DNA of 64,000 nt from the NCBI GenBank assembly GCA_002269645.1, contig NIVC01000581.1:1-64000 (forward strand), written 5' to 3'. Below are positions 1 through 64,000 of the stretch, piece by piece. The notes below the pieces were generated by a model, which worked only from the letters and a program-made list of their open reading frames with translations, had not been told where the DNA came from and ran no database searches. The position numbers and the translations under genes were made by a program. Position 1 is the stretch's first letter. Every line of letters starts with the position of its first letter. The DNA comes from Macrostomum lignano. Its lineage: Eukaryota.

Positions 1-668
1 CATGAGGGGGCTTCTGGACAAAATTTTTCACTCCTCCATAATCCACCTAAATCCATCTATATTATCCCGACAGAATCAGAAAAAAAGGGGGGTCGCACTC
101 GCTCACAAAACGTCCTCCATAATCCCATTAAATCCATCCATATTATCCCTGACAGAATCATGAAAAAGTGGAGGGGCGCACTTGCTCCGAAAACTTCGAA
201 CATAATCGTATTAAATCCATCCATATTATCCCTGACAGAATCAGTGCATAACAGATGTCCACTAACACCTGTTATGCTCATTGACACCGACATCCACCCA
301 TAACATTTCTAAAACAATCAGAAAATAATCTGCATTCTTCTCCACATTCAATCCGCAACGTGACCACATCCCTAAGACTTTAAATCATCAGCGCAGGGTC
401 CTTACCCATTGAAAAAAATTAATTTTTCTCTAAAAATGTTTCCAGTTGTCTCTCCAGGTTCTTATTACAAAACGCACGAGCCTAATTACAAGAGTAAGTA
501 CCATGCAAACTTGAATGCAGCGAATACATGAGAAAATTGGCCCACGTTGATATCAATGTCCTAATATTAATCTAGCTCTCCAAAGACATTGGTTTCATAA
601 GTATGGAGTAACCTATGTAAAAGATTATGACAGCTACTATAACTTTGCAGAAATCATTAAGCAATTGT
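1..668 (+). repeat. Left terminal inverted repeat
   Basis: Reverse complement of 15429-16108. The match ends at GCAATTGT (661-668). Confidence 0.95.
50..244 (+). repeat. Three ~31-bp subterminal direct repeats inside the TIR (AAATCCATCCATATTATCCCTGACAGAATCA), spaced ~80 bp apart
   Basis: Copies near 50, 130 and 214, mirrored at ~15864-16060. Confidence 0.85.
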
Positions 669-670
669 GA
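436..670 (+). pseudogene. Left-TIR copy of the 78-aa TIR ORF, frameshifted by -1 (possibly an assembly error)
   Basis: ATG at 436 gives MFPVVSPGSYYKTHEPNYKSKY. After a 1-nt correction it continues CKLECSEYMRK...YNFAEIIKQL with TGA at 668-670. Confidence 0.75.
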
Positions 671-674
671 TTTC

Positions 675-1535
675 TTACATTCTCTCAATGATCAACGTCA
701 ATACAAACTCTTCACCGTTGAAATCAACACCCATCCCATCTTCAGTCTCAAACTGTAGCACAATCTCGTGAATCTCCTTATTACTCAATACAACTCTTTT
801 CACTGGATTTGGTTTCTCTACCACCATCTGTCCTCCAGCAACAGAGTTGGAGATGTTGTACAAAATATTCGTTCGCTTTCCCTTAAATACCCAATCAAGA
901 CTGAGATTGCTTCTGATTAGAATATTCAAACCCTTTACAATGTCTGCTATATTGGGTGCTAAGAACAAACCGCTACACTTTCCCGGACCATTGTAACGTC
1001 CCCGATGCTTGAGTGGCGGTCCGCGCCGCGGATTCTGCCTTATAAACTTTCTTCTCGAATCCCAGTTCCCTATACCAAGTGTCATCTTTAAACTCAACCT
1101 CCGCATCTTTGTGAACTTGCATGACCACTCTCATTACAGTGAGATCATAGGTTAGTTTGACAGGGAACAGTTTCTTTCTGGCTTACTCGCATCAGGTGTC
1201 TCAAAATGGCCTCTCTTAGTAAAGACATTTTCTAGAAAGTTATTGTAGGTATCCACACTTTGCGTGCTCACATGGAATACCACAGGGTCTGCTGCTGCAC
1301 CTTTCCATTTGTAATAAAACTTATTATTTGCTGCCATCACATTGGGAACGTTTGACCAACCAGTGAAGTCGTTAAGATAGACATGGTAATTAGCGCCTGG
1401 ATCCAGGCGAATCGCCTGCTCTAATTTTTCAACAAACATCCCGTTTGAGTCATTAATTCGCCCAGTTATTGTAATAGGAATGCTCTCCTTAGAGTGTGAA
1501 ACAATGTTATTTAGTCTTTCGGCTATAGCTTCCAT
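675..1535 (-). CDS. Minor capsid protein (penton), split by frameshift into ORFs 1152-1535 and 675-1106
   Basis: N-terminal ...SNVPNVMAANNKFYY and C-terminal EDGMGVDFNGEEFVLTLII match Polinton penton motifs. The gene lies directly downstream of the MCP. Confidence 0.8.
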
Positions 1536-1557
1536 TTTTTTGTCCTAAAAAAAATAT

Positions 1558-2839
1558 TTAAACTTTACTGGATGAATTGTTGATCATGTTAAGCTTCACC
1601 TTCCTCTCAAATGCATAGACAATGTACAGGTCCACGGGTGTTGCGGCAGTCCTTTCAATGTTAGTCACGATATTCACAGGGCTGTTATCAGTAGGCATTT
1701 GTCTGGCAGACACATCAGCGCCAAACATCGGATATAGAGTTCCATATTGAAGAGCAGTGATAGCAATTCCATTGTTCTCTTTCACAGCCAAGTCGACCAA
1801 CTCGCTGTAAAATTTGCTAATCTTGTTCTGACTGAAATCTCCATTTTGTGGCAGTGCAGGGTAAAGATTATCACTGATTTCATGCTGAATGGACCGCACG
1901 TCTCCATGCATGTAGCGTATAATGCTATTTGGGTTTCTCATATTAATAATGATATACCTTGGATTGCTGCATGATCCCTCTTTAATGCAGATGTTTGTTC
2001 TAGTTTCGTTTCGCTCATCTCGACACATGTAGGCCGTGTATGCAACATCAATGTCCTTCTCTATTGCCTTAAGATAGTCTGCTTTTAGTGCAGTCTTTGG
2101 CTCAATGACTTCCAAATACAGCTCGATTCCGGTTAGCTTCACACCATCCCAGTGTGGTCCGCCCCAGTCCACAACACTCTACTGCGATCATCTCTAGTCA
2201 TCTAAAGTGTAGCTAAAGTTACTAGTCAGTCGATTAAATGTATTACAGAATCCACTCATGAATCTCAATGGTACAAATACATCAACAGACCGATACAGCG
2301 GGTTCTTAGCAGCATCATCAGCACCTTGCAATGCATAGTTGTATCTCTTCTTCCTCTTTTTATAGCCACTGTCATTGATGTCTCCTTCTTTTTCATCTGC
2401 AATAAAACCCGCACCACTTCCCAACTGAATAAAATCAGGATTCTCGATCAAACAATGAGCGTCATAGACAATTCCAAAGTTGGCGATTCGCTCCAACTCG
2501 TGCTCCCATTCGATACACTAAACTCCTTGAACATGTACGCCCAAAAGTTACTGATCAGAGCCACATCCGCATCATGCTTGTCAACGTTAGCACGAGCCGC
2601 ATCCGCACCACCCTTTGTCTTGAATTGAAATGTCATATGGAAGCCGCTCTTAAGACTGTGCACACTAACCAAGACGAACATCCATTGTATGTAAATGTCA
2701 GTGTTTGACCAGGACCAAGATTAGTTTCATTCTGATTTTCCTGACTGGGAACTCTTACCTGAGTCGCTTTGATTGTGCTATCATCACTCAAAATAGGCTT
2801 GTTAATCTTGTAGAAAACTGGTGTCAGTGGGTCGTTCAT
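1558..2839 (-). CDS. Major capsid protein (double jelly-roll, Polinton PY/hexon-like), several frameshifts
   Basis: ORFs 2633-2839, 2448-2681, 2194-2496 and 1558-2172 join into ~425 aa. Motifs include DVFVPLRFMSGFC, GIELYLEVIEP and YPMFGADVS. Size and position fit an MCP. Confidence 0.8.
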
Positions 2840-2868
2840 TTTTAACTAAAAATAAAATAAAATAAGAA

Positions 2869-4082
2869 ATGAAGCGAAAAAGTACACAGCAGATATCTGA
2901 ATTGGAGAAGCTAGCACAAGCAGAGAAACGAGTTACCGGGCTAATAAATAAGGAGCAACAATCCTACAATGAGTTTGTCCAAGCAGCCACAGAGTTTCAT
3001 AAACCCGGGTATGGAGAAGCTAAGAAAAATATTGATCAGGTCAAAGAAACTATCGACGACATACAGGAAACCCAAGTGCAAAAGGTTTTGGGCAAAATTC
3101 CAGAAGCACCACAGATACAGCCGCAACCACAGACACAACCGCAACCACAACAATCACAACACAACATCACAACCACAACAACAGCAACTAAAAGTGACAG
3201 ATAACATTTTTGGACCAGTAGAGCGTGTCGAACATGATGGGAAATATGTATTTGGAATAAGTATGTGGAGAAAAAAATTTATAATGAACCAGTGGAATAT
3301 TATATCGACATAAATAAGGAAAATATTTCTGTTGTCAAAGGCTCGAAACTAAGAGCATTCCTTTCACAGAAACCTTACTGACTTTTATGACCAAGAACCA
3401 AGAGAGAATCTCGGACAAACAGCTAAAGAACTATAGAGATCTAGTGACTTTTTCTCTTGCTAGAGATATAGAAATACTAAAGGTCCCAGAAGTCTGAAAC
3501 ACATGTACGATAGCGGTGTCAACCTGACTAAATTCAAAAAGTACAAGCACTTTAAACAATGGTTCGATTTGCCAGATCAGGCGGAAGTCATAAAATATCT
3601 AGAACAACACAACAGCAACAACAACCCACAACAGCAGCAACATTCCAGAAGAACAAGTACTCAGTCAACTGAGCAGTTAGACCCTTTGAAGTAGCTGAAT
3701 ATAAAAAATCACCCAGATGCTGGCAACACTTAGAACAACACTCTCCAGATCGAATGAACAGAATCAAGCAAAGAGTTTTCACACCTCAACAAAGACAGGC
3801 ACCACATGACAGTTCCATCTCTGAAAGTGAGCAGTCTTTTGCATCACCTCCCCAGCAGCTACAAGCCCAACCAACTCCACAACCCAAGACCAACCGCCCT
3901 CAACTGGAAAAGGAATTTCTGAAATCTACAAGCGAGTAGCGGTTCTTCTAGGAGCAGCAAAGACCGGAATGAAAGATGAAAATAGAAAAGAATTTGTCAA
4001 CATCCTGGACAAAATGCTTGAGAGAAAATATATCGATAAAGAGGCGAGAGAGCTTCTGCTTTCGCGGTTCAACAAAAAATAA
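2869..4082 (+). CDS. Conserved Polinton accessory protein with Q/P/T-rich linkers, frameshifted
   Basis: The fragments join from MKRKSTQQ to ...KRVAVLLGAAKTG...EFVNILDKMLERKYIDKE (TAA 4080-4082). This resembles the RLxLLxAS..AGN..EI..I..EL C-terminal motif I recall from Polinton proteins. Confidence 0.6.
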
Positions 4083-4095
4083 TTTATTTCAAAAA

Positions 4096-4481
4096 ATGCC
4101 ATTATTTTCGAAAAGACATGACAAATACTATGACAAAGAGGAACTTAATCTCATTAAACGCGGATCTGGACTTTTCCCTGCAGGCCACTATCCAAGAAAA
4201 GAACGCTCAGGGAATGGCTTGCCGATTTGATCGCTCAGGGGGCCAAGATTTTTAAGGTCATTGGAGAGAACAAAGAGAACATCAAGAACGTTGCCGAAGC
4301 GGCTGGCAGTGTAGCCACAGCAGCCAAAAAGATAAAGGATACTGTAACACCTAAACAAGAGATTCAGCCTCCACTGGCCCCGCTGGCTCCATTGGCCCCA
4401 AATCCAGACAGTGTGGACCCTGCAGTCTATGAGAAGATGAGGGCTAGCATTAAAAAAGGAAGTGGTTTCAAATTTGACTAA
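4096..4481 (+). CDS. Small putative virion core protein (~128 aa) with three [KR]xGxG motifs, one frameshift
   Basis: MPLFSKRHDK...KRGSGL...RSGNGL / (D)LIAQGAKIF...KKGSGFKFD. Confidence 0.65.
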
Positions 4482-4507
4482 AGGGTACTTTCCGAGGGTA
4501 CAAGACT

Positions 4508-4654
4508 AGTCCCGAAATGACACATCTAAGTCCCAAAATGACACATCTAAGTCCCGAAATGACACATCTAAGTCCCGAAATGACACAATTAAGTACCAAA
4601 ATGACACATCTAAGTCCCAAAATGACACATCTAAGTCCCGAAATGACACATCTA
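4508..4654 (+). repeat. 21-bp tandem repeat x7 (AGTCCCGAAATGACACATCTA) upstream of the ATPase
   Basis: Read directly from the sequence. Confidence 0.95.
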
Positions 4655-4693
4655 AATTATTATTATTTAAATTTTTTTTTCATCATAGAAAAA

Positions 4694-5494
4694 ATGGACT
4701 TTTCAAACGACTTCAATCCTCACTGGACGCGTAATCAGATTAAGTTTTCTCATCACGAGTCAATTCCGAGTCACTTCAGATGCATTGTTGTTGGTTCATC
4801 AGGTTCAGGTAAAACATTCAGAGTCTTTAACATGCTTCTTAGACCTGGCTTTATCGACTATGACACTCTGCACATCTACTCTCCCACACTGTATCAAGAT
4901 GAGTATAAAATGTTGATTTCTGGATTGCAAAACAAACTGCACAAAGAGGACATTATTGCATGTTTTAATAACCAAATGAGCCTTCCCAGTAACCCTGAAA
5001 TTGTAGCTGCTGAATATGCAAAGCACCTCAAAGACAATGAAAAATGGCAGAACATTAAAGTGTTCACCTATGGAGATCCACAGGCTGATCCAAAGACCAA
5101 ACTTCTACCCCAACCAGATGAGCTAGAAAAGGGGAGAAAGCATTTGATCGTCTTTGATGATTGTATGACAGGCCCACAGAAGCAGATAGAAAACTATTTT
5201 ACAAGAGGGCGACATAACAATTGCAATGTAATTTACATTGCACAGAATTGGTTCGAGCTCCCGAACAAAACAATTCGTGGGAACTGCAATCTGATTCTCC
5301 TGTTTCCAACCATTCCACAGGACAGGCTAAAAAGATTTTACAATGAGGTCATTGCGCCTGCCTATTTCATAAATCCAACAAAAAACTCAAGCAGAAAGAT
5401 TTCACAAGAGGAATTCGTTAATCTTTGCTATGACAAGTGGAATCAGCCTTACCAGTTTGTGATTATCAGCAAAGAAAAAAGAACTGTAATTTAA
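4694..5494 (+). CDS. A32/FtsK-like DNA packaging ATPase (intact)
   Basis: Walker A GSSGSGKT, Walker B LIVFDD, and the RGRH...IAQ motif. Likely start is MDFSNDF at 4694. Confidence 0.95.
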   Translation: MDFSNDFNPHWTRNQIKFSHHESIPSHFRCIVVGSSGSGKTFRVFNMLLRPGFIDYDTLHIYSPTLYQDEYKMLISGLQNKLHKEDIIACFNNQMSLPSNPEIVAAEYAKHLKDNEKWQNIKVFTYGDPQADPKTKLLPQPDELEKGRKHLIVFDDCMTGPQKQIENYFTRGRHNNCNVIYIAQNWFELPNKTIRGNCNLILLFPTIPQDRLKRFYNEVIAPAYFINPTKNSSRKISQEEFVNLCYDKWNQPYQFVIISKEKRTVI

Positions 5495-5510
5495 AATTTG
5501 CTATTAAAAG

Positions 5511-6233
5511 ATGTCGATAAACTTTGCAGGTGAATCATTTCTACAGGCAACAGCATCTCACAACTTCCTCCTTGACAGCGCTACATTAACACAGAAAAGA
5601 TCCCAGAGATCAAACTGAATAAAAACAGACTGAAAGCCCTAGAGCGCTCCATGCACCAGTTGCAAATAAACATGGAAGATCTCAGGCTTAAAGTAGCTAG
5701 GCAGAAGTTTGAAAGTGATAAGCTTTATGTGCCGTTGTTAAACGCAACTAATGAACTAAGGTCAGAAATAACTTCGATAGTCTCGCTAATCAACGGCTTG
5801 AGATCATCAGTTAATCTTCTGGGAAATTCCACTGATAGACGGATGCGTATTCTCGAAGGAGGAGTTTTCACAAACACAGCTAAAGTAAATAATTTAGAAG
5901 AGTTCATGAACCAGTCAACAGCGTTGCATGATAGAATTAAAGAAAACGTCGCAACCAACACAGGTAAAGTGAAATTTAGAAGAGTTCATGACTCAGTCAA
6001 CATCGTTGCATGATCGAATCAAAGAAAGACTTGAAGCATTAAAGAGAAAGGATGTATCACACAGTAGCTATCTAAACGGAATGTATAGCTCTTGGGGTAA
6101 AATAATAAGGAGGCTTGATCGTCTGGAGAGAACACTCAATCTTCGTGATATTGCTATTGATGAAGCAGAATCTGCTGCTCGTCCGGTCATGTCTACAGAT
6201 CGAGTAGAAGGAGCTCTGGACCCCGCGGAGTAA
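5511..6233 (+). CDS. Coiled-coil protein of unknown function, frameshifted, with an internal ~60-bp duplication
   Basis: ATG at 5511. ORFs 5651-6013 and 5988-6233 have heptad-like sequence. Near-duplicate segments at ~5884-5944 and ~5968-6027. Confidence 0.5.
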
Positions 6234-6406
6234 TCCGGCACGCTCTCAAACGTCAGCCGCCCAGCCGCTGCCTGCTGGACTCGCGATCCTCCGGCGTCAC
6301 GAGAGCCGCCTAGACAACCGGCGGTGCAGATGGAATTATCAAAAGAAAACAGATCTTTCAACCGGATAGTTTTATAATTTTTTTATTATTTTTTCTAGAG
6401 AAAAAA

Positions 6407-7131
6407 ATGGCCCAACAAAATTCTCTATACGATCAGTCTCAATACGTTGAACCTAAAATACCGACAGCACCAAACTCAATGGCACCGAATTCGAACACAC
6501 AAAACCTGGCACCGAATCTGAATGCACCCCAATATGAGCAACAAAAACTCTACCCCGTCATTACTTGTAACTCTCAACAGTTTCGACTGGTGGAGATTCA
6601 AAAAATGCGCGATGATCTTGAAAAAAATATTTTCCACAACACAAAGAAAATTAAGCGCTATGACAGCCACTGTAAATTTTTCGACTACAGCAATATGATT
6701 CTAGGATCTGTGTCTGTTCTAACTGGGTCTGCTGCAGCTGTCTCAACGTTGCCAGTCATCACAGCCCCAATCGCAATTCCACTTGGTTCAGTAGGTGCTG
6801 CATGTGGACTTATTTCAGCAATTACTGGAGCATAGCGCGAAACAGGCGAAAAAAACTAAAGCAGCTACAGGAGAAGCAAGTAAAAGAGAAAGGGGTGCAC
6901 ACTTCAATCATAGGGTACATTTCAAGGGCAATCGAGGATAAGTTCATTTCAGAGGATGAGTTCAAAACCATTCAGGATCTTTATGAACAATCAATTCGAA
7001 TGAACTTGAACATGGTCGGTACTGATGACATGAGTCAGCTGAAAATGAACTCGAGAAAGTTTTCAACATTATGTGGAAAGAAAGTCGCAACGAAGAAATT
7101 CGGCAAGAAGGACGACGAGAATGCACAATGA
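6407..7131 (+). CDS. Conserved Polinton membrane-active protein (coiled coil, hydrophobic hairpin, DxxISEDEF tail), frameshifted
   Basis: LYPVI...QFRLVEIQKMRDDLE, a hydrophobic stretch ILGSVSVLTGSAAAV...IPLGSVGAACGLISAITGA, and YISRAIEDKFISEDEF. Confidence 0.65.
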
Positions 7132-7134
7132 ACC

Positions 7135-7535
7135 CTATGAAACACAGCCAAGAATAATTTCCTTGTAGGTCTTTCGTGTTTTGGTCATTGCATACAAAAC
7201 AGTCATGCACAGCTCACCGCAAATATCACTGCTAAGACCTTGGAGAATAAAGTCTGAGCGATAAATTTTTTTATTATTTTTCCCTTCATATAATTTCTTA
7301 GCTCTTCTGGTACTGCCGTCCCATAGCTATCGAAGTAATAACACTTGTGCTTGCGATCGGGATCAATCACCCAGCAAACCCAATGAGATCCTGGCTTATC
7401 GGTGGTGTCAAAGTTCATGATGCCGCATTCCTTTCTTAGAGGAAAATCAGGCAGAGTGTCCCTCATAAATATTCCTCTAAAGTTTGGGATTTCCAGTTCG
7501 TTAGCCAAATCTTCAAGAAAGTTATTTGTTGTCAT
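7135..7535 (-). CDS. Adenain-like cysteine maturation protease, one frameshift in an A-run
   Basis: GSHWV (His) and YFDSYG (Asp). The shifted frame gives LQGLSSDICGELC (Gln, Cys), ending TAG at 7135-7137. Confidence 0.92.
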
Positions 7536-7618
7536 TTTTATGTCATTTTTTATGAGGTTTATTAAACTTTCTCTTAAACCTAAACCCAACTCCACCTCCT
7601 AAACCCAACCTCCTAAAC

Positions 7619-10600
7619 CTAATCTCCAGTGCCCGAACGGTAGACTGTTATATTGTCATCAAAAATGAATCTCTTGTTATCTGCACCTGACAGTCCAATC
7701 TTCTTTTGCTGAATTGTGTGAATAATATGGTTTTTAGATTGTAGCTTTGAGAACTCATGTGATGTCTTTTTGTTGCAATTCAAGGCGTCTCTGTATTCAG
7801 CTTCATTAATTTCCTTCCTAACCACACGTTTCGGAATTCCCTTTGATTTTTTATTGGGTCTGACGACTCACATTTTACAAAATAGGACTTTGCTCTCAAC
7901 CCAATGAATTCAGTGATTATGTCACCAGCAATCTCGTCCTTCATTTTCCCAATCACTTTCTTGTTAGTGGCGTCAAACACTTGATCGCCATTCTGTGTCC
8001 TGCAAGATTCATCATACTCAGACAAGTCAAACAAATCTTTTTGCTGCAGCATGTCCTGATAAATGTCTTCTGTTTGAATGTCCATAATAAAACTGTCTGT
8101 GTCAGTGTACAAGAGTTTCATTTTATCCTTGTACTGCTGCTTCATGCCATAGAAGAACTGGTACATCAGACGTTTTGATTCGTCGAGAACAGTGACACCT
8201 GTATAGATCGGCTTGCGCAGCGTCACCTTGGTTTTGTAAAATATGATCACACCTAAGTAGCTATTAAAGATATGGAGTTCTTTGAATGTTGGCTTTGACA
8301 TATTTGCCTGAATAACAGCAGGCTCTGATGAGGTAACAAGTTTCAGGTTTGTTCTTTTCCGCTCATTCTCAAGAGTCTTGCCATAGACAGAGTTGTTGGC
8401 CAACTTAAAGAGGTTCTTGTCAAAGTCGTTGGTTGCTTTGGTCCTAAACTGGGTGTTCTTATCAATGTAGGGTTTCATCCACGCTTCCTCTGTAAATGTA
8501 AGAGCCCGTGAACTTTGGTGACCCTGCAACCAAGTGAGATAAAATACTGAAGCAGTTTGTAATGGATTTTGTAACGTGTCTTGTTGTTTAGATTCTGTGT
8601 TAGTTTCTCTGTATGTTCTTTTTCTGTTCCTGACAGCCAAGTTCCATTATTATCATTGGGAGTTTCGATTATTTTCGGGCACTTGATGTTCTCTGGGAAG
8701 GGTGGAAAGTCAGAGAAATAGTCGTGAAGCTCTGGTGGAATGTAAACATCAACTTCATAAATGGCAGCCAATGAAAAGTCCCGTTTGAATTCTGATGAGG
8801 GTAGCCATCGAAAATCTCTAACTGGAAGATCTTGACTCATCGCCCACCCGTAGAGATTATTAGCGTCCAAGTAAGTAATGTAGTTTGAGGGCTGCTCCTT
8901 ATTGTAAGATTCAATGTAGGGATTGTTTGCTTTTGCATACCTGTTAACGCAAATTGAGATCCCCCTCGCTTTGACGATTCGACAAAATTGTACATGTCAA
9001 TGTCTGTAAGAAGTTCAATGTACCAATCTGGATCTTGATCCCATTTCATTTTAAGCAAAGATTCCCAGCTAGTGGCAGGCAGAGACACATAATGTGCTGG
9101 ATCGAGGCCATATGCTGTGTACCAGGTGTATCTGAAGGTTTCAAACACATCGGCCAGCAGAAACACATCTGTGAAGAGGTAAAGCAGGTGATACTGGAAG
9201 AAGTTTTGACAATTAAAGTAATTATAGACATGCTTCGCGTGCTCATAGTCTTTGTCAGAGATTCCAGAGTCTGTTAGCTTTGAAAAGAACTTCTCCTGTG
9301 GTGGTAAACCTTCTTCAAATACGTGATACCCAGTAATATTTTCATAGGGGTAGAAGCCTTTGGTTCTCAGGAGTTTAAATGATTCATCACTGTTGTAAAT
9401 TTTACTTGCAAACATCTTTGTATATGTACATTGTTCATCTTTTAGATTCTTGCTTAGTTCGTCTAGACTGGCAGCTAGAAATTGATATGAATCCTTCAGT
9501 CTTATTTTACCTGTACCCGAACCTTACCTTACCCGAATTATCCTGTTTAATATCAACACACTTAAACTTCTCCTTGTTCTCTGCGATGCAGTCAAGGTGT
9601 ATGTCTGGAATCATGCCGATTTTTTCAACTATTAAATGCATGTCATAGTTCTTTGCGTTGTGACAAAATATCGTTAGATCATGAATGTTCGATTTTAGCT
9701 GTAGATTACAGGTGTTATGCGCTGCACCTCTAAATTTCCCAGTAAAGTGGCAGTGGTCCCTAACGGTGGGGTTTTTAATATCAGTGCAAGTTAAATGTTT
9801 CCTGCAGATGTGGCAATGAGTTGCTGATAGGAAATTGCTTTCATCCTCCTCAGTCATCATTATTGGAACAGGTTGAAGGGTGCTAATCACTTTTGCAACT
9901 CTAACATTCTGGCAATAAACTGCTCCACACACTGCTCTCCAAAGAAATAATTATACTCAACAAGTCCTTTTGTATTAATAAAGGCATATGCTACTGAATT
10001 GGGGACATGTTTTTGAGTTTGAGTTTGTTTTTGAGTTTCTGGCATGATTGAGCATTCGAAATCAGCATATACAACAAATGGGAGCTTCTCCATCTTGTGA
10101 TAGTTCTTAAACCGGAGATACTTCTCTTCAGCTGAAGGAAGAGAGCAGTTTGTTGGGTGATCCTCGCATGATAATTCATGCTCTGTTAGTTTTTCAAAGC
10201 GTTCAGGTCCACTGTAATGCTTAAGGCACAAGCGGCAGATGGCAACAGCCTCGTGATGATTATTCAACTGCTTGTGAATGAGTCTTGAAAGATCTTTAAT
10301 CCAAACATAGTGAGCCTCCTCTAGTAAATTACCAATCACTAGAAGATCCACTTCAGTCCGCCTTTTCCCCTCAGGATCTAAAACGTCTTTGCTACATCTG
10401 ACCGGTTGAACTTTCTCAGTTTTTTCACTCCATCAAAGACTGTGATTCTAATTTTGTTATTAAACACTTCTTCTAGCTTTGGATCTGAGAGATCGCCAAG
10501 CCTCCTTTGTCAAACCTGATTCCCTTCTTTTCGCATTCGATGAGATAGTAGTTGAAATAATTTTGATAATTTGAGGTTCTTTCGGGGTGGTGAGGTACAC

Positions 10601-11433
10601 TAATAAGTGCAGAAAGAACTGCCCATAGAGCACAGCAATTGTCTTTATTTTTAACATTTATGCAAGCTTTTTTGCCGGCTAGCTTATGCGGGAGCTCTAT
10701 ATAAGAGGAGGCTTTAAGTGGGTCATATTTCATGACCATGACAGTCGCTCTTTGAATCCCTCCCACGACCCATCCGGAACCTCTGGATGTAAACGCTTCA
10801 ATTTTCTTAGTGACATCTTGAAGGAAAGGATCCAGTGTGTCAGTAGGGGTGAATGGTTTGCCTTTGTTGTCATGTAATACTCGAGATGCTCAGTGGGTTT
10901 TGCAGGCATATAAAACGCAATCTTGAATGATATCTGTAGTTTAAAGTCTTGCGTGTTTTGAGTGTGTGATCAACAACTGATTGGATGCTGTCTTTATAGT
11001 CGTAGATGTTTGCGGTGGTATCCTTAATTGGGATTGTGTACTCTATGTAATGTTCTGTAAACTTCCTCTGTGCAAAATTAATCTCTTCAATGGCAAGCTC
11101 CGACTCTTTTAAATGGATTAATTGCTCTAATTTCTCTTGTTCCTGCTTATTTTGTGGGTACTTTGCTTTTTCACCAGTGAGAGTTTCGTATTTGTTAACT
11201 AAGTTGCGACTCCTCTCTTGGTGTTCCTTTGCAGGATTTTTTATAGGCGCATACTGGTTGGATTCTAATTGATTGATGATTTCCAACTGTTTTTCATAGC
11301 TTCCCAGGTGACCAGGGTCGGTGTTAAACTTTTGTTTGTATGCTTCTCTTAGTAAATTACTTTTGTCTTGAAATGAGACGCCTTTTGAAAAATATTTGTT
11401 GACTAAATCTTTTGCTGGATTGGCTTTTGGCAT
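7619..11433 (-). CDS. polB: Protein-primed family B DNA polymerase (N-terminal TP-like region, vOTU-like domain, Endo VII-like insert), multiple frameshifts
   Basis: ExoI YADFE, ExoII HNAKNYD, ExoIII TDVFLLADVFE, DANNLYGWAM, KLANNSVYGK, YTDTDS. Also KDNCCALWAV...HYVWIKD and RDHCHFTGKFRGAAHNTCN. Confidence 0.96.
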
Positions 11434-11577
11434 TTTTTTCTCTAAAATAAAAAAAAATTTTTTGAGGGTGACCACCCTGATAGAAAAGTTGAACTGTTTC
11501 TACATCCTATAAGTAGCGCTAGGTTTATGAAGCTGGATAAAGTGGGGTTTTAAACCTCATCACTTTCACATTCACAT

Positions 11578-12033
11578 TCACATCCGCATTATTGTAAACC
11601 CAGCATTGTGCAGTGTCATGATAGCTTTGACAATGTCAGACTTGCTTACAGAATTTTCATGCTCACAATCATCACAATCATCAAAATCAGGGCAACCATC
11701 TCCTGCCTTAATTGTTATACCTTTATCTCTTGCAATCTTTTGCAATTCAAGCTGGTGGGCTCTATCATTACCAGCTTTAACAGCAGTTGCTACACCTCCA
11801 GCTACACCACCTGCGGCACTTACGGCGCCTGCAATGATTGGGATAAGAGCTGCTAATGGTAGGATTCCTCCTGACTTTTCATCTGTGATGCTGTGTCTTT
11901 GCTCATTACACTGAACTTTTTGCTGCACGGGATCGATTTTTACTTTGGCACCTTTAATTGATATAAGACCTGGTTTCTTTGATTCAATGATTTTATTGAG
12001 TTTATTGATGGTTCTGGTTTCAATCTTTGTCAT
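11578..12033 (-). CDS. Adenovirus pX/Mu-precursor-like virion protein (intact, 151 aa)
   Basis: SGGILPLAALIPIIAGAVSAAGGVA closely resembles adenovirus pX RGGILPLLIPLIAAAIGAVPGIA. Confidence 0.75.
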   Translation of the reverse strand: MTKIETRTINKLNKIIESKKPGLISIKGAKVKIDPVQQKVQCNEQRHSITDEKSGGILPLAALIPIIAGAVSAAGGVAGGVATAVKAGNDRAHQLELQKIARDKGITIKAGDGCPDFDDCDDCEHENSVSKSDIVKAIMTLHNAGFTIMRM

Positions 12034-12049
12034 TTTTTATTTTAATATT

Positions 12050-13045
12050 TTAATTAATTTCTGTGTCAGCCGGTATCACTAGGAGTTCAGCTCTAGTGAA
12101 TGACCGCGTGGGGGATTTAGGGTTAAAGGCCTGAGATAAAAAGTAATAGTCACCAGAGTCGGAGGTAAAATGTCTGTCTATTTTATGTACATCAAGGCTG
12201 AAGTATGGATCTGTAGCTCTTCTTTTAGTGTCTTTCTCTAGCTCTCCAGGTAGATATAAAAAGCGTAGAAACTCAGAGTTTGTCAGTATATATGGTGATT
12301 CAACTCCTGGAAGCTTAGGGTAGTTCGAGGTGTCTGTTCTATGAGATGACTTAAGTTCGACAGTGTCTTGTTTAATTGCATGGGACGGTTTCAATCCAGT
12401 CATACGTGTGACTTCATTGTTCAGTTGCTCTATAACAGTGGGGAGCCGGTCTGTCCACTTGGTATAGTATTGGCCACTTTTTAGTTTCAGCTCTACAGCT
12501 GTCTGCTTAGTGAATAGCCTCTTGGCTAGAGTTAGATTGAATCTCTCAACGTACGCTTGGTCTCTGTGCAAGTTTGTTCTGCCATAGCGAATCTCTGTGT
12601 CATGCTTATGTAGAAGTGATTTCACTGCACCCATGAATTCTTTGCCAGGATCAGTCATAAAGGTTTCAGGGTAGCTAAGGGGTGAGTTTTTATAAATATC
12701 TTGGAGGGCGGCTGCAACTGCTTCTGACTTCTTCGTCTTAAGCGGTCTCGCTTCCTTATATCTGGAGGCAACATCTGTAATTGTGAGAGCATACTTGTAG
12801 CCCGAGTCATTGGGGAGAAACAGAAGATCTGCTTGGTGCGCCTCATTAGGTTTATAAATACTGAAATGGGGCCTTTCAAATTTTACTGGTGGGAAATAGA
12901 CTTGGTAGACTGCTTGCTTAGAGAGCCACTTTTCTACTTTAGCTTTTGGTTCCTTACTTAGTTCTGCGAGTTTGGTGACTGCATTTTTTCCTACAAAGAA
13001 TCCTTTGTCGCTGTAGTAGAGTTTTTTAAGTTTCTGATCTGTCAT
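12050..13045 (-). CDS. Retroviral-type (rve) DDE integrase, intact, no C-terminal chromodomain
   Basis: HQADL (D), TDPGKEF (D), VERFNLTL (E). Confidence 0.95.
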   Translation of the reverse strand: MTDQKLKKLYYSDKGFFVGKNAVTKLAELSKEPKAKVEKWLSKQAVYQVYFPPVKFERPHFSIYKPNEAHQADLLFLPNDSGYKYALTITDVASRYKEARPLKTKKSEAVAAALQDIYKNSPLSYPETFMTDPGKEFMGAVKSLLHKHDTEIRYGRTNLHRDQAYVERFNLTLAKRLFTKQTAVELKLKSGQYYTKWTDRLPTVIEQLNNEVTRMTGLKPSHAIKQDTVELKSSHRTDTSNYPKLPGVESPYILTNSEFLRFLYLPGELEKDTKRRATDPYFSLDVHKIDRHFTSDSGDYYFLSQAFNPKSPTRSFTRAELLVIPADTEIN

Positions 13046-13075
13046 TTATTTAAAAAGAAAATTTTAAATAAAATA

Positions 13076-13576
13076 ATGCAACACTCTGGTGGTAAGTTAG
13101 ATTCACATGGACTGATAGAAAAGCTTCCTCATCCAAACAAAGGCTGGACACTTCCCGGCTATAAATATTGCGGGCCTTTGAATCCACTTGAAATACAGTT
13201 AGATACAAACGATAATCCAAATCCTGGGCATGAGCCTGTGAACGAGCTAGACTCTGTCTGCATGTGGCACGATGTTAAATATAGAGATTTTCCTGAGGAG
13301 AAGAATCGCTGGGACAAAGAAATGCTTAAGAGACTAGACAATATAGGGGCTTCAAGCGGATTTCGTGAGTCGATTGCTCGGAAGCTAGTTAAAGCTGTTA
13401 TTTTTAGTAAGGCAAAGTTGGGGTTGGGGGTTGAAGGCGAGGGCGGGTGCACAGGGAGAGAGGGCTGGTGCACGAGGAGAGAGGGCGGAGGCTCAGGAGC
13501 GGGGTTTATTTTGTGCGCTCCTAACAAACAAATGGGAAGACTGCTGAAAGAGCTGGGGGTAGAGAGGGGCGCTTGA
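13076..13576 (+). CDS. Parvovirus VP1u-type phospholipase A2 virion protein (intact)
   Basis: LPGYKYCGPLN calcium loop and NELDSVCMWHDVKY catalytic HD, followed by KLGLG. Confidence 0.92.
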   Translation: MQHSGGKLDSHGLIEKLPHPNKGWTLPGYKYCGPLNPLEIQLDTNDNPNPGHEPVNELDSVCMWHDVKYRDFPEEKNRWDKEMLKRLDNIGASSGFRESIARKLVKAVIFSKAKLGLGVEGEGGCTGREGWCTRREGGGSGAGFILCAPNKQMGRLLKELGVERGA

Positions 13577-13789
13577 ATCGGGAAGGATTTAAAAAAAAGA
13601 CTCATCGATATTAAATTTTAATAAGTGAAGAGCTTGGTTAAATATTTTATTTTATGTTATTAAACAAAAAACATTAATACAAAGTTGTTCAAAGTTACAT
13701 AATAATTTGCTTAGTTAATTCATTCAGTTATTATTACATTGAAAACTACTATGAGTAGGGTTAGCTTCGAAAAAATTCTAAACAGTCCA

Positions 13790-14225
13790 GGATTTTTTCC
13801 AGGATTTTATCAATGTAAGCTACTCATAGCAGTCTTCTAAACACTTTCGTGGATCTCCAGGATTTTTTTTAAACTCGTGCCAATTCCTGACAATACAGGA
13901 ATTCCTGACAATACAGGAATTCCTGACAATACAGGAAAGTCTTTTACTGGATTTTTTCCAGGATTTATCAATGTAAGCTACTCATAGTAGTCTTCTAAAC
14001 ACTTTCGTGGATCTCCAGGATTTTTTTAAACTCGTGCCAATTCCTGACAATACAGGAATTCCTGACAATACAGGAAAGTCTTTTACTGGATTTTTTCCAG
14101 GATTTTATCAATGTAAGCTACTCATAGTAGTCTTCTAAACACTTTCGTGGATCTCCAGGATTTTTTAAACTCGTGCCAATTCCTGACAATACAGGAATTC
14201 CTGACAATACAGGAAAGTCTTTTAC
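13790..14225. repeat. Three ~140-160-bp direct repeats holding seven TTCCTG-ACAATA-CAGGAA 18-mers
   Basis: Units at 13790-13948, 13949-14087 and 14088-14225. The 18-mer junctions form the palindrome CAGGAATTCCTG. Confidence 0.95.
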
Positions 14226-14228
14226 GAT

Positions 14229-15050
14229 TCAAAAATGAAGATTTCGAAACTGCGGCAAGTCATTGTTGAGAAGCTCATCCTCATCCTCTTCCATTTCCGT
14301 CACGCCAGATCGTCCTGAAGCACTTGCAACAGGTGATCGTCTTGGAGAAGTTGAAGCGCCTTGCACACCAGAGCCTCCACTAAATGTTGGAAGTGGATCT
14401 TCTTCAAGCAGGCTTGCAAAGTTGGCGTTCTCATCACAACGGCGCTCAATAGCCGACTTGAATTTCAGGATGGTATCCATAGAGTATGATGAGCAGAGTA
14501 GACCACGATATCGCGATGCGAACTTTGCAAAGTTGGCTAGACGTTCGGTGTACTTGACGGCTATCTTGAGTTTGATAGCGATGGCGGCTAGAGTAAGACC
14601 TCTCTTCTGCTGTAGATAGATGATCAGACGTCCTTGGGCAAAGTTGGCTAGACATTTAATGATATCTAAATCCTCAACAAGTTGAACTAAATCCTTAAAC
14701 CGGGTCTGAATCTCAGAATCTTCCAAATCCTCGCTGTCATCAATCGGCCGAAGAAGATCCTCAAGTCCATCGAATCGTGTTTTAACAACAACATCATTGC
14801 GAAGATTCTCTTCTATTTTCGCTTGCAGCCGTTGAAGGAATCGGCGAACTTCCTCATTCTTGTCGATTTTTTTCTCTTCCTTCTTAGCTTTCTTCGTCTT
14901 TTCACTAACAGCTTGTTCCAGTTTCTCAAAAGATTTCAAAAGGGCTCGGCGCTCCTCATCAGATAGTTTAGTAAGTTCTATCGTTAAAGATCTTTGGTCT
15001 CGTTTTGATACTTCACTAAATAAGTTAGCTATTTCAATAGCGCTATCCAT
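14229..15050 (-). CDS. Orphan 273-aa protein: coiled coil, possible HTH, acidic tail (intact)
   Basis: Long open frame with GLTLAAIAIKLKIAVKYTERL (HTH-like) and a C-terminal EMEEDEDELL. Confidence 0.75.
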   Translation of the reverse strand: MDSAIEIANLFSEVSKRDQRSLTIELTKLSDEERRALLKSFEKLEQAVSEKTKKAKKEEKKIDKNEEVRRFLQRLQAKIEENLRNDVVVKTRFDGLEDLLRPIDDSEDLEDSEIQTRFKDLVQLVEDLDIIKCLANFAQGRLIIYLQQKRGLTLAAIAIKLKIAVKYTERLANFAKFASRYRGLLCSSYSMDTILKFKSAIERRCDENANFASLLEEDPLPTFSGGSGVQGASTSPRRSPVASASGRSGVTEMEEDEDELLNNDLPQFRNLHF

Positions 15051-15069
15051 TTTGTAGTATAATCCTATA

Positions 15070-15192
15070 AGGCGAGGTTAGTGGCGGTGCAAGTCAAAAA
15101 TAAGAAGTTGCTGGCGCGGCGAGGTTAGGCAAAGCAGGGCGAAGCGGAGCAGGTGGGGCGAGGGGCGGTGTGAATGGGCTGTATATATACCA
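15070..15192. promoter_or_regulatory. GC-box cluster plus TATATATA, putative Pol II promoter of the 14229-15050 ORF
   Basis: Repeated GGCGAGG/GGGGCG motifs and GTATATATAC at ~15181-15190, about 135 bp upstream of the ATG. Confidence 0.4.
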
Positions 15193-15426
15193 TTGGTGTG
15201 GGCTCGAGAATCCACGGATTCTCTTTTTGTTCTAGAATATTCAAGAATTCGAATTCTAGAAGGGGAACCTGCAGATTTTCTATTTATAGGTATGATTTTC
15301 TATTAATGGTTGATTGGGGTTGCCAAAGCGGAAAGAGATTGGAAAGCATGTGTGGAACACATGGCATGGGTTTTATTTTTAGAACTTACGTCCACACTCT
15401 ACAAGGTACAACCTCGTAGTTGGCAA

Positions 15427-15663
15427 CTACAATTGCCTAATGATTTCTGCAAAGTTATAATAGCTGTCGTAATCGTTAATGACTACTCCATACTTATGAA
15501 ACCAATGTCTTTGGAGAGCTAGATTAATATTAGGGGCATTGATATCAACATCGGGCCAATATTTTCTCATGTACTCGCTGCATTCCTTCCTGCATTGGTA
15601 CTTACTCTTGTAATTAGGCTCGTGCGCTTTGTAATAAGAACCTGGAGAGACAACTGGAAACAT
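15427..15663 (-). CDS. 78-aa ORF inside the right TIR (intact copy)
   Basis: Open frame whose stop codon sits at the inner TIR boundary; paralog at 436-670. Confidence 0.7.
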   Translation of the reverse strand: MFPVVSPGSYYKAHEPNYKSKYQCRKECSEYMRKYWPDVDINAPNINLALQRHWFHKYGVVINDYDSYYNFAEIIRQL

Positions 15664-16117
15664 TTTTAGAGAAAAATTAGATTTTTTTCAATGGGTAAGG
15701 ACCCTGCGCTGATGATTTAAAGTCTTAGGGATGTGGTAGCACGTTGCGGATTGAATGTGTGGAGAAGAATGCAGATTATTTTCTGATTGTTTTAGAAATG
15801 TTATGGGTGGATGTCGGTGTCAATGAGCATAACAGGTGTTAGTGGACATCTGTTATGCTCTGATTCTGTCAGGGATAGTAATGGATGGATTTAATAGGAT
15901 TATGTTCGAAGTTTTCGGAGCAAGTGCGGCCCCTCCCCTTTTTCATGATTCTGTCAGGGATAATATGGATGGATTTAATGGGATTATGGAGGACGTTTTG
16001 TGAGCGAGTGCGACCCCCCTTTTTTTCTGATTCTGTCGGGAATAATATAGATGGATTTAGGTGGATTATGGAGGAGGTGAAAAATTTTGTCCTAGAAGCC
16101 CCCTCATGCCTTCTACT
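15429..16117 (-). repeat. Right terminal inverted repeat
   Basis: Reverse complement of 1-668 plus the terminal 9 bp. The outer part differs from the left copy mainly by 1-nt indels; the inner ~200 bp also carries substitutions. Confidence 0.95.
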
Positions 16118-19100
16118 GTCCTTTAAATTTCAAAACTATATTTTGAAAGCTGAAAATATAGAAAATACTTACTACTTGGCATTTCTGAGCTATACTCCTG
16201 CATTCCAGTAGCACAATGAAGAAATGTTGCCACAATTGCAATGAATTTCTAAAATGTTAGTCATAAGAGAAACTTAGCATGATATAGCAAATACAGCTGA
16301 CTAAAAAACTATTTAAATATTTACTTACAAAGATGAACAACATTTACAAGAAAGCATATAAAATTCTGAAAGATATAAATGAAGATATACTTGTAATAAT
16401 TTAACAATATGCAAAATTATGCTAAAGTAGTAACTAAAGTGCAATGTATATTTCTATAGGTTTTTATTGCAATATAAAAAGCAAAGTATAAAAATGGCTG
16501 ATTATTGTTTCACAATAAATTCCTAATAGCCTTAGAAGTACCTGGAAAGTGGTATAGGCCTAGCAGATTATATAACTTGGTTTTGTATAATATATAATTT
16601 ATTGTACAATTTGGCATATAGACAAATATTTTAGTAAAGGTGCCTAAACATTTTTTTAATATATTGGTGCCAAGGTCTATCTACTCCTTTACCATTTGCA
16701 TAAATTCCAAAATTGGTTTATGAAATTTTACCATTTGATTATTTTCATGCCTAATTAGAAAGGCTGTTCTAGCCACCTGAAATTTGAAAAAAATAAAGCA
16801 AGAATTCTACTATAGACTGAAAACAATAGTATATACACTCGCTAAAAATGTTATAGTAAATATATCCTATAAATATAAAGCTCTCTACAAATATAAAGCT
16901 CTTCTACAATGAGGCTCTTGTTAGAAGTCTACTAGGATCTTGTCTTTATTAAACCTTAATAAGACTTTTAAAATTCTTGTCTTGACTCATTTTACAATTT
17001 TAAGAAATATAAAAAAGACAACCCATTATACAATCGGTTTTACTTATATGATAAAAATGATAAAAATGATAAAGAGAGTAAAGATAATAAAGGGAGAGAA
17101 TAAAGAACATAGTCAAAGGCAATCACATTGATTGGCATTTGAGCACTATAGATATGTTTTGCATTGTCCATAGTAACAATATTACTGTGAGCTATACTCA
17201 TATGTCTTTACTATAAGATAAGTGATTGTGCCTTCTGCATGGTGGGTGAGTTACTAGATTTTTGTGGATGCAGCTTCTTGGCTACATGAGTCTTAACCTT
17301 TTTACTCTGTTATCATGAATCTGTGTTCTAGTGGATGTTGGCAACCTGCATATGCATGCTTTCTGCCTTGCCACTAATGTATCCCTTTATTTATAGGCTG
17401 CCAAGCTGTGTCGGATACTCTTAGCCACCACAACAGTGGCACCACCTTGCTGCTAAGTGCCTTATACCAAGGAGAGCCATCAATAGACATGTCTTAGAGT
17501 GGCATAAGTTCTGTCTGCAATCTAGTTAGGACTTGGTCTATTGCCTTGTGGTAGCATTGCTCTGGTTTACCTTCTGGTTTACCATCTGGTTTACCTTTTA
17601 GGCACCAGGATACACTCCTTTAGTGATATTTCCTGTTGTGGCTAGCTCCCTATTGCTCTGGTTCTAAGTCAAATCTATGCTAGACTAGACCTGACCATGG
17701 ATACTGCCATAACACTGCTTCTATGTGGCACCAAGTGCGAGTTGAGAATGCAAGCTACCAAGAAGCAGCTAGTATCCCTCTTCATGCTAGTGGAGCTGTG
17801 GCACCAACAACTAATGTTTATTGACAGGCCTGCAACTAGACCACTTTTTCAACAGCAAGCTAGCCATGGCCTATTTCAAGCAAAAAGTTCTTCTTTGCCC
17901 ACAGCCTGTGACAAGGGGATGCAACCTAGGTGTTGATGCTAGGTCTACCTATGTTGGATGTCATGCTGGCTAGAGAAATGTTGGCCTATGTTGGCTAGAG
18001 AAAAGAAGCAACACAATGCAGCAGTACCTGCCATAGTTCCATCAGATCAGATGGCGGGAGTATCTGTTTCATTTTCTTATGTGGTCTGTGCCCTGTTTAA
18101 GTCACATTTTAGTGTTATTTGCATTCTTTTACATTTCCTGCTAATGCTAATATTGCTGATTTTAATTTTCCTTTTTTTTTCTTTAATCTCGGCTTTGGAG
18201 GCTTTTGCTTTGCCTTTGTATTCTTGTAATCTCTGTGTTCCTCTGTTTACTTGTGGTGCTCTTTCTAGGTTGGGCACTAATGCCTTGGTTTTCTCTGAGG
18301 CATGCTAATGAGCAAACCACATTTAATACTTATAGGGGGCTGGGTTTATGCCTGGGTCTGCAGGGTTGGCATGGGGGTTGTTTATTGTATTGGTTTTTAT
18401 CCTCCTATGTGCAGTAGTCTTCCTCTTTCTGCCTGCTTAGGCATTAGAGTTTTTATGTCTAGTTTTGCAGGAGCTTTTATGTTCGAGCTCTTGTTAACCT
18501 TGGACATTTAAAAAAATTCTCTTTGTTTTTTATTTAGCTATTGATGCAGTGTTTGTCACTAAATATACAAGCTTAGAGGCCACTGCTTTGCCTCTGTGTT
18601 CTTGCCAACCTTTGTATTCATCTGTTTTCTTAAGGTGTTCTATCTAGACTAGGTAAATATATTCTTGGACTTGTAGTTATAATAGCTAGCAATATGAGCC
18701 TAGAGGTCTTAATGCTTTATTTATAGCATTCTTATCAACTGTTACTTGCTAATAGTGCTTTGCAATCATTTGCAACCATTTTTGTAGCCTGTGTTGTACA
18801 TCTATAGGCTTTTTAAACTTATTCAAATATGGTTCCTAGTCTCCTAGACAAGTATAATTTATACTTGAGCTATATAAGTTATATAACCTTAAGTTTATTA
18901 TGTGAAAGCTCACTAAAACTATAACATCTAAAGTCATAATTAACTAGGCTTAGTTAGCAACAACATACTATATTTGTGCCAGCATATAAAAAAATCTATT
19001 TTTGTTGTTATTTATTATTGCCTTACCATCATTAATCAGCCTTATTCTTCAGTTGCTTCAATGTTTTTAGAACCATTAAAAGTAAGTATATATAAGTAAA

Positions 19101-20230
19101 TAACATGTTTTAATACTGTAATTATACTATTACTAATATCTTTTATGTTTGTTTAAATTTGTCCGCCATTTTTATTAGTAGCCATATAAATATGAGTAAA
19201 ATATAAGGTAAAGAAATAACCTTTGTGTTCTTGCAGTCTCGCGAGTTTGCAATCTTCTGCTTCCAGTGAATGAACAGTTTGTTCTAAAAATAGAAGTGAT
19301 TCAGCTTTTAGTCTTCCTTTCTTTCCTGAATAACCCCCCTCTTTTCCCTTGAAGCGCCGACCGCTTCTCCCTTCCCAGCGAACACTTCCCTTCCCCCTTG
19401 TAGAAAGAACTGTGCTTCCCTTGACCCCTCTCCCCCAGTTGTGTATGCATTCAAGCCTCCCTCTCCCCTTCCCCTAATGCATAGGCCACCTAGTCTTTGC
19501 GTGCTCCTAGCAACTTATCTCAAGTTTTAGAATTTAGACAGTCCTCTTCCCCTATACTCTTTCCCCATTAGGCCCATTCCTTACCTAATGTCAGCAGAGC
19601 ATTCCCTATTAAATATTGAAATTCCCCATTAGTGCGTTTCCTAGGCAACTCTAATCCATTGCGTAGCCCTATTCGGATTAATTTATATAGACAGTGTCTT
19701 GCCGCTAGGACACTCAAGCTGCCAGGAGTAACTTTAGAGCATACTCCTTCTAGTAGTGATATTTGCATATTTTCTCCCTAAATTCTAAAGAAACCCCCAA
19801 AAATCCCCTGTAATAATCTAGTATCAGCAACAGAATAAAGTTAATATACCCCGACCCCTACAACAATTTGGTAACAGCAATATAATTAATAATGGAGAGC
19901 AAAAAAGGTCTGCTACATATTATTTCTAACCAACACTCATGTTCAACATGCCTTCCAAGTAGTGCTAACAATATGGCACTAGTAATTTGTCTTTAGTACT
20001 AAAATGATGACCAATTCTTGGATTATCTAGATTTCAATTCTGAAAAGGCACATTTTTGAAGCCAAGCTATTCATACTAGGCCTATGCCTGATATTTATAA
20101 TATTAGGGACTCCAATAAGATTTTAAAAGTTAAAAAAATTCAATACAATTGAGCAAGTACAAGTAACCCTGTTGTATGCCTGGAGATCCCAGCGTACATG
20201 TCGCTTTCTATTTCCAAACATGGCGTGGCA

Positions 20231-20480
20231 TTTGTGGAACTTGGTGGTCCTTATAATAGCGAAGTAGACAGATAAATCATACTTCTTTTAAAAACTTCAA
20301 GTACTTTAATTATTACCAAGGACAAGGTGCACATTATTAGCCTGTTCAGTGGGTACTTGGCATGGTCAAGTGTGGTGCCAGGAAGTGCATCATTATTCCT
20401 GTTGTTGACCTCGCAGCTGCAACACTGCTTGCCACTGGTTCATCGCCACATTACAATAGGCAAAGATGTCAAATTTGATT
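20231..20480 (+). pseudogene. Merlin (IS1595/ISXO2-like) DDE transposase remnant
   Basis: Across frames: ELGGP..EVD, KY..YQGQG, QWVLGMVKCGARKCIIIPVVD.AAATLL / LPLVHRHITIG. This matches the ISXO2 pattern LGG..VEIDE..KY.RGR..WVFG..R..V.DR..TL..I..HI..G. Confidence 0.6.
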
Positions 20481-21325
20481 ACACCTGCGTATAAATATAC
20501 GATATGACGACGAAAAAGTATAAAGGAATTTAAAAAGGCAACTAACTATATCCACTCGTCCTAGATTGAAATCGGCCTATGCAATCCTGGCAATGTATGC
20601 GATGAAAACGATAACTCTACGACTTAGTCCCTCTCTTATAGTTTTTTTATTCCTTTTTTCGGTGTCTTGGAAAATTAAATGTTTAATTTATGAATTAAGC
20701 TATAGTTCTGATAAACAAAAACTTACATAGGCTTTTGTAAAAGTAGCTTAAAACTTTTTTTCTCATTAGAATACTTTCAGTAAAGTTTGATTAATGCAAA
20801 AATGTAAGAAATTGTTTAACAACTTTGCATTGTTTTTTTAATTCTTTACAGAGCTAGCTGCTTCTTTCAGAGAGGGGCTCTTCATATTGCTTATTTGCTT
20901 GTTCTGGTTCTAGAACCAGATCCAATTTGTAAAGTATAACTTTTTGTCTCCTAAACAAGAGGGATATTAGTGCTTTAAAATTGATATTATTGAATGGCAA
21001 TAGCCAAGAAGAAAGTGAAAAATTGTGCAAAGTGAGGCTGTTAAGGCAGTCTAACATTCAACAAAGTTAAATAATTATGCTGCTTTTTTTCTTGGAAATC
21101 CGAACCGATTCTGGTTCTGTAATCGATTGCCGTGAAGAGGCTCAGAGTATATTTTTTGTTAGCAACTTTATGTTATAGGGACAACTTATGTTATTAAAAT
21201 ACCATTTTTGTGTTACCAAGGAATGTACAATTAGGAATAGGAATAGAAAAGAAGTGAAATGTTAAGTGAAATACGAATCCAATTTAATTATAGCTTTATT
21301 TTAACTTCTATTCTAGTCCATACAT

Positions 21326-22173
21326 GCACAACCTTGGGAATCACTCAGCCGTTTCTATTGGCAACATACACACCATAGTCAGGAAGGTGGCAAGTGCACG
21401 CAAGAATCAATTTATGGAAAAATCCTTAGTGCACGCCAATGTATGCCAATTTTTTAAAACCCTTAACATGACGTTTCTGTTGCACACCAAAAATCTTGAA
21501 TACAAAAAATCATGTATGCCAAAAATTGTGTATACCATATTAGATAGGCCCTACTATTTTTAAATAAATTTTCTACTTACGTTAAACAAAGTTTATATAA
21601 AAAAAGGAAATTCGCTACAAAGAACATAGTGAGTATCAAAAACGTTTTCTTCACATTTCAAGAAACAAATAAACTAAAAGTCTACAAGAGTCACAAAATA
21701 AGAGCGTTTAAAAGTTATTGGATATTTTAATTTTAATGTAGGATGTAGAGTGTAGGCCTAGCTATAGGCTAGGCTGTAGCCTCAACTAGTTGGTTTAATC
21801 AATATTCAAATTCAATTGTTCACGTTTAACTTTATATATTGTATAAATATAGTGTATACATCTATATCTGACTTGTTGATATACTTTCAGTTTGTAATTG
21901 CATGCCAAGGTTACATGCCAAGTAAAAAACTTGTACGCTGAAAATTTAGGCATGGCTTAAGACCCCTATTTGCACGCCAACTTTGCACGCCAAAATTTTA
22001 GCGTGGCTTGTGCACGCGGGAAAATTCCCGCGTGCAGGCCACCTTCCTGAGTATGGCACACACATGTAAGTTGCTATTGGCCAAGAGCAGTCACGTGACT
22101 ACTATTCCGTCCAATAGCGACTTACATGTGTGTGTTACCAATAGAAACGGCCGGGTGAATCCCTAGGTTGCGC
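21326..22173. mobile_element. Foldback MITE (hairpin centred on AGTCACGTGACT) interrupted by a second TIR element
   Basis: Left arm CAACCTTGGGAATCACTCAGCCGTTTCTATTGG pairs with right arm CCAATAGAAACGGCCGGGTGAATCCCTAGGTTG; inner palindrome at 22057-22135. Confidence 0.7.
21374..22055. mobile_element. ~680-bp non-autonomous TIR element nested in the foldback MITE
   Basis: TIRs CATAGTCAGGAAGGTGGC / GCCACCTTCCTGAGTATG, subterminal TGCACGC repeats, and flanks ATACACAC / GCACACAC as a possible degenerate 8-bp TSD. Confidence 0.7.
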
Positions 22174-24527
22174 CCAAGCATGTTCTAGTCCTTTGCATGT
22201 TGATGTTGACCAATGATGTGCGGGTTCCCCGATGTATATTCTCCCTATACTGGGGGGCCTATAGATATTTTTTCCTTTGAACAGATAATTCAAACAAAAA
22301 TTAAGCATTTCTAAAAAATCTTACAATCTATATGTCAAGTCAATTTCTAAATACTAAATTCTAAATTCTAAATTTTAAATTCTAAATAATCTTTCTATTT
22401 AACTTTTTAATAGCCAATTTATTAGTTATTTATTAAATTACTTAATAATAATAAAGTACAATAAAATACTAGCAAAATATAACTTTTAACAATGTGAAAA
22501 AGTTTAGCACTATGCACTAGTACTTTTAGTAGTGATTAAATTGTTATTCTTTTTAAAAAAAGGATGAAATATAAACTTTAAAAGGCAATCAAGTGTTTGT
22601 TTTATTTTCTATCTTAATTTGTAATTGTTTAAGCACCAGGTATCTTCTTGATTCAAAATATTTTGTTTTCTAGACTTTTTGTTAAAACTATGGCTATGGG
22701 AACTACAGCCTACAATAATATTGGGGTCTTTATGATTGCAGAATATAGAAAATTGGAATAAGCTATAGCTATAGTTTTACTTATGGCTATGGCTACAGCA
22801 TATGGACCCCCCTTATGGTAAAACATTCGGTAATTAAGAAACTAAAAATAATAGTTATATTTATATAAGGCTTTGTATGAATTTAATTTAATCAATTTAA
22901 TAATTTAAGAACAAAAATAAAATTTATACAATTTTATTAAAACTTCAAACCTTTACCTTTGTAAAAAACATAGAAGTCAGTTTTGCACTATTTAATTATT
23001 TATTTTTACAATATATATGTATAGACAACTATTGTGTCAATATCACATGATGACGGAAATTGCAAAAAAATTATGTACCGAAATTGCGACTTATTTGCAA
23101 TTAAATTGCAATTGGATTGCAAAACAATTGTATTTATATTGCACTGTGATTGCAATTTCCGTAAAGAACCAAGCAATGAGATTTCAATTTTCTTAATGAC
23201 TGCCTTGAGATTGCAATGTTTGCACTGACTTTGTAATTATGTTACAATTATAGTAGTCTTATTAATATCTCGCAATTTTATAGCAATTCTTTATTTTATG
23301 CCCTTGGCGAGAAGTATACTGAATTGAATTATAGGCAAATCGAGTGCAAAGGTCAGCGTAATTTTCATGCTTGAGTGCGCCGAAAAAATGGTTTGTAGTA
23401 GGGCAGAATTGACAGTTGGTAATGGCTATTTGTGCGGTAGTCTGTCCCATTGTCTAATATAAATCTCATAACATTTAAACAAAAGTTAAGCAAGCATTCT
23501 GAAGAATAAAAAAAATTTCTGATGGCTTGATTTAGTTAACGTTTTTCTAGAGATGATTTTTTTCATAAACATGTAATTGCCTAAATTTTAATTAAACTAC
23601 CGTACAAATAGCCACTACCTTGACAGTCTCATGATGCAAGTGGCAGATGGGATGGGAGGTGATTGGTACATAGAAAAGTAATCTGCAGAGCGCAAAAGTT
23701 ATAGATAGAAGTGTGGATTTTAAGCAAATATAACTGCGCAAGACAAAGTGACATGAAAAATCGAAACTATCATTGTCGTTGACACAAAATAGATTTTGTT
23801 TACAAAATGGAAAAATGAAAAGAGAAGTATCAATGTCAATGTACAAAGCACAATGATGAGAGCTATGTAATAAGGGAATGTAGAAATGTATCTAACAAGC
23901 ACAGTTTTATAAAAATTACATTTGGGGAAAATTTATTGCAAGAAAATGTGAAGAACAAAAAACTGTGGTGAAGGCAGCAGCTACATTACATTCTTTTTTA
24001 TGAGTACATGAATGAAGGATATAGCCTAAATATAGTTACGCAATATACAGTTAATAACTATAATTGCGCCATAAGAGTTACACTTCCAATGCCCAATTAA
24101 GCAGCTAATTAAGATGTTGTAAGAATGTAGCGTATGATGTAACGAAATGGGCTTTAGCAATAAACCATTGTTTTAAAAAACTTGTTCCCATATGACAACG
24201 CATAGTACTTTCATATCCACTAAAAGGCAGGTATGTCATTCGCGTGGCTTAGACTTGCAGGCAATGTTTTGAAAAAGTTGGTTTAGTGAAGCTCGCATGG
24301 TGCTCCATATCTGATCCATATCTTTGGCTAGAAATGCTTCTTAACCACATTCTTGATACACCTCATTGTCATGGGCATAGTGAGTACCTTCATTGCCATT
24401 AGCACTTGAAGAACAGACTCCAAGCTTGATTCTGTCATACCACAGCTTATAGCTAGATAGTGATAGCCATTGCAAGTAGTACATCTGATTTGATAGTTAG
24501 ACACACAAGGTGAGACAGATGTAGATT

Positions 24528-26972
24528 TGCTGCAAGCTGGCTTTTGCCCGAGCAGATTTAAGTTTATCTTTAACTGAAGTATGATCATAGACTATTTCAT
24601 TTGCCTGTATTGAGCAAAAGAGCCTAACTAAAGGCAAACCGCTTGGAAATAAGTAAAACAAAAAAAAGTTGAATGTGCCAAGCAGACATCGGCAAAAGAA
24701 GGCCGAAGGTACTACAGCGCATATTCAGGGCTTTGAGCCCAGTGTTTCAGTACAAACTTGTAACAGTGGCGTCGCAAGCACTCCAGATTTAAATGAAGAG
24801 CAACGAGCACCAGCAATCGGCAGCAGCAAAGTCTGTGGGCTCACTGTCCCTCAAGCATGCCAAGGTTGTGACAGAAGCGCCAGCTCATCAACAACAGGCA
24901 AAACTGGCAGCATCACTGTCTCGCCAGCAGGCCAAAGTGGTCTTAGTTAAAGATTTGTGCCAAATCTTTCACACTACCTTGAACCGCTAACTAGATTAAT
25001 GTGCAAAAGAAATGATTTTCAATGGGGATCTGAGCAAGATGAGGCATTCATGCGGATCAAGTCCATGCTGACGGAAAATACAGCTCTGGCAAATTATGAC
25101 CCGAAGAAACCTGTGACGTTGGAGTGTGACGCTTCCCAAAAAGGACTGGGCGGAGTTCTGATTCAAGACAACATGCCCGTTTTGTACATCAGCAAGAGAC
25201 TGTCGAAAGCTGAGAAAAAATATTCTCAGATCAAGAGGGAGGCTCTAGCAATTATCTGATCAACGCAAAGGTGCCAGCGGTTTCTTGCAGGGTGTCACTT
25301 CACTCTAATCACAGATCACAGACCGCTTACGTACATTTTTGGTCCAAACAAAGGCTTGCCTATGCGCCTGTCAGCACGACTGCAGAGGTAGGCGATATTG
25401 TTGATGGCTTTTGACTTTACTATTGAATATCAGAGGTCAAAATTTATGAAATCAGATGCCTTGTCACGATTGTTAAGGGATGATACAGTGCAGACATACA
25501 CCGTTGGGAGTATTGAACTACCTTCAACAATCATATCTGCTGAGGAGGTAAAAAACAATCAATGGATTGCCCAGAAATTTTTCTGCTGAAAGAAGCTATT
25601 CGGTCCAGTAACTTCAACCATCCTAGTATTCGTCTTTTTAAGGCAGTTGCAGATGAACTAACGATTGAGTCAGATATTGTCATCAGGGATACGCGAATCG
25701 TTCTGCCGAAGAGTCTGAGGTTTTCTGCAATTCAGACAGCACACAGCACCCATTTGGGCATAGATCGAACTTTGTCACTTTTGAGATCCCAGTTCTGGTG
25801 GCCTGGTTTAAATAAAGATGTGAAACAGCACATCGGAAGCTGTGTAACCTGTAAGATGGTTAAGCCACGCAATCGAAGCTTCCTGACATCTTGGCCAACA
25901 GCCACGGAGCCATGCAAGCGTGTACATGCTGATTTTGCAGGTCCTATAGATGGCCAGTACTTGCTAATACTTGTGGATGCAATGTCCAACTACCTAGAAG
26001 TGCATTTGACAACCAATATGGAATCGTTGACAGTAATTTCCAGATTTCAAAGGACGTTTTTGCAGTGGGGCGTACCAAAGACTCTTGTGACTGATAAAGG
26101 GTCTAGCTTCATCTCAGCGGAGACAATGCAATGGTTGAAAGCTATTGGTTGCAACCATGTAACAACACCTCCGTACCACCCTCAGAGTAATGGGGTAGCT
26201 GAATGATTTGTCCGTACTATGAAAGAATCCGTGTCAGCATTGGGTTTGAGTCAACAAAACATTGACAGATTCCTGCTGTTTTATCGATCATCAAAAGGAA
26301 ACAATGGCCGTACACCATCGAAGAAGTTTTTAGGTCGAAACATTCAAACTCCTTTGATGTCGGATTTTTCTAGAGATGACGAGGTCGTGTACAAGACAGA
26401 AAGAGCTACGTCGTTGGCTAGAGTCATCTTACCAACTGGTCGAAACACAGCTATTATCAAGCTCGACAACGGTGTGTACAAAAGGGCACACTGGGACCAG
26501 ATGCAAAGTTTCCAGTCTGGTGGCGACAAGGGCACTGACTTGGAACAACTGGTTGCTGACGGTGCTAGTGAGGTGAATCAACCTCTAGATACGTTCCCTT
26601 GAAAACCAGAGCCGGTGCAGGAGCCGGTGCAGGAGCCAGAGCAGCAGCAACCACAACCTCGGAGAAGTGAAAGACTGTTGACTAAGCCAAGAGTGCATTA
26701 CAAAGAATGAACTGTAAACTTTTGAAGTGGGGAGGGGCTGCGGGCTGGCTTTTGCCCAAGCAGATTTAAGTTTATTTTTAACTGAAGTATGATCATAGAC
26801 TATTTCATTTGCCTGTAATGAGCAAAAAAGCCTAACTAAAGGCAAACCGCTTGGAAATAAGTAAAACAAAAAAAGTTAAACATGCCAAGCAGACATTGGC
26901 AAAAGAAGGCCGAAGGTACTACAGCGCATATTCAGGGCTTTGAGCCCAGTGTTTCAGTACAAACTTGTAACA
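24528..26972 (+). mobile_element. Internally deleted Ty3/Gypsy LTR retrotransposon with 5-bp TSD AGATT
   Basis: LTRs at 24528-24765 and ~26736-26972 end in TGTAACA. PBS TGGCG follows the 5' LTR and PPT GAAGTGGGGAGGG precedes the 3' LTR. AGATT occurs at 24523-24527 and 26973-26977. Confidence 0.92.
24957..26602 (+). pseudogene. Gypsy pol remnant: RNase H + zinc-finger/DDE integrase with premature stops; gag, protease and RT absent
   Basis: LECDASQKGLGGVL, TDHRPL, HSTHLG...CVTC, VHADFAGP, TDKG, PPYHPQSNGVAE. Confidence 0.9.
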
Positions 26973-29900
26973 AGATTCCATGAGTCACCAATAGTAGTTA
27001 GATCACGTATTCCTTCAACCTCAAGACCAAGTGATATAGCATCATCTTCCTTTGATACAGACATTTCTGTATCACCAATAGCCTTCTCAACTAATCTTGG
27101 ATTTTCATTGTCCACTTCTAGAATCACTTGAACTTCTTTAAATGCATCTTGACTTATGGCCTCATGTTGCATAGCTTGCTCTAAGTTGGTATTAGCATCC
27201 AGATCTTGCAGAAAATTCATAGATTCAAGCACAGCTGACTCTATTTCATGATTCTCAGTACTTTCCATTGTCAATGTCAAAATGAAGTAGCTGAAATGGA
27301 AAGAAAATTCATTTTTAATTTTAATAACATTGACATTAACAATTAAGTCATGTTCATTGCTTAGAAAGATAATATCTAGACTAAAGCATATTATCTATAT
27401 CCTTTTAGAATTACCTTTATATAATATACTAAAAGAATTAGACTTAGATTAGAATTAGAATTCTAATTCTAATTCTAATTAGAATTAGAATTAGAATTAG
27501 ACTTAGAAGAATTAGACAAAGATAACATAAAAAAATGGTCAAACATAAGATTGTCCTGACTTTGCCGAGACAACTTTTTATACAAAATATTTAAAAATGG
27601 CTTAGGCTTCATCATAAAATATATGCTTATGACTCAAGGGCAAATCCCAAAAAAGGCATTATACATAAAGGCATATGGCTTTAGGCTATGTCAGAGATAC
27701 TATATTAATGAACACTTTAGCAATTAACCAAGTTAACCAACTACTACCTAGAGACCTAGCATTGATCAATCTTAATGTAGTTAAGATATTTTTAAAACTA
27801 ATTGATATACAAATTTAGGTAATTGAATTCTTAGCTAATAGCATAAAAAAGTATATAAAAAAATAAATTGCCTATACAAATATTACACTTCATAATATTT
27901 CTTTGTAAAGGCCCATCAATGATTAGAATATATGCAGAAATATATCCAAAAATGAAATACAATGCCTAAATAAAAACAATCTAGCTTATATTACAACAAT
28001 TATGTAATACAAATTATATTTATATTATAACACTCATTTATAGGCCCAGTGTTCAACTCTAAGATCCATTGCAATTATATAAATTGAATGAGATTAATAG
28101 CTTAATAAGACAATTACTATAGGGAGATTTATAAATATTAGTATTTGTTAAAATATATAAAATATACCATTTTAAGCTTTTGATATGAAAGTGCATATAG
28201 CACTAAGATATTGACCATGACTATTTAACTAGCTAGACTAGTTCTAGAGTTACTAATAAATTATGATTATTTGTGACTTTCAATAATATATATGGCCATA
28301 GGCATAGATTGCTATATATTAAATTGTCATTAGAATGCAATAGATTAATAAATAAGGGAAATGTATAATAGTTAAAGATTCAAATATATATATTTTAAAT
28401 ATAATGCAATAATAAATATTAACTTCACTTGCAAAATTATTTACATTTTGCACTTATATTGTGCAATTATTTTTTTCTAATTTAACTTTTAAGTAAAGAA
28501 TATTTCTAGAGCTAAAATGTATATACCCAAGAAATATTGCAAGTATGCTAACCAACTTATGGAACTAAATATTTGTTTAACTTTAATTTAACAATAGAAA
28601 AACAATAAACTATGAACTTTTGAAAGAAAGGGCCCAACTCAATACTACAATAAAAATGATATAAATAATAGAGCATTCTTTAAATATTATCATAGAATAA
28701 TAAGTTGAATTTGTACTAATACAAAAATTTTATACTTGTTTTATCTTTATAAGTAAAAAGCTTTTGCCAAGAAATACTCTTTAATTGATATAATAAAATG
28801 CTAAATAAATATATATAGGCCTACTCAAGAAAACTACAAGAGAAATTCTAGACTTTACAAAAGTTCCAGATGTTTTTTTCTTATAGTTATAGACCTTTGT
28901 AAGACCAAAATGGTAAATTGGCAATATTATTAAAAATACTTTAAAATTCATTTATCAAATAAAATAGAGTTTTAAAACTCTAAGTTATATGCCTATAGTA
29001 TAGGTTAGTAAAGTGTTTATAAAGGGATAAAAATGACTAATCTAGTATTGGATAGCACCAAATAAACAGTGTGGATACAGACTATGCCAGAGGAAACTCC
29101 AAAATGTGAGCAACAAAGAGACCATTGCTTTGCAATTGTGTCATGCATTTGGTAGAAAGTGCACTTTGCCTGGGCCTATGTGCCCTCTACTCTATTTAGT
29201 GTTGGGGTTGACTATTGAGTCTGCTTGGTCAACCAAGTGCAATCAATGGCTTGCTGCATCTACAAGCATCTAACAGTTCAACTCATATGCAGCAGCTCCA
29301 CAACTCATGAAATCCACTCAAACCAAGTACTTTTTGCCATAGACATAGACACATTGCCAGTTGATGTCATTTGACTCTGGTACAAATTCAAATATCAAAA
29401 AAATGTACTGGATAGAAATGTAGGAATAGGATTGCCTAGATAGTATATAATATGCAGCTAGAATGACTACATACAATATTAAATGTGCAGGTCTAGGCCA
29501 GGGGTGGAAACTGCACACACTTGAAATGATCCACAGGGGCCAGGGCCAGGGCACACAGCCAGCAAAGTTGCTGGGCCATGGTCTCATAAATGTAGCATTT
29601 TCCATCACATTAAATCACACATGTCTTATGATTGCTGCTATTATATCATTCACTTGCTCCTGAGTCCTGACACCACAGGCAATGAATTAAAAAGCTTAGT
29701 TTTACTTTGTATTAACTTTAATATATTAACTTTGTATGATCCAAGCTCTAAATATTTGACAAGCTCAAAAAACATTTTTGAATAAAACTGAGGATTGAGG
29801 AACATGTAACAAATGGTATAACAAAAAAAGAAATGTAAAATAACACAATTTTTACACAGGCATTTGAACTTTTTTCAAGTCGGTGAGTCGGATAAAATTA

Positions 29901-31744
29901 GCAAAGCAAATTTTATATGCAACATGCACAAATTTTATTAATTAAATTAACGAAACTCACTACTATGAGTCAATGAACACTGTTGTTAATGATACACTAT
30001 TCCTTGGCCTATGCCCGATTGTCAATCCCACATGAAGAAGTGGAAGTGAAGCAAGTAAGAATGAACTAAATTAAGGCTTTGTAGAAAACAATTTATTGCT
30101 GTCTATATTGCTGTAGACTAGAGGTATTGGCTGACTGAAAACAAAATTAAATTTAGTATTCGTTTTATCTGTTAGAAATGCCACATACTTGTAATGTGAA
30201 TTTTTCTAAGTTCAAATCAGAGCTCCTTTTTTGATAAACTCATGCCTATATCACATTTGCACCAGAAAAATATATTGACTAATATATGTACATTTGTGCA
30301 TGTCGAAATGCTTACGACACTACTCACAGTAATATATAAGATGTGGACTAAGTACTCGAATTGCAATTTTCTAATGCAAGAAAATTGTAATTCTGCCACG
30401 TTGTTTGGCGTGATTGTAATTTTATCAATCTGCCTAATTTAATTGTACATTTTGTAATTTAATTGTAACTGTAATTGCAATTTTATCAATCTGCCCAATG
30501 TAATTGCAAGTTTTCGTAATTTTGCCCCAATTTCAGTGGTCATGTGATTACTAATAATCATGATAACAAAACTTAATTTTTTGTGTATTTTCTATAGTGT
30601 GGATTGTATAATAATGTACGCCTAGTCCAGTAGAAGAAAAAGTTGACTATATTTATATACTAGGACTAAAATGTTCTTTACTATATATACCAAAGTTGTA
30701 TACTTTTTCATTCTTGAATTCATCATTCATGCAGAATAGCCTAGGCCTAACAAACTTTAAAATAATGCAATTTACAATGTGCACTTAAGAGAATTATAAA
30801 AAAATAAAAAAAAGTATTTTAAATACTTTAAATTTAAAATACTTTAAATACTTTAAATAAATTAGGGAAAAATAAATTTTTAAAGCACAAAGTTTAGAAG
30901 TGTTTTTTATTATTCTTTGCTTTTTGTTGAAGGGGTTGCATATAGCATATTTTATATAAAGCTACTAATTGATCCTAAAATATATGTAGAAATGTCAGAT
31001 AAGCTAAAAAATTTCTATTGTATTGTATTATATATGCTAGGATTATAAGATATATGCTAATATACACTGAAAAATGGCAAGTACCCTTTTTGTGTACCAA
31101 GAAATCTTCTAAACTATAAAGAAATGTCACCTTTTAAACTATAGTGTATATCATATACCAAAATATTAGACAAGTATACCAAAAGCCTAAAATCACTTTT
31201 TATATGCCAACATATATGCCAAACATTTCTTGAGTATACCCTAGAAATTTCTAGCATATATGTCTTCTTCTTAACTATGATTACAATCTTATTTTAAATT
31301 TATAACAAAGTAATATTGAGGCAGGCTACTTTTCTTTAATAAGATTAAAAAGACAAAGCTAACAGGAAACATTTTCTTTTTCAAGTATTTGTAGATATTG
31401 ATAGATAATTGTGAACCCTGCTTATAATTTTAAAATTATCAATTGCACTAAGCACTATAGTAAACTTTTGATATTAGATGCTTTGCATATTAAAGACTAC
31501 AAACCCCCTCGTATTCAATTAGCAAGGGGAGAGGCAACAATGTGCATCTTAGAATTTATTAGTTCTATTGACTATGTAATGTTGTGCAGTTCTAGCTTTT
31601 TGGTAACCATACTCTAATTGATAATATATATTTATATTTACCTTATTGGTCTCACAAATACTATCCAACAATGCAGAAATACCAGAATGTATTTTTATAG
31701 CATTCTAGCTACTATGCTCATTGTAATTGCTAGAGATTAATTGG

Positions 31745-33420
31745 CAGGTAGCACTTGTTTGCTCTTTGGAATAGCATCCTCAAAGCCATCAAGTGCAATG
31801 CAAGCTATATCAGAGGTTGCTTAGTAGGGTTGGCCATACCATTTGCATTGTAGAACCAGGACATGGTCGCAAAATAGCAAGATATGCTACTGTATCTGAT
31901 AGTCAGTTTCTGGCAAGCTCTGCCAAGTGTTTGGAATTGTTGGCAGGCTATACTAATAGTGGCCCAACTTTATGGAAATCACAGAACCATTGCCAAAATG
32001 CACACTGGGTGGTATACTCATAAGCAGAGCTGGTTAAGCTTGAAAAGCCTTTGCCAAGCAGTTGATAGGTATATAAGCTAAGGCATTAAGGCAATTGCTT
32101 AAAAAAGTAAGAAGAAGCAGCAAAACTCAAGTACGAGTAAGCAGATGGAAGCAAGCAGATAGGCACATAGCAAGTGCCATAAAAAAGAAAGCAAGCTGAC
32201 TAGGGTTGTTAGCTCTGGACAGTAGATTGGTAAGGAGCTAAAAGTGGCCAGGCACATAGTATGCATGCACAATAATGTCATGTTGGATGCAGGTCCAATA
32301 TATTTCAGTGATTGGCCAAGCTAGAGTTGATAATGCTATAGGCAATTGTACTGTCTATGTACATAGTAATAGAGCAGTCATTAAGGGCCTCCATACTTCA
32401 GGATAACAACCAGAGTGGCAGTGCACTCCTTCAGATTAATATGGAGCTCTTATTGCAATCAAGCTGATAGTTAATAAAAAGCCACTAGGTCAAATCAATA
32501 TTGTAAAAGTGTAATACCACATGTCCATCTGTATCATAGGCCTTAAACTTAATAGCTGTAGCTAGCCAACAGAATGGAAAGTTAAACTTAGGCAATAGTA
32601 TGCTCTACAGAATTGTTTGCTATTTTTCTAAGACCTGAGATCTACTATAATTTGGACATTATAAGACATGCATCAGGCTATTGGCAAGATTGGTAAGTGG
32701 GCACAAGTTCTAACCATGCTGAACAATTGTGCACATATGGCTAAAATGCTCAAGCAGTTTCTGCAACTCAGATTTGGTCACATTTTGCCGCAATAAGCAT
32801 GTATGAAGCAGGAGCTATAAAGCTTCTTGGCTTTGTTAGCTGGGAAAAGAGACTTGCTTGGATTGTGTCAATGTCTATCCTAAGAAACTGCAGCTTGGTT
32901 GTTAGCGCCACATATTTTCTCTTATTGATGATGAATCCAAGCTTGGTGAGCATGTCACAAAGGCTTGTAATAGGCTTGGTTGCCCTTAGCTTCTGCTATT
33001 GCCATGATAATAAAATCATTGATAAAGAAAATTGTGGCCAAGAAGCCTTTGCAGCAAATCATACATCAAATAGTTTAAGTGAGGTGTTGGAAGATGTTGA
33101 CAAAGGCACGACTGCCAAATGGCAAGTGAATGTACACTATAAGTTGGACAGCTCCCTTTGGCTTTGTAGCATCGCAGAAAAATGGCACAATATAGTATGA
33201 TGCTTAATCAATATTTGCCATGAACTAGCCTAGCTGCATCAATCTGATGGCCTCGTCGACAGAAGTGAAGTGGAGCTTGCGTTGCTGGCTGTAGTGATTG
33301 TTTAGGCTTTGGCCATTAAGAATGGAGCAGTCATGAATCAATCAAATGATAATGCTATCCTTTGGAATGGCCATTGTGAGCTTGTCTGCTACCAGAATGT
33401 CTCTGCCAAGGCAGATTTCT
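31745..33420 (-). mobile_element. Decayed DIRS/Ngaro tyrosine-recombinase retrotransposon (RT, RNase H, YR N-terminus)
   Basis: TSVDEAIRL..FMANID..LPFGSR..FIND (RT). LGFIIN..K..TTKLQFL.IDIDT and HINLKE (RT/RH). FWQWFCDF..LAELARN.LSDTVAYLAILR (YR SAM-like region). Confidence 0.8.
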
Positions 33421-34156
33421 TCTTCCAGGGCTGCTTGGCTGTGCTTGTTTCTGGTTGATAGATTAATATTTGTGGAAAAATGGCATAAAATCTAGGTCAT
33501 TAGCAATAGGAAAGCCATGCTCAATGCCATCAAGGATAAAATTGGCATTGTGTTTGCCAGCAAGCTCCAAGTGCTAAGCATTGATTTAGAGTTTGCCAGA
33601 TAGATACATCAGATCAGAGATCTAGGTAAGTGGCCTGATGAGGCCTGCCACAAGATAGGCTATGTTATAGTGCTAAAATTAGAAGGCATAAAATTGGTCA
33701 TGCCTGCACTATTGGTGCACTCTTAGTTTTTTAGGTGATTCCACCCAGAGTGGTTGCCTTTGCGGACTCGACAGGTATGAGGAACAAAAGAAGACAAGGA
33801 AACAGTTACAATGGTGAGGCAAATTGTCCTAGAAAGATATGCATAGACTCTTTCTAATGAAACAAGTAAGTGCACTAGTTAATTATAGCAGAAAAATCAC
33901 ACACAACTGTGCAGACTGTCACAAAATGGTTTCAAAATGTTTTCATCTTTTAATTTTTATAAGAAAATAAAAGTCAATATGGAATCATTATACCATCTTG
34001 TAAAACTTTAAGCAACTTTGTCCAATTAAATATTATCAAACTCCATATGTGGAGTCCAAGTTAAGATGTCACAGAGTGAAATCATACGGCTTGTCTTGCA
34101 GCCATAAAATCCCAGTCTGGTAGTCAAACAGCAAGGAAGGCATCAATCAGCCCTAG

Positions 34157-37848
<3,692 letters not shown>

Positions 37849-38856
37849 CTCCGCCTGCTGGGCAGCACTTTGATTTGAGCAGAGCAGCAATGTCCCAGCA
37901 GTTGAACTGCAAAAAAATAAAATCCCAATCTTTATGGCAGGTTTTGCATGAAAAACCCAGAAACCCTATGCTAGCAACTATTGTGTGCTTGCTGTGAATA
38001 GGTTCTTGAATTCGAGTTCGTGAAGATTTCTGGTGCGCACAGTGGTTGCAGTACATCTGCGCACTGTTGCTGTGCTTCTGTCTGCATGCTGCTGCAGGGA
38101 ATTCCTGTGACTGATTCACATTCTGTCTCCGTTCCTGTTTTGTTATTTGTCCCAATGCAAATCCTAGCCCCGTGCAGTCTTTGTTGCTGCATGTGATTTC
38201 TTTGTTGTTCAGTGTATGTACTTTTAAACAAAGTGACCAAATTGACCTTCAATGACCTTACAAGTCTCAGTACGTGGCAGTGTGGAATTTTACCTGCTCG
38301 GTCTTTATCCATAGATACTGAGTAATTTTAAAATGTTGCCGTATGCGAGGTTCAGGTCTTTTATATCTCAAAACAGCTCAGCTTCTTTGGGCAGTCCTGC
38401 TTTTTTATTAATGCAAATTCATGTTGCAATCTAATTAGGCTATTACTGTCTGCTTTGATTTGCTCTGCTTTTATTGCAATGCTCTCCGGTCTCAGTTCTG
38501 TCTGTGTCCGCTGTCCCCTGTACCTAGATTGGGTCTATTGAATTTGCTATTAGCTGCAATTCCGAATCAAATGCTAATCCTTTACTTGTTTTAAACATAT
38601 ATATACTACTACTTTCACCACCTGTGTCAGCTGTTATTTGTATAGTTGTATCACTTCTGAGTACACCCAAGTTACCTTGCTTTGTACGTGTTTTTGTTTG
38701 TTCTTGTAAAAGTTTTTAGTAAAAAATATATTTGTGCTTTTTCTGTTCTCAGCTTTCACTGCACTAGAAGGTTCTGTTTTTCGCATTTTTTTCTTATTGA
38801 AAGTAGTTTAGATTTTTATATGCTACTTAGTAATAGAAAAGTAGTAGATAGTAGAT

Positions 38857-39156
38857 ATCACTCGTCAGTAGTATCCTTGTCAGTAGCATCACTCGTCAGT
38901 AGTATCCTTGTCAGTAGCATCACTCGTCAGTAGTATCCTTGTCAGTAGCATCACTCGTCAGTAGTATCATTGTCAGTAGTATCACTCGTCAGTAGCATCC
39001 TTGTCAGTAGTATCACTCATCAGTAGTATCCTTGTCAGTAGCATCACTCGTCAGTAGTATCCTTGTCAGTAGTATCACTCGTCAGTAGCATCCTTGTCAG
39101 TAGTATCACTCGTCAGTAATATCCTTGTCAGTAGCATCACTCGTCAGTAGTATCCT
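38857..39156. repeat. 31-bp minisatellite (GTCAGTAGTATCCTT + GTCAGTAGCATCACTC)
   Basis: Read directly from the sequence. Confidence 0.95.
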
Positions 39157-39380
39157 AGACATTCGGTGGACTGTATAGAATTTAATTTCTTTTGTCTGTG
39201 TCAAACTGATTGATTGCATGGCGTTAGCAATTTAACGATATTTCATAAATAATTCTGCCTTTTAACAATGCAATGCGCATTTTGGTTTCGGGGTTTGGTA
39301 AACACTACTGTGGGAGAAACAACATTATTAATTTTCCAAGAGTCCTCGATCGCCTGCTTCAGCCTGCAGTCCCCACCACC

Positions 39381-41790
<2,410 letters not shown>

Positions 41791-42810
41791 CCGGCCCTAA
41801 CAACACGTGTTGCGCTTTCCGCATGCTGCATTGCATTGTCAGGGTCTCGAAATTCTCTCTTGGTGAATCAGCGCGCCCCACGCTGAGGCCAACTGTTGAC
41901 TCCAATGGGTTTAGTTCGGCAGCGGGCTGATTAAGTGTGCAAGGGCGCTGGGAAATACGAAAAGAATCCGAATTTACAATCAAGTCAAAACATAGCTACC
42001 TATTAATCCCACATGACCGGCCCCAGCTCCCCTTCCCCATGGCCTGCCTGTTATTGGCTGTCTCCCAGCTCTGTGTCAGAGTATTAGCAGTTCTGCGTGA
42101 TTTCCTGCTATTGCACAACAGATCTCCCAGTGCCCGTTGTTTCTCTCAATCATCAGGAAAAGCTCCTGTACAGCATGATGGCGTGCGTCTGTACCGCAGC
42201 AACTCAAGTGTTTCATTGTTTATTGTCCTGTGCTGGATCAGCTTATTCAAAATATGATACGAGCCACCATCTTATTGGATTTCATAATTATTTATGCTAA
42301 TCATCTCGAGTCTTGCTTATTTATTTTAATAACAGCATGTAGTTTGATAGGTTTGTGAATATGAGAAAGACATGTCTCTCTGGAGACCAACCACCTTCCA
42401 GGCGAGCCGCCTTCCCTAAGCCTCCTTACTGACAGGAAGATAGTTTACTCTAAAATAGGGTTTCCCAGATGCATAATTGCCTTGATGTCGATGGTGCCCC
42501 AATGCAGTTTATCCCACAGAACTTTCCCAGAATGCTCAATCAGCGATTTTATGAAATTACAGTGTAAACTGCGTAGAAATGGATAGTAAGTCCTGTGGTT
42601 TATACAATGGGCAGCTTGCGACTCAGCTGTAATGTAAATATAAATGAGGAATTATTATTGCCCTTTTATTTTTATAGTCTGCTTTTGCCATAGACATGCG
42701 GCTGGCAGCTGCAGCTCAAATGCATTTTAAATTCCTACCGTGCGCTCTCGATTGCAAAGCATTCACCTATTCCATCTCTATTGCACTTATGCTAATCTGC
42801 AGCCTCAGCC

Positions 42811-45356
42811 ATGTCCGCCATCTCCGTGCTCAACAGCAAGGCCGAGTTCGCCAGAGCTCAGCAAGCCCTCGCCATCAACATCACCGCCTCCCGCGGTCTC
42901 CAGGACGTCCTTAAGAGTAACCTGGGCCCCAAGGGCACCCTCAAGATGCTCGTCTCCGGTGCCGGCGACATCAAGCTCACCAAGGACGGCTGCGTGCTGC
43001 TCAATGAGATGCAGATCCAGCATCCCACCGCCTCTCTCATCGCCAGGGTCGCCACCGCCCAGGACGACATGACCGGGGACGGCACCACCTCCACCGTGCT
43101 ACTCATTGGCGAGCTGCTCAAGCTGTCCGAGGATCACGTGACTGAGGGTCTGCACCCGCGCCACCTCACCGAAGGCTTCGAGATTGCGAAGGAGAAGGCG
43201 CTGGCAGTGCTGGAGCAGATCAAGATCCCCGTGACCCCGGCTGACCGGGACCTGCTGCTCAGCGTGGCCAGGACTTCGCTCAAGACCAAGGTGCGCCTCA
43301 TCGCTTAGTTTCAAAAGAGACCTGATGCGGCTTTGCAGCAGACATACCAAACCAATTCCCCTCTTAGCAGCTTGAAACTCGGCAAAATTGAATGGAATTT
43401 TGCTTGGAATTTAGTTAATTGCTTTCAGGGTTTCAAGTGCCCCTCCTGGCAGTCTTACTGGCTTTGATTTAATTCTTGATTTCAATTGCAGGCGCGTTCT
43501 GCCTCTCTCTCGAGATTCACTTCCCCTCTCATCCCACTCTCCATTATCCCGATCCCCCACTGCGCAGGTGCACGCCGCCCTGGCCGAGCTACTCACGGAA
43601 GCCGTGACGGACGCCGTGCTGGCCATCCGGCAGGAAAGCGCTGAGCTTGACCTGAACCGCGTTGAGATCATGCAGATGATGCACAAGACCGACATGGACA
43701 GCAAGCTGGTCCGCGGCCTGGTGCTGGACCACGGCGTGCGCCACCCGGACATGCCGAAGCGCGTTGAGAACGCCTTCATCCTGGTGGCCAACGTGTCTCT
43801 GGAGTACGAGAAGACCGAGGTGAACTCCGGCTTCTTCTACAAGTCGGCTGCGGAGCGCGAAAAGCTGGTGCTGGCCGAGCGGGAGTTCATCACTCACCGA
43901 GTGCAGCGGATCATCGCATTCAAGGAGTCCGTCTGCTCCGGTGCCAACGCCGGCCGGGCCTTCGTGCTGATCAACCAGAAGGGCGTGGACCCCTACTCGC
44001 TGGACCTGCTGGCCAAGGCCGGCATTCCTTCGCTGCGCCGCGCCAAGCGCCGCAACATGGAGCGCATCGCGCTAGCCTGCGGCGGCTACGCTGTCAACTC
44101 TGTGAGCTCGCGTCCTGCCGTGCATTTGTTTTTTTCAAACTGAAAGTGCACCAATGCTCATCATGCGAGTGTTGGAGCCATCTAGCATAGAGTCGCCAAG
44201 TTTAGTGTCTGGCGCGAATTCAATTGTCAGGTGGCAATGATGTCAAGATTTCAGGTAGTTTATTCACACTTTTTACTCTGGACTTGAAACTCCACAGGTG
44301 GACGACCTCGCTCCGGACTGTCTGGGCGAAGCCGGCCTGGTATATGAGTACACCCTCGGCGAGGAGAAGTACACCTTCATTGAGGAGTGCAAGCGGCCCC
44401 AGTCCGTTACTCTGCTGATCCGCGGCCCCAACAAGTACACGCTGACGCAGATCAAAGACGCCGTCAATGACGGTCTGAAGGCAGTCCGCAACGCCATCAA
44501 CGATGGTTGCGCTGTGCCCGGCGCTGGCGCCTTTGAAGTGGCCGCCAGTCGCAGTCTGACGCGCGCTGCTGAATCCGTGGCTGGCCGGGCCCGCCTGGGC
44601 GTTCAGACATTCGCTGATGCCCTGCTGGTGCTGCCTAAGGTCCTGGCTTCTAACGCTGGGCACGATTCGCAGGAGGTTTGTATGCTGTAACTGATTTGCC
44701 TTTCCCTGGGTATCGCAACTGTTATGTGGCTTGCCTCACCCAGGCCTTTAGTGGGTGCTACTGCAGCCCAGTCCTTCAGTGAGCTCCGCTACCCCCAGCC
44801 TTCAGTGAGCTCCACTACCCCCAGCCTTCAGTGAGCTCCGCTACCCCCAGCCTTCAGTGAGCTCCGCTACCCCCAACCTTCAGTGAGCTCCGCTACCCCC
44901 AGCCTTCAGTGAGCTCCGCTACCCCCAACCTTCAGTGAGCTCCGCTACCCCCAGCCTTCAGTGAGCTCCGCTACCCCCAACCTTCAGTGAGCTCCGCTAC
45001 CCCCAACCTTCAGTGAGCTCCGCTACCCCCAACCTTCAGTGAGCTCCGCTACCCCCAGCCTTCAGTGAGCTCCGCTACCCCCAGTTCTTCAGTCTGAGGT
45101 ATTTCAGAGCCTGTAATTAATATCCCAAACTCTCCAGGTGATGGTGAAGCTGCTGGAGGAGAGCCAGCGCAGCGGCGGCGCGGCCGTGGGCCTGGATCTG
45201 GCCACTGGGGAGGCCTGCCTGCCAGCCGATGCCGGTGTCCTTGACAACCACTGCGTGAAGAAGCAGATTGTGAACTCCGTGTCTGTCATCGCCGCCAACC
45301 TGCTGCTGGTTGACGAGATCCTTCGCGCTGGCCTGTCCTCCCTCAAGGGCGAGTGA
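42811..45356 (+). CDS. CCT6: Chaperonin CCT zeta subunit; exons 42811-43290, 43568-44101, 44298-44675, 45138-45356
   Basis: [72 protein letters not shown]. Confidence 0.97.
44767..45093. repeat. 26-bp intronic minisatellite (CCTTCAGTGAGCTCCGCTACCCCCAG), ~12 copies
   Basis: Read directly from the sequence. Confidence 0.95.
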
Positions 45357-46220
45357 CCGGGCTGGAGTGACCCGGCTGGAGTGACCGAGCTGGAGTGACC
45401 AAGCTGGAGTGACAGCAGACGAGAGTGACTAAAAAGGAGTTTTGGCTATAAGTTTGGCAAATGTTCCACAATAGTTAGCAATATTTCTGAGGCAGTGCAA
45501 GCTGATTTATTGCTTCATTAGCTGACAGCTCGACTTCTTAGGGTGTTTTGCCTGACTTGTAGCGAGGCCGTTGATTGGTCATCGGATGGTTCTCAAACCT
45601 GTGTCCCTTCGCAAAAGAAGCCGTCTCTTGAGCACTGTTTACTGAAAGCGCGTTTCCTTCTCAAAGTTTTTTTTACAAAATACTACAGCCCCTTAGTGCA
45701 AGCTTGTCGCTTCTGCCACCCGACTTTTTTACTTTAATCTGTGCTTACGTTGTTTTTTATAATAGCTAAATGTACTTCTGCAACACCTGCTTGACAGCTC
45801 ATATTCGGCTAAATGTGTGCGTTTCTCGTTTGTTTCCCCTCTGAAGCCGTCTTCTTCAATATTGCCTGCTTATTCAGACCGGCTTTTTGTCCATCTGATG
45901 GTGAGGCAATCGAGAATGCTGAATGGTTGAGTGATAATTGCCCAGTTTAAGCTAAATGCAAAATAAATAAATAGCATGTGCAGCGCACTGAGCCGGCCAG
46001 CTGCTGGAGTGACTGCACTTCCCACCCTTGTTGGATTAATAAAGCATTTGCTTGAAGTTCGATCTTTTCAGTGGGATTTGCAATAAGTCAGCTTATCCAG
46101 CCTTGCCTCCCAGTGCGATCCGTTCGTTTGCAGTGTGTTCTCGCTTGTAGAAACAGTCATCACTTCTGGAAGTCTGGATTGACAACAAACAATATCTGGC
46201 CCCTATGCTAAAATAGATAG

Positions 46221-46310
46221 GGGGTTGTAGCCTAGTGGTTAGAGCGTCGGACTCACGAGTTAAAGGTCGGGGGTTCGATTCTCGATCCTACTGGAACAAT
46301 TTGTGTCCTT
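46221..46310 (+). mobile_element. tRNA-derived SINE head
   Basis: A-box TAGCCTAGTGG and B-box GGTTCGATTC. The anticodon stem is broken and the head is followed by TTGTGTCCTT, a SINE-like core. Confidence 0.6.
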
Positions 46311-46840
46311 AAGGCTACTAAAAATACATTAATGAGACAATGTGTTTGTGCATATGGTTTTGTCATAGCCATTCCATATATAGCTCGTACACAATCTACC
46401 ATTGCTTCAGTTGTAAAATGGGTACAAGCATTAGCTGGGGTTATTGAGGGTGTGTGGCGACTCCCCCCCCCCAGTCCTTGGACTGAACAGCTGCACGCAG
46501 CCTTCAGATGCGCCGCGCAATAGCTGCGGCTGAGCTGTTGGGTGCACATCTGCCCATTCGGACAGGTGTAATAAGAAAATCGACCTCTAAATAAAAGGCT
46601 TGAAACGCATTGTCGAGATAGGAAGTTTCTGTTTTACAGCACGAATCCGTTTGTTTGCCACTTTCTGGATTTCAATAGTTGCAAATAGAGTTGGTGTGTG
46701 CTGTGCTCCTCGTCCCTCTGACCCTTGGCCTGAAGCCTAGCGGGTGCGATAGGCAGCGATTGCTTTTCCAAACTGGCAGCGGCCAGTCACTACTATTGAC
46801 ATCTCAAGCTGACTTTGCCCCCTCCCCGCCCGCAGCAACG

Positions 46841-47185
46841 ATGCCGCAGCTCACCCTGAGCACCAACGTGTCCGGCAGCCAAATTGACAGCCAGCTGCTG
46901 CGGGACCTCACCGACCTGCTGGCTCAGAAGCTGGGCAAGCCGGACTCCTACTGTACTGTGCACATCAGCCCGGACCAGCGGATGGCCTTCGGCGGCACGG
47001 AAGACCCCTGCGGCCACGCCACTCTGCTGTCGCTGGGTGGCCTCAGCGCCAACCTGAACCGTGAAATCTCCAAGGCGCTGGCGGATTTCTTCAGCACCAG
47101 GCTGGGCATCCCGCCCAGCCGCTGCTACATTCGCTTCATTGACTGCCAGCGGCACGAGCTGGGCTGGAACGGCGGCACCTTTTGA
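46841..47185 (+). CDS. MIF: Macrophage migration inhibitory factor / tautomerase (intronless)
   Basis: N-terminal catalytic Pro (MPQLTLSTNV), GKPDSY, MAFGGTEDP, and the C-terminal GWNGGTF. Confidence 0.95.
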   Translation: MPQLTLSTNVSGSQIDSQLLRDLTDLLAQKLGKPDSYCTVHISPDQRMAFGGTEDPCGHATLLSLGGLSANLNREISKALADFFSTRLGIPPSRCYIRFIDCQRHELGWNGGTF

Positions 47186-47314
47186 ACTGCAGCAGCTGGG
47201 CTTAAATCAGCTGGCTTGAGTGCTGTGCTGATTCCTACCATTGAGGATTTTCTAACAAAAAGGATTCCCACCAAAGGCTTGGATTTCGATATCTATAATT
47301 TAGATGGCTTATGA

Positions 47315-47341
47315 CCCTAACCCTTACCCTAACCCTAGCCC
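47315..47341 (-). repeat. Short degenerate interstitial (TTAGGG)n tract
   Basis: CCCTAACCCTTACCCTAACCCTAGCCC. Confidence 0.6.
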
Positions 47342-47918
47342 TTCGCCATGCTGTCTCGGTGAATGAACGTGATCTCATTATTCACTGCTAAGTGAATCCA
47401 AATCGGTCCAAAGGACAGCTAAAACGTGGCCAAACGCCCGTTAGTTGTTGAGTGTCTCCTAATTCAATTAGGATCCATATCTGTTGATATTTTTGTTTTC
47501 TTCACACGCCAGTTTTCCTGTACTGCATGGCTAATGTTGCAAACTAAGGTCAACAGAAAATTATTAAATTGATTTTCCTTAGATAATTTCAATATTTCTA
47601 TATTTATCCGCCATTATGCGCTTAGCGCTTTTTTCTGATTTAGCATGCGGGATGCCACAATTTGAAATCTTATAAGGCCGTCGTGAAAATTCCAGCTTAG
47701 CGGTTTAATATCTAAACATTTCACTCTGTCCGTTTCGTTTTTGACAGCTAAAATCAGTAGAAATAAATGTATTGCGCAATTTAGCTCGTAATTCAGTTTT
47801 CTAATAATACTTGCAAAACTGACTAATGTTATGCACCTGTGTCTGGGTTGTGATGCACTTTATGCCTTCAGCTTTATTGAGAATACTAGCATGTAGCCTA
47901 GTTTTAATTCAAGGGCTG

Positions 47919-48517
47919 TCCTGCAGATCCTATAGCATTAGAATGCAGGTCCTGTAGCATTAGGATGCAGGTCCTGTAGCATTAGGATGCAGGTCCTGTA
48001 GCATTAGGATGCAGGTCCTGTAGCATTAGGATGCAGGTCCTGTAGCATTAGGATGCAGGTCCTGTAGCATTAGGATGCAGGTCCTGTAGCATTAGGATGC
48101 AGGTCCTGTAGCATTAGGATGCAGGTCCTGTAGCATTAGGATGCAGGTCCTGTAGCATTAGGATGCAGGTCCTGTAGCATTAGGATGCAGGTCCTGTAGC
48201 ATTAGGATGCAGGTCCTGTAGCATTAAGATGCAGGTCCTGTAGCATTAGGATGCAGGTCCTGTAGCATTAGGATAGAGGTCCTGTAGCATTAGGATGCAG
48301 GTCCTGTAGCATTAGGATGCAGGTCCTGTAGCATTAGGATGGAGGTCCTGTAGCATTAGGATGCAGGTCCTGTAGCATTAGGATGCAGGTCCTGTAGCAT
48401 TAGGATGCAGGTCCTGTAGCATTAGGATGCAGGTCCTGTAGCATTAGGATGCAGGTCCTGTAGCATTAGGATGCAGGTCCTGTAGCATTAGGATGCAGGT
48501 CCTGTAGCATTAGGATG
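47919..48517. repeat. 22-bp minisatellite (GCAGGTCCTGTAGCATTAGGAT), ~27 copies
   Basis: Read directly from the sequence. Confidence 0.97.
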
Positions 48518-48564
48518 CCGCATGGTAGCACTTTTCAGTACAGTTTTCCCGCATCACTAATTCG

Positions 48565-49497
48565 ATGCGCTCACTGTTGCAGGCTGGGGCGCGTCAAAAG
48601 AAGAAAAAGCAGCAGAAGCGCCGCCCCGGCCAGCAACTGCGGCATCGCCAGCTGCGGTCCCACAGCGGCCCGTCCGCCGGAGCACCCAGCCGGCCGGCAC
48701 CATGCGGCGACTTTCTCGGCCTGCCGTGGCGCGAGGAGGCGCAGCTGCGCAAGGCGCTCATCCTCAGCCTCCGCGACGGCCGGCCAGTGAGCCGCCGCAC
48801 CGTGGAGCGCTCGATGGCCGCCGACGCCAACGCCACCCCTGCTGCTCCTACACCAGCCGCTTATCCACCAGCCGCCTCCGTGGCGTTGCGGGCCACTTCG
48901 ATTGCTGCGCCAGCGGCGCCAAAATGCGCGACGCGCCAGCACTGCTCGCAGCCGCCACCGCCGGAGCTCCGCTTGGACCCCCACACCGGCCGGCCCGTCT
49001 CCACCGTGGCCTTCCTCGACTTCCTCTGCTGCTATCGGGCCACAGCTGTAGCCGCCTCCGCCGCCGTGCCCGCTCGCCTGCGCTGGCTCGCCTTGCCACC
49101 AAGCCTTCGTAGAATAAAGAAGCGACCGACTCTCCAGCAGCTGTCGGTGCCGCATGCACCAAGGCCGAGCCCCTTGGCCTCTGACCCAGAGACGCCCGGA
49201 CCGCTGCAGCAGTGCCGGTCACTTCCGCAACCGCGCGAGCAGTCCCCGACTGTTAATGGTGCTGCTGACTGCCTTGAATTCGGCAGGCACAGCGACAGCC
49301 AACTGCTGCACCAGCATCAGCAGGTGGCCGCTGCAACCAGAGCCAAACGACGGGCTCTCGCAACGCTGCGAGCGGCGGCCGCCACCGCCACTGCCGCTGT
49401 CAGTCACTCCGACTGCGATGAACGCGAGGAGCCGCAGCGGCCTTCTGAGGCGAGCCTCCAGTCGGAGCCGAGGCGCAGCCGGCGCCTTGCCGTCTGA
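48565..49497 (+). CDS. JARID2: JARID2 N-terminus-like protein (UIM + PRC2-binding motif) lacking ARID/JmjC
   Basis: [20 protein letters not shown] resembles JARID2 [30 protein letters not shown] resembles DFLTFLCLRG. The start may lie in an upstream exon (TTGCAG acceptor at ~48580). Confidence 0.65.
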   Translation: [310 protein letters not shown]

Positions 49498-49503
49498 TCC
49501 CCT

Positions 49504-49688
49504 CTTAGACTGGCTCAGTTATCTTCTTGAGCTCGCATTGAGACAAGCTTAGACTGGCTCAGTTATCTTCTTGAGCTCGCATTGAGACCAGCTTAGACTG
49601 GCTCAGTTATCTTCTTGAGCTCGCATTGAGACCAGCTTAGACTGGCTCAGTTATCTTCTTGAGCTCGCATGGAAACCCGCTTAGACTG
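49504..49688. repeat. 44-bp minisatellite x4 just after the stop codon
   Basis: CTTAGACTGGCTCAGTTATCTTCTTGAGCTCGCATTGAGACCAG. Confidence 0.93.
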
Positions 49689-50387
49689 ATCAGTAGTAAA
49701 TGTTGAGTTTCCTCGCCACACTGTAGCATGATTCCCCCTGCCTGTCTCTCTTAGCCAATCATCTCGCACCGCCGCTGTTGATGAGCCACTTAATCCGAGA
49801 TTATCTCGGCCGGTTCAGGTTTCTCCGATTCGCTCTCTGTCCATTGTTTGTTTCATCTGCTGTTTTTACTGTAGATATTGATTTTTATAGCCGGCTTTTA
49901 CTTAAATGGCATATCGCGCGAACTGCACTGACTGTATGTTTCCACACTGCTAATCCACATTTATTCGCTTTTGTTTCTTTAGTTACGATTTTCTGTGCTT
50001 CAGTTGGCATCTCATCATTTAACTGCTTTTACTGAAATTCTCTTTTTTATTTCAAGCAGCGCTGCTAACTTTTTCTGGCCTGCCGGAATTGCAAGTTTTG
50101 TAAAGACTGTTGCCATGGCGCAGACGCTTGTAAATAGGCCACTTTTTAACTCGTATTCTGGCCAAATACACGCACTTTAAAGCCATTGTCGCTGACTGAC
50201 TTTGCTAGCATTTGCACGGGTGTACTCGTATTATTTTCTTTATATGGCTTGCCAACAGTTTGTTCCTTCCTCACTTTAGCTTCCAATGTGAGCACTACTT
50301 CCATGGCTCAATAATGTTTCAAATTTGGAATTCTTTCCACTTTCTCTCTACCTCCCTTGCAAGCACTCTGGCATCGGGTTACCCGTG

Positions 50388-51222
50388 TCAGCAGTTCCCC
50401 GTGTTATCAGATCCCCGTGTTATCAGTTCCCCGTGTTATCAGTTCCCCGTGTTATCATATCCCCGATATTATCAGTTCCCCGTGTTATCAGTTCCCCGTG
50501 TTATCAGATCCCCGTGTTATCAGATCCCCGTGTTATCAGTTCCCCGTGTTATCATATCCCCGATATTATCAGTTCCCCGTGTTATCAGTTCCCCGTGTTA
50601 TCATATCCCCGATATTATCAGTTCCCCAATGTTATCAATTCCCCGTGTTATCAGTTCCCCGATGTTATCAGTTCCCCGATGTTATCAGTTCCCCGATGTT
50701 ATCAGTTCCCCGTGTTATCAGTTCCCCGATATTATCAGTTCCCGTGTTATCATATCCCCGATATTATCAGTTCCCGTGTTATCAGTTCCCCGTGTTATCA
50801 GTTCCCCGATGTTATCAGTTCCCCGTGTTATCATATCCCCGATATTATCAGTTCCCCAATGTTATCAATTCCCCGTGTTATCAGTTCCCCGATGTTATCA
50901 GTTCCCCGATGTTATCAGTTCCCCGATGTTATCAGTTCCCCGATTTTATCAGTTCCCCGTGTTATCAGTTCCCCGATATTATCAGTTCCCGTGTTATCAT
51001 ATCCCCGATATTATCAGTTCCCGTGTTATCAGTTCCCCGTGTTATCAGTTCCCCGATGTTATCAGTTCCCCGTGTTATCAGTTCCCCGTGTTATCAGTTC
51101 CCGTGTTATCAGTTCCCCGTGTTATCAGTTCCCGTGTTATCAGTTCCCGTGTTATCAGTTCCCCGTGTTATCAGTTCCCGTGTTAACAGTTCCCCGTGTT
51201 ATCAGTTCCCCGTGTTATCAGT
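50388..51222. repeat. 15-16-bp minisatellite (GTTATCAGTTCCCCGT)
   Basis: Read directly from the sequence; it generates the spurious ORFs at 50212-51262. Confidence 0.97.
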
Positions 51223-51285
51223 CAGTGCCTGCAGCTGGATGACCCAATGCTATTCTCTATAATCCCGCCTGCCCTCAGCCAATTC

Positions 51286-53493
51286 ATGTCTGCTGCCGAT
51301 TCGGACCCCGTGGTCAGCCTGGCCGAAGGTCTCTCCCATACTAAACTGGCCACTGCCGACTCTTCCGACGCCGAGGACGCCGCCGCCTCCGATGGCCGCC
51401 TGCTGAGCTTTGCCGACCGCGGCCTGAAGCTGGACTCGGCCGAGGCTGCCACCGAAGTGACGGAAGCGCTGGGCGCGGGCGAGCCGGACGTGGCTGCGCT
51501 GGACCTCTCCGGCAACACCATAGGCGTGGCGGCCGCTGAAGCCATCGGGCTGGCGCTGGCGCGGCATTCGAGCAGCCTGCGCCGTCTGCTGTGGAAGGAC
51601 ACGTTCACCGGGCGGCTCAAGACCGAGATCGGGCCGGCTCTCACCGCAATGACCCGCCAGCTGGCCCTGCCCGACTCCGGGGCTCGCCTCACCGAGATCG
51701 ACCTCTGCGACATCGCCTTCGGCCCCAATGGAGTTGTAGGCGTTACCGACCTGCTGGCCTCGCCCGCCTGCTTCTCCCTCCGCGTGCTGCGGATGAACAA
51801 CGAGGGTCTCGGGCACCAGGGCTGCCGCCTGCTCTCCGACGCCCTCAGCCGCGGCATCGACGCCAGCGAAGCGGCTGGTCGGCCGCTGCGGCTGCGGGAG
51901 TTCTCGGCCGGCCGGAACCGGCTGGAGAACGCGGGCGTCGACATGCTGGCAGGGCCGCTGAGCCGCATGGCCAGCCTGCGCAAGCTGGAGCTGTACCAGG
52001 ACGGCATCGGCATTCACGGGCCCGAGGGCGCCCAGCAGCTCGCCGCCATTGTGGCTGCCAACCCCCACCTACGCTGCCTGAACCTTTCCGACAACAGCAT
52101 CAAGCCGGATGGAGCTCGGCTGCTGGCCGATGCTCTGCGCAAGCTGCCCAAACTCACCGAGCTCAACTTGGCCGACTGCCTGCTACTCAGCGATGGGGCT
52201 CAGGTGATGCTGGCATTTTTAACCCAATTTTAACTCTCGATAAGTCTATCAAAACCCCAGAAATTCTCCCATCATTTTACTCAGCAGTAGCTTTTGTCAC
52301 AAAGAAACGAACGACCACCAACTCTGTACAAACAACTGCAGGCCATTGCGGACGCCCTGGATGAGGCGCAGTGTCCCAGCCTCCGGAGTCTTATCATCAG
52401 CGGCAACGAGATCAACCGAGATGCCGCCCTGGCCGTCGCAGCGGCCGCCGCCGGCAAGCCGAGTCTCCGCCTGCTGGACCTAAACGCCAACGCCATCGGG
52501 CCGGAGGGCATCGAGCTCATCCGACAGCACGTCAGCGCCTCTGGCAGCGCCGAGCTCGCCTCATTTTCCGACGACGAGGGCGAGGACGACGGCGAGGAGG
52601 GTGACGAAGACGATGAGGAGGCCGAAGAGGAGGGTGGCGATGGTGGCGACAGGGGCGCGGAGGAGGACGAAGTCAAGGCCGCCACAGCTGGGCTGTCCAT
52701 CGGCGGCGGCGGCGCGGGGAATCGCAGCCTGTTCGACAACGTGCCGGAGCTGGGTCTCTCCGGCTGCAGCCTCTTCGGCGGCGGCTCCGCCTCTTCTAAG
52801 CCTGCTGCTGCTGCCGGCTCTGGCGGCGGCGTTGTGGCCTTCAGCTTCAAGGCGGCGGCATCGGTCACCCCCGCTGCAGAGAAGCCGGCGGGCTCGGATG
52901 TCGGTCAGCCGCTGCTTCGGCCAGGCCGCCTGTCTGCTGGAGGTGGTCGCTCCGACGGCGAGTCCTCGGCAGCGGCCTCACTGGTGGACCGCCTGCTGAC
53001 CTCGCCGGCCACCTTCAAGCTCGGCGAGGATGGCCTGGCCTCACTCGGTCCAGAACCCGGGCCCCGTGTGCTCCGCGCTGCTCTGTCGGCGCCTGACATG
53101 CCCGACCGCTGCCAGCGCCTGGTGGCCGGCGCTCTGGCGCTGAGCCAGCAGTCCGACTCGGCCCCCGCGGAGTCAGCCGCCGCCGGCTTGCTGCAGGCAG
53201 CGATGAAGTCGGAGTCGTCGGCCCCCGGAGGCTGGGTGCAGGCTGTGCTCACCGAGTGCGGCCTCATCAAGTGCGAGCGCTTGCGCAACCGACGCCGGCC
53301 ATGCGAATTGGCGCGCACGGCGCCATTTTGGCGCGCCTTGGGACAAGCGCTAGCAGCCGTTGGCGAATCGGCCGGAGAAGAGCAGCGCCGCTGCCTGGCC
53401 GCCTGTCTGGAGGGCCTCTGGCCGCGTGACGACAAGTCGCCGGCCGCCTCTGCCAAGCAGAGCCTCGTCGGCTCGCTGGCCGCCACCGCGTAG
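51286..53493 (+). CDS. RANGAP1: Ran GTPase-activating protein 1; exons 51286-52203, 52342-53493
   Basis: LSGNTIG, DTFTGRLKTEI, RI-type LRRs (AGRNRLEN), an acidic tract and C-terminal GLIKCE. Confidence 0.95.
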
Positions 53494-53571
53494 GCGGCGA
53501 CGCAAATTCAGTACGCGATGCGGCCCGCGTTCTGCCTGTCTCTTTGAACTTTCTGCATATTGGCGAATTGT

Positions 53572-54308
53572 AGGAGATCTGGGCGTATTACAGGAGATCT
53601 AGGCGTATTACAGGAGATCTGGGCGTATTACAGGAGATCTGTGCGTATTACAGGAGATCTAGGCGTATTACAGGAGACCTAGGCGTATTACAGGAGATCT
53701 GGGCGTATTACAGGAGATCTAGGCGTATTACAGGAGATCTGGGCGTATTACAGGAGATCTAGGCGTATTACAGGAGATCTTGGCGTATTACAGGAGATCT
53801 AGGCGTATTACAGGAGATCTAGGCGTATTACAGGAGACCTAGGCGTATTACAGGAGATCTAGGCGTATTACAGGAGATCTAGGCGTATTCCAGGAGACCT
53901 GGGCGTATTACAGAAACCTAGACTTATTACAGAAGATCTAGACTTATTACAGGAGACCTAGACTTATTACAGGAGATCTAGGCGTATTACAGGAGACCTG
54001 GGCGTATTACAAGAGATCTAGGCGTATTCCAGGAGATCTAGGCGTATTACAGGAGACCTGGGCGTATTACAGGAGACCTAGACTTATTACAGGAGATCTA
54101 GACTTATTACAGGAGACCTAGACTTATTACAGGAGATCTAGGCGTGTTACAGGAGATCTAGACTTATTACAGGAGACCTAGACTTATTACAGGAGATCTA
54201 GACGTATTACAGGAGATCTAGGCGTATTACAGGAGATCTAGGCGTATTACAGGAGACCTAAGCGTATTACAGGAGACCTATGTGTAATACAGGAGACCTG
54301 GGCGTATT
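53572..54308. repeat. 20-bp minisatellite (AGGAGATCTAGGCGTATTAC)
   Basis: Read directly from the sequence. Confidence 0.97.
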
Positions 54309-55147
54309 CTAATCGAAAACCGGCTATCTAGACAAGACTGCCGCACGTACCTGCGAGCTGTGGAATCAAGTTGTGTGGCTGCAAATAAATCGAGAAATGA
54401 TTTGCCCAGTTGAAGTAGCTCACGGTTTTTAAACTAGTATTTGAAGCCCTGTTCTCATTTGCAAAGTATTGTATGAATCCTTGATTGCGCTCCATCTATT
54501 CAAAATGCAGCATTTAAAGTTACCACCCTTCCCCCAAGTCTACCCCATTACCCTTTCCTCTCTACCCCCGTATTTCCTAATCTGCGTTGCGTTGCCGCAA
54601 ATTCTGCACAAAAAAATCCGTTCTATTTTGGTATTTATTAAATTTATTTTATTTAATGAATTCTATGTGCGATTAACAATGTAATTGGCTATGAATTTTA
54701 ATTATACTACACTGTGAATGCTGAAATGCTCTTTGTTCTGGGTTTTCGCATCTTTTTTTCAATTTCTATGCCATTCTCGTAGGCTAGCTTGTGCCCTTTT
54801 CTGTGCATCTGTGCGCAACAAAATCTGTGTGAAGAATCGCCCTGTGTGAACAACCATCTGTGTGATCAATCGCCCTGTAAGAAAAATCGCCCTGTGTGAA
54901 CAACCACCTGTGTGATCAATCGCCCTGTAAGAACAATCGCCCTGTGTGAACAATAGCCCTGTGATCAATTGCCCTCTCTGAGCAATCGCCCCTGTGGAGT
55001 CAGGCAACCCATGAACATGCAAAAAGCAGCCTCATTGCGACATTCTTCAGCAATCGGGTGGCTCAAGCAGAGCCCCACGCGAGCGCACGAGAGTCAACAG
55101 CAGCCAATAATCGGACCTACAGGCAGACTTGGAGGCCAGCCGCAGCG

Positions 55148-56673
55148 ATGGCCACCCAGCCGAAGCGCACGCTGATCAAAGCCATCATCCTGGGCGACCA
55201 GGGAGTCGGCAAGACCGCGCTGCTGCACAGGCTGGTGAAGAACAGCTTCACCCAGTATTACAAAACTACCGTATGCGTGGACTTCCTCACCAAGGACGTC
55301 TGCATTGATGGCCGGCCGGTGACGCTGCAGCTGTGGGACACGGCCGGCCAGGACCGATTCAGGTCGCTTGGCGCTTTCTACTTCCGCGGAGCCGACGCTT
55401 GCGTGCTGGGTGCGGCTCTTGCTTGGCTGTTTGCTTGCTTCTTTGTTTGCTTCACCTACTTGCAGTAGCATGTGTCTGCAACTCAGGAGTTAAGCATCCT
55501 TAGAGCGCCCTCAGAGCAGCCACACTGGAAGTGCTGGCCAATCAGCTCACCCTGTCGTGAGCAGGTAGAAATACAGATTTGCACCTCCCCCCGTGATGAG
55601 ACTCAGCGCTCTGGAAGCTGTACATGTACAGTCCTCGGAAGCTTATTGTAAAGCTTATCCAACATCACCCTGGTGAACCCTAGCGCTATATAATCCCGTT
55701 GAAAACGATACCGTGAAAAGAATCGCTAAAAAGTCATTGCAAACAACTCTCTAGTGACTAGCGACTCTAGCGTCTAATGCGGCGGAGGCAACCTTTGCGT
55801 CACAAGCCAAGCGCATCACGTGAGTTATAGAATCGTAAAGAGTTGCGAAAGAGTCGCCCAAGAATCGTTGTGTTGGTGCTTAACTTTCGCTAAAGATGCT
55901 ACTCTAATGCGACTCCAGCATGCCTTTGGTACGACTCTACGGCCTCAGAGTTGTTAGACCGCCGCGACTTGGGCGACTCTTTGACGAATTTTCGGCGACT
56001 TGTACCGTGACATCTCGTCGTTTTAGCCGTTTAGAGTTGATTCTTTCCTATTTACCTGTGTCATCTGCAGTGACTCTGGGGTGACTCGGGTGACTCTGGA
56101 ACGCTTCTTGGCATAGGTACCGTTTTCATTGGGAATGCCATCAGCTATTGTTCTTGAGCGTGTTATCTGTACAGGCCAAGCACAAGCAGAGCCTTTAGTA
56201 TTTCTTCCATTAATAGGCTTATGCAGTGAATATGTTATATGCATTACTGCCAGTAGCATAGCCAGCCACCCGACCATCGCCTCACCCCAGTGTACGACGT
56301 CACTCAACCGAACTCGTTCAAGTCGCTGGACTCTTGGCGCGACGAATTCCTGGTGCAGGCGGGGCCCCGCGACCCGGACAAATTCCCCTTCATCCTGATC
56401 GGCAACAAGGTGGACCTGGAGAGCCGCTCCGTCACGAAGAAGCGGGCCGCCCAGTGGGCTCAGTGCAAGAGCGGCATGCCCTACATCGAGTGCTCCGCCA
56501 AGGAGGCCGTCAACGTTGACGAGGCCTTCTGTTCGCTGGCCCGCATCGCCCTGGCCCGCGAGACCTCCGCTGTTGCCGCCGATGAGGCTGCGGCTGCCGA
56601 AATTCCCGCGGCCATCCAGCTGCGGGCCGGCGATGCGGACTCGAACTCCGGACACCGGGCCTGCCAGTGCTGA
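55148..56673 (+). CDS. RAB7: Rab7-like small GTPase; exons 55148-55409, 56291-56673
   Basis: [52 protein letters not shown], and a CQC prenylation end. Confidence 0.85.
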
Positions 56674-58063
56674 GTGGGCTTCCTCTGACTGGGAGAATCG
56701 GGGAAAATGGAACCGGCGCTTCCCTTCAAACGGCCAATCCTGGCCAATTTAATCGTTTTGAAATGGCTGAAGGGATAAGCGGGCAAAGTTGTTCACACAG
56801 ATAACTTACACAGGGCTGTAAGCGAAGCCTGTTCTACCATTGTGAATTTGTTGAGCAGCCGGCATTTTGGGAGACTTTGCTCCGCCTTTCTCTTTAGTCT
56901 ATTCGGAAACATCGACCGGGTTTCCAATTTCTTGGTCCGGCCCGCTTGACTCCCAACAGAAGCGATTGACGCTGCTCAGAGCTGAGCACTCATCCAGGAT
57001 GCGCTAATTCTGGCTTCTGCTTTGCTTATTGCATGCGAATTTATACTTTCCTTTGTTGCACAACTCAATTCCTTGACTCCATATGGCAGTCCTGAGTTCG
57101 AAGCAAATGACCCGAGTGGGTCTTCGCCTGCTTGCCCCGAGCGCCAAGGCTGCTGCTACAAGCGAAATTCGTTAATTCCCTTTATCCCCCGCTACTATTT
57201 TTTTGATTTGAGAGTCTGTTTCCATTTGACTCATTCGCCTGTATAATTTGAGCTGTACACAATGGGCACCGCAAGCCCTGCGCCTGTTTTAGTTCCCCAC
57301 CTTCATCAACTTTATCCAGATCTGTTTTATTTGGTGTTCTCGCCATTGCTGTGTGTGGCAACCTCGGATCTGCAATATTATTCATATATTTTAAGTTCCT
57401 CATCTTGGCATGTAGATTATCGTCCTACTCCACACTTGAGCGTTCAATTTCAGTTGAATGCTAAAATTTGTTTTTAATCTGACGCTTTTTCCTGAGTGGC
57501 CCTGGCTGTCTCGCTGAGAATCTCGGGGCAGCGCACCCTGCTGTGTGCTCTTAATTCTGTCGCTTGTTCATTTGGCATTTTAAGCAGAGGTTTTTGGCAA
57601 TATTCTGATCAACGAATATAATTATAGCATTATTTTTAGTATATGAATTTAGTATGTGGATACTGCGGCTTTTCATCTACTTTCTTTTTTCTGCTTCGCG
57701 CTCGCACTGCTTGTTTCATCATGACAGATTTGGCGCACTTTGACAGGACTTTTGGATTGGAGCCTCAGTGGGTCTTTATCACACAACCTCAGCTAAAATT
57801 GAAATTTTCCGACTGTTTGTTTTTACTCTTTTAGCGCACCGTCAGTTTATTTTTGTGTGCAGAGTGCAGACCGATTCTGTAGCAAATTGTTGTAATAAAT
57901 GCGAATCTGTGCAAGATTATCAACACTGTGGCGCTTATGCTGTCTCTTGCGTTTATTTGCAATGATTTATCGATTCTGTGCTCAGCCCCAATGCCAGGCA
58001 TCAAAGGAAGTTGATCAAAACCCAATACTCGAGGGAGTTGCTCAGATGCCAAGTCTTGAGGCA

Positions 58064-58522
58064 AATTGGTAAAATATGGGAATTGGTAAAACACCGAAAA
58101 TAGGTAAAATATGGGAATTGGTAAAACACCGAAAATTAGTAAAACATGGGAATTGGTAAAGCACCGAGTCTCAATGGGAATTGGTAAAGCACCGAGTCTC
58201 AATGGGAATTGGTAAAACACCGAGTCTCAATGGGAATTGGTAAAACACCGAGTCTCAATGGGAATTGGTAAAACACCGAGTCTCAATGGGAATTGGTAAA
58301 GCACCGAGTCTCAATGGGAATTGGTAAAGCACCGAGTCTCAATGGGAATTGGTAAAGCACCGAGTCTCAATGGGAATTGGTAAAGCACCGAGTCTCAATG
58401 GGAATTGGTAAAGCACCGAGTCTCAATGAGAATTGGTAAAACACCGAGTCTCAATAGGAATTGGCCAAGCACCGAGTCTCAATGGGAATTGGTGAAACAC
58501 CGAGTCTCAATGGGAATTGGTA
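58064..58522. repeat. 28-bp minisatellite (GGGAATTGGTAAAGCACCGAGTCTCAAT)
   Basis: Read directly from the sequence. Confidence 0.95.
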
Positions 58523-58710
58523 GAAGGCCGTCTTTACGGGAATTAATAAAAAAATTAAAGTCATTTGCCGTGTTGGAATTGGAATTGTCAATTGCCAAGA
58601 ACTCTGGGAACCGTGCAGTGTATTTGCTTGCTGTCTGAAGTCCGGGAGCTGTCTGTCTGCAAGGCCCCAGGGGGCGAGCATTCCAGTCTAGCGGACAAGC
58701 CCCAGTCTTT

Positions 58711-59888
58711 GTGCCGCACTCTGCCCAATGCTTTGGCAATTTGCCCAACCAGCGCCCGCAGTGCCGGCTGGCCAGCGTCAAAATTGTTGTCTTGGGCGAT
58801 GCCGGCGTCGGCAAGACGGCCCTGCTGCACCGGCTGGTTCACAGCGGTTACCATGGAGACGGTATCTATCGGGCCACCATCGGCTCGGATCTGCTGATGA
58901 AGCGGCTGGTGCTGAACTGCGGAGCCGAGGTGACGCTGCAGCTGTGGGACACGGCCGGGCAGGAGCGGTTCAGGTCGCTTAACCGCGCCTACTTCAGAGG
59001 GGCCGACGGCTGCGTGCTCGGTGCGGGCTCTTGTGCTGGCATTTGCGCCTGAGTATTTGTTCTGGCAATGCATCATCAGTTCTGGCATGCAAGCCAGGCA
59101 AAATCATTGCGTATTGAAAGATGGGGTTGGGGCGTCCAAATTCCTCATTGTAAACCACTCGTGGGGGCTCATCATAGCCTCGACGGCGGCTTCCGAATTG
59201 CGGGTCGTGTGGAAAACTTTTACACATTAAAACTAAACCACTGGCTGTTATAGCATTTCTATACGAGAGTTAAAATTCGTGTCAGTAGTAGAAAAGCGTT
59301 GGTTTGCGATTGGATTGAAGTGGAGACTGTACGCCAGGCTTCCATCTTCAACGACATCGTCAGGGGATTCTGCCAACTCCACAGCTTCCCCTGATGGGGG
59401 GACCAGCACAGAGAATAAAGGCCTTGAACTTTTCAAACGGGTCTAAAGAAAATGGATTGATCAATCAGATCGCCTGGCAGCTCCGCCCCGCTCCTCCCGC
59501 AGTGTTCGACCTGACCAGCACCGCCAGCCTCGCCTCCCTGACACACTGGCGCCAGGAATTCGACTCGGAACGGTCCGGGTTCGAATCCGCAGCCGCCTTG
59601 CCGCCGCTGCTGTTGCTGGGTAACAAGGCCGACCTGCCCACGGGCAGCCGCGCGGTTTCCGGCCGATGCGTCGCCGCCTGGCGCAGCGCCCAGCAGCTGC
59701 CTAGCGATGCCGAGCGCTACTTCGAGTGCTCCGCCAAGACTGGCCTGAATGTTGAGGCCGCCTTCCGCCACCTGGCCGCTGCCTGCCTGTCACGGAGGCA
59801 GCGCCACCCGATGGAGGCCGGCCTGCGGCTCGCGCTGACTAACGGAACAGGCGACAGCGCCTCTGGCTGTGTGTGCCGCCCAGCCTGA
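58711..59888 (+). CDS. Divergent Rab7/Rab9-family paralog; exons ~58711-59020, 59503-59888; start codon not identified
   Basis: GDAGVGKT, WDTAGQERF, GNKAD, ECSAK. It has the same intron position and a similar donor sequence to the upstream Rab. Confidence 0.75.
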
Positions 59889-60776
59889 ATTTCCCACCAA
59901 ATCTCAGGGGGGAGAATTTCTGTTTTATGCGACTCTGCAGTATTAGCCTTTTTGGCCCATTGCTCAGCGGGTGCTTTGGGTAAGCTGGGCATCACTGTAC
60001 TGTACGCTTTTCCATCGCTGTTTTTTACTGATGGACCACGTAGGTATCCAAATTTTATTTTGGAGCCGGGTTCCTCTCTGACCGTCCGCTGTACTTTTTA
60101 TAGCTGCGTGAAGAGTATTTCTCCCTTTGCTATCTGGCGGCAGTCTGCTTGCTCAGTATTTGTTTGAACAGAAGCAGCAGAGCAAGCCTGTGCCTGTCAG
60201 TTTTTAGTCCGATTTCTGTCCGTGAAAAAGATACTCTGCTGCATGCGTAAGAAAGCAATGTAAAGTTTTTATCAAATATACCCTACCTGACTGACTGTCA
60301 AATGTATAAATGTTTCATAAATTCACTACACATCACATATTGGCTTCGATTTGAAAGAATGATTTTTATGACTGCCATTTTGTCTCTCTGCTACTGCCAT
60401 TCCAACCCTTGGATGCCTGCCGCTTTAATCTCACCTTGAGTCTGCACTGGTAATGACGGAGTTTACAAATTGGATAATTAGAGCTTACATACAAACATGT
60501 ATATCGCTTTTCTCTAATCACTGTTGACTGTCCTGACGCTGACAGAACAAATTAAAGGATGAAATTTCCTGTACATTTTCACTTCAACTCCACGGCCATC
60601 GTGCATGACAGCTCGAGCTAATGAGCTGCAGGTATCTCTGACAGGTAGGCGACCGCATGCAGCAGCCTCGGTGTCGAGTTTCCAGTATTGGCCATAAAAG
60701 CGCATTTGGACAGCCAAACTCGGCCTCGCTCGCGAAGTTCGCTGCCGCCACGGCCTCAGCAACTGTTTTGAAGCAA

Positions 60777-62008
60777 ATGACGGCGCCGGGCGAAAATTCC
60801 TCGGCTGACACAGCGGGCGATGAAGAAGAGCCGAGCCCGAAGTGGCAGCTGCGCTACTGGCCCAACGTGCCTGGCAGAGCGGAGTTCATCCGCCTCATCC
60901 TGGTGGAAGCTGGGCAGGAGTTCAGCGAGCACTGCGACCCCGAGGCCATCTACCTGGACTTCAAGTGTCAGCAGAAAACTGGCTGGCCTGTGTTTGCTGT
61001 GCCCATGATAAAGCAGGGTGAGGTTGCTGTGCCCATGATAAAGCAGAGTGAGGGAGGTTGCCGTGCCCATGATAAAGCAGAGTGAGGGAGGTTGCTGTGC
61101 CCATGATAAAGCAGAGTGAGGGAGGTTGCTGTGCCCATGATAAAGCAAGGTGAGGGAGGTTGCTGTGCCCATGATAAAGCAGGGTGAGGGAGTTTGCTGT
61201 GCCCATGATAAAGCAGGGTGAGGGAGTTTGCTGTGCCCATGATAAAGCATTCGATCGAACATTGGGACACAAATTAATTTAAGTTATCCCAAAGTTTACA
61301 CTATTGTTTACCAAAGTCTTAAGTTAAATAGAGAGAGGAGTTTCGTAGAGGTAAATTCTGGATTCTGTTGGATGGACGGCGGGTGCTGGCATCTCTTACT
61401 GCACTTTTACAAGGCGACAGTAGAGCTGCAGCTTCAGCACTGATGAGGCTACTTCGGACTGATGTTGGCCGATATTTCACCTCCCAGGCGACTTCGAGCT
61501 GGGCCAGACGGCCACCATCTGCCGCTACCTGGCCGAGCGGCTCGGCCTGCTGCCCGATGGCGAGCCGGACCGCTGGCGGGCCGACCAGACCTGCGCCACC
61601 GTCATGGACTTCATCACGGAGGGCCGGCTGGCCTTCCACGGCCGCAACTTCTACGAGTCGTACTTCGGCCAGGAGGCGGAGACGCGGCCCTACATAGACT
61701 ATTTTGAGCGGCACCGGCTGCCCAAGTTCCTGCGCCACTTCGAGCAGGTGCTCAGCTTCAACGCGGCCAACTGGGACGCTTCTGGCGGCGGCCGGTTTGT
61801 CGTGGGCCGGCGGGTGACCTACTGCGACCTCTGCCTGCTGCACGTGCTGCGTGCTGCGGAGTCGCAGTTTCCGGCCGCCTGGGCCCGCAGCATCGGCGAC
61901 TGTCCGAGGCTGGCCGAGTTCAAGGCCGGAATGGAGAACCGGCCGAGAGTTCGCGACTACCTGAGCTCGGCCAGGTGCAAGCCGTTTGAGGGGAACAGCA
62001 TGATGTGA
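60777..62008 (+). CDS. GST: Glutathione S-transferase; exons 60777-61017, 61488-62008
   Basis: YWPNVPGRAEFIRLIL, FAVPMIKQG|DFELGQTATICRYLA, TYCDLCLLH, RPRVRDYL. Confidence 0.9.
60995..61249 (+). repeat. 34-bp minisatellite containing the GST exon-1 end and splice donor (7 donors)
   Basis: GCTGTGCCCATGATAAAGCAG(G/A)GTGAG recurs, with donors at 61018, 61048, 61082, 61116, 61150, 61184 and 61218. Confidence 0.93.
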
Positions 62009-62334
62009 CGGGGCCGGGCCATCGGTAGACTGCAGATGGATCATCGCTATAGACTACAGGCGTTCGATCTTTACTACATTAATTTGCTCGTAGTTTTAAT
62101 GCAATGGAGTGCAGCTTTTTGGTGATGGTGCTTTGTAACAAATAAAGGCAAGTTCGGTTGCTCAAATACTTAAATATTAGCGAATGTGAACATTAAAAGC
62201 ATTTGATTGCTTGAAATTCACCGAATTTCAGTTTCCTGATCACATGCAGTACAGCATCAAGATTGCTTCTTTTTCGGCATTGTTGGACCGCATTTGGCAC
62301 TGAAGAGTTGGAACGAAGTTTAAGTTGCTACCGA

Positions 62335-62521
62335 CACCGCTCCCGACCTCCTTCAGTGGGCACCACCGCTCCCGACCTCCTTCAGTGGGCACCACCGCTC
62401 CCGACCTCCTTCAGTGGGCACCACCGCTCGTTCCTGACCTCCTTCAGTGGGCACCACCGCTCGATCCTGACCTCCTTCAGTGGGCACCACCGCTCGATCC
62501 TGACCTCCTTCAGTGGGCACC
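62335..62521. repeat. 29-30-bp minisatellite (CCTTCAGTGGGCACCACCGCTC...)
   Basis: Read directly from the sequence; it shares CCTTCAGTG(A/G)GC with the CCT6 intronic repeat. Confidence 0.9.
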
Positions 62522-63027
62522 AACACAAGCCTCAGCCTACAACGCTAGTCTTGTTCATACGCCAATGTGCGTTTCAAGCAAGAAGACCCAGAAGGAATAT
62601 ATTGTGCACAAAAATGAAGTCAAGCAGACGCACATTGTCAGTCACTGTTTGTCAGAAATTCCTCATGTTTTTATTTATTTAATTAAGTCTCATTGAAATA
62701 TGATCCATATTTATTTTATAACATTCAACTAGAATTATTTCCATCAAATTTTAATTGATAAGATCAGGGAAAAATCATGACGAACTTACAGGTAAAATTA
62801 GCACTTGGGATCATCTTTTGACTAAATTTCGTATAGCGCGTTTGCAAAAGAAATTACTGGGAGTTTTTCTAGCCTTTTTGTGGTTTTTGTGGGGACTTTG
62901 ATGTCTAAGGACAGCATGCTTACACAGACTCAAGATTTGGAGCTTTTGTTAATGCTGCTGTCTATGCGTGAGCAGTCTCTGATGGCGCTAGCTGGTCTTT
63001 TGGCCAATAAGGATGAACTTGGCATGC

Positions 63028-63237
63028 TCAATGATGATGTCCGTCGTGCATGTGATGATCATGTCCGTCGTGCATGTGATGGTCATGTCCGTCGTGCGGA
63101 TGATGGTCATGTCCGTCTTGCCGGGTCCTCAGTTGATTCCTCAGCAGCATTTCGCCAGCGCTGAGGGCCTCCGTGCTGACCGCCAGCGCTGCCAGGCTCG
63201 TCACAACGAATGTTAGGATCGCGATAGTCGATGTCAT
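63028..63237 (-). CDS. Putative secreted His-rich peptide precursor (69 aa)
   Basis: Signal-like MTSTIAILTFVVTSLAALAVSTEA, then QDGHDHHPH-DGHDHHMH-DGHDHHMH-DGHHH and a stop. Confidence 0.55.
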   Translation of the reverse strand: MTSTIAILTFVVTSLAALAVSTEALSAGEMLLRNQLRTRQDGHDHHPHDGHDHHMHDGHDHHMHDGHHH

Positions 63238-63744
63238 GCTGGCGGTTGATCGAGCTTGCTGGTACGAGGCTGCAACTTGAGAGTATTTGCCCACTACTTG
63301 CTTTGGCTGTCGCTTGCTCACTGAACCTGAGAGGCTGCCCCAACCACCGCTCCGGCCTGCATGTGGCCTTTTATTATACTGTGCTGCGGCAGTGACACTT
63401 TCGTCTGTGGCTGAAACCGTTGGCCTGTAGGCGCAATTTCTCAAGCTTAAGGCCTGAACTGTTATGCCGAGCGAAACTTTGGCCATAGACTATTATCTGC
63501 TTGTCCCAGCCCGCGTAGCTGGATCGCTGAATTCAGAAAAGTACAACGATTCAATATAGCTGGTAAGAATGCAAACAGTTTCGAAAGACTTTATTGAGCG
63601 ATCCATCTTGATCATTTAGTATCTGGGCCCGTTTGTACTTTTAGTCAACATCAAGAATTCGCTTTTTTGTCATACTCGTAGATTTAAAGACTGGGTGGCT
63701 TTCCAAATAATAGTGGCTAACAAATAAATCTGTCATTCTACGAG

Positions 63745-64000
63745 TATCCACTGGTCCTTGCCTCTTATCCACTGGTCCTTGCCTCTTATCCACTGGTCCT
63801 TGCCTCTTATCCACTGGTCCTTGCCTCTATCCACTGGTCTTTGCCTCTATCCACTGGTCCTTGCCTCTATCCACTGGTCCTTGCCTCTATCCACTGGTCC
63901 TTGCCTCTATCCACTGGTCCTTGCCTCTATCCACTGGTCCTAATTGCCTCTATCCACTGGTCCCTGCCTCTTATCCACTGGTCTTTGCCTCTATCCACTG
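63745..64000. repeat. 20-21-bp minisatellite (TATCCACTGGTCCTTGCCTC) running off the window
   Basis: Read directly from the sequence. Confidence 0.95.

Follow-up and report, generated by a model that had tools for sequence, protein, structure and literature searches.

The open reading frame (ORF) at 48565-49497 (+) in a 64-kb window of Macrostomum lignano DNA, the window being the whole stretch that was analysed, is a genuine intronless gene under constraint. Its single exon ends in TGA and encodes 310 aa, giving a product of 33.6 kDa and pI 11.3 that is rich in A, R, P, and L and carries two K/R clusters. The gene is taxonomically restricted, so far to Macrostomum. One segment of the product matches the UIM of JARID2 beyond chance, although only moderately so, and judged from sequence this resemblance may stem either from a distant shared ancestor or from independent evolution of one type of motif. 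By the defining features of that family as they can be read from its sequence, the ORF is not a JARID2 family member. The explanation I favour, tentatively and as something close to an even call, is a lineage-restricted, basic, largely disordered nuclear protein with a UIM, acting as a ubiquitin reader or adaptor, possibly of ubiquitylated chromatin.

The ORF corresponds to the NCBI hypothetical proteins BOX15_Mlig000251g2 and Mlig023299g1 and to a third, unnamed copy; these three homeologous copies share the gene order CCT-MIF-ORF-RanGAP1-Arf. All three NCBI gene models are flagged as 5' partial, and it is from these models only that I infer transcription. The length of the ORF is by itself weak evidence of a gene: when the 985-bp, 68% GC stretch was shuffled with its dinucleotides preserved, 3.8% of the shuffles stayed open for at least 310 codons, with a mean longest open run of 207 codons. 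This, together with long antisense ORFs at the locus, the 5' partial models, and the lack of both homologues and a Pfam domain, speaks for an alternative in which the transcript is non-coding or a UTR, and an ORF caller made a 'hypothetical protein' out of GC-rich sequence with few stops. Comparison of the copies argues against such an artefact: the ORF was 97.8% identical without a single indel, while the flanks were 92.7% identical with 7 gaps and 95.7% identical with 5 gaps. Divergence of the ORF was thus half to a third of that of its flanks, and its 933 bp held 0 indels, whereas the 1317 bp of flanking sequence held 12 gap openings (Poisson P 2e-4). Frame +1, the only open frame, had a dN/dS of 0.24 (binomial p 0.0018), and the one other frame with a low ratio was closed. 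Codon position 3 held 12 of the 20 homeolog differences and 9 of the 11 single-nucleotide events. A non-coding origin is very improbable given these patterns. Features of the gene and its surroundings are listed in Table 1.

Table 1. Features in and around the ORF, with window coordinates.
Feature	Residues	Position	Strand	Remarks
22-bp tandem array, 27 copies		47922..48518	.	abuts the 5' side of the gene; also in the homeologous copy compared (L001)
In-frame stop		48526-48528	+	upstream of the ORF ATG; read from sequence
ttttcag		48531..48537	+	possible 3' splice or trans-splice acceptor, 28 nt 5' of the ATG; sequence reading, function putative
N-terminal basic cluster	aa 10-31 (22 aa)	48592..48657	+	NLS-like; composition suggests nuclear targeting
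JARID2-like block 1	aa 52-72	48718..48780	+	PDB, tblastn, HMM, and hhalign comparison to JARID2
Arg-rich stretch	11 aa	48778..48810	+	directly after the UIM; position possibly analogous to the acidic-patch segment of JARID2 (aa 42-57)
RQHCSQP	aa 124-130	48934..48954	+	claimed echo of RKFAQSQP; not significant, no lysine
FLxFLC-core segment	aa 143-159	48991..49041	+	colinear with the JARID2 TR segment RKPKTEDFLTFLCLRGS; FLDFLC(C) at aa 150-156, 49012-49032
Second basic cluster, RRIKKRP	aa 182-188	49108..49128	+	sequence
Long C-terminal helix	aa 232-279	49258..49401	+	AF2 pLDDT 81-88, the most confident element of the model; no JARID2 counterpart
44-bp tandem array, 4 copies		49504..49688	.	begins 7 nt past the stop; also in the homeologous copy compared (L001)
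Tandem array		50378-51222		3' of the ORF
RanGAP1 ORF		from about 51196		E 2.7e-56 to human RanGAP1

An exhaustive phmmer search of 1.84 billion representative proteins recovered only the ORF itself, and a separate homologue search found its own cluster only. The whole ORF matched nothing in the PDB and no domain in Pfam at E up to 10. In view of the exhaustive search I rejected the idea that canonical JARID2 had recently been duplicated in part. Since nothing else among the 1.84 billion representatives resembles the ORF, the 'dominant-negative paralog' put forward in the preliminary description is unlikely, at least as a recent event; nor did the database-wide search yield a significant match that would place the ORF in the JARID2 family. 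Searches from the JARID2 side, using the human N-terminus and a motif-only profile, returned proteins of up to 311 aa and up to 108 aa, as their candidate step seems to favour proteins of query length, and the named matches were mostly vertebrate JARID2 fragments; a full-length JARID2 or one named as invertebrate or Macrostomum was not among these length-biased matches. Aligning the ORF to 20 vertebrate JARID2 N-termini with hhalign gave a probability of 43% and an E of 2.5e-4, over 35 columns only. The literature on JARID2 in Macrostomum, Schistosoma, and planarians yielded one mention only, a planarian 'Jarid2' in an RNAi screen. The lack of relatives speaks for coincidence, in which the ORF is a fast-evolving orphan disordered protein whose UIM-like and FLxFLC strings arose by chance from an A/L/R/S-rich composition. 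Its function would then reside in another part, such as the confidently predicted helix at the C-terminus. That this most confident structural element has no counterpart in JARID2 points the same way; still, I regard both the chance origin of the strings and a function elsewhere as rather unlikely, for reasons found in the UIM-like segment.

Residues 57-71 fit the UIM consensus Ac-Ac-x-x-phi-x-x-Ala-x-x-x-Ser-x-x-Ac, reportedly defined by Hofmann and Falquet in 2001, exactly, Ala and Ser included. They are the sole match in the ORF, and the pattern arose in 49 of 200,000 shuffles. G-L-P-W precedes the UIM-like helix and an arginine-rich stretch follows it. AF2 placed a helix at aa 55-70 (pLDDT 64-74, flanking segments below 50), with low confidence because the model was built from a single sequence. 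When the 135-aa central region was compared with all 177,635 PDB sequences, JARID2 was the sole family matched (E 0.041), in two colinear stretches covering JARID2 residues 16-48 and 120-168, and a reversed decoy matched nothing. A 42-aa piece returned JARID2 as its top four matches (E 0.048). A tblastn search of the window with human JARID2 ranked the UIM-like segment first (E 0.015; 13 of 30 aligned residues, or 43%, identical). An HMM of the vertebrate JARID2 N-terminus, a comparison suggested in the preliminary description, likewise put the ORF first among 746 six-frame segments of the window, at 14.8 bits (E 0.001) against 4.8 bits for the runner-up. The block-1 HMM score of 15.5 bits was equalled by 1 of 200,000 composition-matched shuffles (p about 5e-6). 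The motif pieces matched no Pfam family, UIM included, at E up to 10, which is uninformative because the human JARID2 UIM used as a control gave none either.

In favour of coincidence, all E-values between the ORF and JARID2 were marginal (0.001-0.05), and the JARID2 hypothesis was formed after the match had been noticed. Against it stand the rarity of both the block-1 score and the UIM consensus among shuffles, the 10-bit gap to all other window segments, and the restriction of PDB matches to JARID2 with an empty decoy search. Conservation between the copies weighs on the same side: codons 41-171, the central and least diverged segment, hold only 2 of the 20 homeolog differences (Fisher p 0.0025) and contain both the UIM-like and FLDFLC motifs. 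The positions given earlier for the ORF and for the UIM-like, FLxFLC, and RQHCSQP motifs were all exact, and what stands of the JARID2-type UIM is a resemblance in sequence (PDB E 0.04-0.05, HMM 14.8-15.5 bits) of only moderate significance.

The FLxFLC motif follows the UIM-like segment in the same order as in JARID2, with an inter-motif spacing of 96 aa in the ORF compared with 135 aa in human JARID2. The segment keeps the FL.FLC core and the upstream R and T of the JARID2 TR segment PKTEDFLTFLCLRGS, and AF2 predicted a helix spanning it (aa 147-166, pLDDT about 60). The exact FL.FLC string appeared in 5 of 200,000 shuffles, a count for a pattern that was defined after seeing the match. A profile of block 3 built from 19 distinct JARID2 fragments scored the segment at only -1.9 bits (p about 0.09), and the segment has lost the PKTED and LRGS flanks, which do not vary among the vertebrate fragments or among P0179-P0182, a divergent and non-vertebrate-like set. 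The FLDFLC piece alone had no match in the PDB. Joint significance of both tblastn stretches was also considered and discarded: a sum statistic, computed by hand from the tblastn E-values, was no better than the first match alone. Of the FLxFLCxR PRC2-binding segment claimed previously, the colinear six-residue core was thus retained, but its JARID2-invariant surroundings were not.

These results bear on whether the ORF could be a true mini-JARID2, that is, a stand-alone PRC1-to-PRC2 adaptor either derived from the JARID2 N-terminus by remote divergence or mimicking it. Its UIM and Arg-rich stretch would read H2AK119ub nucleosomes, and SUZ12 would receive the FLDFLC helix in its ZnB-Zn groove; I consider this improbable, both as a whole and for this assignment of its parts. 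The two colinear stretches with JARID2 as the sole PDB family, the similar spacing, the location of both motifs within the least-diverged homeolog segment, and the predicted FLDFLC helix are all in its favour. The N-terminus of JARID2 is enough to bring back recruitment of PRC2 in ES cells (PMC5133711), and EPOP, although unrelated in sequence, uses the same SUZ12 groove via a short helix (L315, F319, C321) that overlaps the JARID2 TR site (PMC12901234; PMC8864842), so short helices that combine hydrophobic residues with Cys, contributed by disordered proteins of restricted lineage, can bind in this groove. The poor block-3 score, the missing flanks, and the sum of the two tblastn matches count against a mini-JARID2, as does the loss of a further motif.

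This motif is AQRKFAQ, which carries the lysine methylated by PRC2 (K116 in human, K46 in Drosophila; PMC8864842). It was invariant in 16 of 16 distinct JARID2 fragments, including the divergent P0179-P0182, and was not found in the ORF. RQHCSQP, once taken for an echo of RKFAQSQP, failed to reach significance: the ORF reads ATRQHCSQP, with Q and H in place of JARID2 K116 and F117, and the K-motif HMM scored it at -3.6 bits (p 0.47). The missing K-motif and the insignificant block-3 score also suit coincidence. The pattern of motifs is the opposite of what divergent homology predicts, because the ORF has lost the best-conserved motifs of the JARID2 N-terminus and retained the UIM, which is also the one part of the likeness that might have originated simply as a generic motif for binding ubiquitin. 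A mini-JARID2 of this kind would recruit or compete for PRC2 without allosteric activation, as it has no K116-type methyl-lysine.

The surroundings of the gene confirm the earlier statement that there is no room for ARID or JmjC exons before RanGAP1: the TGA stop is followed by two tandem arrays and then RanGAP1, and tblastn with full-length human JARID2 found N-terminal motifs only and no JmjN, ARID, or JmjC in the 64-kb window. Two further points of comparison were dropped. A likeness to JARID2 downstream of FLDFLC (KKRPTLQQ / KRPRLQAQ) was out of order and had a negative score, and shared synteny with vertebrate JARID2 was given up in view of the human locations, chromosome 22 for MIF and RANGAP1 and 6p for JARID2. 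Overall, the 'mini-JARID2' of the preliminary description holds as a stand-alone, single-exon gene with a JARID2-like UIM, an FLxFLC motif in the right order, and no ARID or JmjC nearby, and lacks the TR flanks and AQRKFAQ; this leaves a lead that can be tested, short of a new Polycomb factor that has been demonstrated.

For the favoured ubiquitin reader, the UIM helix (aa 57-71) would bind the Ile44 patch of ubiquitin like other single UIMs, and its basic flanks would keep it attached to DNA or nucleosomes. Combined, they would let the protein read ubiquitylated substrates in the nucleus, possibly in chromatin, or serve as an adaptor for them, with the FLDFLC helix and the long C-terminal helix as candidate elements for partner binding or self-association. 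A role as ubiquitin reader is probable on these grounds and one as a reader of ubiquitylated chromatin possible; that the protein is nuclear, binds ubiquitin, or has any connection with H2Aub or PRC2 is what I infer. UIMs usually bind ubiquitin with very low affinity, and what a protein does need not be determined by having just one.

If the UIM works, a flatworm used as a model of regeneration would have a lineage-specific ubiquitin reader that lacks annotation, and the gene would be a further case in which a young disordered protein has acquired a short functional motif. Were the mini-JARID2 true, it would be the first natural stand-alone JARID2 N-terminal module and a natural separation-of-function JARID2, in which PRC2 recruitment or competition is uncoupled from allosteric stimulation. 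It would then also offer an RNAi handle in Macrostomum on what share of PRC1-to-PRC2 crosstalk requires no more than a UIM and a SUZ12-binding helix, free of K116-type activation and of the Jumonji/ARID body. At present its value is that of a cheap, well-defined hypothesis rather than a discovery.

Among known systems, the canonical single UIM proteins (S5a/Rpn10, Hrs/Vps27, epsins, ataxin-3, RAP80, and the DNMT1 UIM) share with the ORF the match to the consensus, which in the ORF forms an isolated predicted helix in a disordered chain; its UIM is single, not tandem. Outside the motif they have no likeness to the ORF, and none of them in the PDB scores as well as JARID2. EPOP, PALI1/2, and EZHIP are, like the ORF, small or disordered and taxonomically young, and contact SUZ12, EED, or EZH2 through few residues. 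However, they have no sequence similarity to the ORF, whose PRC2 binding is hypothetical and which has no K27M-like or K116-like lysine motif. The DNMT3A1 UDR and the AEBP2 zinc fingers are H2AK119ub readers that pair ubiquitin with acidic-patch contacts (PMC11266573; bioRxiv 10.1101/2020.04.20.049213), and a short ubiquitin-binding element beside basic residues would make the ORF similar to them by analogy alone.

JARID2 is the closest comparison. Its N-terminal region comprises a UIM (aa 24-41) that reads H2AK119ub (PMC5133711; bioRxiv 10.1101/2020.04.20.049213), a segment (aa 42-57) that rests on the H2A-H2B acidic patch (bioRxiv 10.1101/2020.04.20.049213), the K116 methylation motif, and the TR/SUZ12-binding segment (about 147-165) docking the SUZ12 ZnB-Zn. 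The ORF differs in its length (310 aa compared with about 1250 aa in human JARID2, with chains of 1246 and 1238 aa), in the absence of JmjN, ARID, JmjC, and C5HC2, in having no motif like the AQRKFAQ methyl-lysine motif with which JARID2 binds EED, in its additional long C-terminal helix, and in a canonical Ala (A64) where JARID2 has Val32. In both proteins, nevertheless, a basic N-terminus leads into G-phi-P-W-x-E-E-x-x-phi-R-K-x-L-x-L-S-L-[KR]-[ED], with basic residues after this helix; the regions compared are disordered in each, and further downstream both have a PPP...R...T..FL.FLC segment in the same order and at comparable spacing.

The gene under study, a 310-aa single-exon ORF, matched the NCBI entry 'hypothetical protein BOX15_Mlig000251g2, partial [Macrostomum lignano]' with 98% identity, so the window is nuclear DNA of a flatworm. 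The ORF's cluster has three members in GCA_002269645.1, namely P0183, identical to the window's copy, P0001 on contig NIVC01004195.1 (locus L001) and P0184 on NIVC01001368.1 (locus L002). All three copies share the gene order Peptidase_M24, CCT chaperonin subunit, MIF, ORF, 690-aa LRR protein and Arf. The LRR protein was identified as RanGAP1 (PDB match to human RanGAP1, E 2.7e-56), the neighbour named in the preliminary description, whose coordinates and motif strings were also right. Three tandem arrays bracket the gene.

Features of the window, with residue positions for motifs within the ORF protein
Feature	Nucleotides	Residues	Strand	Remarks
Pox_A32-like packaging ATPase ORF	4517-5491		+	match
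Protein-primed type-B DNA polymerase ORF	8837-9412		-	below Pfam cutoff
rve integrase ORF	12050-13042		-	match
Integrase_H2C2 + rve ORF	25562-26203		+	domains
Consecutive ORFs with PHD, PHD, zf-MYST	34157-37848		+	domains
ADD_DNMT3-like zinc-finger ORF	39273-40217			weak match, below cutoff
Tandem array, 22-mer, 27 copies	47922-48518			upstream of ORF; also in L001 copy
ORF	48565-49497	1-310	+	gene under study
UIM-like segment	48718-48780	52-72	+
FLDFLC		150-155
Tandem array, 44-mer, 4 copies	49504-49688			also in L001 copy
Tandem array, 16/33-mer, ~52 copies	50378-51222			reaches RanGAP1 start

The window shows a sharp GC shift, from ~29-41% in the transposon-bearing positions 1-33000 to ~47-62% in the gene-dense 34000-64000. 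The ATPase, polymerase and integrase set at 4517-13042 is typical of a Maverick/Polinton-type element, and the Integrase_H2C2 + rve ORF, also in the AT-rich half, is a Ty3/gypsy-type LTR retroelement fragment. Some 11 kb upstream of the ORF, the PHD/PHD/zf-MYST ORFs point to a gene for a MYST-family histone acetyltransferase.

The 22-mer and 44-mer arrays on either side of the ORF are 985 bp apart. This stretch has 68% GC, and dinucleotide-preserving shuffles of it had a mean open run of 207 codons and reached at least 310 codons in 3.8% of trials, so ORF length alone is weak evidence. Comparison of the homeologous copies is much stronger evidence for coding: the ORF showed 97.8% identity and no indels over 933 bp, as against 92.7% and 95.7% identity with 7 and 5 gap openings in the unique flanks (probability of zero indels at the flank rate, 2e-4). 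Twelve of the 20 nucleotide differences lie at codon position 3, six at position 1 and two at position 2, and dN/dS in the ORF frame was 0.24 (binomial p 0.0018); the only other low-ratio frame was the antisense frame with common wobble positions, which is not open. The ATG is kept in 3/3 copies. Given the indel-free homeologs, the bias towards codon position 3 and the dN/dS value, the ORF is very probably a protein-coding gene under purifying selection, and a non-coding ORF is very unlikely. The central codons 41-171, which carry the UIM-like and FLDFLC motifs, hold only 2/20 differences (Fisher p 0.0025), but as synonymous sites there are quiet too, gene conversion could explain this part instead of selection. 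A ttttcag acceptor 28 nt upstream of the ATG, with an in-frame stop just before it, makes an upstream exon or a spliced leader possible. All NCBI models are 5' partial, and they begin at three different codons, as might be expected if they derive from transcripts and are broken off 5' at the 22-mer array.

Searching with full-length human JARID2 by tblastn found no JmjN, ARID, JmjC or zinc-finger match in the 64-kb window, and the interval from the ORF stop to RanGAP1 is taken up entirely by two tandem arrays and ~690 bp free of long ORFs; the earlier statement that there is no room for ARID/JmjC exons was thus correct. On balance the ORF is a real, single-exon, stand-alone gene. No Pfam domain was found in it, and phmmer, run exhaustively over 1.84 billion representatives, returned nothing beyond its own cluster, which marks it as an orphan at the level of sequence and not as a recently duplicated copy of some other protein of Macrostomum.

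The proposed JARID2-like UIM fared well as a sequence resemblance. A 42-aa piece compared with every PDB sequence gave JARID2 as its best four matches (E 0.048; residues 17-45, the UIM), and the reversed 42-mer, used as a decoy, gave no match at all. The 135-aa central region, chosen as least diverged between copies, returned JARID2 as the sole PDB family (E 0.041), with HMMER aligning two colinear stretches, JARID2 16-48 and 120-168. In tblastn with human JARID2 (query N-terminus checked against database sequences), the UIM-like segment ranked first in the window (E 0.015, 13/30 residues identical). When seven vertebrate JARID2 N-termini were made into an HMM, the ORF came first among 746 stop-free six-frame window segments at 14.8 bits (E 0.001; runner-up 4.8 bits), a score reached by 2/200,000 composition-matched shuffles, and a 61-sequence HMM of the segment gave 15.5 bits, reached by 1/200,000. 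Hhalign of the ORF with JARID2 was concordant (E 2.5e-4, probability 43%, 35 columns). The segment also agrees at every defined position with the generic UIM consensus (E57 E58 x x L61 x x A64 x x x S68 x x D71; 49/200,000 shuffles), and AF2 predicted an isolated helix at aa 55-70. In JARID2, the UIM (aa 24-41) is a helix contacting the ubiquitin Ile44 patch and DNA, followed by a basic stretch (aa 42-57) on the H2A-H2B acidic patch (bioRxiv 10.1101/2020.04.20.049213; PMC5133711); the UIM-like helix of the ORF is likewise followed by an 11-residue Arg-rich stretch. The resemblance is thus real and, among solved structures, specific to JARID2, with the proviso that all E-values are modest and the hypothesis was formed after the match was seen. 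That the motifs arose by chance in an orphan protein serving some other function would be compatible with that proviso, and I consider this rather unlikely.

The other two motifs matched less well. FLDFLC, described as a PRC2-binding segment, is present and colinear with JARID2, aligning to R, T, F, L, F, L, C of RKPKTEDFLTFLCLRGS in the TR segment that docks on SUZ12 ZnB-Zn, and AF2 predicted a helix spanning it (aa 147-166). Its profile score was weak: against 19 distinct JARID2 fragments, including four divergent ones of probably non-vertebrate origin (P0179-P0182), in which PKTEDFLTFLCLRG is near-invariant with three single conservative substitutions, the ORF scored -1.9 bits, reached by 9% of shuffles. 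The exact FL.FLC string occurred in 5/200,000 shuffles, the pattern being defined by the match itself. The supposed RQHCSQP echo of RKFAQSQP has to be abandoned. AQRKFAQ, the K-motif, is invariant in 16/16 distinct JARID2 fragments, P0179-P0182 included, and holds the lysine that is methylated by PRC2 and bound by EED (K116 in human, K46 in Drosophila; PMC8864842), while the ORF has ATRQHCSQP, without lysine or aromatic residue, at this place and scored -3.6 bits with the K-motif HMM. A stand-alone PRC1-to-PRC2 adaptor, as first proposed, would draw on both the UIM and FLDFLC, and is quite unlikely. In a crystal structure of EPOP, the SUZ12 ZnB-Zn groove used by JARID2-TR is occupied by a short, unrelated helix (L315, F319, then C321; PMC12901234), so short hydrophobic-plus-Cys motifs of very different kinds can be accommodated there; this precedent keeps an association with PRC2 plausible and is not evidence for binding.

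The protein has a pI of 11.3, is rich in A, R and P, and carries two K/R clusters (aa 10-31 and 182-188) which suggest nuclear localisation. AF2 predicted disorder over most of the chain (mean pLDDT of the model 53) and, with confidence, one long helix (aa 232-279, pLDDT 81-88). The best explanation, a tentative one, is that the ORF may encode a disordered nuclear protein, restricted to its lineage, whose UIM is functional.

The proteins returned for JARID2 queries were all roughly of query length (up to 311 aa for a 179-aa query, up to 108 aa for a 62-column profile, none full-length), so fragment queries miss full-length relatives. A 'Jarid2' is listed in one RNAi screen in planarians, which makes a Jumonji-type gene probable in flatworms. 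The ORF itself is not a JARID2 family member by defining features, as it is without the Jumonji/ARID body, the K-motif and family-level homology, and its long helix has no JARID2 counterpart. The most conserved JARID2 N-terminal parts in the retrieved fragments are the K-motif and the TR segment. P0179-P0182 are useful for showing these constraints: AQRKFAQG and PKTEDFLTFLCLRGS are kept exactly and everything between differs from vertebrates, and the stretch before the K-motif in P0179 is a poor fit to the vertebrate UIM profile (-1.8 bits, whole fragment). A diverged homologue would be expected to retain the K-motif and TR segment with the UIM drifting, though fast flatworm evolution could blur this signal. 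The ORF shows the opposite pattern, with the UIM present and the K-motif absent, and this reversal favours convergence on, or an independent origin of, the putative UIM over straightforward descent from JARID2.
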